Shown here: positions 1-64,000 of the stretch, one piece after another
Numbering within the stretch: the first letter of the stretch is position 1
How the letters are laid out: the number at the start of each line of letters is the position of its first letter
From: Schizochytrium sp. TIO01
Lineage: Eukaryota; Protista; Bigyra: Labyrinthulomycetes
Reading direction: 5' to 3'
NCBI GenBank assembly: GCA_004764695.1
Contig: SMSO01000006.1
Span: 1,317,859 to 1,381,858, forward strand
DNA: 64,000 bases
Notes under the pieces: generated by a model
Told to the model about the DNA's origin: nothing
Seen by the model: only the letters and a program-made list of their open reading frames with translations
The model's database searches: none
Position numbers and translations under genes: made by a program

Positions 1-1021
1 AAATCTCCCCTCATTAATTCGAAACAGCTTGTCGAATTAGTTTATTCCTTGCCATAACTACTCACAATTTCATATACGAATTCGTTGTACATTGCAAGGT
101 ATGCAAAGTTGAATCTTTTCATCGTGGGCATGTGAACGCATGGCAGCGAACAAGAATAGTCTTGTTGCTGTGTATTTCCAAAAGATATGTCTGTACTCTT
201 GTGACTTCGAATCAGAGTATTCATTTACTCTTCTACTTTACACCAGTAATCAGGAATGGGTTCGCGGAATAAACAAAGCAACGAAACGCACAAGGCTTCA
301 TTCAATGGTTGTGGCATAAAGTGGAAATTTCAACTGCTAACGCCTTATTGTTGATTCATGTGAAAAGCATCTCCTCCATGGTTCTCATTTACCGCTGTGA
401 GACCAAACTTCGAGAATTCCAGCTTCGTTATCCCTCCAGCTTCTCTACACAATTAGTCAGAAACCGTTTGACATACCAAATTAAATCGCCTCAGACGCCC
501 CGAGTCATGATTTGTGAGTGACCCATCCACGCATGTATCATGACCTCCTCTCTGTGACTAAGAAACCCCCTTCTCGCAGGCCCTTTCAAGTTGCCTCTTA
601 TTTATAGGGACAGGTCGGGTCAGTCATTCGTCCTGCAGATTGCCGTTCCAGAGGCCATCAGAAGCATCTGAGAACAGAACACCTTACTCAGTTTGCCTCT
701 TAGTACTCATTAACAGGTGCCAAGGCATTCATAAACGCTTATACCACGAGATTGCTTTTTACTCGGGACTGCAAGAACTTTTTTCACATTGAAAGGTTGG
801 GCCGGTGGGCAGAGTCTGTGTCATGAGAGGAAGAGCCGTGCTGTCTCAGGCGTCCTCAGTTCCCTGGTTAGCTTTTGCAGATGGTAGCAGTATAAGTAGT
901 CAGTAGTCTTTCGATTCATTGCCTGCGGGTTTAGCTGTTTCGACTGCTTTGGTCCTTTACTTGTTCATTTACGTATTACTATATTTTAATAGAAACATGA
1001 GTATGAATCATTTTTTATTTT

Positions 1022-1107
1022 AATAAAATAGAATAAAATAGAATAAAATAGAATAAAATAGAATAAAATAGAATAAAATAGAATAAAATAGAATAAAATA
1101 GAATAAA
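1022..1107. repeat. (AATAAAATAG)n tandem repeat
   Basis: Decamer repeated about 8 times, seen directly. Confidence 0.95.
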
Positions 1108-4100
1108 ACTATTTATACATTTTTTGAGGTACTGTGCTGAGGAAGCTCTGGCGTTTGATGAACTGCTCGCTTCCTGGCACTTCCTTGAGGAGCTCATGCC
1201 GAGGGTTGAAACCCTTTCTAAACATCGAGGTATATATATAATCATTCATGCGGACACATAGAGTCCGTTATCTGGGCCAGCTTGCTACTGACACCGGCGC
1301 AGGCAAACTTTGAAGGTTCAGGTGCGACATTTTAGCGCAAGGTATCCATCCCGCGGTTCCTTTTGTTTGTTTTGACTCTTTTTCGTTGATTAATCTTTTC
1401 AATTATACTAAAAACCCATTCCTTCTGCAGATCAATACCTTAGTAATCAGCAGATGAAGCCTATAATAGTATATATATATTATTAAAAAAAGAAAAGAAA
1501 TAAATGCACATTGTTAATGATTTTTAATGAAACATAAATACAAAGCTGAAATTAGCCATTCGTTCTTCGCATCGATTTAGAGGCCTCGGATTATACAATT
1601 AAGCCAATTAAACCATCTCTTTCTTTGATTAAATCGATGATAGCGTCGCCTTCGTGTTTGTCTTCGTCTTCGTTGCGGAGGCCTTTTGCCACCTCTGCGC
1701 TGGTTCTCTGCTCTGGTTCGGAAAAGTAAGAGTTCGCAGCTTTTGGATTCACAGCATCGATGCATGAAAGAATGAATGGATGAATGAATGGATGAATGGA
1801 TGGATCGATGGGTGTGTGGTCAGTATCAGGGTTCCCCATGAATAAAAGCGACGCCAAATTAGAGAGGGTCGATCTCCAGGTTCTCTTCTTGGGCGACGAC
1901 GGGATACCCGAGCGTTGCATCCGATTGGCACAAGAAGAACCCAGAGAGGGACAGTGCCGCGGCTGAAGTCGATGTCCACGATTGGTTGATCGGTTGGAGT
2001 GCTCGACGTTTGATTCAACAACTCGTTTGTGGTGCAGGACTTCTTGTATTCATATCCTCGTCGAGGTCGCTGCACAGAGTTTCTCGTTCTTGCAGCACTT
2101 GCAATCCGCGACGCAGCTTTGGAGAGCTGCAAAAGGTGTTGCACGGGTGGAGAGGCGAGGCGAGGCGAGGCGAGGCAAGGCAAGCCAATCCATCCCTGCT
2201 TTGCCCAGATCCGAGCGACGAGGCTATGCTCCACTTCTTGAACGATGCCGTGCGTCAAGGTTCGGTACCTTCATAGCGCCAGGATCGAAGCCGGGATCGA
2301 AGCCGGGATCTGTAGGGAACGCCTGCCCGAGTTCTCGCAGCTGACAAGCGCGGTGATCTTCGAACGCGCTCAAGGATGAATCAATCAATCAACTGATCCA
2401 CCGATCGGTCGACGAGTTGGTAAGTCGAGGCGCTGGGACCTGGCAGCGCCGGATACGCGCTCGAAGAAGGCCTTCCCTTCGAAGGCAGCGAGCTCGAGAC
2501 TTTAGTGAGACGATTGACTGAGCGACTGCCACATGCATGCAGCTACAAGCACTGGCCTCGTGCAGAGGCAGTCTCACTCACTCACGTACATACGTGCGTA
2601 GGTGCCTGCGTAGCACTTAAGTCTATCGTTTCGCTCCCGCGAAGGTTAGCGACATTTCTTTCTCGAAGTTGGCTCTGTGGGCGGTGTTACACACGAAGGG
2701 TCTACTTCAACATGTGCTGGTTCTTGAACTTCTTCCCTCATCTACAACAACTGCGAAATGAAGAAGCTAAGGCTCTCCTGTATTGGCAATGGCGGCGATC
2801 TTCGCTTCGCGATGCGCGAAGAGCTCCGACCTTCCTGCAGAAGGCAAGCAAGCTTTCAAGGAGGCCCTTGCGTCGAACCAAAACGAGGGTCTCCGCCTCC
2901 GTTCTTCGATCGAACGGAGCGCATCGATGAGTGCGCTGAGCGATACTTCTCTGTTGTTGTTTTGGTCTGGCGAGCTTGCTGCACTGACTTCGTTCGCGAT
3001 TGAAGCATGGAGCAGGCTTCTTCCTCTCTTGGCTCGGCCAGGCAGGCCATGCGTGCCTCAGGAACGTGCGGAGCCTAGCTAGCTAGAGCGGGTGCGACTT
3101 GGGCTCAAGCAATTAGCTGGATGACGATGATGGAGCATGAGATAACTTATGACTCAGTTCGGCGAAATGAGTGGGGGTGAGACGCCTGAACGCAAGATTG
3201 CTGAGGCTGCTTAAGCTAAATAAATCATCAAACGGATGAACAAGCAAACGAGCAGAACCTGAATGCGGGCAGTATAAATGCAGCAGGAGTATAAAACCCA
3301 ATCTTCGTTTGTTTGAAGAACAATAAATCATGGTGAACGATGAAAGCTAATTGAACAAGAACATGAAAAGCCTTTCTTTCTTTTCTTTGTTTCTACATTT
3401 ATTTGTCGACCAAATCTATTTGTGAATTTAAAAGAGTAACTTGAAAATAATTGGCCACTCTCTTTCACCGCAACATACATACGCATAGTCCTTAAAATAC
3501 GAAACGAAAATAGAAAGAAGAGTTTTTTAATTTTTAAAAAAATAGATGTTTTTTTTTTTTTTTAATAATTAATTTATAAATAATTTTAAAAAGTAGAAGA
3601 CTGTGCCGTTGAAACCTGAGACAAGCGCCAAGATTTCGCGGCGTGGCACTTGCTTTACTGGCTTGCCCTACATAGCTCCCTACATCAGAGCTATTGAAGA
3701 GGAAATGAAAGAACTTAGGACCTGTAGCTTTAGTATGTAGGCACGCATCAAAAGACAGCGTTTCTGCAATCAGCAATGATTTTTTTATTCTTTCCCTGAA
3801 GGTGCCGATGTTAGAAAGCAACTTCTGTTCGAGAGAGTGCAACTCTGTAGGTACGTACACCAATGAACTAACCGGTCGATCGATCACGAGAGAGGGCTCT
3901 TGGGACGGCCAATCTCGTCCAATCGCAATTACATTAATGACCACCTCATGCGTTAACTCTGCGCAGAGGTCACTCAGACGGACAAGTCGTAGCTCAGGCA
4001 CAGCCGTGGCGAAAGAAAGAGAAAAAGAGAGAGAAAAAAGAGAGAAAAAAAGAATAAACGAATGAAAGAATCTCTTATTATATATTTTTTGCAAAGCGCG

Positions 4101-4551
4101 CGATAGTTACCCAACAATTAGTAGACAGCTTCTGCCAGCTCCAGGACAGCTCGACAGCTAGGACGCCCAACCTCCGAGCACGAGCCGGAGGCCAGGGGAA
4201 CTCCGAGGAGGCTCCGAGCGATGGACGCAGCGGTGCTGTTTGCTACGCCGCCATGGGCACCGGCATTCATTCTCTGGCTGTCTGGCTGCCTGGCTGACCG
4301 GAGGCAGAGAAAGTATAGTAAGCCTGGAATGAAGTGGCTTTTTCCTTTTTCCTTCCTCTTCTTCTTCTTCTTCTTCTTCTTCTTTAAAAATTGTTTTCAA
4401 GTGCATAAATGTATATAAATTAGAAAGGGAGGAAAAGCGATTTCATTCCTCTGGATAAATTAATTAATCGGGAGCGGAAAGAGAAAAGAGAATGAATTAA
4501 AAAGAAAAGAAAGAAAGAAACCACCAGTTTAACTTAATTGCCAATTTTAAT

Positions 4552-4779
<228 letters not shown>

Positions 4780-7700
4780 AAGGTTGTCTTATTTGAAAGT
4801 GAAGCTTGTTTATGTTTAGGTCTGACTCTCGCAGAGCCCTCTTCCTGTTCCTCTCTGAAAGGAAACGAGGTACCCCATATTGGTACGTAGGTATGGATGA
4901 CCTCGTCTTATTTGATCTTAAGATTGTTTTAATATAAAAATGAAGGTGATCTATCGATATTTGTTCATGACTTTATCATCCGGGCCCATGAAAATAAAAA
5001 GTATGACAGATCATTGAGCGCTTCAACTTTCCCCGTTTTTGTACAGATCTCATGCTGATTGAAGCAGAAGTCATCTTAGTACCTCTAGTAGTAGGTAGCG
5101 CGAGAGAAGAGTTCCCAAGCCTGGAGCCATTGTCTCTGTACTTTCCAAGTAGAACGAATGCAGGGAAAACCAGTAAGAAAGTCGCTTTTAATGATTGAAA
5201 TTTCTACTGGTTTTCTACAATCATGATGGTCAAACCGACCAAGCTTCTCGAATCTAAAAGTACAAACGAAACCACGAATCAACGGCATCCATGCACAGAA
5301 TTCGAGGAGTAGGCAACACAGCTAGCTTTACAAAGCGTTCATGCAAGAACCTCTGAACACTTGGCGGAGCTGTCACCGCCAACGTTGCTACAGATCTGAG
5401 TCCTACACTCTTTCACGTTGTTCGATACGTGAGGCCTGGCGAGGAGGCTGCTGTTGTCATGCTATCTCGCTTATCAATGTCTAGGGCTGCGGTTGACCAC
5501 TTAAACACACCATCTGCTTCTTCTTCTTCTTCTTCTTCTCTCTACTTGGCTTCAAGCCCTTTGATGAAGCATATACGTAGAAATAACTTGGCTGACGACG
5601 GCGCTCGACTGAAGCCATGGAAAGCCCAGCAAGCATGCAGCAGCAGTACCCACGGACTTCTTTCGAAGACTAAAGATCTACGGTGTCTTCTTCGCTGTGT
5701 ACGTAGAAATTAATCTTCAGCCGCTGCCCAGATGGCCATCTGCCCTGCAAACGACCCGAAGGATACTCAACAGCTCCAAAATCACCTCCAAGAGACGCAC
5801 CGCCGACGAGCAGCATAAGCAGGGTTCAAGCATTTGATCAATCTCACCTGCACACTCAACGCGGTCGATCCTGGCTCTGCAGGCTTGCTTTGCTTTGCTT
5901 TGCTTTGCCTGCACGAAGTCGCGGAGTATGTCTTTCCTTGCAGGCTGACACGAATGCTCTGTGGAGATCCCAGCTCTGTCTAAAAGCTCACGAAGTCCGT
6001 CCTCATCGGAGGGAACACCAAGCCAAGCCAAGCCATGCTGTGCATTCGCGGCAGAGCGGGTCTCGATCGAACGGTTGCTTCAGGCGGAAGCCTGTGGCAA
6101 GTGGTCTCGTTCTTGACGTCGAGCGAGCGACGAAAACTCGAGCGGATCAACGCGTAGCAGGTACCGTGAGCCACATTTATGACTTGGCTGTGCCAAACTT
6201 CGTGTGACCTGATCGTCTGCACCGTCTAACAGCCCCTCCGACTGTCTTGTGAAGTGCTTGGGAAGGCCTGCGGGATCCCGAGGGCAGCCGCAGCGGTATC
6301 TCGCGCAAGCAGGCCATGGGTCTGGTCGGTACCACTGTAGTCCCGAAGTCACTCCGTCAATCGATCGATTCGTTAACTTCGTTAACTTTGTTAACTTGTA
6401 CATTCTTTCTATTCTCACAGAGGCGAAAAGAGAGGGAAACGAAAGAGAGGCTTCAAATAAATATATATATATTTATATATATATTTATATATACATTTAT
6501 ATATACAGCATTGGGAAATGTGATCTAAAGAGTGGAATTTCTTTTCTTGGTACCAATGATAAACGAAAGAAATGAATGCACGTATGACTGGTTCATTCAG
6601 CTACCTGCGCGGCTCTTGAGTCTGCTTTGGCTGCCGCCGGCGCTGTTAACGCCGGTGGTGCCTATGCTTGTGCATACGCTGCCGAGAGCTAATCCTTTCT
6701 TCTGGAGAATTCGCGCAGTCAGTCAGTCAGTCAGTCCTCAAGCGCAATGCACGCACTCGATTCTTCTTTCATGTCTTTCCCGCTTCCTTTTAATTTTTAA
6801 TTTTAATGTCAAAATAAAAGTCTCTCTTTCTCCCTATCAATCATAACAGTGGTACTACTACTTTCCAGCACTCCTTGTAACACTGCGTATAGGTAGATCT
6901 CTAAGAGGGATGCTCCTACTTATTGCTGCCTGCAATAAAGAACACTGCAAGTGCCGAAAGGGCGGTTACTGGAGACAGAGAAAGCTGGAACGAATATCAG
7001 AAGGGTTTACAGAGTGGCTAATTCTGGATATTACAGAAATCAAGGCAAACCTGAGATCATGAACTGGAGCATCTACGAAATCTACAAAGACGTGAGGATG
7101 AGTGAAAGCGACGCTGCGCAGCAAAATGATACACCACCAAAGCAGTGCTGCCTCGGCTGGCACGGTGCGAAGTGCGCAAGAGTGAATGCTCAACGCTCAG
7201 TGCACGAGCCTGATTCGTTGATGATTAATTGTGAACATAGCTAGCGAGGTACGAGATTACCATGCCTAGTGCAAGACTATTGGAGTGGATTGGTCAATGC
7301 CCAAGTTTAGCTTTTTAGCTGGCGAAAATGCGTCTGTGTGACAATGATCTCACGCTCAACTATTCCACGTTTTCTCATAGATCAAGGCAAACGTGCATTT
7401 CGCGGGGCAGCAAGATTAAGGACCTGTATGTATGTTAGACGGTAATAATTTGCAATTTGAGAGTACGAGTGTTGGTATCAGTTGAACTTTGTAGAGCTAT
7501 TTGCAGAAAGGGACTCTCAGTGAGCCCTGTCTTGATTATGGTTGCAAGGCGCAGCTGCTGCGCAGGAGAGAATCTGCGTTTATTCAATCAAGTGGCGGCG
7601 AAATGCTACAAGAGAAGAAGAAGCCAGGCAGATGAAGAAGATTGAAGCCTGCTTGCTGCCCACCTCCACCGTATACAATAAATGCAATTCTAGATTGTTA

Positions 7701-8929
7701 AATAATCTTTCACAGTTTGTTTGTAGGCTCCTATTCTCGAGAAAAATGCCAGGTGGAGAATACAAGACGATGGAAGAGAAGTTGACATTTCGAAGTTGAA
7801 AAATATGTGGTGATTGATTGATTAACTGTAACTGATCGATTAAATGTAACTGAGAGGCTTCACGCTGTTCAATGCAATAATCTCCTCTCTGGCGAGAACC
7901 AAAGAGTCCAAGTGTTTACGAATCGAACAAGAACAAAAGTACAGTTCCGGCCCACCTCAATGTAATAATGTCATGTCCTGCAAACTTTGAAAGATCTGAC
8001 GAAAAACATCATTTGCGCCAGGCCCTTCCTTGCCCCAATCAACCAACTTTTTTCAATTTCTTGTTGCACCCTGAGGTGCCTATTACGCGGTATCTAGTAG
8101 TCTTAGTATCCACAAACAAATAAGTGTAGCCGCCTCCTTTATTTTTTGAGTTTTTACCATAAGCAAAACGTAGACGTGGGTAGAATAGACGGGCATAAAC
8201 TCAACAAAAAAAATTAGTATTACCCCTACCGAGTCGGTAAGACTCTTTAGTACGGTTGTATTCTTCACATGCTCTATGTGCGGGTATAATTTTATTTTCT
8301 ATGTTTTCAATTAAAATTAATCATTCCTGAAATTGTTTTAAAAGAAAAGAAATCGTTTTATTTACTTTCAATGAAAAGAAAGAGTATTATTTAAAATAAA
8401 ATAAAAGGAAAAGGAAAAGATAAAATAAAAAGGACCAAAGTAACAGAATTGTGACATGTCTTCCATAATCTGGTAAAAAATGGTCGGCAGAGCAAACAGT
8501 CATTCACTCACTCCACTCATCGATGATGTTGGAATGAGGCTCTGCAACGCTCTTTGAAACTCTTAGCACATTTACTGCCGCTGCTTTAACATGGATGATG
8601 AGTGGCAAGCCGACCTATTTTGGCACCGATGCAATGTGAAAGAAAAGATGAGAGTTGGTTTCTTCGTGCGCTTGAATTCTCCTGAGATAGGCTTTTGTGC
8701 GATGACGAAAACGTGTGAAGGTTGAAAACCTTTTCACTTGCAGCAAGTAGCCTTCCTCCTTCTTGATTGAGGCAAAAGATCAATCAAAGAGACTCTTCAT
8801 ATCGACCAAGACAGGTCACAGGACGACGGGTTGAGGGAAGAAGCAAGTCGAGCCTACTCGCTGCTAGTTATTTGAGCTCTCTTTGATTCACTCACTCATT
8901 CTTGGAAACATGTGTATTTCCTTTTGCTC

Positions 8930-8992
8930 TTTTGTTTGTTTATTTATTTGTTTGTTTATTTGTTTGTTTATTTGTTTGTTTATTTGTTTGTT
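8930..8992. repeat. TTTG/TTTA compound microsatellite
   Basis: Seen directly. Confidence 0.9.
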
Positions 8993-9460
8993 TTCTTGTT
9001 TCTTCATTGCTTTCACTTTGTTGCTTTATTGCTTTCACTTTGTTGCTTTATTGCTTTCACTTGCACGAGCAGTGCTAGTGTAAGTAGTATCATAATTGTC
9101 ATTCGATTTTAAAAGTTTTTGATCACTTTAATTAAAAGTTTTATATAAGGATGTAACAAACGAACGATTAAAATGATAGGAGGTACCATCGCATTACCAT
9201 GTTGAAGAAGTCGGTAGGTAGGTACAATGTTGCGTCGCCTGACTCATTCAACGGCGGACCCAGAGAAGGAAATATATAGGCACTACGTATTCGTGCTTGG
9301 TCCTTGAGTTTACATTTAATTATTTCGCAATGGAGCACTCACTGTTGGGCGCTTCGAAGTCGTTTCAAGAAGGCCAAAACAAAGCTTTACTCTTGCCATA
9401 TATGCTACAGAACTCCACTCCGAGTCCCCAAAACGTAACCAGTGATATATAACCAGTGAT

Positions 9461-9659
<199 letters not shown>

Positions 9660-11086
9660 CTTAGCCAGCAGCTGCAGAACACCGCTGCCAAAACGCAGTA
9701 CTGTGGCAACGATCATGGCATTCGTCCATTCGTTCAGTCTCCGTCACGAATGAGCCAGCGGTGAAAGGCAGCTTGAGATTTCGCTTTACCCATGGCAGCA
9801 GAGGCGACTCGGCTCACCCCGAAACGACTCAGAGCGGTATGTGCTGTACTGCAATACATACACATACACGCACACGTTCTAAGTGACACAGTGTGTCCAT
9901 CCATGTAAAGTAGTCGAGGCTTCTTCGTTTCATCTACCAACTCTTCTGTGCTTACGTATCGCAGGTCTGTGGAGCACCTGTGATCACGAAACTCGCTCTT
10001 CAAATGGACTCGTGCAGATTCGCGCCTCCAAGGCCAGCCAGTCAATCGAATTTGGCGTCGTTGGTCATAGACGTTGGCTAAAACCCTTCCAACGTCGAGG
10101 TTGCTGACCCTCACGGTGATGGCTCTTTCGCGGCGCAAGTGAGGAAGTATAAACTAAGTTCGTACTGCGACCAGAGCTCTCGTTGAGTTGAGCTGTGCCC
10201 ATTAGTACACGATCAATGGGCCATCGTGAGACTGATTGATTGCTTCTTCTGCTTGGACGCAGCAGCGGCTCTCGAAATTGCTTTGGACACGGACAAGGGC
10301 GGCATCGACGACGCGTTGACGATAAGGATGTGTTCGATACCGCAAGCCGAGAAGAAGCGCTGCGAGGGTCTCAGGAAGAGACCTGCGTCCGAGTAAGCAA
10401 GCCCTGGCCTGGTGGCTTGACTTACTTACTTCTTCTTCAAGTTTGGACCAAGCCGGTTTCGCCTCGCCTTCAAAGACGATCGCCGTGAACTTCAGGGAGG
10501 AAGCCAATTAATTCTCTCTTTTGAGAACTTGTTGAGTTGGATGTCCAAGCCTCTACTTGGCCACTTCGCTCTCAGATCAGCTGCTCGTGCTCGAAGATCG
10601 ATTGCAAGTGACGGCGCAATGCGATTGGCTGAGTTTGCAGCTGCTGATTGGCTAATGCATTGCCAGCGCTCCGAAAGAACACGTGCCGAGAGCACTCCTT
10701 CATCTATTCGAAGACACACACACTCGCAGGAGCGTGAATCAGGTTGACAAACGATATCGAATGCACAAACGCACGCAAGCATGCGCTACGAAAAGCTTTT
10801 CAGACCTCGGTTCGCATAACCGGCATCTTCTTCGTCCAGAAGAGCCATGTCAATGACGTCGTCCTCAGTCGGGAGGTAGCAGACTTCGAGCGCTGGGACT
10901 TGGGCAATAGCTTTGCTTTTCTCAGCCCTGTGCTAATAAGGTAGAGACGCGAGGTAAACCATGAGGTAGGAAATGAGACGAGACTTCGCATCTCCTACGA
11001 CACAATCAATCAATCAATCAATCAGCACATCAATCAATACATACATCAGAAAACCAACTCGAGTCAGCTGTTTCGATCATGCCAGG

Positions 11087-11123
11087 TGTATGTATGTATG
11101 TATGTATGTATGTATGTATGTAT
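11087..11123. repeat. (GTAT)n microsatellite
   Basis: Seen directly. Confidence 0.9.
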
Positions 11124-12602
11124 TTATTTATGGGTTTAACAGTCGCTGTCGCAGAGGCGGATGAATTCAGATGGTGGTGGCTGGTTCGTGAAGGGCCTTC
11201 CTGGCTTTTTCATGTTCTTTTAGCTATTCTTGATCTTTCTGTACTACTCTCTGTTCGTGTTTTTCCACTACTTCGTTCTTAATGAAATATCACATAATGA
11301 GTTTGCTTGCTATCCGCTTTTAATTAAGTTTTAGTTTAGTAAAAATCAAAGCGCTCGAGCACTGTTCCTCCCTTTCTTTCTGTTTTGTCGTCTCGCTGTT
11401 TTTCTTCGGTATTGTTTCGGTTTGGCGTGAGGAGAAAATTCAAAGAAAGCGGGCTTTCCAGAGAAGATGAGCACCCTCCCTTGCTCAATTTGATGATTTT
11501 ATAAGGTTTAGAAATATATACATATGTATGTTTGTTTTTGACTCAAAATTGCCGCGTTTGAGTTATTATGGAAGACGAAAACGTTGACTTCTTCGTTAAG
11601 AAAATATATATGGCAATGTGCCAGGTCATCCACGCTTCCTTTGAATTCCCTTTATAGCTCATTGGTATTGACATAATGGCATGTGCTATCCCAGTGTAGA
11701 GCAACTGCAGCTTGGTTGAGACTAGGTTCACTCTTCGAATTCTCACGATGGCGGTTTATTAGCAATCAGTATTGCTTCTTTGCTAAAAATGATTTTTTGT
11801 TTTTTTGTTTAACATATTGCACCAAAGTCACTATTTATAAAGTTTAATTTGAATTAAAAATAAATATTATTTGAAATTGAAAACATTAATTACTAGATGG
11901 GAAAGAAGGCCTCGCCATTTTCAATATTTAAAAGAAACAGTAATTAATAAGTTTGGTATACTTTAAAGAATCAGTGAAAGTGAGAAGAGTGTGGTAACAC
12001 TGTACAAATCCGACGGATAAAAAATGTTTTCGGATAAACATGTCGAATTTCTCCTTTTCTTTCAATTTTATCCTGTTTTTGAAATAAAAATAAAAATTAC
12101 CAACCCAAGTTCATTGTGGGATTTATTTAACTAGGTTTGCTGAGGTTTACCATGGCATTTTTCGTGAGAATGCAACAAATCTGTCCATCGAAGTGGCATG
12201 TAAGACTGCTGCTCTTCTGATGTCTCCAGCAGATATGTTTTTTTGAACTCGCCTTTGCTGCTGCGTTTGCGCTCGTGTTTCAATCTTAATTAGCATGGGT
12301 CAATTTATCGGAGCTATCACAGAAGCAAAAGCAGAAAACCCAGAAAAAGCCAAAAAGTAGGGTCAGCAATAGATGTTGCTATTTTATAAAGACTTCGAAT
12401 TCTCCATCAATTTATCAATGGCGTTGCTTTATAAGTATTATGAGGCCGTATTCAACATAGAAGTTGCAGACGACATTTGCGCAGCAGCATTCGTACACCA
12501 CCCCCCTCACCCCCCCTGGAGCTCCTCTTTCTTGGTGTCGCATTTTCTTTTACTTATCTTCTATGCGTTTGTTTTCACCCGCCGTTGGGAATTTGATGCA
12601 AC

Positions 12603-13052
12603 ATGCCCACCAATGTTGAGCGTTATATGCAAAAAGAGATCCTTCAGCTTGTGAGTTGGGTGTTCGTGTTTCATGTTGATGGGTGTTTGTCAGCCAGAGA
12701 TTTGGACAATTTGATTCCATACAAAAAACAAGACAAAATAGGATCTCCTGATCCCTACGAAGGCACCATTTGGTTTCCTCAATGAACCGAAAGTATTCTG
12801 ACCAAACGGCTGTCCAGGTTTTTGATGAAGTCAATGAGTCTCTGCTTTTTTAAGTGCCACATCATAATAAGAAGAGTATACCAAACGAACAATACTTCGC
12901 CATCCTTTACATGGAATTTTGATTTTATAGAATATCACGGTACCTACCAAGGTATCGTCATATCTTGCTCGCTTATCCTCTTTGAGGTGAACTGTAACTC
13001 TACAAATTGTTTCCAATGCTTCTACTGTATTTTAAGTCTGCCGAAAGTATGA
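12603..13052 (+). pseudogene. Possible C2-domain gene relic
   Basis: Two same-frame ORFs separated by TGA at 12783-12785 give SARDLDNL..KIGSPDPY and TNNTSPSFTWNFDF, resembling the C2-domain motifs (ARNL..D..G.SDPY, N.NP.WN..F). Confidence 0.35.
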
Positions 13053-15613
13053 TAATAGTAAGTTGGTGGGGGTATTGAAGTTTGCGCATTACTGATATTA
13101 GTTGACGTGCGTGTTGAGATATAGAAATGACATTGTACTAAGTGGCCAGAGGTTTCGTGCACGTTGCTGTTTGTGATTAATAAACCAATGAAGCATATTT
13201 GTGAGAAAACTCAAGCATCAACTTATTTTTATTAAGTACAGACATAAGTAAACATTTTTATTTTTATTAATAAATTTAAAAGCTTCCAGTTTCAAGTGCT
13301 AAGAAAGTAATGGTCTGTGCTATATATTTTGAGGTACTGTGTTCCCCCTTCTTCAGTTATGTGTGCCATTTTTTCCTTCATTGACACTTCGCAGTCGTGT
13401 TACTTCGAGATCTTTTCAATTTCCCCTAAACTTTTGTAAGATGATTATTTACAATTTTGGCACCTTTCATCAGTCAATCATATATTCAGATACGATTTTT
13501 GAAACGCTTTTATTTTTATTTATTTTTATTAACAACTAAGCATGAAAGAAAAAGGTCGTATTTTTAGGTTTGCTATGAACTCCGAGTCTTTTGTTGAAAA
13601 TAGAAATCAATTGCTGCCACTCGAGATACCAATAAAACTGGTCAGCGAGCCAAACCATCTATGTTATCCCAAACCAGCAACACATCATGATGATCTATTT
13701 ACTCTAGTATTTTTACTTCAAACATCTTTCACAATACACACTACAAACTTACACTATGACCTACTTTCAATTTTAAAAGTTTCTCATCCTTCTTCCTTCC
13801 TTCCTCACTTCCTTTTTTGCTCAATCCCTTTTCTTTTCTCAAAAAAGGTTTTTATATCGATTCATCTTGATTCTTCCGAACAAAAGCTGTTTATTTCTTC
13901 CTTCCCAGGCTAATCTGTCCCTCCGTCTTTGCTCTCCGCAAAAGAGCTGAATGCAATATCGACATGAGCTCACCTCATTGGCAAAGGTAGTGCTCATCAT
14001 CAGCGACCCCGCAGCCTTGTTCGAATTCCCTTGCGAATCGATGAATAGCTGTGCCCAGTCAGCTCTTTTCTCAAACAGTTATTTTTAGATGAAACCGGAA
14101 GGTCTGTTTTCTCTTTTCTTTTCTTTTCTTTTCTTTTTCTCTAATAGATTATTGTCGCTACATAAATAGAAATTTTATTTTTATTTTATTTTTTTCTAAA
14201 TCACGAATTAGGGACTGGCGAGGAACACCAGGTGATCGGCGACTGCACTGAAGCTCCGAATTTGTGTACGTAAGCAATTTGACATGGAACCTAAATTGAA
14301 AACTATGCAAATGTACTCAGCCTCAAGGAACACCGCCTTCATTTCGGGCAACATTCGATGACAGCAAATGTCACCCGACGCTTGAATCCCTACTAACCAC
14401 CGACTCACTACAAAAATAAATAAATAGATTTAAATTATACAACATTAATTAGTAGTAGTAGTAATATTTTTAGTATTTTAGTATTAATCAGCATAATTTA
14501 TGCTTTTGTTTAGATATATAAATATTTTCATTTATTTTATAAATAAATATTTATCTGTAAAAGTAAAATTCAAAAAGTAAATTCGACCTTTGACGAACTG
14601 AAAACCCATTCCGAAGGAAGAACGAACTCCCGTTGAATGAATTTTCACTCTCCCTTTGTAAGCGACGAGGCAACCATGAATAACGAAAAACAGTCTACTC
14701 TGGTATTTTAAAACAACACAAAAAACTGAACCGACCCGAAAGAAGTGATCCTATTCCCTCTTCGGCCTCTCCTTCGCCGCCGATTTTTCCCTCTAGCTTC
14801 ATAAACTCAAAGTACCACTTTGTTTGAATTAACCTCTGTGTCTTTCCAAAGAGTTGAGACCTCCTATTTGCAACACACACACAAATGCTTTGAAAGAAAT
14901 TTTCGAAGTCGACTATTGAAGAACCAACAATTATTGATTATTCAATTTATGGTTCATCATAGAATCACTACTATCATCACCAAAATCATTATTATTATCA
15001 TTCTTTTATTTTATCTATTGCATAAGGACTAACCATACGCCATTTGAAAACAATGTTGAAAACATACATGAATAGAGTTTTAAATAAAATTTTAAAATAA
15101 AATTTTAAAATAAGGAAATCATCGTCATTCATTCAATCAATCGACCGATCGATCGATCGATCAATCAATCACATAATCAAAAACAAGCAGGCCTCCAGCG
15201 AGCGAGCGGAGGCGAGCAGACCACGAAGAAGGAGCGGCGGTGAGGGAGCGGCAGCGGAAGCCTGCGCGAGCCCTTGACCGCGTGCCGGCGGAGCTAGGCC
15301 CAAGCAGCTGGGCGTGAAGTGGCGGTGCCTGGCGGACGATCAGACTGAGAAGCCGTCGATTGCTAACTAACTCACTCAGGCCTGTGAAGGAGGCTTCCGC
15401 CGTTCATCGCATCCGCACTCATCGCTCGTGTTGCATCACTCGTTGACAGAGGCAGTCGTGGTGGCGAGCCTCGAGCGTGTGCGGAGCGAAAGACTGTCGG
15501 AGAACCAATCCTTGCACTCAGTCGGCACGCTGCACGGCTCGAGCCGTGTCGAGAGACGAGCTGCGCTAATTGGCTAACCTGCGTTGATTGGAGTTGTTCT
15601 TCTCCTCTTCGCG

Positions 15614-15758
15614 TTTCTTTCTTTCTTTCTGTCTTTCTTTCTTTCTTTCTTTCTTTCTTTCCTCTTTCTTTCCTCTTTCTTCTTTCTTTTTGTCTTCTTT
15701 CTTTCTTTCTTTTTGTCTCTCTTTCTTTCTTTCTCTCTTTCTCTCTTTCTTTCTTTTT
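15614..15758. repeat. (TTTC)n-rich polypyrimidine tract
   Basis: Degenerate TTTC/TC array upstream of the zinc-finger gene. Confidence 0.9.
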
Positions 15759-16261
15759 CCCCTCGCTCTTCAACGACCAGGAAGCCTCTTATTTCATTCG
15801 TTTCGACTCGCATTGCAAACCGCATTGCCGACGTCAATCAAACTCGGGTGACTGACTGCCTGTTGCCGAAGAGGTCTCCTCCTCCGGGCACGCGCAAGCG
15901 GATCTCGAGGGACGCAGACCCGTCGCTGGCCCGGAGCGAGTGGTATCTGCAGGAAACGTACAACCTCTCGTGAGAGACCGTGTGTGGCACTCCAGAGTTC
16001 TTGGCTTGAGCACGCACGTGCTTGCGTGAGCGCTCGTCGAATTCGTGTGGCTTGAGAGCCGTGGTGGTCCGTAGGGCAAAGAGTTTGGGCATCGTCAGTG
16101 GAGCTAGTTCTGGGTTGAACGTAGAAAGGCTCATACTGGTGGTGGTGTTCGTGAGACCACAGGATACACCAGCAAACTCAGAATCCCAGGGAAACGGGCT
16201 GTCGTGACTGCCTGCTGCTTTCTTGGTATACGTCTGGTTACGAAACACGAGGTAAAGCACC

Positions 16262-18709
16262 ATGCACAGCGAGGAACCAGCAAGAGCGCTGCACAGCGAC
16301 GCTGCCTCTGCAGCCAAAAAACGACCCCGCGAAGAAGGAGCCTCCACCACAAATGCGAACAACAACAACGTTCTAGCGGGCAATGGCACGGACCATGGAG
16401 CACCTGCTCCTCCCGCGAAGAACGGCGGTGATAGCGCTGTTCCGAAGAAACACAAAATCACGGGCAAAAATAACAACAGCAACGATGACGACGAGGGATC
16501 TGGGCGTCAGTCCGAAAATGAAGATAACGGGGATGAAGATGAGGATGATTTTGAGATTGACGAATCGCAAATTACAAAGAAAACCGTCTACAGCAACACC
16601 AAAAACAAAACCGGTTATTTCGAAGCGCAAATATCTGAAAAGGTGAACAAGAACCTCAAGTATGGCTGTAAATACTGTGAAAAGGTTCTCAACAGCGCGG
16701 CAGAAGTACAGGCACATCTTGACAAAGTGCACAGGGACAGAAATCCCGCGGATAAGTGTATCCGTTGCATTATTTGCAACCGTTGCGTTCCCAGCACCTC
16801 TGACCTTGAACGCCACGCGTCCGAGATGCACCGCCGTGTACGTAAGTATGGCTGTCTGTCGTGCAAGAAACGTTTTGAGCGACTTGTGGACGTCCAACTG
16901 CATGTGGAAACCGCCCACAATGCGAACCGTCGTCACCGCTGCCCAGAATGCTCGAAAACCTTTGGGCGTGCTGGTGATCTCAAACTCCACATTCGAACTG
17001 TCCACCAAGGCGAAAGGCCACACACTTGTGAGCACTGTGGATCGTCTTTTGGTTATCGGAACAACCTCAAGAAGCACGTCGACACTGTCCATCGCGGTAT
17101 TCGACGCTTCCAATGTGACATTTGCGGAAAGCGCTTCGGGCGCAAAGACCACCTCTACCGGCACAGTGAAAATAAAGTTTGCCTTATGGAACGTTCGCGC
17201 CAAGATAGGGAAGGCGCGCCTACAGGTGCTGTTTCGGACAATCCTGGTGCCATTTCACAGATGCCAATGCTTGGAAATATTGGTCAATCTGGACTCATGC
17301 CCGGGACTTCGGCCCTTCTCCAAGCTCAGGCTCAGGCCCAAATTCAACTTCAACGGGCCGCAGCAGCCTTTCTAGGTGGCCATGCACCGCACTTTATGGG
17401 CCTTGGAGGTATGCACGGGGCGCCCTCTGGTTTTCCTCCTATGAATTCACAAATGGCAGCTCACTTGGCGAATAACCCCAATTTCGCATCTGCTATGCTC
17501 CCTTTTGCTTTCCAGCCGAATTTGTTTATGCATCAGCATCACCACCAGCAACAAAGAGCTGCGGGTAATGGATCGGAGACAGGAGCAGCTAGTGAACCTG
17601 GAACCGTTCCTGGGCCTTCTAACGCGGATGCCAGCAGCAGGGGTCTCCCGTCTCGTCAAGGGAGTAAAGGATCTTCTACCGTTGACACTGCCCAAGAAAA
17701 AAGCAAACAGGCAGCACCCGTGCTGACTGGCAAGGGCAGAAAGTCAAACAATACAACCTCTGAAAAGACTCATCGTGGTGCATCCAGTTCTAGTTCAACC
17801 AGCGAAAACGCTACTGGTGTTGTGCCAGGAAACGCTGAGAGTCGAGGCTTTGACCAAGACCAAACCAAGTCCGTAACTTCACATGGAGACAAGCGGGGCT
17901 TTCCTACCAGCAGTGCTGAAACTCACGATCCACATAATATTCAGCAAATGATTTATATGCAACAACATTTGCAAAGCCTACAAGGCCAACACCCACAACA
18001 AGCACAACATTCTCAACAACAATTTGGGCGCTCCCCGCACCACCCACAGCAGGACCATCGCCAACCAGACCAACAGGAGGATCAACATCACCAGATACCT
18101 CACCACGCAGCGAGTGTTCAAGGTCGCCGTGATGCAAACGAGGCACACCAACAGCAGCGACCGCTGCGCCAAGACTATTCTTCTGTCGGAGCAGATGCAG
18201 CGACATTCAACGTGCCTAATCCTCATCAACAACAACAGCACCGAACCCCAAACTCAGGCACAGGTAAGCATGGCTTTAGCGCGCAGCCGGGCAATTCTCA
18301 ACAGCAGAACCCAATTTTGCAACAATGGTTACAGCAACACGGTCCAAATTCTAGTGGCAACAACATCAGTAGTACCAAGTATTCTGGACCGAGTGTGGAG
18401 AACCCCTACGCACCAAGCCACTCAGGACAATACTACATGCCTCGTCAATCTCACCCAACTGCACACGAGGTTACTCATCGTCAGCATCCGTCTCAAACAG
18501 GGAATAACTCAGAATTGAACCATACACAAATGCAACACCGCCACCAACAACAAAATCACCATCCTCATTCACAAGCTAGTGATCTCCACCATCAATATAA
18601 CAGTCAGCACCACCACCAACTTCCACCGCAAGGCCGCGAAACTATGCAACTCCCCTCAGAACGCTCTTCGGTTCATCAGCAGCAGAAGCAACCGAGACGT
18701 AGTCGCTAA
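16262..18709 (+). CDS. C2H2 zinc-finger transcription factor (6 tandem fingers, Q/H-rich low-complexity C-terminus)
   Basis: 815-aa ATG ORF; fingers e.g. CPECSKTFGRAGDLKLHIRTVH, QGERPH linker, CDICGKRFGRKDHLYRH (last finger probably C2HC). Confidence 0.93.
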   Translation: MHSEEPARALHSDAASAAKKRPREEGASTTNANNNNVLAGNGTDHGAPAPPAKNGGDSAVPKKHKITGKNNNSNDDDEGSGRQSENEDNGDEDEDDFEIDESQITKKTVYSNTKNKTGYFEAQISEKVNKNLKYGCKYCEKVLNSAAEVQAHLDKVHRDRNPADKCIRCIICNRCVPSTSDLERHASEMHRRVRKYGCLSCKKRFERLVDVQLHVETAHNANRRHRCPECSKTFGRAGDLKLHIRTVHQGERPHTCEHCGSSFGYRNNLKKHVDTVHRGIRRFQCDICGKRFGRKDHLYRHSENKVCLMERSRQDREGAPTGAVSDNPGAISQMPMLGNIGQSGLMPGTSALLQAQAQAQIQLQRAAAAFLGGHAPHFMGLGGMHGAPSGFPPMNSQMAAHLANNPNFASAMLPFAFQPNLFMHQHHHQQQRAAGNGSETGAASEPGTVPGPSNADASSRGLPSRQGSKGSSTVDTAQEKSKQAAPVLTGKGRKSNNTTSEKTHRGASSSSSTSENATGVVPGNAESRGFDQDQTKSVTSHGDKRGFPTSSAETHDPHNIQQMIYMQQHLQSLQGQHPQQAQHSQQQFGRSPHHPQQDHRQPDQQEDQHHQIPHHAASVQGRRDANEAHQQQRPLRQDYSSVGADAATFNVPNPHQQQQHRTPNSGTGKHGFSAQPGNSQQQNPILQQWLQQHGPNSSGNNISSTKYSGPSVENPYAPSHSGQYYMPRQSHPTAHEVTHRQHPSQTGNNSELNHTQMQHRHQQQNHHPHSQASDLHHQYNSQHHHQLPPQGRETMQLPSERSSVHQQQKQPRRSR

Positions 18710-20783
18710 GCCGCTGAGCAATAGATGCTGCTAGAATTTGTAGTTGCGTTTCAGAATGCAACCAATCGCAAACATCAGTTGTTCATTGCTAGAATCTAGT
18801 GACCTTTCAGCTTTTTTTTTCGAAAGAGAAAAAAGGGCTATCTTGCGTTGGTGTCTAAGGTGTCGTCACTGCTCTTCATGTTATGGACCTGGTAATCTGG
18901 CTTCCTCGACTCTCTGAAGTTCTATTTTTCAGAATGTTCATTCACTTTGCGATGTCCTGGAGCTGAACATCACTTGTGACATTAATTACACTCGATTAAG
19001 GTTTTGTATCACACCTTAAAATCTTCATTAAAGTAGAATGAAGCGTACGTAATCTTGTGAACTAGGACTTTTGAAGCAGCATCTTTCTTCAAGTTCTTCT
19101 GAGAGCTTAACAAGTTGGACTTTAAACGGCGAAAGTGCATAAAATATACTATCCCCTGCGGTCATCCTTTCTCTCTCATAGTTCCTCTACATGCAACATT
19201 GAAGCCTGGTATACTGTATTTTGCGCGCCTTCTTTGAGCATCGTGAACTGATCGAGACCATATTTCCTTCCGTTCGTTAATGCTTTTCATACAGGATCAT
19301 GCTTGAAGCTTCGTATAATTTTATTCATGTTCCAGCCTAGCCTATCGTTGAAACATTCGTTTCAAGGCCTGTGACAAGACCATTCGATTCCTTCATTTGC
19401 ACCTGCACTGCAGCCTCGACCTACAGTCTTGAACATTGAGGTGGAGGTGACGAGATGCAAAGTTCTAGCCGCAACCCAGCAGTACTACATTTCAAGATTT
19501 TTGAGATATACACCAATACATACCCATGAACAAACACACAGAACATCTCAAATTTGTCTGAATAGAAACTTTTAGCAGACTGATGGGATCTGGAAAAATC
19601 TCCAGCTGCAGTTGTTGCACACACGCCCCCTTGGACTTGTATCACAGGATACTCTGCGAGCTGCTATCTTGCTTGCAAAACATACCCATGCGTAGATAAA
19701 GCGTTAGGATCATGGGAAAAGCCACATTTTCTGTCTTGGTATTCTAGCAGGACAATACCATCTGCCACTGCTACAATAGCAAGGATAAGCCAAATTTGTG
19801 CACTGCTACTCATAAAAATATATTCGCAGAGAACGAATTGAATGGACCAAATGAATGAAACGGAATGCAGGCAACTTCAATCTGTTGGGAGTGTTGAGAG
19901 CACCTACGATGCAACCCCATTCTTGCCTACTTAAGTAGCAAGCATGTGTATTGTATACTGTGACACATTCCTTACTGAGATGCTACAAAGGCATCAAAAT
20001 TTCTTTATTTACATTAGCCATATTATGGACTGAATGATATTGTGCAACCTTCATAGTTGACACCTCGAATGATCTACATTATTATTTACTCTTTTAAAAC
20101 TAATTTTCTGTCATCAAAAGCCCAAATTGTTCGAGCAGCCAGCTCTACATCATTTCTTCGCATGATCTGAAAGTATTTCCTTCTAGTTTCTTTGCGGAGC
20201 TCCTTCTTCGTGACAATGTAATTACATGGATGAACATTCCCCCGTGTTGATCAAGAACAGGCCAATGACCATTTTCTATCTAGCATAGGAATGCTGCCCT
20301 ATTTCTGATGTGGATTCGTTGTTTTTGAATGCGACTGAGTCCTTTTTAAACAAATGAAGATTCCATGGGTGTGAAACAAAATAATATCCTACAAGGATGA
20401 ATGAACATGACAGATGGAACCATTCAACTTCAGATATGCTATGATCACGCTTAATCTTCTTCATCATATATTTATCGATGATTTCAATCATTTTTATTTT
20501 TTTTAAATTAAACGATTCTAGGGAATGAAGCAAACACATAATATCAATTGATATATCTGATAGGAAAATGGTTTCCTATTAGTGTTAGAAGATAGTAAGG
20601 TAGCAAAAGAACGGGAATAAGAAAAGAGTCTGTCTGCTCGATGTAGTTGGTTGCAAAGAAAGAAAGTGACAAGAGCGATGCGTAAAATGGCAAACATTGA
20701 AAATGCCATCATCGAGACCAACGCACTACACATGAGAGAGGTGATATGAAAAAAGAAAATCATATACGACGAATCCGGTAAAC

Positions 20784-21995
20784 TTACTTGGATTCGTCGC
20801 TGTCGTCGTTGGGACCAAAGGAGACAAGTTTCCGCATACGATTTGCAGCAACCACAGTAAGAACGCCCTTTTTGAAACGGCGACGTGTCTGGTATTGCTT
20901 GAGTTGTGAAAGTGCAGGGGTAATATCTTTCTCCGCACCACCATTGACGATCCAAGGGTGATTGAGCACATCATCAACAGTGAAGCGGACAGAAGGGTCC
21001 ACAACTAAGAGACCACGAATAAGATCCTTGGCAGAATCCGATACGTCGGACCAAAACTCAGGATCAAACTTGTACTTGGCCTTCTTGATGAGACGAAAAA
21101 GACGAGACTGGTTCTCATCGTAAAAGGGAGGATAACCGCAGAGCAAAATGTAAGTAATTACACCGAGCGACCACATATCTACTTCCTTACCATATGGCCG
21201 ACCTGAGATAATCTCGGGGGCGACATATCCAGGAGTTCCACAGGTGGTTTTGAGCATGGCCTCCTCACTTGAGGTATCGAGCTCCTTAGCAAATCCGAAG
21301 TCTGCAAGCTTAAGCTGGTGATCATCTTCGTCGTCTTCCATGAGGATATTTTCTGGCTTTAAGTCACGATGGACTACGCCGTGTTCATTACAGTATTTAA
21401 GAGCTTCGGCAATTGTCTTTACAACCTGAGCAGCATCTCTTTCTTGATAGAACTCTTTTGCAACAATGCGGTCGAAAAGTTCTCCACCACGGACAAGTTC
21501 TGTCACAACATAGTAGTTGGACCCATCTTCATGCATGCCGTAGAGCTTGATAATGTTTGGGTGGTCCATACCAGAGAGAATGCGAACCTCCGCTTCAAGG
21601 CCCTCCCGATCCTCACGTGAGAGATGTTTCTTGCGAATGCATTTGATGGCCACAGTTTCACCAGTCACGAGGTCCTCAGCTTCACGCACAACACTAAAGT
21701 TGCCTTTACCGAGTGTGTTGCCCAGGCGGAAGCGCTCTTCAAATGTCAAATTCTTTTCGTGTCCTGAGCTGCCATCTCCTTCTGAGCGGCTTGAGCGAAA
21801 AAATGAACGAATGCTACGCATTGTATTGCGCATCATCTGGCCGGTCCCACTGCTTGCGAAGCTATCCTGTTGACCATGTTGTAAATGGTTTCGAGTACAT
21901 ATGAGTGATTTCATTTTCGACATGTTAGTTGCTGTTTTATCCATGCAATCACCATTTGCCTCTTGCAGCTGATCAATACATCCGTACGCTCTCAT
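20784..21995 (-). CDS. Ca2+/calmodulin-dependent protein kinase (CAMK1-like)
   Basis: GKGNFSVV, VAIK, HRDLKPEN, DFG, TTCGTPGYVAPE, GYPPFYDEN and a basic amphipathic CaM-binding-like tail (RRRFKKGVLTVVAANRMRK); true start may be a later ATG. Confidence 0.95.
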   Translation of the reverse strand: MRAYGCIDQLQEANGDCMDKTATNMSKMKSLICTRNHLQHGQQDSFASSGTGQMMRNTMRSIRSFFRSSRSEGDGSSGHEKNLTFEERFRLGNTLGKGNFSVVREAEDLVTGETVAIKCIRKKHLSREDREGLEAEVRILSGMDHPNIIKLYGMHEDGSNYYVVTELVRGGELFDRIVAKEFYQERDAAQVVKTIAEALKYCNEHGVVHRDLKPENILMEDDEDDHQLKLADFGFAKELDTSSEEAMLKTTCGTPGYVAPEIISGRPYGKEVDMWSLGVITYILLCGYPPFYDENQSRLFRLIKKAKYKFDPEFWSDVSDSAKDLIRGLLVVDPSVRFTVDDVLNHPWIVNGGAEKDITPALSQLKQYQTRRRFKKGVLTVVAANRMRKLVSFGPNDDSDESK

Positions 21996-24900
21996 TTGAC
22001 TTCACTATTACGCTCACCTTCCCCCCCCTTGTATTTTTGTTCCTACTAGTAATAGTACTATTAACACCTCCCTCTACCTTCTTTCTTGCATGCTCCTCTT
22101 CCACAACCTCACTACCACCACTGTGGCCGCTCGCCCTTACAGTACAGTACAGTACAGTCCAGGACCGCTACAACTATAAAAATAAAACGCATAACTACGT
22201 AAATGTAAGAAATATCCCCGTCCCAGGTTCCCCTCTTGAGGCCAACCGCTCCTCTCATCCATTAAAGGATACAGAGATCACGAATGGTAGGCCCCAAAAA
22301 AATACACACTCTGAGAGAGAATTTCCTTTTATCCGTCGTGCTTTCGCTGCTTTTGCTGCTATTGCTGCTATTGCTAACATCCTGGAAATTTGGGGAACTT
22401 CGGTCTCCATCATCTTCAGTTCCGTCGACTTAGAGCGTTTAACAAAGAATAAAAGCACAAGGAGCAATTGCCGAACTGATTTGGTTCCCACTCATCAAGG
22501 TGCTATGCAACCTCCTTTTCTCACATGCTACCAATGGCCACTAAGCGACAGCTGCGAAGATTTACGTTCCCCGTCTCACCCATCTCGGACCCGCTCAGGA
22601 ACCTTAAAGATAGCGGCCAGCTGGGTTCGAATCATGAGTTTTCTGCCCATTTACTTCTAAATCGCAAAACCTCCGCAGATAATGACGCCAGAGTGTGCTC
22701 TAGCGAGACCACGGAAAACGAACCCGATCATTCCACTCAGGTAGACATGGAACCTTTTTACCAGTGGTGACGACGTACGTATCCTTGCAAGCTAGAACGC
22801 CTTCCAGAGTTGGTCGCGATCATTTGTGTAATTGTTTTTCTCTTCAGCCTGCAATCAAAGCGCACGCCCATATTTCCCAGCTTGGGCCACAGCTCCTCCG
22901 TGCATAGATTCAACTCAGAGCAATTGACCGCATGCCAGCAACAGCGACAAATCTAGCTTCCAAACCTGCTCCTCCATGCAATCAATCATTTGCGCAACCT
23001 CGAGCAAGCCAAGCCAAGCCAAGCCAAAAAACTTGGCTGCACAACCCGAAGACATCCGCACGTGCAAGACCAGGCCACCATCCATCCATCCATCCATCCA
23101 CACCTTTATTTATTTCCCTCACTCACTCACTCACTCACTCACCCGCTCGATCGTTCCCTCACTCACCCGCCCAATTAATTACTACTCGCGCCCTCACCCA
23201 TCGCAGCATCACAAATCGCTGCTGCATACTCCGCCTCCTCCTCTTCCTTGTGCTGCTAATTTTTTTGCAGTTTGTTTGTTTGCTTGCTTGCTTGCTTGCT
23301 TGCTTCTTCGTGAGTCTCCATCTCCATCCATGGCGAGCTCAGACAGCAATCAATCTCCACGACATGCCTCGACATGGACTGCAATTGCGGCACTCTCACA
23401 ACTAAAATGGGGAAAAGGGTCGCAATCCCAGAGACAAAGAGACTCAAACTAACAAACGAACGAATGAGAGAAAGAAAATCAAAGAAAAACAAAGAAGAAG
23501 CAACCAAAAGGAAGAAGAAAAAGAAAGCGCGAGCGAACAAACTTCGTGCATGAATTGCGGAACGCAGCAGCAGCAGCGCCAGACAAGTGCCGCCTCCCGC
23601 CCCAGTTCTCGCGCAAAGCAGCAGCTTGAGGGCGAGCGGCGAGCGATCGAGCGACCAATCCACCAGCCACTGTTGAAGAAAGAATCGCTTGCGAGGATGG
23701 ATCGATTCAAAGATCGATATATATATAGTCGCGCCTCAGAAACCTTTGAAAACTCCATCTCCATCGCCAGCTCCAACGAAGACCGCCACGCAGCGCAGCG
23801 CAGCGTACAGCTCAGGCTCCGTGCTTGCTAACGTACCTTGGCGTGCCGCAAACCAGTTTTGGCCTTGGCGGCGGCAGGCAGCGATCGATCGATCGACGGA
23901 TCGACGGATTGATCGCTAGAATGAGCGAACTTGGATGTTTGATTTGATTTGATTGCTTTGACTTTGACTTTGTTTTATTTGAGTTACGATTCTTTCTCTC
24001 CCGCACTACTAGGACCTTTCTACCGCAAACGGTAGCAACTGCGCCACATTGGCCATGATATGATTGAGTGGGTACCTCCTAGGCAAAGCCTAGCAATGCA
24101 CTAGGAAGGAAGGTAGGTACGCCGCAGTAAGTAGGTACCTACCTAATTAGCTAATTGGTAAGTAAACTTTTATTTCATTAAAACTCTGTTTGATTAATTA
24201 ACTAATTAATTAATTAATAGATTGATTAAATAGTTTTATAAAATTGAAAACTGAAAATTCTACTTTTTCTAAACTCAAAAAGTATTCGCTTTTCGAGGTA
24301 TTTCTGAATTGTTTCTTGCGATTGTTTGCTTATTTATTCACTTTCTTACGTACATGCTTTTCTGACTTGCAAGCAGTACGTCTGCACGTCGTGCCCTGGT
24401 TCTTTCTTCTGGAGCTGAGTTTTTGAGGGGGAGAAGGGCCTCCTCGTCTGAGATAGATTCAGGTAAATCATGCTCATAACTTGAGGTTAATTCTTCAAGT
24501 TAAATCGCTTTCGCACACCCTTTCGTCTTCAGGCAATTAGCAGTTTTCCTGCGCAATTCTAGTCAGCACGCTTATCCTAGTTCGGGGGGAGGTTTTCTAG
24601 GGTTAAGCATAAGAGGCCCCTGCACCGCCATCACTTCAGGCCGCTTGCTTTTCGTACAAATCAAAACCCGAGTTTCATCCAAAGCTTGCGTCTCCTGTAT
24701 AAGCAAGTCACTTGCCAGATGAATTAGTTAAAAGGTATACCTTCCTACATTCATGCTTCATCTGTGAAACAACCTTCGATGGTTTATTTTTCTTTGCTCT
24801 ACGGACGGCTTTCGAGTCTCTGGAAGCAGGAAGGACAACTTTCTTTTAAGTTACTTGCAAAGGAACAGCAAAACAACTTTTTTCTCCTAGCTGCGATGGA

Positions 24901-27900
24901 TTGATGGATGGATGGATGGATTGACTTGTAAGAAATTGATTCATTGGCTGACTGGTTTGTTGTATGTCGGTGCAGAAAATATGACCTGAATTTCGAGATG
25001 CTGAAGATGGTTTTCATTTGAGGCTGGCTGACCTCTGATAAATTGATTGAGCTTTTCAAGTTATCGCCTGGACTTACGATATCTCTTACGCCCTTCGAAT
25101 GCTTTGTGAAGAGTTGGACTTTCTTTCCCCTTTTTATGATTCCTTCCTCACACTCACGCGCACACACGCACTCCCCCGCATCCCCCGCAGCCAACCTACT
25201 ATCTGTTATGAAATATAGATTGTATCACTACTGGTGTTGATACCACTGTGGGTATAGTGTGTGAGCGGTAATAGCACTATGGCTTTATGTAAGTCACATA
25301 AAGCCCCCCTAAAGAGCGGGAACTAAATGCATGTAAGGAAGAGAAAGGGGTGTACTGAATAACTTTGTAACAGCAGAACTGGAAAAGCGGAGAGCGCGGA
25401 TCCCAGGAGCTGAACCTTTCTAGTCTACGCCCAGAACTAGGAGTATCTATAGCATCGCTAGCACTAGTGTGTATAGACAGTAGCTAGGAGATTCTCGCTT
25501 AGTCTTCAAAAGTCATGTTCAACAAAAGATTGAATGCAGAAATTGCATGTTCAAGATTTGGGGTTGGACCATACGAGCATTGCGAACACATACAAAGGCC
25601 TTCAAGCTGGCTGGCCTTCTTTGAATTTCTGAGAGGTAGGTTATAATACTCACCGTCGTGGAAGCGTCTCAAACTGATGATGATCGCCTGATTAGACCTA
25701 GCTAGGGCATGCATCACAAAATAAATCGTTTCTTTGTGCTGTATGACACATGATCATGACAATCAAGATTGTTGAAAACAGCATTTGGTCTCGACCTTGA
25801 ACTGAGTGCCACTTCGGCTTTGCGGGCTTTGGACGCCGCTGCTTTTCAGGTGGTTGGGTGGGTGCGTGAGTGCATTGCATTGCATTGCATTGCACAGCTA
25901 GTCATGATCGGCACGGTGGTGGCCACCACGCTGGCCTGTGCTGGTTCACAAGGCGGAAGATCTGCAGCAGTTGAAGGTAGATACTCCAGGCAGGTATTAA
26001 CGATGCCTGGGGATTCTCCCTGATTCATTAAGTTCACCATGATCTGGGTCTGACTGGCGCTCTGAGAACCTGCTTGATCGCAGAAGCTTGTGCTAAAACG
26101 TTGAGTGCCTGAACGCTCACTTGCACAGCAAGTGAGAGCGGCTCGAGCAGCAGACGACTGGACTTCAATTTCCAAGCCGAGGTACTGCTCTGCGCCTTGA
26201 AGGCATAGCGGCAATGCCGGCTTGACGGCACTATCTTCATTTGAGCTTTAAAACAATGACTCCATGAGCACAGCACTGGTTAAGACCAATTTAAAGTCTT
26301 CCCTCGTGGAGGTTTCTGAGTGCCAAGGTGTCCGTTCGATATATGATTCCACTTTCGGATCTTAGATGTTGTTTAACTTCTACCTCAACGAGTTTCAAGG
26401 TAGAAGCTTGCATTCCGGGGCGCTCGATAGTGGGAAAACTTGGGCGACTCGAAAAAGTTTCCAAGCAAACCGGCGAGTTAGGTTGGCTTGCGCCACTTTC
26501 ATCAAGCCTTTGCACTCAGGCTCAATCAAAGCTGTTTTGCAGTTCGGCTCAAAAGCCGCTTGAGCAGCCCCGCGAGGGTTCCCAAGGTGGACTTGGCTTG
26601 TCTAAGCAGCTGGCTGGCTGCAGCGACAGTACCTTCTACTAGCTAGCCTTCGTTCTGTAATGACACCCAGAAAGTGCTACGACTACACCTACATCAGCTA
26701 GGTTCCTGCACGTGATGATTGTTTTAGTCCTCCAGAGGATGGCAGGTTGGACGTCAGCCTCGAATGGATTAGCGACACCGCGCAGGTGTGCTCTTCACGT
26801 TCGCCGCAGCTTTGGCAGATTTGGAGACCTCAAGCAGGATGGATGATAGATCAACCCTCCCAGACGGCCACTATGAAGATGAAAATTATCAAGGTGCCAA
26901 CTTTTATCAATCAGAATTCGTCGGCACGTGCAGATAGATGCGTCCGGATCACCTCACGTGCAACTGCTTAAAAGGAAGTTTTGAAGAAGGGGTTCTCCAG
27001 TTTGACAGTTGAGCCAAAAGACCACTCGGAAAACTGCATTCTAGATACTGCATCAGTGGCACACATACAAAATCTGCGTGGAATAGTTAATACCGTGTCG
27101 TGTCATCTATCTAGCAGTCCGCCTTAGTGCGTTTGAGACTGCAGCTGGATCTTCACATTGCAGTTCTTTCATATTTGAGTCATCTTCAAGTTCTTCCAGT
27201 TTTTCAACTCGAACACGATGGCCATACTTGAGATAGTAAGCATCTGGATTCATGTATGGAACCAAACTCAAAACTCAGAGAAACAGCTGGCTACCTGTAG
27301 CTGCATAGCTACCAAGAACCGTTTCTTGCTGGAATAATGATGCTTTCCATGATGGAATGCAGTGTTTTCAGTAACCAATATCAACTTGAACGCTTGCACT
27401 TAGCCTGGTTACCACTCCAACTGCGAGGTAGTACTAGAGGTACCTTGGTACTTACTGTTTAAAGAAATCAATAGGGCAGAAAAGATTAGTTGGCTCATTG
27501 ATAAATCCCCAGGCCCAAATCCTATAACTCAAGTTCACTGCGAGAGTCAACTCAGCTTGATATTCAGCTGATGTCAATCATGATTACGTAGCAATCGCAC
27601 GAGAGTAGTATAACTTGAGGTTATCTGAGCTAATTGGCAACTTTTCGCTTCTGTGTTTAGCCTTTTACAGCACGTGTTAGAAGCTGAGTAATTACGTCAA
27701 TCCATTTACGAGGCAATGCTATACTGTGGCTATATCATATATACTCTGTGGAGGATTTTAAAAAATACATACCCACAGAGACCCACATACGGAAAATGAA
27801 TCTCGCATTCATGTGGACTGCTGCTACCAAGGGGAAGCACACCACCCGCAGTAGAAGTGCATTAGCAAGGAGGAGATGTGCCCTTTTAACGAGGTGTGCA

Positions 27901-30900
27901 CCATCGTGATCATTATTATTATCTTAGGTAGTAAGTATGTGTGCTGGTACATAGTCGTGAGCTCACCTATTATTATTCATCCTGTCACTCGCAAAGGTTA
28001 GCATCATAGTGTTTTGAACCGGGTGCAATCTGTCAGGCTGACATCTGAAAGTTGAAAGTACCTACTAAGATAAATCAAAAGCAAGATTCAGGATTTCATA
28101 TTATACTTCACATATTTATCGGCTGCAGAGTGCCAGCCCGTGAATTCTCAACTACAAGTTGTTTCTTATGGAATTTAAATTTTTAAAAGAAACAACTAAG
28201 AAGTAGTAATGCCAGCTCGAGTTGTTGTCATTAAGATACCGATCCAACTAACACTGAGAGCTAAAACGAGCCTACTTGCAAATGAGAAACGATCTGTAGT
28301 ATCCGTCTAAATTTGGAGAGCAAAGAGCTACTTCGTTCTATTAAGCCGATGGTATGTACATGTAATTAGCACATTTTGATATAAATACGGCACTTTTGCT
28401 CCGTCTATCAAGGTCCTTCAAGTCAGCAGAATTGGAACCTAAGGAATGCAATTTATCAGTACGCTCCCTCCTAATAATGAAAATATCAGTGACATTTTCC
28501 TACTATGAACTGATCATAGAATATGCAACACGGCGCCATGTCTTCGTATGTTATATCAGAGATTTTATTTTTTGTGAGATAGAAAGATCCATTTCCATGG
28601 AATGTCATTAAGACACAAAGTAAGAACGTGAGTATGAATAAATAAATTACATAGAATACACTTTTCAATTTCTTGTTTGTGTTGATATGGGTAGGATGCA
28701 AGATTGCTTTAACAAAACATCTCAGAGAGAGTTGGAGCTAAACCACAACTGCTTTCATATTCCAATACTTTCCTAGTATTTAGCCAACTTCTAAGGTTCG
28801 ACTATTTTCTATCAAGGAGATATGGCATCCGCCTACGTTCATCTTGATGATATTTGCGATGTTGTATTAAGCAACCTAGTTTAGGCAATGCTTTATTATA
28901 TGCAACTGATCTTTCAAAATCTTCTCAAATTTCTGCTGCTAGAAGCTGCAGTCTTTTCTTATCAAAATGCATACTAGTTTTAATCCCCAAAGTTCTGCTG
29001 CATGAAACAAAAAGAAAATGTGAACTTAAAAAACTATACACAAACTGATCTTTTCCTATTCTTAATTTTGGCTGAATAGAATTACAGCTTTTTCTTCGTT
29101 GCACTAACCTCTTTGAAGTTCATCCCCGCATACCCTAGCAGGTACCTAAATAAGTACGCGCGTTGCGCACCCCCAACAGACTATTTGGTTGCAAGTAGGT
29201 ACCTAGAATACGATTCGATATCCCTCCGAGTGATTGTCACGCAGTACTGAATACGATGCTTGTCTAAATACCAATCTGTGCAGCAAGGTCACTTTCTTTC
29301 TTCTGACCCAGTCTCCCCTTGAGTACCCAAGCGCCATAGAGCACATTTGTTTTTCTCCATCTCGTGCCCAGCCTTCGTCAAACACAACCCTCCACTTAAA
29401 AGCCTGCCATCATCCTCGGACATGGTGGATGAAAGACCTCTCTTTCACTAAGATCGGGACCATTTTATACTTTAATATTATCGGTATGGATCATCAGGTG
29501 CCAAGGCGAGCCGTTCTTGGCCGATAACCACCTTAAATAGACCCCCAAAGTAATTGGGTTAACCATGCGTTTGTGCGTGTGTAAGGTGGACCCAGTACCG
29601 CGCCGTCATCTTGGACACGTGAGTAATTTATAATTGATGTATTGCGTTACGAACTCTCGGTCCCGCAGACTTCGACTTTAGACTCTCCACTTCGCTGGCT
29701 AAGCCAGTAAACTCGCTTAAGCGCTGGAGGTCTAGTACTGGCTGGTTTTCCTAACAAGGCGTCTTGACTTCTGTATTTGTAGTGAAGGCGAGTTGCTTAC
29801 GATGGCAATTCTGTAGTTTGCATGGGACCAATTGAAGTTGAGACACTTGCAGTAATGAATTGAGATGATGCAATCAACAATCGCTGCTGAAATGATATTC
29901 ACAACGAGACAATAGGTGCCTACCTACTTACCAGCAACCATCCATGCATCGAGCATGATCATCTAGATGCATGCACATATTCATTCATTCATTTATGCAA
30001 TCATTGGTGTATTTACTCATGCATACAAAAAACGTGACTGGACGAGACCCATAAGAATTGCTCGCAAGAGACCAAGCGCAGAAATCAGAGTTAAGACGCA
30101 GTAGACATAGTTAGTTTCACTCCATTTTAAGTTGTTTCTTTTCGAATACTTAAATAGCCATCGCGCATACTTCTAAAGTTATTCGCATGTTATCTATCCT
30201 CCATAAAAGTGACAGACAGTGAAAGTGAGAGCTAGTTTATAGTACCTAGTAGTAATCAATGTAACGAGAATGAGTGATCGTAATAAGAGAAAGAAAGGTA
30301 AAAAAAGGCAGAGCAAAACTGGTGTTGGAGCCTGTCTCCTTGGCGTCATCGGCGTCGTCTCTGAGGCGGAGGTGGTGGTGCAGACCAAGTCCACGGTGAC
30401 ACGGAGTCTGCGAGTGAGGCTCCATTCAACGGCCGCGTCTAGTACGAGGTCTTTGCCGCGAGGGTGGGTTCTGCAGTGAGGCGCGGCTTGGACATTGACG
30501 TCGGCGTCGTCTCGTTCTCTGAATCTTTCATTCACGAGTTCTCTCGTCCATACAAGCACGACCTTGAGCCTATTGGGCGCGAAGCGAACAACTAGTTTTG
30601 GCTACAACAGTCTCGTGGATTGCGACAAGAATTTTATAACGAACTGTGTGCGGGAATATCTAGCTGGTTTGCAAAAACAGAAATTGCCCAAGAGCACCTA
30701 GTCGGTCTTGGACTCTCGCGTGCCTAAACTTAGAACGTAGCTTTTTTGACGTGGATCTCACAAGAGCAAAATCTCCTATAGTTGCCGAATTGTCCAATAC
30801 AGGAAAAGAACACCTGCGTCTGGCAATATTAGTGGCACATTGTTGTTTCTTTGCAAGTGCTAAGCAAATCTGCAAAACGCTTCTGTTCACGGCACTGTTG

Positions 30901-30961
30901 AACTTGACGTTGTTACTGTTGCAAAATCGGACATCAGAACTTTGGTAATTGACTAATAACC

Positions 30962-32065
30962 ATGGGTCGTGCAGAACGTCGCAGTGGTCGCAATGAGGAT
31001 GATGATGAAAGCTCGCGTCTAAAGCGCTCCTCGAAGCGGAGCAAGACAAAGAGTCCGTCAAGTGCCTCGGGCTCTGGCTCAAGCAAGCGCAAAAAGCCTC
31101 TTCTTGTTAACAAAACCGTCGTAGGGATGTCAAGATTTTTTCCCCGTGGTTCGGACCTCATCTCGCTGGCCGGATCATTCAAGGTGGATCCGGTCGGAAC
31201 CTCAAAGCGAGTCTGCAAAAAGCTGGTGCTCTATATCTGGCTCCTTGCTGTGCTTATCGCCATTCTCAATCTCGTCGGCTTTGACATTAACCCGCTTAGT
31301 GGCTCGAGCAGAAGCCTTTCCTCTGCAGATGGCGGTGTCATGGATTCGGTAATGCCCGGCTTTCTACGGGGCCAGGCAATTGCGAATTCTGACGCTAGAG
31401 CCAGCCATGCTGGAGGAGATGATGATGACGAAGATGGCGGCGAAGGCGGCGAAGGTGGAGGCGGTGGAGGCGGTGAAGATGATGCCGTCCCAGAAATGCA
31501 ATCCTTTGAGGCTAAAAAGCCCGTCAAACTCAACAAAGCGAAGGAAAAAGAGCTTGCCTGTAAAATGGAGGACTGCATTACCTCATGCAATAAAAAGATC
31601 ACATCGAAATGTGCTGCCAGAAAGACCTGCAAAACAGACCGTGAAAAGGTTTGCCGCAAGCGCTGCATGAAGGCTCGCTGTGAAGAACGTTGCAAGGATG
31701 AGCCGCACTATGGTTATGTCGAACGTGAACAAAAAATGGATAAATGCAAAGAAGGTTGCCAGGGCAGCACAGCACAGCACAACAAGTGTATTAAAGCTTG
31801 TCATGCTGCATTTCAGCCTTGTAAGTCGCGCTGCCACACAGTCTCCAACCGCTACAAGTGTGACCGCATCGATGACAGTGCCCCGCCCCCGCCCCCAGGT
31901 GACGACATGGATGATGAGTCTGCAATGGAGAGTGAATCTGCATCAGATGATTCCGAGTCATCGTCATTTGATGATGGAGAGGAAGAATCCTCCTCGAGTG
32001 CCAGCTCAAGTGGAGGAAGTGGTGGAGGAGGAGCATTCGATGACTTCGATGACGAAGTTATCTAA
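30962..32065 (+). CDS. Single-pass membrane protein with CX3C-repeat cysteine-rich domain
   Basis: 367-aa ATG ORF; basic N-terminus, TM helix LVLYIWLLAVLIAILNLVGF, 16-Cys domain, acidic tail. Confidence 0.85.
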   Translation: MGRAERRSGRNEDDDESSRLKRSSKRSKTKSPSSASGSGSSKRKKPLLVNKTVVGMSRFFPRGSDLISLAGSFKVDPVGTSKRVCKKLVLYIWLLAVLIAILNLVGFDINPLSGSSRSLSSADGGVMDSVMPGFLRGQAIANSDARASHAGGDDDDEDGGEGGEGGGGGGGEDDAVPEMQSFEAKKPVKLNKAKEKELACKMEDCITSCNKKITSKCAARKTCKTDREKVCRKRCMKARCEERCKDEPHYGYVEREQKMDKCKEGCQGSTAQHNKCIKACHAAFQPCKSRCHTVSNRYKCDRIDDSAPPPPPGDDMDDESAMESESASDDSESSSFDDGEEESSSSASSSGGSGGGGAFDDFDDEVI

Positions 32066-32999
32066 ACCCCAGATAGGTTAACCAACCTTTCGAAGGATGC
32101 CGAAGAGAAACTGTTTTTATAGTACCATGACTGGTCTCTTGGTTTCTTTTCTCAACCTTCGTTTGTTGTTATCACTTCATAAGAATAGCATACGTGGATC
32201 TTACTTCAACGATTAATGCGTGTCGACGCTTTTCAGCTCTTTCTCCCTCCCTGTTGCTACTATTTCCTGGATTCGTTGCTCTTCTCACGTCGTTCTCAGT
32301 CCTGGATTGACTTATTTAGCTTATGTTGACCTATGCAGGACCAATGTCCCACTCGCTTGACAATCACAATCGCATGCTCTGATTTGCATAAATGGTATTT
32401 ACAACACCTGAACAAAACATGGAGCCCGTGCACAATCACACAAATACACACAAAATTATGTGGCGATGCTCCTGTCTTTGAATTTCCCCATTTCGCTCAC
32501 TCCCACCGTAGTAGAGTTCTATTCAAATAGTCCAATATATGGAGCTTTTCTCTACAATTATGATTTTTGCAATTTTACTCGTTTCGATTTTTCTATTTGC
32601 CTATTACGAAGCCTCTGCAGTATGCACAGAGATGCTAGAGCGTATGCCCAAGCCAGTAAATGTTACTTAAACTTTCCCTTACAAATAGCCTTTTAGACTC
32701 ATATCTGTAGCATGATGTTGCCTGAGTTTAGTGAGCGCATTTGAATGTCAGGTTATTTTCTTTAATCAAAGGATTCATTTATGTGATGTTACGATTTATA
32801 AGAGGGACAAGTGCTAGTGATTTGTCAAAAATTAAGATAGCTGAAAATTATATGTTTTTTAATATAATAAGGATTTTGTGTTGGTCAATTTAATAAAAAG
32901 TGCAGCTTCTAGGCCTGTAAATCTTATATATTCTAGTATTCATTGGAGCAAAATACTTGCTGAAATTTTATATTTTAAAACATACGTATTTTTAATTAT

Positions 33000-34175
33000 T
33001 CATGAAGTTCTGCACGAAAGCCTTTTAGCAAACGAATCATCAAGGGAGCGCAACATGTCCAGCTTATGTTGTTTGGCGGCCTTTACCTTGTTGTAAGAAT
33101 CAGATCCGGGACGAGGGACATCAAACACAATGATAGGCTGTTCGCAGCGATAACGAAGCGAACACGTCGACGCATTAACATATAGACTCTCCCCATCATC
33201 CCACACTCCAAAGTCTTCGTGAATATGGCCAAAAACATGAGCAAGGGGCATCACTCGTGTTTTCATCTCATACAATAAATTCGGGCATCCTGCACGACTA
33301 CCACGGAAACATCGATCACCAAAACCGGCAGCAGGTCCATGGGTCAATAGAATGTCCGTATCCTCCGGGATCTTTTGCCAATGCTCGTAAATCTCCTCGT
33401 TGGGATCCATCTGAAACGCCCAGTTTGAAAACCTTGGAGTAACTGGCGAACCATATATCTTTAGCCCTTCGACCTCAACTTCAGTTCCGTTTAAATAAGT
33501 ATATTCTCCCTCCTCAACAAATGAGATTGCATCATCAACTGTCTCTGTTGGTGACAGGCTACGTGCAAATGTCTTCTCATTCTTTCTATAAAATTCCCGA
33601 TCAAGAGTGACATCATGATTTCCAGCAATGACCACTTTATTCTTATGCGGTTGCTTTTCCATCCACTCTCGAAACGCCCGCAGCTCCCGCATTGAGCCAT
33701 TTAGTGTCAAGTCTCCACAATTTACAAGCACGTCACCCTCAGGCAAGACCGCATCTTCCATCGAGGCGTACTTTCCGTGCATATCCGAAACACAAACAAA
33801 GCGAACCACATCTTCGCGCTCATACGTGAATCTGCTGCCCGTGCTCCCGTCATAGACGCGCTTCCCTAGAGGATGCTCCCGGTAAATTACGCCGCTGTAT
33901 GAACCTATGAGCTGTCTCGAAGGAGCCTCGGGTTTACCTTTTTGCACGTGCCTCGCAAAGAGTGCTCTGAGAGCATCAGCCTCAGATTTGCGATAATTAT
34001 CTGGCCTCGATACCTTACTTTTCCTCTTTCCATTACCTTCGCTTCCAGCAGAGACCAGATCACCACGAGAGTCATTGTTGCCTCTCTCTCCGTCTTCGTC
34101 CTGGAGGCTAGTGTGTGCCACGTGCAAGAAACCCTCGGTCACCTCCGATGCCTGCGAGCTAAAAAACGAAGACAT
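33000..34175 (-). CDS. Calcineurin-like metallophosphoesterase (MPPED1/2, 239FB-like)
   Basis: Motifs VCVSDMHG, GDLT, IAGNHD, LLTHGP, FGHIHE, NAS; first ATG at 34175. Confidence 0.93.
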   Translation of the reverse strand: MSSFFSSQASEVTEGFLHVAHTSLQDEDGERGNNDSRGDLVSAGSEGNGKRKSKVSRPDNYRKSEADALRALFARHVQKGKPEAPSRQLIGSYSGVIYREHPLGKRVYDGSTGSRFTYEREDVVRFVCVSDMHGKYASMEDAVLPEGDVLVNCGDLTLNGSMRELRAFREWMEKQPHKNKVVIAGNHDVTLDREFYRKNEKTFARSLSPTETVDDAISFVEEGEYTYLNGTEVEVEGLKIYGSPVTPRFSNWAFQMDPNEEIYEHWQKIPEDTDILLTHGPAAGFGDRCFRGSRAGCPNLLYEMKTRVMPLAHVFGHIHEDFGVWDDGESLYVNASTCSLRYRCEQPIIVFDVPRPGSDSYNKVKAAKQHKLDMLRSLDDSFAKRLSCRTS

Positions 34176-34648
34176 TTGTCGGTACGAATTCAAGCAGAAC
34201 GCTTAGTCCACTAATACCAGCTTGTCTCCTCTCGAATCTCGCCTCGCAAGCAATGCACCTCACGAGGACGCTTAGAGTTCTAATCGCAACTTCGCAAAGA
34301 TGTTCCTTACATTTATCTTCTGTGCCGTATTCTGAGCATCGAATCCCATTCTTTTTCATCTTATAAAGAGAAGGAACTCATTTACAAACTTACGAATTTA
34401 CTAGTGAGATCTTACAGGGACACGTAAAATACCAACAAGAACAGCACTAATGGAACGGGAAATGAAGCGACCCTTGTAAGGGCCGTCATAGAAATTTGCC
34501 TGTTACGATTGACATTACCACAACAAAAACTTGCGTGCGTGCATAAATATAGATTTGGACAAGGCTGCACGGAGCGAGGATTTCGAGGGAGGTATAAGGG
34601 ATCCTGGGGATGAGGTGAAAGCTGACATCGTGTTGTGTTATACTTGAC

Positions 34649-35710
34649 ATGCATACCCTTTCAGCAACCAGTTGTAGACTTGTTGGCGGAAGACGAGCTG
34701 CTCAGAACTGGAGATTTGAGCCACATTTTCGTCAAGAAATTGAAGATGTACATGGATTCATACAAGCATGTGAGCGTATGAAAGAACGAAGAGCACGCCC
34801 ACGTCCAGTGAAGATCCCTGTTAAAGAGCCCAAGCTAGTAGCACCACCAGTAACGCCGCAGAGGGAAGTGGTGGTGGTAGAAGCGAACGATCGCTTGCTG
34901 AGACGCGCACTTCTCCGACAGGTCTTTGGTGTCTGGCGTGAACAGTGCGAAAAGTTGAGACTTAGACCTCAAGTCACGCGAAAAGCTAATGTACAACGCT
35001 GGAAACTTATGCGAACATTTTTCCTCGCGTGGTATGCAGCTCTTCAAGAGAGACGAATGATGAGAGATCTCTTACGACGATGGGCCAAAGAGGCACACTC
35101 AATACGCGCATGTCATATGGTCGCACTAGAAACACTCTTCCAGGCACTCCTCAAATCCCTTCTTCGAACCGCACTTGAAAAATGGAATGCTTTTGTTGCA
35201 AGGTCTCGGGACCGAGAACTGTCGCTACAGAACTTGCGCCAAAAATGGATGGTTTGGAGAAAATTCGTACACGATGCACAGGAAGAGCGGCGCCAAGCTG
35301 CGTCTATGATGTATCAAATTATTTACAAGGGTGTCCTGAGACGGGCATTTGTAAGATGGATTTTGTTCTCACCGCATAAAGTTCGAGAGCGTCGCCCTCC
35401 TTGTGATTACGTAAGAGAGAACTTCCGTGCCTTCGAGACACCTCCCAGCACAAAAACGCAATACATTGTACGCCCTCCAACAAACTTGTCCTTCCACGAT
35501 ACCCCTTCTGAGATCCTCAAAATGCGGTTACATGATTCCTTTGGACTACTTGAGCGTCCCCAGTTTCTGTCTGCTCGCTTATCATCTGCATCACAACATT
35601 TCTACGAATTGTGGCATGAAGACGAGATTATTTTAACAAACTCATTTCGAAAAGACAGAACCCCACGTGCACGGAACCCCCACCGTGAATCGTCCTCATT
35701 TTGGATTTAA
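34649..35710 (+). CDS. Protein with Sfi1-like Trp-containing helical repeats
   Basis: 353-aa ATG ORF with repeated LL...F..W units (LLRQVFGVWRE, LMRTFFLAW, LRTALEKWNAF, LRRAFVRW); family call tentative. Confidence 0.65.
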   Translation: MHTLSATSCRLVGGRRAAQNWRFEPHFRQEIEDVHGFIQACERMKERRARPRPVKIPVKEPKLVAPPVTPQREVVVVEANDRLLRRALLRQVFGVWREQCEKLRLRPQVTRKANVQRWKLMRTFFLAWYAALQERRMMRDLLRRWAKEAHSIRACHMVALETLFQALLKSLLRTALEKWNAFVARSRDRELSLQNLRQKWMVWRKFVHDAQEERRQAASMMYQIIYKGVLRRAFVRWILFSPHKVRERRPPCDYVRENFRAFETPPSTKTQYIVRPPTNLSFHDTPSEILKMRLHDSFGLLERPQFLSARLSSASQHFYELWHEDEIILTNSFRKDRTPRARNPHRESSSFWI

Positions 35711-35882
35711 AATAACTTACTATTATTTACTATAAAGATTTTTAATACACAAACAGGTTTCCAACAAATAAGTCGCAAGACAATGGCTTACAGAGTGAGC
35801 GAAGTGACTTCAAAAATTAAAGATCTGAAAAATCGCATATTTTAGAAAAGAACCCTGAAACTCAGCTATCATGTTTATTAAT

Positions 35883-38800
35883 TTACAAGGGAATATTCTT
35901 TCCAGAAAGGTGAACAGCCCTTTCCAGGGGACCGTCCTCACCTTGTTTCCTATTCTTGTCTTTCGCTACCTTACGAACATACTTCTTGTCAATCTGTTGA
36001 GCCCATTCTTGCGCTTGAGCAGCAGCGCGGAATTGGTCTTCCATTGTGCGAAGATTTGCCTCGCGGCGGTCCACAGATGCTTGTTGGGCTGCAAGCGACT
36101 GAGCCTGAAGTAACTGTTGCTTACGTTCCCAAGCAAGGTGTGCCTCTTCGTTTTTTCGAGCCATTGCTTCTTGGGCCATAGCCCGAGCCATCTCTTTAAC
36201 TTCATCTCGGTGAATTCGTCTTTGACTATCAGTTCTGTCATGATCAGCAACCAACGAAGCATACTGACTCGTCATATGTTCGACGTCTTGATCCACCTCC
36301 TCAAGCCGGCGTTTAATATTATCCTGCACAATACGAACGTCTTGCTGCCATTCTTTGTTTTGCTTTCCTCCCTTTTGACGAGGTGTAGCTGGGGGCGCAG
36401 GCTGATGTGGCTTGTTCACCCCGCCCTTTGCAAATTGTTTGCCTTCATTTCCTTTGAAGACTCCTTCGGCATCTCGCTTCTCTTTCCCAATATCTACGTT
36501 TGTCGAGGCTCTCAGACCTGCAGCAGTAGCTCGTGGTTTTAGTGGATCCCTTCGAGGAACCCTGTCCAGCCAAGGCTGCGATGGTTCGGCAAGGAGCAGG
36601 GCTTCGTACAAAGTCTGATCAGGTAAACGTCGATTAGGGCGCTGTGAACCGCTTCTTCGCGCCCATCGGCGAATCTTACGTTGTTCGTCTCGCGTTGGTA
36701 ACCATCTTCGTTCACGAGCCATCTGCATCCACGGCCGTTCGGGGTGGATATCGAAGATTTGCTCAAATCGATTAGAGAATCGTCCTGAATTTTCGTATCC
36801 AAAGTTAACTTCGTCCAAGTCTGGAGGAAGTCCGTACTCGTTCAAGCCAATATCTTTGAGCCATCTATCAATTACGATTTGCTCGTCCTGAGACATCCAC
36901 ATTTTGGTTGGCGACTTTGGCCAATTGCCAAACCGCCGGCGCGACGGAGATCGCGGGGCTGGCGAAGCTCGTTTAGGAGAATCATCCATAGAAGACTCGC
37001 GATTTGAGCGAGAATAACCTTGATTTAAGTAAGCTACCCCATTTGGTTTTGTTGCTGTGGAATCTTCCACAGTGTCAACGTTTGACAATCGAGCATCACC
37101 CATACCTGGAATCTCAACAGTGGGGATTTCTTTTTCTAATTTTGTACCATTACCCCGACGTCGTTCAGGGTGGAACTCCTCACGAAAAGGTTTCCTGGAT
37201 ACACGTTTTGGTAATCCCTTTGGCGTCCTCTTCTGATTTGTAGTTCTAGCCTTTGAAGCGTCTTGCTCCGATTTCGTAGGCTCATGAACTGCAATGGCAC
37301 CACTTAAAAGAAAAAACCGACCAGCCTTGAAATCAGCGCTATCGTTCATTGCGAGTGAGTCAAAGACATCCATCTCCCAACCGCCACCAATACGAACACG
37401 AGTTTTGTTCATCACAGCTCTTACAGGTTCAACAGGAGCCTGGACTTTGACGAATTCTCCAGATGGTAAAACAGTTCCTAGTACACCCATGAAACAAAGT
37501 CGATAATAGCATTGATTGGACGGAGCATCAAGTCTTAAAGATACTGGAATCCCAACTTCGCCTTCTGATACCTTTTGCATAGACTCTACGTCGATCGAGC
37601 CTATATGAGTCCACGATTGATCACTCACTACAGCTCCAGGAAATGAGCTTACGGTTTCCGCCGAGGTCCCCTTCGTACTTGCATCTGTTTCGTTACTTTG
37701 CTGTTCGACGGCAAGTGGGGCATAGAACTGATGGCAGGTGCTTGTAGTTAAAGACCAGTTCACTTGATGAGGAGTATTCAACCGTTTTCGCAGCAACTCC
37801 TGGAGTCTGAGGCCGCCAACATCAGAAAATGTAGATCCTCGTATTTCAACATCAGTTGCAAGTAAGGTTGGCTCACTTCCGGAGATTCGCTCTGCTGCTC
37901 TTTTCTCCCCTTCTTGAGAACCTTTTTCAATCTCAAATTCATGGTGACGACCGTGTTGCCATACTCGCCCCTTGGCAGCAGACTTGTAAGCAGCACCGTT
38001 CAAAAGCTGAGCGCGTCGCTGAGCAAGACGCTCCTCTCGCTGGTTGTTTGAAATTGGTGCAACGTAAGCCAACAACCTACAATAAAGCTGAAGAACTAAG
38101 CGGCTTTTAGGGGTAGCGACAGGTGGTTTCTCTTGGCGTAAAATACGTATGTTGCCCATGCGAACCCCTGATTCGACCTCCCCGTCATCGTATCGAATTG
38201 TATAGCTTGTTTGCGCGTGATCTCCTCGATTCTCTTCAATTTTCATTATCTCTCCAGGGTACCACAGAGAGCCTCCACCGTACCTTACCTCAACAAGTGC
38301 ACCAACCTTCGCTTCAGCCATCGCTGGTGCTGCGCGACAAGCCTCTGTAAACTGCACGGCATCACCAGCTCCTTGAAGCAACATCCCTGGGGCATAACCT
38401 GAACACGCAGTGATGCTTTTGTTTGGCCCACTCAAATTCTTTTCATCATAGTCGGAGTCGGAGCCGGAGTCACTCTCCCAATGCTGCTCACTGGCAAGGC
38501 CTAGACCTTCAAGCATTGCAAGAGGGTCAACTCCATGTCTACGTCGATGCAAAAATGGTTGCAGAAAGTTGAAGAGATCCGATTCTCGAGCCTCGAGTCC
38601 AAGTTCATAAAGCTCATACGAAATTACTGACACAGGTACAGATCTTTGTCGCTCGTCTATTTTCTGCAGTAAAAGCTTTTCAAGCTGGCCCCGTTTCTTC
38701 TTCAAAAACATCTTGATGCGCCTATTCGGGTCTTGCTGTTCTTTTCCTTGTGCCCTGTAGACTTCATTCAAACGAATACGAGCCACTTCCGTGAGATCAT

Positions 38801-41800
38801 CAATGCATTGATTGACTTCGATGGTATCTGGGGCAAGAAAAATTTGCAACTCCTGAGAAGTAAGATCAAGCCTGAGCAGTAAGGCATCGCCCACACCAAA
38901 ACCATTCTTGCTGATTCGCGCAAAACGATTCATACTGCGCACACGCGATGCGGAATACCCACGACAAATCAGCTCCCCACGACTATTTACGCCAACAAAT
39001 TGATCTCGCCCGGAACGATCCACTGACGCGATACCCACGACGACATCATGGGACATGTGTTTAACAAAAACACGCCATACGTGGATTCCACCATCGAAGC
39101 TCGAGTCGCAACGAGCCAATTGAAAATTTGTCGGTATCTTAGTATCAGAAAACTTCGTAACAGACCCCGAAACACCTTTTGGGGTAGTACGACCCCTTTC
39201 ACTGCTTTCATTTTGTATTGGAACTTCCTCAATCCAATCAAGCGGAATAGATCTGATCTCGCCAGTGTTTTCGAAACGAACGTCATATGAACCATCTTTA
39301 TGATCGCATAATATCGACGCCTCATAAAGTGTCGCTCCTCCTCCATAGCGAACAAGGACATTGCTGTGCACACCTAGTTCGCGAGGTCCTGGCAAAGAGG
39401 GGATATTCTCAGATAAATCTGTTGTTTGTCCTTGCAAATTGACAAGTAAACTGGCCATGAAACCGTTGGCCGTGAAAGCCATATGAGTTGAGCTTAGAGC
39501 CTTAGAAAATACTGGATGATGAAACTCTGCGCGATTCATGCATTCGATGTAGAATCGTTTATAGTTGACACTCGACTTTCGACGGCTGTCTTTGATTCTT
39601 GATTGTAAAGTAAGGCGTAAAAGTCCTACATCAGCACTATCATACCCAAGAGCGAATAAAGATTCCTCGAATTCAAACAGAGTAAGTGTATCATCGTTTG
39701 TCTCGTCGCGAGACCGAAAGGTCTCTAAAACTGGCAACCCACTTCGAGCTGCCTGGCGAAGGAAGTCCATGACCCGCGCAAGCTCAGCTTCTATGGCCCC
39801 AGCAGATACTTTTGTACGCCCCGACGGCGATAAAGCCTGGAAATCCTCCGGTTTGTCAGTTATAAATCCTCCACTCGCCTTCGCCGGCAATTTTTCAGCG
39901 TTCTCATCTAGGTTCAGTCCACGAAGTACAACTTGAAATGCATCCGAAAGGGCCGGGCCCACATGAAGCCAGATGTCATGTTGGCGTGCAGCTTTTAGGT
40001 ACGTGCATGAGAGCTCGTTACTTTGCATCACAGCAGGGTCTGGATCTCCTGTTGTTGGCGCAGCAAGCCTTGCCTCGAAATAAGGGCCTGTACCCAGTGC
40101 CAACCAAGGTGGTTGTCTGACAGCCTCGATAGCAGCACGAAACTTTGTCAAGAGAGGGCCTCTGATGCGTAATTCCTGCTCAATCTCCTCATCACTTAAT
40201 TCTAAAAGTGTCTCGCCGTCAAGCGCGAGCGCCATAGCTTCTTCAATAGGTAATTCAAGACTAGACATTAACTGAACCACATCGGATGTTCCCCACTGGT
40301 TAATGGGCGCCTCGTTTGGACGAGGAAGCATTGTGTCATTCACTACAAGCCGCCGGTAGACACGATGATTGTGCGTTGCAGATGTGATATGAGTGTTGGC
40401 ATTGCCATGACGCGAGCGAGCTGAATAATGCAAGTACGCTGTACGAAAGAGCAGTGCCTGAAGAGCGATTTCGTTCTCCAGTCGGAGCTCTTCAAGAGCT
40501 TCCATAAGGTCAAGCTCAAGTAAAGCCTCTCCGTCAATACCTTGATGTTCGAAAGGTAAAGAGGGAAGGCCACATGCTGATGCAAACTTACTTACTTGCT
40601 TGACTGTCCATTCTTCTGGATCTCCATCACCTGCAACAAGACCAGGATCTAAGGCATCAACGCTAAGTAAACGAAGCAGTTCTCGTTTTACCTTGCGTGC
40701 GACGATGGTGCTACCCGTGCCAAGTACGGTAAGCATATCATGATCATTTCCAAGAGGGAAAACATAACATTCGGTCATACCCAAATGTGTTCCATGGCTA
40801 ATTCGACTTTGAAACCTAGTTAACCCGATGCTTTCGAGAAAATCCAAAACCCTAGACTGTGTCGAAAAAAACATAACGTTATTCAAACGTCCAAGAGCGT
40901 GCCGCGTGGCATTTTCTTCAACATTGCGTAGACGCTGAGCTTCTGCAGCCTCTTCTGCCCGTAGTGCTGCTTCCTCTGCCATGCGAGCGGCCGCCATTTC
41001 TGCTGCATGGATTCTCTTTGCTATCCGGAGTCTTTTTTCCATTGACTTTGCGGAGGTTGATGTAGATATATTTTGACGAGAATTCGAAGAGCTTCCTCGA
41101 AATTCTTCTATACTCGAGTTAGATGGTGAAACAGCAGTACCAACGGCTTGGTTAGAAGTTTCTTGTACAAATTTGGGAATAATGACGCGAGCTTTTCGAG
41201 CACAATAAACTTTTTCTTTGACTGCCGTGGCATTTCGTTGAATGAAACTCGCGTTATTCACACGAGCAGCATGTGCTCGCCGCTGGGCTTGCCATAAAGG
41301 TCCATGTGTCTCGATTTCTGACTCCACCTTGCATAGAATTGCTTCAACAGCATATCGTGCCACACTCTTTGCAGCACGACGAGTTTTTTCGGATTGTCGA
41401 GATCCAAATACTGCCTGCCAAGTCTGACGCTTTGCTTCAGCATTTTTATTTAAAGTGAGACCGGGTATTGCAGACCTTTTGATACCCAGGAATTCAAAAT
41501 AGTCAACCTGGCCATCTTTAGATTCGTCTAGAGTTTCTGTGAATTGACGAATCACCCTCGCGTCGAATTCCTCATGGTGCGCAAAGATATCAGAAATAGC
41601 AAGCTCAAACTCTTCAAGGCTGATGGTTCCGTTGTTGTCCATGTCAAAATGGCTGAAGACATCAGATGCTTTCACTCCACGTTTACCAGATTCCAGTAGA
41701 AAGCTTTTCAGTTCTCGGCGTAACTTTCGAACTTGCTGAACAATCTCCTCATCGCTTCGTGCATCTTTGGATACTGGAACTTCTGGGTTTTTTGCTGCAG

Positions 41801-44800
41801 ACCAATATCGAAGAAATGCGTTATAGTCTATGTGCTGATTACGATTCGATGATGTACTGCGAGCTGTGTCTCCCCCGTGCCATGGTATACCACCATTCAC
41901 GCGAGACATTAATTGGCGTAGTTGCATTTCGCTGCACTCAAACCCAAGCTCCATTAGAGCTCGGTGAAATTCCTCCCATGTCACTGAGCCATCTCCATTC
42001 GTGTCAAAGTATCGGAATGTTTCTTTCAATGGAATGTTCATACTCTCCGCGCTCGCGATAAACTCTTGTAAGTCAGCCTCGAGGGTTGCAATTGGATCAT
42101 CAATTACAGTATCACGAAGTTCCATTGAAGGACTTCCTGGTGACATTGGTGACATGGGACCTTGCCCTCCCGGACCATTACCCCCGTGTCTCTGGCTTTG
42201 ATGAGATTTACGAACAATAGCAGCTTGAATGAATTCAAGGTAGTGAATTTTACCATCATTTTGTAGATTTAAGACATCCAAGAGTTGCTTCATTTCTGAA
42301 GGATCGAGGCGAATGCCAAGTGCTGTCATTGCACACCGAAAGTCGCGTTGGGTAATGGTGTTACTTTGATCAAGGTCAAAGTGCTGGAACGGGTTCATTA
42401 CAGCGTGCCGATCAAGGCGACGGCGTGCAACTTGGAGTTGCGCCTTCTGCACGGCAGACCTTAATGCCGTGGCTACTTCAGCAGGCTCAACTTGTTTCAC
42501 AAACTCTTCATAGTCAACGAGCCCATCATTGTTTGCATCTAAATATCGCACAAGTTTCTCGAAATCTTGCTCTTGTAATTTTAAATCAAGTTTTCGCAGA
42601 ACTTGCAAAAATTCTACACGATCAATAACCCCATCTTGCCTATAATCAGCTTTCATAAACAGAGACTTTATTGAGAAAGCAGATGAAACTTTACCATCTA
42701 CTTTAGCTTCTATATGAGCTGTCTTGGGGCTCATTACATCCGAGCGATATTCATGACTCCTAGCTAACCCAAGTCGAATTCGCTTAATTATACGCAAAAG
42801 AGCTGCTTGCTCCTCTTCAACGCCAATCATTCTCAAGAAACTAGTGTAATCGATATTTCCATCAAGATGCGCAACACCGTACTCTCGCATGATGCTCTTT
42901 AGTTGCTGTTGAGAAAAGTGCATATTGAGCCGCAAAAGACCGGCTTCAAGTTTTGCCATACCTATTGAGCCTGTATTGTCATTATCAAAGAGACGGAAGC
43001 AGGATCTATCGTTCGAGCCACGGGCCTGAGCATCACGCAGCACTGTTCTAAGATTTGCTAAGAAATCTTTAATTTGAACTTTACCCAAATCATCGAACGA
43101 AGATGGAGAGGTTCCCATGACCTTTTGAAATTGTCCTATATCAATAAAGTTCCTTCCTGGAACTTGAAAGTACTTCATGAGGAGGTTGTTCTGTTGATCA
43201 GAGAGTTTAGTATTAATAAGTCTTTCAAGCCCATACTTAAATTCATCTGGTTTGATTAGCCCATCGCCGTCAAGATCAAAGTGAGCGAACGAATCTATGA
43301 CACTAACTGGATGTTTGGGATGATTTGCAGCAGCTTGGACGAGTTCTCGAAGGTGGTCGAGTATTTTTTCTGTGGAGTCAACAAGTTTCTCTTCACGTGA
43401 TGTACCTGGAATTACCGAGCGTGATGACGTCGGAGACATTAATTTAGATTCTTGCATAAGCACGCGGGAACTCCCTGGCACCATTGGGCTGGGCGGGCCA
43501 AAAGTCTTTACATGTTGCAGCATGTCAATTGGTAGATTGCCATTGCCCTGTGAAATCTCATGAAAAAGGAAGTGATACTTTACAAAAGTCTCCTTTTTTA
43601 CTTTATGCAGAAGGCGATACCCAATGGCTTTTTTCAGATCTTCTACAGAATAAACAAGATCCAATGATGCCAGAGCCTTGAGAGCATCGGAAAGGCTAAT
43701 GAGGCCCTTTTTGCTTGCATCATACTTTTCAAAAGCCTCACGAACATGTTTGAGACGACCCTGAGCGTACGCAAGAGAACCCCTAAACTTGGCGCGAAGC
43801 TCTAGGCGGTCTTCAATCGCCTTTTGAAATGCATTCTTCTCTATGAGCCCCACCTGAGGCCCTTGGAACTTTTTCATAATCATTTGGGTTGTGCGAAAGC
43901 TGATAGTGATAGGAAACCCGAGCTTAATGAGGGCATTTCGAAGCTCGATGGTACTCATCAAATTATCATTTGTCTCATCAAACACTTTAAAGCACGTTTC
44001 TGCTGGAACGTTCTCTGCAAGTGCGTTTGCTATGATATCAACGAGATGATCAAAGGTGCTCTCAGCAACTTCATTTTCCTCACTTGGCTCCAGGGAATCA
44101 AGCCAAACATCCGGACAAAGGAGCGCAAGCAATAAAGAGTATTTTACTGTATGCTGCATGATTATATCTTTGTGCAGCGTACCATATGCCTGCTCAATAA
44201 CTTTAATCGCCTGAACTTCATCGCGATCGACTCGGGAAAGATCAAATCCTAACTCTAAAAGAAGCTCTACATAATGCTCGATAGGAAGTCGGCACTGATC
44301 AGATGAGTCTATGACCTCGAGCAAGGCCCGCACATTCAAACCGTCACGCCGTGCGTTAGCGAAAACTTCGCTTGTTTCTCGAAGAATCTGCTCAAATTTG
44401 GGATAAGGAGGGTTTCGGGATGGGAAGAATGCAGCATTTTGAACTTGAAGCAAAACAGCTGGCCTCTGTATAACAGCATTATAGAAGGATTGAAAGTTGA
44501 TTTTTTGCTGTTGTAAATGTTCTGTAGATTCAAACATGTCCATCAACATATGTACTTGCCGCGTATTAAGGACAGTTCCCAATTTGGCAATGCCAGCAGC
44601 AAATTCTTTCCGGTCAATTAAGCCGTCGCCATCTTTGTCAAAGTGCCCGAAGGCATTTTCAGGCTGAACTTTACCTTTCTCAATTCCACTTTGAATTGTA
44701 TAACGAAGCCTTTCGAGAGCAGCTAGAGACATACAATTGTCTCTATCTTGCTCTTTATCATCCCGAGACCCGTCTTTCCACACATCTGGAGCTAAAGAGA

Positions 44801-45947
44801 TTAGAAATTTGCGATACATGATTTTCCCATCCACAAGAGATTGCGGTGATCTTTTATTGATAATGTATGATAATGTTGCAGGAGTCAGATTTCGAACGCC
44901 AAGGCTTGCCATAACTTGAGCAAAATTATCCACAGGAATAAAATCGTCAAATTTGAGATCAAAGGATTCAAAAAGGATTCGGAAATCAATTTGATGCTCA
45001 AGCGCGAGCCTTACAGCCGTGAGCATATCCTTAACAAGACGGTCAACCAGATCATCTGAGATGTCTTGCATTTCATTAGTCGGTAGCATGGGCTGTTTTA
45101 GTTTCTTCTTTTGCTGCTTTGTAATAGTTTGAGCGTTCTTCTTAGGTGCTTTTCTTTGCGTCTGAAGTTTCGAAAGCTGCTCATTGGAAACATTTGCCAG
45201 ACGTAATAGTTCCTCGAAAAGATCAAAAGAGCATATTTGACGTGGAGAAAGTGATGATGTTGATTCAGTAACGGCTGAATACTCTGAAGTCGTCATGGTG
45301 TTATTCTTGAGTTTTTGCAAAAGCTTGGGCACGTCGGAAACTACAAGGGGAGACACACTTTCAAAGACATTGTGAACTAATTTGTGTCGAGCTTCCATAA
45401 AGGTATGGCTTTCATCACTGTGCAAATTCGTTTCATCGCCTAAAAGTTGGAAATACGCCGCTAGTGATGGGTTCGATATCAGCTTCTCCCAACTGATGAA
45501 CTCATTGGTAGAGTTCAATAAATCCTGTTGCCAAAATATTTGAAGCATATCTTCTTTGGGAGGAATAGGCCACTGAGGCTGCATCTCCTTCAAGGCCTTG
45601 ATAAACTGATCAATGAAACAATGCTGATCACCAATATATCCTCGTAAAGTCTTGTCTACAGCGTGTCCTGAATTTGCGTGTCCCTTCAAAATGGCTAAGA
45701 TGTCATCCCAAATCCGTTTGCTTTCTCCTAAGGGTAATATGTCGCTACCGAGAACTTCAAACTTCTCCTCGGCTGGGCTAAAACTATCAGCGAAAGTAGT
45801 TTCAACAAGAAAAGAGGCTTTGCTGCCTTCTTTGTCTTTTATCTCAGCGATTCTCACTTTCACATATTCACGGGATCGGGCTGCGATAGCAGACTTGCGA
45901 GCGTCCCTACACTCTACAACATCACCCCGGGTAAATCGAGTGTTCAT
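35883..45947 (-). CDS. Giant multi-EF-hand protein with SAM, Tudor/Agenet-like and SPRY-like domains (~3350 aa)
   Basis: 10-kb uninterrupted ORF. EF loops DKDGDGLIDRKE, DLDGDGLIKPDE, DANNDGLVDYEE, DTNGDGSVTWEE, DMDNNGTISLEE; SAM-like EEWTVKQV..IDGEALLEL; Tudor-like VEVRYGGGSLWYPG..YDDGEVE; SPRY-like GGIHVWRV..GFGVGDALLLRLDL; first ATG at 45947. Confidence 0.92.
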   Translation of the reverse strand: MNTRFTRGDVVECRDARKSAIAARSREYVKVRIAEIKDKEGSKASFLVETTFADSFSPAEEKFEVLGSDILPLGESKRIWDDILAILKGHANSGHAVDKTLRGYIGDQHCFIDQFIKALKEMQPQWPIPPKEDMLQIFWQQDLLNSTNEFISWEKLISNPSLAAYFQLLGDETNLHSDESHTFMEARHKLVHNVFESVSPLVVSDVPKLLQKLKNNTMTTSEYSAVTESTSSLSPRQICSFDLFEELLRLANVSNEQLSKLQTQRKAPKKNAQTITKQQKKKLKQPMLPTNEMQDISDDLVDRLVKDMLTAVRLALEHQIDFRILFESFDLKFDDFIPVDNFAQVMASLGVRNLTPATLSYIINKRSPQSLVDGKIMYRKFLISLAPDVWKDGSRDDKEQDRDNCMSLAALERLRYTIQSGIEKGKVQPENAFGHFDKDGDGLIDRKEFAAGIAKLGTVLNTRQVHMLMDMFESTEHLQQQKINFQSFYNAVIQRPAVLLQVQNAAFFPSRNPPYPKFEQILRETSEVFANARRDGLNVRALLEVIDSSDQCRLPIEHYVELLLELGFDLSRVDRDEVQAIKVIEQAYGTLHKDIIMQHTVKYSLLLALLCPDVWLDSLEPSEENEVAESTFDHLVDIIANALAENVPAETCFKVFDETNDNLMSTIELRNALIKLGFPITISFRTTQMIMKKFQGPQVGLIEKNAFQKAIEDRLELRAKFRGSLAYAQGRLKHVREAFEKYDASKKGLISLSDALKALASLDLVYSVEDLKKAIGYRLLHKVKKETFVKYHFLFHEISQGNGNLPIDMLQHVKTFGPPSPMVPGSSRVLMQESKLMSPTSSRSVIPGTSREEKLVDSTEKILDHLRELVQAAANHPKHPVSVIDSFAHFDLDGDGLIKPDEFKYGLERLINTKLSDQQNNLLMKYFQVPGRNFIDIGQFQKVMGTSPSSFDDLGKVQIKDFLANLRTVLRDAQARGSNDRSCFRLFDNDNTGSIGMAKLEAGLLRLNMHFSQQQLKSIMREYGVAHLDGNIDYTSFLRMIGVEEEQAALLRIIKRIRLGLARSHEYRSDVMSPKTAHIEAKVDGKVSSAFSIKSLFMKADYRQDGVIDRVEFLQVLRKLDLKLQEQDFEKLVRYLDANNDGLVDYEEFVKQVEPAEVATALRSAVQKAQLQVARRRLDRHAVMNPFQHFDLDQSNTITQRDFRCAMTALGIRLDPSEMKQLLDVLNLQNDGKIHYLEFIQAAIVRKSHQSQRHGGNGPGGQGPMSPMSPGSPSMELRDTVIDDPIATLEADLQEFIASAESMNIPLKETFRYFDTNGDGSVTWEEFHRALMELGFECSEMQLRQLMSRVNGGIPWHGGDTARSTSSNRNQHIDYNAFLRYWSAAKNPEVPVSKDARSDEEIVQQVRKLRRELKSFLLESGKRGVKASDVFSHFDMDNNGTISLEEFELAISDIFAHHEEFDARVIRQFTETLDESKDGQVDYFEFLGIKRSAIPGLTLNKNAEAKRQTWQAVFGSRQSEKTRRAAKSVARYAVEAILCKVESEIETHGPLWQAQRRAHAARVNNASFIQRNATAVKEKVYCARKARVIIPKFVQETSNQAVGTAVSPSNSSIEEFRGSSSNSRQNISTSTSAKSMEKRLRIAKRIHAAEMAAARMAEEAALRAEEAAEAQRLRNVEENATRHALGRLNNVMFFSTQSRVLDFLESIGLTRFQSRISHGTHLGMTECYVFPLGNDHDMLTVLGTGSTIVARKVKRELLRLLSVDALDPGLVAGDGDPEEWTVKQVSKFASACGLPSLPFEHQGIDGEALLELDLMEALEELRLENEIALQALLFRTAYLHYSARSRHGNANTHITSATHNHRVYRRLVVNDTMLPRPNEAPINQWGTSDVVQLMSSLELPIEEAMALALDGETLLELSDEEIEQELRIRGPLLTKFRAAIEAVRQPPWLALGTGPYFEARLAAPTTGDPDPAVMQSNELSCTYLKAARQHDIWLHVGPALSDAFQVVLRGLNLDENAEKLPAKASGGFITDKPEDFQALSPSGRTKVSAGAIEAELARVMDFLRQAARSGLPVLETFRSRDETNDDTLTLFEFEESLFALGYDSADVGLLRLTLQSRIKDSRRKSSVNYKRFYIECMNRAEFHHPVFSKALSSTHMAFTANGFMASLLVNLQGQTTDLSENIPSLPGPRELGVHSNVLVRYGGGATLYEASILCDHKDGSYDVRFENTGEIRSIPLDWIEEVPIQNESSERGRTTPKGVSGSVTKFSDTKIPTNFQLARCDSSFDGGIHVWRVFVKHMSHDVVVGIASVDRSGRDQFVGVNSRGELICRGYSASRVRSMNRFARISKNGFGVGDALLLRLDLTSQELQIFLAPDTIEVNQCIDDLTEVARIRLNEVYRAQGKEQQDPNRRIKMFLKKKRGQLEKLLLQKIDERQRSVPVSVISYELYELGLEARESDLFNFLQPFLHRRRHGVDPLAMLEGLGLASEQHWESDSGSDSDYDEKNLSGPNKSITACSGYAPGMLLQGAGDAVQFTEACRAAPAMAEAKVGALVEVRYGGGSLWYPGEIMKIEENRGDHAQTSYTIRYDDGEVESGVRMGNIRILRQEKPPVATPKSRLVLQLYCRLLAYVAPISNNQREERLAQRRAQLLNGAAYKSAAKGRVWQHGRHHEFEIEKGSQEGEKRAAERISGSEPTLLATDVEIRGSTFSDVGGLRLQELLRKRLNTPHQVNWSLTTSTCHQFYAPLAVEQQSNETDASTKGTSAETVSSFPGAVVSDQSWTHIGSIDVESMQKVSEGEVGIPVSLRLDAPSNQCYYRLCFMGVLGTVLPSGEFVKVQAPVEPVRAVMNKTRVRIGGGWEMDVFDSLAMNDSADFKAGRFFLLSGAIAVHEPTKSEQDASKARTTNQKRTPKGLPKRVSRKPFREEFHPERRRGNGTKLEKEIPTVEIPGMGDARLSNVDTVEDSTATKPNGVAYLNQGYSRSNRESSMDDSPKRASPAPRSPSRRRFGNWPKSPTKMWMSQDEQIVIDRWLKDIGLNEYGLPPDLDEVNFGYENSGRFSNRFEQIFDIHPERPWMQMARERRWLPTRDEQRKIRRWARRSGSQRPNRRLPDQTLYEALLLAEPSQPWLDRVPRRDPLKPRATAAGLRASTNVDIGKEKRDAEGVFKGNEGKQFAKGGVNKPHQPAPPATPRQKGGKQNKEWQQDVRIVQDNIKRRLEEVDQDVEHMTSQYASLVADHDRTDSQRRIHRDEVKEMARAMAQEAMARKNEEAHLAWERKQQLLQAQSLAAQQASVDRREANLRTMEDQFRAAAQAQEWAQQIDKKYVRKVAKDKNRKQGEDGPLERAVHLSGKNIPL

Positions 45948-46819
45948 AGTGATACAGCAGCTGAAAGTACTAGGGTTTGAGGCCAGCTTGGTCCTCACCT
46001 TCGCGCTTGCCAGAAGCCGCCTCTTTCAGTCTCTCTGTTCAGTCTGTAAGTTAAGCTTGCTAAACCAGGCTCTCCTCTCGACACAATAGACGACGTAGCC
46101 TTGGTTGCTGCTGCTACAGCCTTGCGCGGCTTTGGCGACGTCAGGCACCAGCAGACCACTATTGCACGAGAGCAAGACAAGCTCCCGTGACCTCTTTTGC
46201 AAATGTAGCGGCCTTTAGACAACAAAACACAATAATATTCACTAGTTCACAGTATTAGCACCGGGAGTCTTTTAATAGCAGGTTCTTTTTCACGTTAAAG
46301 GCCCATTTGCAATCGATTCTGCGGATCGCCTCTCACGGCTGTCTTTTGCCCGAAAACTCGGGCTCGAGCCCAGGAAGGTCCCATGACCAGCCTGAGAGCA
46401 AAGAGGTGTTACAGTGTAGTGCTCAACGGTAACATTTATATAGAAGGGAAGATAGAAGGAATTTAAAAGAAAAAAGAAAAAAGAAAAAAGGCTTAAAATA
46501 CACAGCAAGTAAAGGAGAAATTCTAGTCATTGAAGAACCAAAGAAACCAAAAGGCGCCAATCGGGCTCTAAGTACTGTCGAAGAGGAACCTAGTTTAAGC
46601 ACCGATTTATTTACGCTAAACAAAAACTTGATGCTTGCGATTAGCTTTAGGGTATAGCTCGATAAGTGCAGTGACTCGTTCGCAAAGGACCGCAAAAGCG
46701 ATTGGAACTTGGCAGCACAGCAAGTCGACCAGTCTTGGCGGGTTGCAAGACTTGAAGAAGCAAAAGAAAATCCAAAAGGCGAAAGAAGTTGACAGCGACA
46801 GGCGAGTGGTGCTGTAAAT

Positions 46820-47331
46820 ATGATAACCTCCGTGGAAAGCAAGCTCTCAGATGCTAACATTGAGATCGATGAGGGAATGGACAAAATTGAAGGTGGGGTA
46901 ACAGCAGCATTGCAAAAGGTAAGTGTCACCAGTGTTTGCTGATAGTTAACTCAAAGAGCTATTGACAGTAAACTGACACGACAGTTCGAGTTTTGCACGA
47001 ACTTTTCTATGGCTGTATTCTACTCATGTAGCTTAAGCGCTTAATTGACTTTAAGCAGTACAACAGCGCGTATGATCTCTGCAAGGTTATCTTGAAGCAC
47101 GAGCCGAAGAACAGTTTGCTCTTAGAATACAAAGATGTTTTAGAGCGTGCTAAAGTTGAACTCGCGGATGATACGGAGTCTGAGTCCGAGTCTGAATCTG
47201 ATTCAGATTTAGACGACGGGGACGAGGAAGATAGCATGGACGAAGAGAATGGTGAGCCAGATGATAATGACGACGAGTCTGATTATGAAGCATCCATATC
47301 ACGCTCGAGGGAATCAAAGCTTCAAAGATAG
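46820..47331 (+). CDS. Spliced small acidic protein, ERICH2-like (exons 46820-46918 and 47032-47331)
   Basis: GTAAGT donor at 46919 and TAG acceptor ending at 47031 join in frame to ~132 aa; AYDLCKVILKHEPKN plus D/E-rich tail resembles glutamate-rich protein 2; upstream exons possible. Confidence 0.65.
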
Positions 47332-48151
47332 CTCTGCGATTTCCATTTCGGCATAAACATTGCTGCCCTTGGTTTCCTCATTCGTTTATAAATATCTCCT
47401 GAGAAATATATAATTCTTCTTGGTTTTTGGCGGAAAAGCGCACCTTTGTATTCAGATCGACTTCCAAAACATAGAGATCCACAAGAACAATTAAAACAGA
47501 AATACATGAAAAACAAAGAGAATCCGGTCTTAATTTCAAGGAAGCGCAAATAAAATCAACAAGCCCTGAGAGTGGTGGGAAATGAACAACTAAAAATTGA
47601 AAAGATCAAATCGAAAAGGCAAGAATGCTCTGCTCTTTGCCTCAATCGCTGAGGGCATTGAACGTGCATATTTGAGAAACCAGCATCCTCATCATCATTG
47701 TCGTCATCATCAAAATTTTAGCAAGGAAGTTTTCTGCTCTTGCACGAGATACACGGCCGGCCGTGTCGTGATTGAACGTGCTTGATAATTATGTAGTTGC
47801 CATCGCCCCAGCCTCGCAAGACAGAATGAGCTCTGGATTAGTGGAAAATGTCCTCGACAGAATATAGCACATACACCCTCTCACTGAGCGCCATCAGGCA
47901 ATCTTATAAATTTCAACAAGGCTATTTGAAGTAATTCAAACTTTCAAAGCTCTTATAAGACTGAAATAAAGTTGATTGCAGAAGAGGGTGCCAATGTGAA
48001 AGGCGCGAGCTCCCAGGATGGTTGTGGCGATGATAGGTGCATTGAATGATGATGACAAAGATAATAAATTGATGAGGGGACGTTGGTAAACAGTGGTAAC
48101 GGTGCTGGTAACTAGACTCTATATTGCAAAAGGTATCTATAATATGATTGC

Positions 48152-49027
48152 TTATTCTTTTCCTTGCTCCTCCTGCCGCAATGCACGGACCTTGGCGAGG
48201 GTGGAAGCGATGTTTTCTGGGATCTTGCGGACAGTTGCGACGGCGGACTGGGCGGGTTTGAGAAGAGGGGTGCGGATGGCTCCGAGCTGGTTGCGCATAC
48301 CTGCGACAACCTTCGCCTGAAACAGCTGGTGCGGGGTGAGTCCCTCAACATCGGGGAGCGCCTTGGACTCCTTCTTCAGGAGCTCCACAAGAGCGTCGAC
48401 TCCACTACGCGTAAAGAAGAGGTTTGAGTTGGCCTTGCCTTCGTCGTGAATGAAGCCTCCCACAACGAGGTACTTCTTCGCCTTGTAAATGTCATTCTTC
48501 ACATCCGAAATCGGCACGATATCGTTGAACTTCTTAAGCCTTTCCGGAGAGCTCACAAAGCTCAGCAGAGGGTCCTCAAGGTACACCAAGTTCGTGACTC
48601 CCTTGGCCAAGCGCGAAGCAGCCTCAAATCCAAACTCATCCTCAGGAGCCAATTTGCGAGCAGTGACTTTAATCAAACTCGACTTAGCCCTCATGACATT
48701 GAAACCAAGTTCACGCAGCTGCGCCTTGGCAGGCTTCAAGTCACCGGCCACGAAGAAGATCAAGCTACTCTTCTTGAAGACCTCCGAATAGTACTCCGCA
48801 ATCAGGTTCGACCGTGTGAACCTGCGCTCTTCCACCACACCGGCAGAAGAGTCCCCTTCGGGCTGAGAAGCGCCATGCGTCATGACGGAGAAAGGACGCC
48901 ATGTAGAAGCAGCCAAGGCAGGCAAGGCCACAGAGGTAGCGGGCGTAGAAGGAGCCAAAGAAACCGAGCCCACGCGGGACGAGGCCAAGGCAGAGAGGCG
49001 CACAGCGCGGGAGGCGGCCTGCATCAT
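48152..49027 (-). CDS. Mitochondrial ribosomal protein uL10-like
   Basis: Ala/Ser/Arg-rich N-terminal presequence, then L10-like core (KAQLRELGFNVMRAKSSLIK, KGVTNLVY, LVVGGFI, ALPD..QAKVVAGM..PAQ); ATG at 49027. Confidence 0.75.
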   Translation of the reverse strand: MMQAASRAVRLSALASSRVGSVSLAPSTPATSVALPALAASTWRPFSVMTHGASQPEGDSSAGVVEERRFTRSNLIAEYYSEVFKKSSLIFFVAGDLKPAKAQLRELGFNVMRAKSSLIKVTARKLAPEDEFGFEAASRLAKGVTNLVYLEDPLLSFVSSPERLKKFNDIVPISDVKNDIYKAKKYLVVGGFIHDEGKANSNLFFTRSGVDALVELLKKESKALPDVEGLTPHQLFQAKVVAGMRNQLGAIRTPLLKPAQSAVATVRKIPENIASTLAKVRALRQEEQGKE

Positions 49028-49090
49028 CGTGGCGCGCAAACGAAGACAGGCAACAGGCAGCGATCGAAGTCTGTTCAAGCAATCAACTAC

Positions 49091-49140
49091 ATTCATTCAT
49101 TCATTCATTCATTCATTCATTCATTCAATCATTCAATCAC
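49091..49140. repeat. (ATTC)n microsatellite
   Basis: Seen directly. Confidence 0.9.
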
Positions 49141-50007
49141 TTATTCAACTATTTATTCACTTATACTCTCATTATTGCCCACTTATGGTCACTCACTTAT
49201 TTATTATACATTTATACATCATATACAATGAATCAATAAGTAAATAAGTCAATAAGTCAATAACTCAATAAGTAAAATAAATCAATAAATAAATCAAATA
49301 AATAAGTACATTGCTTCAGGCATTTGCAAAGCAACCCGCTGCTGCTGCTGCTGCCTCCCATGTGATCAGTCGCCTAGGCCACCGGGAGCGGACGCCAACG
49401 TGGTCCTGGCCTGGTCTTCTTGTTGCTCCCACCGCTGCAGGTGATGGCGATTTCGGTGCCGGCAGAAGAAGTCGCATCTCGCCTCACCTGCTGAGCGAGA
49501 GGGAGCGATGACTGCGGCAGTACAATATAGTAATGGAGTACTACAGCCACTCGTGGCAGGCAGGGAGCTGCAAGTGGGCTACACAGAGCACAAGTGGAGT
49601 ATACTTGCAAACACAATAGAGAATGGAAAGTGCAAACAGGGGACTTTAATTGGCAAATAGACTATTTGTGCGGACACGCACAGAGGTGAACGCGGGGAAT
49701 AAATGTCACCACAAGGAACTTGTGGAACTTGTGGAACGTGTGGAACTTGTGTGGAGTTTGAGTACCTGAAATAGGATGGGTACTTTAAATAAGGACTGAA
49801 GTGGACTTTAGACTCGAAGAAGAGGAGGAAGGACTTGAAGGAGATCAGGGGATTTAGTTGGAGTACTTGCTTGCAGTCACTCGTTTTCTAGGGTTTACTG
49901 CCTTGCGAATAGAGATTAGAAAGGCTTCCGAGCAAAAAAATTAAATGCTGATACTCTTGTGAAAATAATCTTGTTGCTTTATGTTTAGTATTGAGTAGAA
50001 CTTGCTC

Positions 50008-51669
50008 TTACCATATTCTACTAGTAAAGATCATAAAGCGCACGCTTGTAACAGAGAACTTTGTGGCCATAAATAGCGAGGACAACCTACATCTTAGCTT
50101 GGAATTGTGAATTGAAAAACATCCGTTGATGTCCTGTATCCCTAGCGGACAAGGGATTGCGAAATTCATGTTTCTAAGGAATTCAACTTGTTGCTCCAGA
50201 ACCACGAATCTAGGCTCTTTCGTACTCGCTCATCTCTTGCTAAATTTCCAGATTTTGTGGTATTTAATAAAAAAAGGTTCTAAGACCTCATCCTTTCTAA
50301 CTTCTTTGTGTGCCAGTCGCTTCAAGTAGTATAGTGACGCTCGGTCGACATCAACTTCTCGCTTGTGCATTACCGGTCTTTGCATTAAATCAAGGATGGA
50401 CTGCGGAGTTTGCTTAGTAATTGCAGAAGCACCTCGCGCAAATTGCTGATCTGATGCATCTGCTTTTCCTTGAGCCACGGCTTTGGACACGTCTACGACG
50501 TCTCTTATTTTTTTTGCGTATCGAATGATCGTAAACGATTCAAAACTTTAGTTCACTTTGTTCAGTTTTTCATTTTCTTTCATGAGTTGAACTTGAGGTT
50601 TGAAGCTTCAAAAAAAATATCGTGGATATCTTCCTTGTCAGCATTTATAAGACTCTGCAAACAACTTTGTGCTTTCTCAACATGTATATTTTTCGGCACA
50701 CCATTTGAGTTCTTTCTCTGTGGTGGAGTCTCGGCCTCTGATTCTTCTCCATCACGCTCAGCTCTATATCCACTGCCAGCGTCATCATCAGCAATATTAT
50801 AATAAGCTTCCCCTTCATCTAACGTGAGAGCACCACAGCGGGCTTGCTGTTAGTCGAAAGAGTCCTATGAGCCATGCTTTGATAAAATATCCGGCAGTTA
50901 GCTCGCTTCACCTTGTAGAATCACGCTTGGCCTCTGACCGTTTAGCGATGGCAAATACAAATTTGAGAAAAGGTGTTTGCTGCTTGGTTTTGCTCGGTGC
51001 GCTTTTCTTTCTTCTTTTCTATGTCACCTCCAAAAACGTAGAGACCCGATAGAGACTCCATGTGGAACTCTCTATATTCCTTAAGCCATTATTCTCACAA
51101 CCATACTCACTCCATTACTCGTCGAGTCCTTTCTGACCACAACGCAAATTCACACCCGCAAACTTATCGCTAAGCATAGCATAGTAAACTTGGCCACTTT
51201 TCCTCCCTCAGATAACTGTTTCTTCCGGTGCTTGAGCCAGGTATCTGCTTGCAAAACCTACTATTCATGGTCTCATCAACGTTCAATTGGTTAATCATAG
51301 ACTGGATTTTCCACCGGTGAATTGACGATTGGAAAATCTCCAACTTGGGCCAAAATCGAAATCTAGAAGGCAAAGAAACCTTTCTATTCCTCAAGAAAAC
51401 AAAGCATTAGACAAAACTGGTTGCTCCAATGAAGAAGCTGTTCACGCAGGTATTTGGCTATCCGGTGACGCCTGAGAGTTAAAACATACAAAGAAGAAAT
51501 TACATAATTCTGTTCGAAATGCGTTTGTTTCTTCACCGTGGGATCGTTGGGCGCCGCAGATGCGCATAGTCAAAGAGAGGGATCCATACTTCGTTCGCAT
51601 CGACCTTTTCCTTAATGTATTATTGTCATTGTTGCTCTTATTTCTTCGCGCAGCATTCTTTGGCACCAT
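50008..51669 (-). pseudogene. Decayed protein-coding gene of unknown family
   Basis: Collinear protein-like ORF pieces (51442-51669, 51170-51394, an acidic stretch ~50600-50820, 50230-50490, 50008-50205) broken by stops and frameshifts. Confidence 0.4.
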
Positions 51670-54600
51670 ACTGGTGCTATATAGTGACTAGCTAGGTCCT
51701 AGCAGGTATTTCTTCTCTTCTTACTTTGTGTTTTTGCTTCGTTTCGCGTTCATATACTATGACGCCTATAAAGTATAGGCCTATAACTTCTTTTTGCTAA
51801 TGAAAAAAAAATGAAGTGCGTATTAGAAGAAAATATCAGCAAAGGTCTATTCAAGTTGACTTTTGACTAATGAGCGTTACTGAGAGGAAGAGAAAAATCG
51901 AGCAGACTATTTTTTTCCTTTAAGAATTAACAATTCTATTTTTAATCAAAAATATATATATTTTTTAAAAAATATAAACCTAAATATAAATTGGACTACC
52001 ACTAAGATAGTCAAACAGACAAATCAACATATCAATGTACAGTAATAGTAGTAGATGATAGGCAGGCCTACCTAGCTATCGGGTATACCAGCACAAAGAA
52101 CTCGAAGCAATGCAAAGAGATCGAAGTCAATTGTCAATGAAATTCGACAGTGATGGATCGACCTTTGACCTGACGAAGTAAGTATCTATGTATGGTTGAC
52201 ATTGAGGGTGTCGATTGCGTGTCCAGCTGTACTTCTTTGTGTCTGCAGTTGTATTTATGTACAACATTTTGAACTGACCTGCGAGAGCCTGCCTTTCTAG
52301 GATCAATATTTTAGTTTATTTTTCTTTAATGAAGAAACCTTGGATAAATTGATGTATTTTCAACCCCTTCTATAACTCTGGGCCCAAGCAGGGACCAGGC
52401 TTGTCGATTGTCGCTTTCGGAGCAGCGTCTGCTCAACCCATCCTTTTTCGCACTCCCAGTGAGCAAACTTCTACAGTGCCTTCGAACGCGAGTGCATTCC
52501 AGTGCCCTTCATAAGAGGAATAGTACAAACAAAACAATGAAACGAAACGAAACGACCGATTTCCGGCTTTTCAAAGTTTAAGAAGAAAGTAGTACATAGT
52601 TTAAGTAGGTATAGTACATGTTAATAATATATAGGACCTTTCTACCCACACTAGAGCAAACCCAGAATGAATGGAAAACCAGAGAAGTTCTCGCTACCAT
52701 TTGACAAATATCTACTCAACTAACTTTGTAGATCGAGCTGCATTCCTCATGCATTTTCAGCCTGAATGATTCCAGTTTTGAATTCTTTTCCTGGATACTC
52801 CGACCTTGCTCTTAAAAGCTAAGGCCGTACACCTTGGCGTGCTCCACGACGGTTTGCTGTTGTTGCTCACTTATGAGTAGTATAGCGTGCTGCTCTAGGA
52901 TGAAGTCCAAAAGAACAGTTTTGCGTTTTGTGTTGTAGTTCTGCAGTAACTATGTACATGTAGAAAGTCAAGTTGGGCATGCCGCGTGGCGCTGTGATTG
53001 CAGGCGTGGGTCGAGACCAGGTATTCGTGGTATTCGTCTGAAGGGATTGAGGCTTACTGGATAGTTTGTACATGCTTTAGAGGCCTACGTGTATTTGTTT
53101 TTTGTTTGTTTGGTTGGATGGTTCATTTGCTTCCTACGCGAGAATTGAAACACAGAATCACTGCCCCTCCCTTCCCAGCCATAGCTAGTTTTCTTCCCTC
53201 TAGGCACCTGCGTTCCAGGCATAACCCGCACCCTACTAGACTCACGATTCGTGATTTGCAATGCATCGCGAGCCATGATTTGTTGTCATAAGTCATAAGT
53301 CATGAAATTCATGTCATCAGCCATGATTCGCAATTCGTTTGAAGTTTGCAATTCATTCATAATTCACGATTCGCCACTTGCAATTGGTCCTCAGCATTCA
53401 TTCTGAGTTAGGACTTAACTTCAATGACCATGGGCTTCTCTCTCGATTTCCATCAAAACCTCACCTCAGTTTTGTCGCTCGTTTTTACCCGTTCGCTGAC
53501 GTACCTGAGCAGTTTCCACAAACACTTGAGCACGATCAGGTCAACTCCAAGCGCTCCGGTCGAGGTCAAGGCCTTTGTCCGAATGCCTCAGCAGACTGTT
53601 TTGTACGCGAAGGAATGAAGTTACTCAGCGGACAAATTTCACAGTGATTGCGATTCTGTATAACTACTTTCTATAAATACGCCTCTTCAGCCGCTCTTTG
53701 TTGTACTGTTTTCCTTCCTATATCACATTTGCGCGCACCCCACAAGTGAGATATATAGCCGAGATAAAGGGCTGAAAAACCTTACGGGCCGAGCGCTATG
53801 GGCCTCCTATGCTTAACAGTAGCAATGTGATGGATGGGGAACAGAACGACTGGCGATTGGAACAGGGAAAGGTTGTGAATGTGGGTGGCAAAGGATCGAA
53901 AAGCAACAATGAAGATTGATTGCTCTGGGGTTCTCAGAAGCCTGTCGGTATGCACTCACGAAATGCACGCCGCTTGAAAGACGTTGGCATGATCGATCTA
54001 ATGAAAAACCAAGTAACTTTGATCGAGACATGAAAAGAAGCTTAGCTGTTGCAGCATGTAGCTAGTTCATTATTGTATTATTTGTTTACCTCAAACTGTC
54101 ATCAATTATTATTGCTCTGTTGAATGGGTCAGTGAGGTCGCTTCTGCTGTAGTAAAAGACGAAAGTGAAATAAAGGATACGAAGAGAAACGATCAGAAAC
54201 CCAAACAATGCCATCCTGAGAGATCTCAAAGTTGCGGACGGCAATTGTAAAAGGCTTTGCCAAACCCTTTCAGAAGTAATGATGCAGGCAGGAATAGACA
54301 ATACATACTGACGGTGCCTCAATACATCTATTTATATTGTAGGCCTAGTACTATGTCATTGTTTATTAATTTTAAAATTAACTACTTTTAGAATTGATAA
54401 TTTCTCAAAATATAGAAAACAAAATTAGAAAAATTGATGAACTTGGACGATAAGAAACAGAAATAAAAACTTGTTTTCCCTCCATCATAGGCATAGGGGT
54501 TCCTATTGGTTGGCTAGGTACCCTCGCTGCCCTCTCAAAAGGAAAAGAACTTGAAAGAACTTTTCACAGTTCCTAGCAATTGCGGACTTCGGGCCAAAGA

Positions 54601-54904
54601 GATGACCCAACTCGAAGGTCTTTCTTTGCTGTTGTTGTCTCCAGACGGTTTGCTTTTGGAGAAGAGGAGACGATATTGCGTTGCTCTATCTTAGTGCTGA
54701 TATCCCAGTCGTGACCTCTCTCATTTCCTGCTTCCTTCCTTTTTTCAAGCTAGTGTTTATTGAGTAAGTCAGTTCCCTTGATTGATTGCTTGATTGATTG
54801 CTTACTTGCTTTAAGCTTCTGCTATCGCATGTACCATAGGTAGTTGTTATTTGTCAAACGTTTTTATTTCTATTTTCATTTAAAAAGCACATAGGTACAG
54901 GTAC

Positions 54905-55020
54905 TCTTAGATTTTAAACTACAAAATTTGCAAAACTTGCATTTCATAGCAGGTCTAAGACCCGATCGCGGATTAGTTAGACTAACCCGCGACTCAATGA
55001 AATGATTTTTTTTAAATCAT
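54905..55020 (-). ncRNA. Candidate Fanzor omegaRNA scaffold (right end)
   Basis: Nested stems directly after the nuclease stop: CAUUUCAU/AUGAAAUG, UCGCGGGUUAGU-cua-ACUAAUCCGCGA (G-U pair on this strand), GGGUC-uua-GACCU, and UCUUAG complementary to a distal CUAAGA (pseudoknot-like). Confidence 0.7.
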
Positions 55021-56817
55021 GTCCTTGGATAGGTAGCGTAAAAGGATGCCTCTTGCGGCATGGACATCACGGTCTGCTACATGGTTGCACTTGGGATTAG
55101 GGCATTGGAAAATCTTGGATGCCCCGAGGTTATGGTGGAGGGTACCACACTCATTGCATGTTTTGGAAGTGTAACTTTCTTGGCAAAGAACAAGCTTGCA
55201 CCACGGGAACATCTCAGCCTTATGAATGAGAGCCTGGCGGAACCCAAAATGGGACCAACGACACATCATTCGAATAGACTTCTTGGAGATCCGTCGCTCC
55301 ATCCTCCTGCTCATCTTAGAGGTTTCGAATTTGGGCAGGAGAATAACACGATAGTTTTCACAAAGCCAAAGCGCGAGCTTGCGGTGAATCTCAGTGATCT
55401 TGTTCTTGATCTTGAGTTGGGCGCGATAGAAGGCGCGCTTCAAGGGGGTGTTGAAATTGTCTTTATCACTGGATGCAGTTTTCTTTTTATCAATGCTGCT
55501 TTGGATCTTATCAACGCGGCGACAGAGATAGAATATGGTTCTAAAATCTTTCCCTGTGCCCCATTCAATGGCGCGGCCATCGGCGTCATACATCGTCTGA
55601 AACGAGCGAACACCCGGGTCTAGAGCAATGACACCATGGTGCGCCTTGGGTGCCTGGTCCATTGGACGCTTTTTTTCTTCTCGTAAGAAGCAGAAGTAGA
55701 CATGCCCAAGGCGATTCATTTGCACACGCATGGCGTTCGAAATCTGGTCGGGGAACTCTTCTTTACGTGTTCGGAATTCTTTTAGAAAGTTGGAGGTCTT
55801 TGATTTCTTCGCATTCCAGGTACGTGCATTCACTTCGAAAATCTGTGATTCATCACGCTTGGTCCGAAACTTATAAAAAGATTGCTCATGGACTTTCTTT
55901 TGTACAGCGAGCTCTTCGTTTTTGGCTCGTCCCGAGTTAATAGCCTTGAAGAAATCCAGAATCCCGGAATCACGGATAGCCTGTGGGACCTCGCGAACCC
56001 ATTTAGGAGCACCATTACTTTCTTTAGATCGAACGACTTTCTTTTCTCCATAGAGGGCACTATGCGTTTGGGGATTCCCATCTTCATCTACTAAATCCTG
56101 CTTCGTCTTACGATCCTTTTTGATGCACGCTTCTTGATGCAATTTGATGGCTTCTTTCTCGCCCTTCGCCATGTCTCGGTGAAACGCAACGCCAATATTG
56201 TAGGCTCTTCTAGTGACACCAAACCATTTAAGCAACTGTGTACGTTGATCTTTATTAGGATATACCCTAACCTTTCTGGCACGGACAAGGTTATATTCTT
56301 TCTTGATGGTCTTGCGCGCCTTCGTGCGAGCTCGCTTCTTCCTCGCTGCGTCGTCGCCGTCTATTTTGCGCTGCTCGTTTTCCGTGATGCGATGCCACAA
56401 AGACGGTGATGATTCCGAGGAGGTCTTTGGTGAAGGTGTCTGAGTCTCCGGCATGTGCATCTTGGCCGTGTACCACGAGTTTGACATTTTATCTTTCGAA
56501 AAGGTGTTCCAAGAGGTCGACTGCGATTCGCGCAAGTCGGTCGCGGTGCATGACCACAACTTGGCCGATTCCGCCGCGGTCACAGGCGTCCAGTAGGGAG
56601 CACAGACCTTGGCGTTTGAAATTGACCCCGCTACCGATGTCTTTGTAGACGGCGGAAGCATCTGGGTAGGCGCGCTGGAGATCGCCAACCTGGCGTTCGA
56701 GGTCCTCCTTTTGCTTGACCGAGGACACTCTGGCGTAGATAACGGTACATCCAGAGCTGCGTTGCTCGCGGCCGGTGGAACCGCAATCAAAGATGCGCTC
56801 AACATCGTCGCTGGCAT
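55012..56817 (-). CDS. tnpB: Fanzor2 / IS607-TnpB-family RNA-guided endonuclease
   Basis: Open frame (601 aa from the first ATG at 56817; real start uncertain). OrfB HTH RKVRVYPNKDQR..WFGVTRRAYN; RuvC-I IALDPGVRSF; ILLPKFE (Pro at the canonical Glu site); ESYTSKTCNECG..CPNPKC zinc finger; RuvC-III DRDVHAARGI. Confidence 0.93.
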   Translation of the reverse strand: MPATMLSASLIAVPPAASNAALDVPLSTPECPRSSKRRTSNARLAISSAPTQMLPPSTKTSVAGSISNAKVCAPYWTPVTAAESAKLWSCTATDLRESQSTSWNTFSKDKMSNSWYTAKMHMPETQTPSPKTSSESSPSLWHRITENEQRKIDGDDAARKKRARTKARKTIKKEYNLVRARKVRVYPNKDQRTQLLKWFGVTRRAYNIGVAFHRDMAKGEKEAIKLHQEACIKKDRKTKQDLVDEDGNPQTHSALYGEKKVVRSKESNGAPKWVREVPQAIRDSGILDFFKAINSGRAKNEELAVQKKVHEQSFYKFRTKRDESQIFEVNARTWNAKKSKTSNFLKEFRTRKEEFPDQISNAMRVQMNRLGHVYFCFLREEKKRPMDQAPKAHHGVIALDPGVRSFQTMYDADGRAIEWGTGKDFRTIFYLCRRVDKIQSSIDKKKTASSDKDNFNTPLKRAFYRAQLKIKNKITEIHRKLALWLCENYRVILLPKFETSKMSRRMERRISKKSIRMMCRWSHFGFRQALIHKAEMFPWCKLVLCQESYTSKTCNECGTLHHNLGASKIFQCPNPKCNHVADRDVHAARGILLRYLSKDMI

Positions 56818-56914
56818 AGATGCGCTTGCCTCCGGGGAAGCGCGCGAAGCGCACGCGTCCGCCGTCGGCCCAGCCCCGAAGGGCGCTTGCTGAGACCCCA
56901 AACTTCCTATTGCA
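56291..56914 (-). pseudogene. tnpA: IS607-family serine recombinase/transposase TnpA, disrupted
   Basis: MerR-like HTH (KFGVSASALRGWADGG..FPGGKRIY), catalytic YARVSS, DLERQ, DIGSGVNFKRQGL, HRDRLAR, DLLGIITVF. In-frame TAA at 56489-56491; no in-frame ATG upstream of the HTH. Confidence 0.88.
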
Positions 56915-57083
56915 GAGTAGCCTGAGCTGTGAAGCGTGGAGAGGTAGTCTGACAAGGATGACGAACTCAGGAGAAAGAGAAAGAGGATGATATATGAGTT
57001 ATTGGGGTTTCAGGTCTGGATACAGGCAGGAATGAATGTATGATGTCAGTCCGATACACAGGATGTGTCGGACATGAGGGCTT

Positions 57084-57110
57084 GGTTAGGTTAGGTTAGG
57101 TTAGGTTAGA
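57084..57110. repeat. (GGTTA)5 pentamer array at the putative element left end
   Basis: ggttaggttaggttaggttaggttaga seen directly. Confidence 0.8.
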
Positions 57111-57476
57111 CAGTAGCTGTATATTACTTCAATACTCCCCCCGCAAATCACGCGTCAGCACCTGAAGCATCAAGTAAGCGACTAGCGTGTTTCCAATGAG
57201 ATGGTGAAAGAACTTTGCTGGTTTGTATTCGAGGTTTGCTCCACTTGCAGTGTTTGGAGCTTGTCGGTTCCTCGGCCTCCCCATTTTCTTATCTAACCTC
57301 TACTTCTTATTAATAATCTAACTAAACATAATATATGGTTAATATGAAACAATCACATCGAAATATAAGTTATCGAACTTTTAACGTTTTTTGTTGTACT
57401 GCATTAGGATATATACCATACACAAAATTATGCATAACAAAAACGTTTTTCTATAATCTATAACTATATCATGTTT

Positions 57477-57541
57477 GTATGTATGTATGTATGTATGTAT
57501 GTATGTATGTATGTATGTATGTATGTATGTATGTATGTATG

Positions 57542-57571
<30 letters not shown>
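57477..57571. repeat. (GTAT)n microsatellite
   Basis: Seen directly. Confidence 0.97.
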
Positions 57572-57572
<1 letters not shown>

Positions 57573-57793
57573 TTATATAAACAAGGAGCCTTCGATGTCC
57601 GTCTGTATAACTGCATTGGCCCATTGAAAAACGAAAGAAAGACGAAAAAACTTGACTTGACCTGACTTGAGTTGAACACTCAATATATATGTGTGTATCT
57701 CATCGCCTGAGTTCAGAATAAAGCACGCCATATCAGGCACCATCGCAGCTCGAGTCGCTGACATCGTCCAGGGCAGTGAAAAACTAAACCTCG

Positions 57794-57850
57794 TAGGTAG
57801 ATAGGTAGGTAGGTAGGTAGGTAGGTAGGTAGGTAGGTATAGGTACCTAC
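57794..57850. repeat. (GGTA)n microsatellite ending in a TAGGTACCTA palindrome
   Basis: Seen directly. Confidence 0.9.
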
Positions 57851-59148
57851 TATCTCTCTCCAAGCCAAGTAAGGAAACAAAGTTCCAACTTCTTTCTTCT
57901 TGAAAACCAAAACAACAACTTGAACAGGTTTTCTTTCTTTTTGTTGCTATGTCTCTCAATAAATACGCACTACCCACTCGCTAGCCACTTGTATTGGTGG
58001 GTAGGTAGGTACTAGTTTTTCAACAATGAGTGATTTCTTTCTTTTTCAATTTTTTCAATTTTTCGAGTGAATTAAAACGTTTTTAAAAAGATTAGACTTT
58101 TAAAATAGTGAGAAAGAATTAATTCCTACTTTTAAGATAGTTTGGGGTAGCGGGCTTAGTGGGACTGGTATCGGTGTCCTTTTACAGCGAAGACACAGAT
58201 AATCCAAAAATAGTTTTTTATAGTTTAGTGGGTAGAGTATGTATGTTACTTGGTAATGAATGATCTGTGCGAAGCTTTTGCTTGCGAAGACAAACTTCGA
58301 TCGCCGACGATCGCTCGGTCGCGACTCGCTCGGCGCCGTCCGAGGTATAAAGAGAAGGAGGGCCAGTTGCGGGGAACCTGGATCCTCCCCAGGAACACCT
58401 CGCTCGCGCCGCCCAGGCCGCCGGCGGAGGTAGACGCTGCGCAGGACAGGGCAGGACATTCAATTGTCAAGCTCTCTTTCTTTGCTTAATTTCCCTCTCT
58501 TTCTGTCTCTCTGCTTCTCCTTGAGTGGGCCAACAAACGAAGAAGCGCCGTGCTTTTTGGACTCATACCCAAATACATTTGGAGAAGTTAGAGGTTGAAA
58601 CCGAGCAGCAATTCGCCAAGGCAGCCGGGTCTTTGATCAAAAGAAAGCTTCTGGACCTTCGCTCAGGAGGCTCTTGACTTGACTTTGGTCATTGTAGCAG
58701 GTTGGATTAAAATATATCAATCCACTTGAGAATTCGTCTGTGAATCGCCCCTTGCAGGTATTGGCTGCTGGGACTAGTGCACATCTCTCTGTTTAGACAC
58801 AGAAACGTCAAACGCGAGTGGAAGACCGGGAATTTACTGGTGTTTCGAACCGGTTTATTCTGTATCTGTATCTAAATTTAATCCGCCGGACTCGCGTACA
58901 TCTGGAAAAAAAAAAAAATTGCTCAAATTTCCACGTGCGAATCTCGCAGCCGTGTACTTAGAGCTAGGCAGAAATAACAAGTGAGTTAGAAGAACAAGCA
59001 TTGTCCTATAGGATCCTGATCATTTGCTTCGACAGGACTCTCGGTGTCAAGAACGCAGGAAGACGCCACCGCGGGTCTTCCTGCCCAGGAAGGGGGCACA
59101 ATCGAACCCCTTCCTCTAACGCGTGACAGCCGGGGCTCGAAGCGAAGG

Positions 59149-62034
59149 ATGGGCTGTGCCTCCTCATCTGTGAACGAAAATCAAACTCCGACTTCTTTCG
59201 AAAAGCCCTCGCAGCGTTCGAGGATCTCTGAAGAACCAACTCGTACCACAGACGCTCCTAGCCCAGCCACAACCAGCCCCACGACAGCAATTGAAAAAAT
59301 CGATTTCACGAACTCGGCATCAGAAGAAATGGCGCACATCGACGACCAGCAAGTCGACCTGGACAGTGAGATGTTGCAGACACGCACGCCCGCCCTCTCG
59401 GACGCCATGGACGTCGATCCGAATGGACCCATGACCGAGACGCTTCTACAGCAGGCCGGGCTTGACCCGGTCCTCGCAAGTATCGCCCGTGAGCTTCGTG
59501 AAGCACCTTTCTTCAAGCCTCACTCCTGGCGCCAGATCCTCGGTATTGTCAGCAATATGGAAGAAGTCCCTTATACAAGCGGCACTGTTATTTGCCAACA
59601 AAATGCCGAGCAGGATGCATTTTACGTGCTCCGTTCTATGCATGACGCCGATGCGTTTTCTATTGACTCAGATCAAGCACAACACATTCCACGCATGTTT
59701 GGAGAGACATGCTTGCGCTACAATGATGTGAAATGGGCCATGACACTCATCGCGCAACGTGACATTACTGTTTTCCGCATCACACCACAAGTCTATCGTC
59801 GTCTAATTGTGCGAGAAGCTAAGCAAGAAGAAAATCATCTGCTCGGATTTTTGCGCAAAGTCCCCCTTCTCAAGCATCTTACAGAGGAGCAACTGGTGGG
59901 CCTCAGCAAAGCTGTGCAGCATGCACACTATCCTGATGGTGATAAAATTATTGCTCAAGGAACAATGGGATCATCTTTCTATTTGATTGAGTCTGGCACG
60001 GTAAAGTGCCTTCAGCACACACGCAAGGGCCCGCGCGAGGTGACAACGGAAGTAAATCGCTATTCTGCAGGTGATTACTTTGGAGAAGGCGCTCTCCTTA
60101 AGGATGCGCCGCGTAACGCAGATGTTGTTGCTATTGGGGATGTTACCTGCCTCGTGCTCAAGCGCGAGGACTTTACTGATCTTCTAGGGTCCCTGCAACT
60201 TCTCATGGAACGTAACTTCCGTGCCCGAGTTCTCAAGGGTGTTGAAATCCTCTCCAAGCTCACTGATTCAGAACGCGCTGCATTGGCAGAACTGCTCGAT
60301 GAGGAGATTTTCGAACCTGGTCAGCGTATCATCCGCCAAGGAGATTTTGGAGATCGCTTTTACATTATCAAGGATGGTGAAGTCTGTTTTCGTCGCATCC
60401 CCGACGGGCGGAACTCCTCGGCTGCAAGCCCATCAGATGATAACCAAAATGCCGCCGCTGCAGCGGCGGCTGCTGCTGCAGCGGCAGCCATGGCAGCAGC
60501 CAATGCATCTTCAGGTTCCTCAAACTCCGGCATGTCAGTGATTCCACCTCCGCCGCCTCCACCTCCTGCTGTCCCTGCCTCGTTTCAAGATGGCCCCTTT
60601 CATGAGTCTACACCCGATCCAGCTGTTGCCGCAGCAGCCGCGGCTGCTGTTGCAGCAGCTGCAGCCATGTCTTCAGCTAGTGTTAACGGTTTTCCACCCC
60701 AAGCTTCTGTACCCCCGCCACCTCCACATATCCCTGGTGGCTCCACCCCACCGATGCCGCTGTCGCTGCCAGTTTCGGGATCCCCATCACCGTCGCCCGT
60801 GCCCTCTCCTGGTCAGCAGCAATTCGCAATTGCCGAACCCAAAGAGGAAGAAATTGGTCGACTTTTCTCAGGTGCGTACTTTGGTGAAGGTGCTCTCCTC
60901 ACAGCTGCGCCACGTAGAGCCAGTGCCTATGCGGTGGGTCACGTAACCTTGCTGAGTTTGGAACGCTCGCAATTTGATGAAATCTTTGATGAATCACTAC
61001 AAGATCTTCTTAATCGAGATTTCGAAAAACGAAAGACCGAAGATACTGATACTAATGTGGAATTTTCTGATCTCGAGCAGCTATCAGTTCTTGGAGCTGG
61101 TAGTTATGGTCAGGTTCTCCTTGTTAACAACAAAGTTACTGGCCGTACCTATGCTCTCAAGACTATGGCAAAAGCTCGCATTGTTCAAATGGGTCAGCAG
61201 AGTCATGTGCTTAACGAAAAGCACATTCTTGAATCTACAAATCATCCGTTCATTGTTAGTTTGAAGCAGTCCTATGTCAGTCCGGACCATGTCTTTGTTC
61301 TTTTAGAAGCGGTTCTCGGTGGCGAGCTCTTTGCTTACATGCGCTGTGCTGGTCGCCTTCGTCTCAAGGATGCAACATTTTACATTGCTCAAGTCATTCT
61401 AGTCTTTGAATATCTTCATTCAAAGAATATCATCTATCGCGATCTTAAACCAGAGAATTTGTTGGTGGCAGCAAATGGTTATCTTAAATTCACAGACTTT
61501 GGTCTCGCCAAGGTTCTTATCAACGATCGTAAGACTTACACTCTTTGTGGAACCCCAGCCTATGCTTCACCTGAAGTTTACTCCTTGGCGGGGCATGGCA
61601 AACCCGCGGATTGGTGGACACTTGGCGTGCTTACCCACGAAATGCTTTCGGCAACCACTCCTTTTGATGGAAATGCTGAGCAAATTTTTGCCAGTCTTGA
61701 GGAATACTCCAGGGCTTATCCGAATATTCGACTTCCCCGTGGTTTATCTGGCGATTCTGCGGATTTCACTTTGCGCCTTCTTAACCCAAATCCAACAAAG
61801 CGACTTGGTTGTTTGCCCAGGGGCAACGGTGCTCGCGATGTAAAGTTGCACCCTCTCTTTCGTAATTGCAATTTCTCCCGGCTCCTACGCTTGGAGACCA
61901 AACCACCTTTTGAACCGAAAATTGATTCTACCTTTGACACGAATAATTTCTACACACCCGCTCTCAAGGGTAAGCCTATCAAACTGGATAATGTAGATCC
62001 GAAATCTATTCGCATTGGTGAATGGGAGTTTTAA
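59149..62034 (+). CDS. Cyclic-nucleotide-dependent protein kinase (PKG-like; 3 cNMP-binding domains + AGC kinase)
   Basis: ATG at 59149 gives MGCASS. cNMP domains (YFGEGALLKDAPRNADV; YFGEGALLTAAPRRASA). Kinase GAGSYG, YALK, YRDLKPEN, DFG, TLCGTP, ADWWTLG; AGC tail PPFEPKI..DTNNF. Confidence 0.94.
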   Translation: MGCASSSVNENQTPTSFEKPSQRSRISEEPTRTTDAPSPATTSPTTAIEKIDFTNSASEEMAHIDDQQVDLDSEMLQTRTPALSDAMDVDPNGPMTETLLQQAGLDPVLASIARELREAPFFKPHSWRQILGIVSNMEEVPYTSGTVICQQNAEQDAFYVLRSMHDADAFSIDSDQAQHIPRMFGETCLRYNDVKWAMTLIAQRDITVFRITPQVYRRLIVREAKQEENHLLGFLRKVPLLKHLTEEQLVGLSKAVQHAHYPDGDKIIAQGTMGSSFYLIESGTVKCLQHTRKGPREVTTEVNRYSAGDYFGEGALLKDAPRNADVVAIGDVTCLVLKREDFTDLLGSLQLLMERNFRARVLKGVEILSKLTDSERAALAELLDEEIFEPGQRIIRQGDFGDRFYIIKDGEVCFRRIPDGRNSSAASPSDDNQNAAAAAAAAAAAAAMAAANASSGSSNSGMSVIPPPPPPPPAVPASFQDGPFHESTPDPAVAAAAAAAVAAAAAMSSASVNGFPPQASVPPPPPHIPGGSTPPMPLSLPVSGSPSPSPVPSPGQQQFAIAEPKEEEIGRLFSGAYFGEGALLTAAPRRASAYAVGHVTLLSLERSQFDEIFDESLQDLLNRDFEKRKTEDTDTNVEFSDLEQLSVLGAGSYGQVLLVNNKVTGRTYALKTMAKARIVQMGQQSHVLNEKHILESTNHPFIVSLKQSYVSPDHVFVLLEAVLGGELFAYMRCAGRLRLKDATFYIAQVILVFEYLHSKNIIYRDLKPENLLVAANGYLKFTDFGLAKVLINDRKTYTLCGTPAYASPEVYSLAGHGKPADWWTLGVLTHEMLSATTPFDGNAEQIFASLEEYSRAYPNIRLPRGLSGDSADFTLRLLNPNPTKRLGCLPRGNGARDVKLHPLFRNCNFSRLLRLETKPPFEPKIDSTFDTNNFYTPALKGKPIKLDNVDPKSIRIGEWEF

Positions 62035-62828
62035 TTCTATCAAAGCTGTTCTTGGATATAAAACAGTTGTGTATGGTAGGGCTTCTTAAGGAAAGGATGC
62101 GTTTTTCTTTTCTTGGGGTATAAACCTGTCGTTCCAAATAAGGTTGAACCGACTAATTATACGGCTGGCTACATTATTGCCTAAAGATCCGAAATTTATA
62201 CCAGCTTTTGTCATGTGAGTGGCGTTCAAGTAACCAGAAATGTTTCAAGGAAACTCGACTTTAGTTTCAATCCAAATAAATATTGGATGCGAGTTCATGA
62301 AGGCCCTTCTAACATTTATGTGTTATCAAGCAAATGCTATTCCAGTGTAGTTACCAAAGAATAAGCGCGGCAGAGAGTGGCGTCTTAATGTTAAAAACTA
62401 AATAAAATATTTGTCTATTCCCAGCTGTTCCGAAATCTTCGGCCCAACTACCAGGCTTGTAATATCGACCCAACTAGCGAGAGGCGCAGTTTTAGTACCT
62501 CTCCTCCCCCCCCCAAAAAATTAAAAATAAAATAAATGAGGCATACAAGTCCAAGATAATAATCCTTTCTAATTAAATGCTCAGAACTAGAGAATACAAC
62601 AATGACTTTCAAAGAAGATTGGCGTCAAATAAGATCAGAGTTATACTACTGGGCTACTACTCAAACTGGCCAAATCCAGAAAAGGTGATGTTGAAAAAGA
62701 CGAGCTCACCCCAAGCTCATCACTATAAATCCTAGCACATATTTCATTTGAAATAAACTAGGTACAGCAATCAAAATTAGCAACGATGCTCCCTAAATGA
62801 CACACCGAAGTTCTCGTGTAATCAAAAA

Positions 62829-63995
62829 TTAAAAGCCAAAGTCTTCAGATGAAGATCCTGTTCCCGCCCCACTTTGACTAGGGACAGAAATTTCATCATC
62901 AATATCACTCTCAGAGAGGAGTGAAGAATGTGGTGTTACAGGTGACAGAACTCCTGTTCTTGCTGTCAGCCCTACAGAAGCAGAAGCACCTGTTGTAGAG
63001 TCCATTTTGTCACCGCTACCTTCGCTTCCTTGATCAGACTCCTCGTTTTCAGCAGCCGCCAAAGCGTTTTGTTCTTCTAGCTTGGCCTTTGCCTTCTGAC
63101 GATACTGTTCGATAATAGAATCATTCTCGCGTTGCTTAGCCCGCATTTCAGCTTCCTTTGCTTCTCTTTCTGCATCTTCACGAGCTTTTGCTTCAGCAGC
63201 TGCACGTTCTTTCGCTGCTTCTTTGGAATCTTCGCGGCGCTTTACCTCATCCGCAAGCCGCCGCTGGGTCTCTTCCATACGGCGCACACGTTCACGCTCA
63301 CGCTCTTCCTGTAGTTTACGCTGACGTTCTTGGGTTTCACGAATAGCTCGAATTGCATCTTCTTCACTCAAATCTACGACTTGGGCTTGATCTTCAGAAG
63401 CTTCCGAAGCGAAAGACTTGGCCGGGCTTGGCAGAACTACAAGGGGCGTTCTTGGCTGTTGCTGTGGGGTGTCATTTCGTAAATCAGAGATACGGAGTGG
63501 TGAACCTGGTTGTCGCTGTATTGATCTGGACGAGCGAGAAGAAGGAGGGGACTTCGCAGAATTCGAGTTTAGCGATGCCCTTGGCTGGACAATTTGAGGA
63601 GACGAAGATGCAGAGTTTTTTCTTCCCGTGTTCGACCGGGAGCTCTCCGCCAAAGAGCGGCCGGACACATTTGCAGAGTTACTACGGAAGGCAGTGTCAA
63701 CATGCAGTGGGCTTGAGGAAGACGATGAAGTTGATGAGGATTCTAACCTTGATTCAGTTGTTCCTGGTGAATTTTGTTCCCGCGTGCTCATGTCTCTTGG
63801 CACTCTTGCATTGGAGCTCGCGTGAGACATAGAGTCAGTTTTGGGGGATAAAGACGATGCAGTCAAGGTGGCTTCCCTTCTATTGCTATCGATTTGCAAC
63901 AAAACCAGAGGATCTGAAGCGGACGGCTTCGATGCCGGATCTACAACTGGCATTTTCGATAAAGCTAAATCTGAATTACCCGATGGTGGGGACAT
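62829..63995 (-). CDS. Ser-rich/coiled-coil protein, possibly 5'-truncated by the window edge
   Basis: 388-aa ORF open up to the window end; Ser/Pro-rich region followed by an E/R/K/A coiled coil. Confidence 0.7.
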   Translation of the reverse strand: MSPPSGNSDLALSKMPVVDPASKPSASDPLVLLQIDSNRREATLTASSLSPKTDSMSHASSNARVPRDMSTREQNSPGTTESRLESSSTSSSSSSPLHVDTAFRSNSANVSGRSLAESSRSNTGRKNSASSSPQIVQPRASLNSNSAKSPPSSRSSRSIQRQPGSPLRISDLRNDTPQQQPRTPLVVLPSPAKSFASEASEDQAQVVDLSEEDAIRAIRETQERQRKLQEERERERVRRMEETQRRLADEVKRREDSKEAAKERAAAEAKAREDAEREAKEAEMRAKQRENDSIIEQYRQKAKAKLEEQNALAAAENEESDQGSEGSGDKMDSTTGASASVGLTARTGVLSPVTPHSSLLSESDIDDEISVPSQSGAGTGSSSEDFGF

Positions 63996-64000
63996 GGTTT

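Follow-up and report, generated by a model that had tools for sequence, protein, structure and literature searches.

Sequence comparisons support the assignment of positions 54904–57395, on the minus strand of the window (the whole 64,000-nucleotide stretch analysed), as one copy of a ~2.2-kb IS607-family transposon carrying a Fanzor2 gene; the element proper measures 2,197 bp and is interrupted by a nested insertion of 295 bp. Other copies in the same genome align to 57393–57203 joined to 56907–54904, and an empty-site contig from run X7 follows the flank to 54893, continues for 16 nt and joins the opposite flank at 57396. The right end is at 54904 and the left end is near 57395–57398, the left boundary being ambiguous by 3 nt because TAC is found at both junctions (57398–57396 and 54903–54901), as seen at the single verified empty site (n = 1). 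The initial annotation had recognized the same element, but the extent it gave (54907–57110) was too short. The left end and 5' untranslated region (57285–57395, minus strand) contain ATTTCGAT twice as a subterminal direct repeat, and the first 3–6 nt of the left end are hypervariable from copy to copy. Alignment of the left end with the inverted right end gave a score of 13, compared with 8.5 ± 1.5 (maximum 17) for shuffled sequences; terminal inverted repeats are absent and subterminal direct repeats are present, as for the IS607 family.

The left flank carries the trinucleotide CAG (57399–57401, minus strand), a candidate target motif or TAM that is also present in the empty site; CAG precedes the left-end core by 5–6 nt in 14 of 19 copies and lies within 3–8 nt of it in 15 of the 19. 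By analogy with TnpB and Fanzor systems, the native guide is predicted to be the flanking DNA directly 3' of the right end (54884–54903, minus strand), and in the empty allele this predicted guide sequence comes directly after CAG. In 5 of 17 copies, the dinucleotide after the flank CAG is identical to the one that opens the right flank, and neither a fixed crossover dinucleotide nor a fixed target-site duplication could be derived from the 17 junction pairs. The left-end junction is heterogeneous, in a pattern for which a clean 2-bp serine-recombinase crossover does not account.

The first gene of the element, tnpA, is present in two parts, both on the minus strand. The first (57203–57284) comprises the ATG (57284–57282) and the first 27 codons, in which the start of a MerR-like helix–turn–helix (HTH) can be read; the second (56291–56907) encodes the serine-recombinase catalytic domain and the C-terminus (Pfam Resolvase, E = 4.5e-16). 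The HTH is split by the 295-bp insertion (56908–57202), an unrelated short repeat with (CCTAA)5 that is missing from most copies and also occurs as solo copies elsewhere in the genome; the junction 56907→57203, which omits it, is found in DNA runs X1 and X7. In addition, the window tnpA has an in-frame TAA at 56491–56489 where intact copies read AAA, a change that is not silent in the overlapping Fanzor frame (Glu to Asp). Judged by these two lesions in its sequence, the tnpA of the window copy is dead. Sister copies encode an intact 232-aa IS607 TnpA: against NCBIfam transpos_IS607 (NF033518, cut-off 110), the protein of intact copy L006 scores 143.1 bits and the window fragment 99.7 bits, and the L006 protein also has a Pfam Resolvase match and a weak MerR_1 match. 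TnpA, as predicted from the sister copies, is a serine recombinase with an N-terminal HTH, as in IS607, and the recombinase remnant that had been annotated upstream of the nuclease gene is real. Four copies that carry the tnpA-disrupting insertion have different flanks and so occupy at least four sites; unable to make TnpA on account of the insertion and the stop codon, the window copy must have been moved in trans.

The TnpB-like frame is uninterrupted, as originally described, and runs through 55012–56955 (minus strand; 647 codons from a TTG) or, from the first ATG at 56817, through 55012–56817 (601 aa and a stop). It consists of an N-terminal extension, reaching to about 56283 and overlapping tnpA in the +1 frame, and a TnpB-like core (56283 to 55015). 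Profile searches, of the type that the initial annotation proposed, returned, besides transpos_IS607, Pfam Cas12f1-like_TNB (E = 3.2e-13) and HTH_OrfB_IS605 (E = 9.3e-09) and NCBIfam guided_TnpB (positions 2–388 of 389, E = 1.9e-25, with 90 bits, under the curated 100-bit cut-off). In a sequence search of the PDB, the best match was mimivirus L79/ApmFz2 (9b0l; E = 1.8e-18), followed by TnpB, with SpuFz1 far below. A Foldseek search with the AlphaFold model likewise placed 9b0l first (E = 1.4e-16) and ISDra2 TnpB (8h1j) second, with the Fanzor1 protein SpuFz at rank 31.

The catalytic triad of ApmFz2 has been defined experimentally as D324/E467/D501 (PMC11832414), and the alignment with 9b0l matches it residue for residue to the three acidic residues picked out earlier, all on the minus strand: the RuvC-I Asp of ALDPG (55618–55620; the DPG motif reads ALDPGV at 55620–55612) with D324, the relocated RuvC-II Glu of ESYTSK (55177–55179) with E467 and the RuvC-III Asp, the second D of ADRD (55066–55068), with D501. 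The rearrangement of RuvC-II claimed for this protein is borne out: the canonical Glu position holds Pro (LLPKF), aligned with a Gly of ApmFz2, and the relocated Glu, six residues before the first CxxC in the context E-SYTSKT-CNEC, satisfies the relocated-Glu regular expression of PMC10711439. The zinc finger reads CNEC-x14-CPNPKC (55087–55158, minus strand; within Pfam Cas12f1-like_TNB). Its second pair, Cx4C, agrees with the original description and fails the strict zinc-finger expression of the same study, while a relaxed pattern matches; among the relatives in alignment A1 the second pair is CxxC in some and a longer form in others, and we regard Cx4C as a variant that does not exclude the protein from Fanzor2. 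Apart from the strict zinc-finger pattern, the sequence-level hallmarks of a Fanzor2 in an IS607-type element that could be tested are present, namely a TnpB fold, the DPG motif, the relocated glutamate, an IS607 TnpA partner, a eukaryotic chromosomal locus and a conserved structured 3' end.

The 3' end is structured, as had been proposed: compared with shuffled sequences, its predicted folding gives z = −3.9 over 257 nt and z = −6.6 over the last 126 nt. The latter segment (54904–55029, minus strand) forms a candidate omegaRNA scaffold together with the right end, consisting of a hairpin over the stop codon, a 13-bp GC-rich hairpin, a hairpin with a CUUAG loop, a terminal hairpin and a tail ending in CTAAGAG. 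Metagenomic relatives share this layout and a terminal CTAAG(A/G)G. Covariance model R1 found locus L053 at the expected place (E = 6e-4) and picked up the genome's own old copies as well as a single metagenomic relative; three of the four metagenomic relatives were missed, and no viral or bacterial locus was found. Rfam gave no match. Run on a plain MAFFT alignment of 13 3' regions, RNAalifold recovered next to no consensus structure; on eight copies from this genome it gave 17 pairs, of which four show a compensatory change, a weak covariation.

A protein of this kind could have been retained not for RNA-guided cutting but for some different task, such as the regulation of transposition that was at one time suggested for TnpB. 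TnpB is indeed dispensable for IS607 transposition and a reported negative regulator, according to work cited in PMC6188088. Such a role is nevertheless very improbable here, given that every intact copy, like the relatives, keeps the full catalytic triad and the zinc finger, that the structured 3' end is conserved and that the Fanzor2 enzymes tested, namely NlovFz2, MmeFz2, DpFNuc and BaFNuc, are RNA-guided nucleases (PMC10432273; PMC10530073).

The element resides in the nuclear genome of its host, a thraustochytrid of the genus Aurantiochytrium. The window lies 1.37 Mb into its contig, in an assembly of 64 Mb in 37 contigs, and the adjoining PKG gene is 97% identical to a protein of MMETSP0960, attributed through its ORGANISM text ('Aurant...') and a 56%-identical Mucochytrium protein; TAXON_ID 87120, given in the MMETSP header, points to a fungus in NCBI taxonomy and was not relied on. 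This neighbour and the empty-site contigs confirm the eukaryotic setting first reported, and the flanks are not chimeric. Close relatives of TnpA do occur in cyanobacteria and on giant-virus contigs, and on that ground a bacterial or viral contaminant or an assembly chimera might be entertained; its probability is negligible, since copies are scattered among host genes over 12 or more large contigs, the gene next door belongs to the host, independent sequencing studies show both occupied and empty alleles, and old decayed copies speak for long residence. In a phylogenetic tree, computed without a curated Fanzor1/Fanzor2 reference set, the protein joins MMETSP, Durusdinium and intron-bearing metagenome relatives in a clade with full support, and the eukaryotic and viral relatives group beside a cyanobacterial IS607 clade; the grouping with IS200/605 TnpB that would have spoken against a Fanzor was not seen in this tree. 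The suggestion that Fanzors are uncharacterized in this host lineage also holds, in that no paper linking Fanzor to thraustochytrids was found in the literature searched.

The proposed copy-number search of the host genome revealed at least 20 copies at 91–100% identity, ~16 of them with an uninterrupted Fanzor frame, and many old relics; copies of subfamily B reach 99.8% identity with one another. Public DNA and RNA runs were examined as assembled contigs, and those of two DNA runs show the window locus to be empty in two other strains. The family is accordingly young, multi-copy and recently mobile. Between subfamilies, dN/dS in the Fanzor-only region is 0.2–0.3, indicating purifying selection. 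The family is transcribed: RNA-seq contigs of run X17 map onto the element, and an MMETSP transcript encodes a 601-aa product 98% identical to the window Fanzor2. The intact frames, selection, transcription and recent mobility suggest that Fanzor2 is likely to be an active programmable nuclease, as first supposed.

Whether the window copy itself contributes is a separate question. The family might be active through other copies and the window copy be a silent passenger in which the insertion and the dead tnpA disturb transcription or translation: the 295-bp insertion contains ATGs and sits between the 5' end of the element and the Fanzor ATG, tnpA bears two lesions, and contig-based RNA data cannot attribute transcripts to single copies. 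Against this stand the intact Fanzor frame and 3' region of the window copy, both 98–99% identical to those of sister copies, the MMETSP product, which has the Asp characteristic of the TAA-bearing variants, and the spread of copies with the same insertion to their several sites. We consider a silent window copy rather unlikely, although the extra AUGs upstream of the Fanzor start may lower its translation.

The two genes overlap. In the +1 register, tnpA lies wholly within the Fanzor frame, and ~190 codons at the start of the long frame lie over it; the Fanzor frame of complete copies starts 124–172 nt after the tnpA ATG, and the next two to three ATGs after the latter are all in the Fanzor frame. 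The same nesting is found in bacterial and giant-virus IS607 relatives, including three nested tnpA/Fanzor copies on one 368,683-bp viral contig, and an open +1 frame is present in 50 of the 57 bacterial loci that could be assessed and in 38 of 51 such viral loci. Leaky scanning may be the route to both proteins in the protist; an origin of the nesting as a eukaryotic leaky-scanning adaptation was rejected in view of these bacterial loci. In the literature searched, we found only the remark that the IS607 ORFs 'often overlap'.

The extension might, in principle, go untranslated: the Fanzor proper would then begin at an internal Met close to where tnpA ends (MSNSW..., for a protein of about 493 aa), leaving the open +1 frame as a by-product, and AlphaFold confidence is indeed below 50 over most of residues 1–182. 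This is improbable. There are no stops in the +1 frame, either in the family or in a 42%-identical relative, compared with 13.3 expected and a minimum of four in 5000 synonymous reshuffles; besides the open frames in bacteria and viruses, the evolutionary rate of the tnpA/Fanzor overlap is 3.6-fold lower than that of the Fanzor-only part, relatives without tnpA still have the motifs of the extension, and the N-terminal extension of ApmFz2 is structured and functional (PMC11832414). We therefore favour a translated extension and propose, as a joint reading that is tentative and falls somewhat short of probable, that the N-terminal domain of Fanzor2 is encoded by overprinting of tnpA and that the Aurantiochytrium family is mobile and autonomous. 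A dual-coding module of ~0.5 kb would then have been conserved from cyanobacterial 'pro-Fanzors' through giant viruses to eukaryotic elements, specifying the N-terminal domain that distinguishes Fanzor2 and that corresponds to the RuvC-R and thumb regions in ApmFz2. If indeed undescribed, such nested coding would account for the origin of this Fanzor2-specific domain.

Taking the locus as a whole, we think it probable that this is a resident IS607 element encoding a Fanzor2, for which an omegaRNA-guided role in retention or homing is proposed. Complete copies encode TnpA and the ~600-aa Fanzor2 on the same strand; TnpA, a serine recombinase with an N-terminal MerR-type HTH, would excise and insert the element, which lacks inverted repeats, as double-stranded DNA. 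The 3'-terminal ~125 nt are transcribed along with the gene and are proposed to form the omegaRNA scaffold, with read-through into the adjoining flank supplying the guide. If TnpB and the characterized Fanzor2 enzymes are taken as models, the Fanzor2–omegaRNA complex may then recognize the CAG to the left of the insertion point followed by flank DNA matching the guide, a combination that would represent the empty donor or allelic site; a cut there could be repaired by homologous recombination from an occupied copy, thereby restoring the element.

Work from 2023 reportedly established Fanzors as RNA-guided nucleases; to our knowledge, the role they play for their own elements inside eukaryotic cells is still untested. 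The characterized Fanzor2 enzymes come mostly from giant viruses or from animals not readily manipulated, and Aurantiochytrium is a fast-growing, cultured industrial protist. With intact transposase and nuclease genes, near-identical young copies and at least one strain-polymorphic insertion in a culturable host, the family allows excision, re-insertion and nuclease-dependent retention to be measured where the element naturally resides and, if it is mobile and autonomous, should permit a direct test of the native Fanzor role in homing or retention. It also offers a compact candidate genome-editing nuclease (~600 aa or shorter) with a predicted short CAG motif.

Among known systems, ApmFz2, from an ISvMimi-type IS607 element, is the closest in sequence and fold. 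The two share the triad with its relocated glutamate, the DPG motif, an IS607 TnpA partner, a structured 3' RNA, a multi-copy state and an N-terminal extension that ends in a basic stretch ahead of the WED domain. They differ in that identity is only ~18–25%, the host here is a protist chromosome rather than a giant virus, the extension is ~180–225 aa instead of 130, the second zinc pair is Cx4C and the TAM, predicted here to be CAG, is GGG in ApmFz2. The cellular Fanzor2 proteins named above resemble the present family in their multi-copy eukaryotic loci, N-terminal disorder and 3' omegaRNAs; the elements of molluscs are described as having target-site duplications together with degenerate inverted repeats (PMC10711439), whereas here the sister copies retain an intact IS607 TnpA and clear inverted repeats are lacking. 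Helicobacter pylori IS607 and CboIStron likewise combine a serine-recombinase TnpA with an N-terminal HTH, subterminal direct repeats without inverted repeats and a short target motif common to TnpA integration and the TnpB TAM, but that motif is G-rich (GG or TGGG), in contrast to the CAG left flank and heterogeneous junction found here. The A625R-like IS607 transposases of chloroviruses are viral and only distantly similar in sequence; in one source, the Durusdinium homologue (46% identity) goes by the name 'Putative transposase A625R'. The cyanobacterial 'pro-Fanzor' IS607 TnpBs (PMC10711439) share the DPG and relocated-Glu signature, a TnpA with 36–44% identity and a tnpA nested, in the +1 register, inside a lengthened tnpB frame; they are prokaryotic and form a clade separate from that of the window protein. 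Fanzor2–IS607 elements are a kind already known, and the Aurantiochytrium family is a further member.

The open frame at 55012–56955 on the minus strand, described in the initial annotation as an uninterrupted TnpB-like ORF, matches the Pfam families Cas12f1-like_TNB and HTH_OrfB_IS605, and the NCBIfam model guided_TnpB aligns with the protein from end to end at a score slightly below the cut-off. Reading of the sequence bears out the assigned RuvC residues, namely the D of ALDPG (55620–55618), the E of ESYTSK (55179–55177) and the D of DRD, which is the second D of ADRD (55068–55066), as well as the zinc finger (CNEC...CPNPKC) and the proline at the canonical RuvC-II position (LLPKF). The top match among solved structures in a sequence search was the mimivirus L79 Fanzor2 (PDB code 9b0l; E = 1.8e-18), the catalytic triad of which is D324/E467/D501 (PMC11832414), and the D, E and D of the window protein align with these residue for residue. 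In an AlphaFold model built with 16 homologues, the core is predicted with confidence (pLDDT 70–90) and most of the N-terminus is disordered; a Foldseek search with this model ranked 9b0l first (E = 1.4e-16), ISDra2 TnpB second and the Fanzor1 SpuFz 31st. The locus is a genuine Fanzor2–IS607 element and is probably functional.

In a tree of 76 TnpB and Fanzor proteins, the window protein groups with full support with an MMETSP product, a Durusdinium protein and an intron-bearing metagenomic gene, and this clade nests within one containing EukProt and giant-virus sequences, beside a cyanobacterial clade. The DPG motif and the relocated Glu, reported as the signature of Fanzors and pro-Fanzors (PMC10711439), occur in every one of these groups. 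A metagenomic locus without tnpA (L051:2014–4308, contig Ga0209390_10020585) has a diverged N-terminal extension and an apparent spliceosomal intron of ∼165 nt between YPNGQQKQ and GVTRRAYN; it could represent, in another eukaryote, a Fanzor2 that lacks tnpA or has been domesticated.

Alignment of copies from the same genome places a sharp right end (...CTAAGAG) at 54904 and the left end near 57395. The element is thus longer than the span first proposed, 54907–57110. In most copies 57203 is followed immediately by 56907, so that the 295 bp at 56908–57202 are a foreign insertion; this short mobile repeat contains (CCTAA)5 and interrupts the helix–turn–helix (HTH) of tnpA. At least eight solo copies (228–295 bp, 96–99% identity) were found on other contigs of the assembly by DNA search, and neither inverted repeats nor a duplication was evident for it. 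The upstream serine recombinase was correctly recognized: the frame at 56489–56854 (minus strand) matches the Pfam Resolvase catalytic domain. Intact copies, read across this joint, code for a 232-residue TnpA that combines a MerR-like HTH with a serine-recombinase domain and scores 143 bits against the NCBIfam equivalog model for IS607 transposases (cut-off 110). In the window copy the insertion divides tnpA, which also has TAA at 56491–56489 in place of the AAA of intact copies, a change that is not silent in the Fanzor frame (Glu to Asp); the term 'transposase remnant' therefore fits this copy, but the family itself is autonomous.

No stop interrupts the Fanzor frame from the left-end region onwards, so that it contains the whole of tnpA, in the +1 frame. 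The overlap spans 56291–56817 on the minus strand in the window and recurs in related metagenomic, viral and bacterial loci (L052, L065/L067, L081, L103 and most of L067–L226). Several observations indicate that this nesting is more than a peculiarity of a single family. The N-terminal extensions are conserved in homologues of ∼45% identity. In a 42%-identical metagenomic relative with an intact tnpA, the +1 frame is free of stops, where synonymous reshuffling predicts 13.3 (minimum of four in 5000 trials). When the nearest TnpA relatives were fetched and nesting was scored as an overlap of at least 400 nt in the +1 frame, it was present in 38 of the 51 viral loci that could be assessed and in 50 of the 57 such bacterial loci, the latter mostly cyanobacterial; the nested loci include giant-virus contigs of 368,683 and 1,021,348 bp, and the ATGs of the two genes are often 4–73 nt apart. 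Within the genome itself, divergence in the overlap is 3.6 times slower than in the part that encodes Fanzor alone, and relatives without tnpA keep the Trp-containing motifs of the extension. The literature searched goes no further than the remark that IS607 ORFs 'often overlap' (PMC6188088), and none of the Fanzor papers in it mentions the nesting; this coding overlap deserves a follow-up of its own.

A DNA search of the 64-Mb assembly found at least 20 copies of the element at 91–100% identity, together with more diverged ones. The protein search gave 16 stop-free full-length Fanzor matches (90–100% identity) and dozens of decayed relics on many contigs (29–60% identity, many stops), a combination that points to both long residence and recent activity; the presence of relics beside a young family suggests that IS607/Fanzor2 came in repeated waves or has resided in this genome for a very long time. 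Copies of subfamily A, which includes the window, are 97–99% identical to one another, and those of subfamily B up to 99.8%. Between the subfamilies dN/dS in the Fanzor-only region is 0.2–0.3, indicating purifying selection on the nuclease while element lineages diversify. The window copy and two sister copies (L002 and L003) are full length, share the tnpA-breaking insertion and have unrelated flanks on both sides; another (L004) has the insertion, an unrelated left flank and a truncated 3' end, and a further partial copy lies at C13:5455967. Insertion-bearing copies in unrelated flanks imply that a tnpA-defective derivative was mobilized in trans.

An MMETSP transcript encodes a 601-residue product 98% identical to the window protein, and an oligo-dT RNA-seq run yields contigs on the element. 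In run X15, guessed to be RNA, the summed contig depth over 54833–57274 is 3.5e4–1.2e5 on the element versus 8.7 on the flank, and in DNA runs the element exceeds the flank 10–40-fold; these depths rest on assembled contigs and so give neither RNA ends nor levels. One possible reading of the X15 depth is that the family is transcribed very strongly in some condition.

The locus lies 1.37 Mb into its contig, and the stretch is present in public runs of 11 studies. Contigs from four runs were placed on 54500–57800; one from DNA run X7 crosses an empty site, and DNA run X1 skips about the same span. Written in the orientation of the element, the empty allele is ...GCAG-TAC-CTGTACC... and the occupied allele ...GCAG-TAC-[element]-TAC-CTGTACC..., so the insertion is polymorphic between strains. 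Contamination or a chimeric assembly is excluded by the two alleles and by a neighbouring cGMP-dependent kinase ORF that is 97% identical to an MMETSP0960 'Aurant...' protein; its identity to a protein of the thraustochytrid Mucochytrium is 56%, in keeping with an Aurantiochytrium-like genome. The MMETSP header of sequence P0121 pairs the organism name 'Aurant...' with TAXON_ID=87120, which in the NCBI taxonomy is the fungus Rhizopogon burlinghamii, a metadata mismatch. A long (ATAC)n microsatellite occupies 57467–57584, ∼70 bp beyond the left end of the element, where reads seem to be cut. Elsewhere in the window, a single open frame of 3,371 codons runs over 35883–45998 on the minus strand.

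The structured 3' end that had been proposed is a real and conserved feature (z = −6.6 for the last 126 nt and −3.9 for the last 257 nt). One hairpin covers the stop codon, a second is GC-rich and 13 bp long, and a third, short one carries a CUUAG loop; they are joined by a terminal hairpin and an A/U-rich tail whose last letters are CTAAGAG. Metagenomic relatives with only 55–60% identity in the C-terminal protein region keep the order of hairpins, the CUUAG-type loop and the terminal CTAAG(A/G)G, with an entirely different long-stem sequence. Formal covariation is weak; a covariance model picks up old copies in the same genome and, where it would be expected, that of one metagenomic relative (E = 6e-4), with no matches among the viral and bacterial loci, and an Rfam search of the region gave no match. 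Its assignment as an omegaRNA is a well grounded inference.

Elements of this kind are already known: Fanzor2 in IS607-like elements has been known from eukaryotes and from the viruses that infect them since 2013 (PMC3627910) and its RNA-guided activity has been shown (PMC10432273, PMC10530073). The host lineage is uncharacterized in this respect; no paper linking Aurantiochytrium and Fanzor was found in the literature searched, where only two papers name the two together, one of them on a green-alga virus. The value of the locus is as a native experimental system for Fanzor2–IS607 in such a protist lineage.

CAG lies 5–6 nt before the conserved left-end core in 14 of 19 copies (3–8 nt in 15 of 19), and the flank CAG is present in the empty site. 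If the guide begins immediately behind CTAAGAG, the position that it takes in TnpB and Fanzor systems, the empty allele would present CAG followed directly by guide-matching sequence, a TAM-like arrangement, and the left-flank CAG is the predicted TAM. In the CboIStron, the target of the IS607 TnpA and the TAM of TnpB likewise have motifs in common. Some details fit this scheme less well. The 3–6 nt after the flank CAG (57394–57398 in the window and the same position in sister copies L002–L020) are hypervariable, in length as well as in sequence, in copies otherwise 98–99% identical. The first two equal the start of the right flank in five of 17 copies, which exceeds chance, and no fixed crossover dinucleotide emerges from the 17 junction pairs; a 2-bp serine-recombinase crossover does not explain the hypervariable nucleotides.
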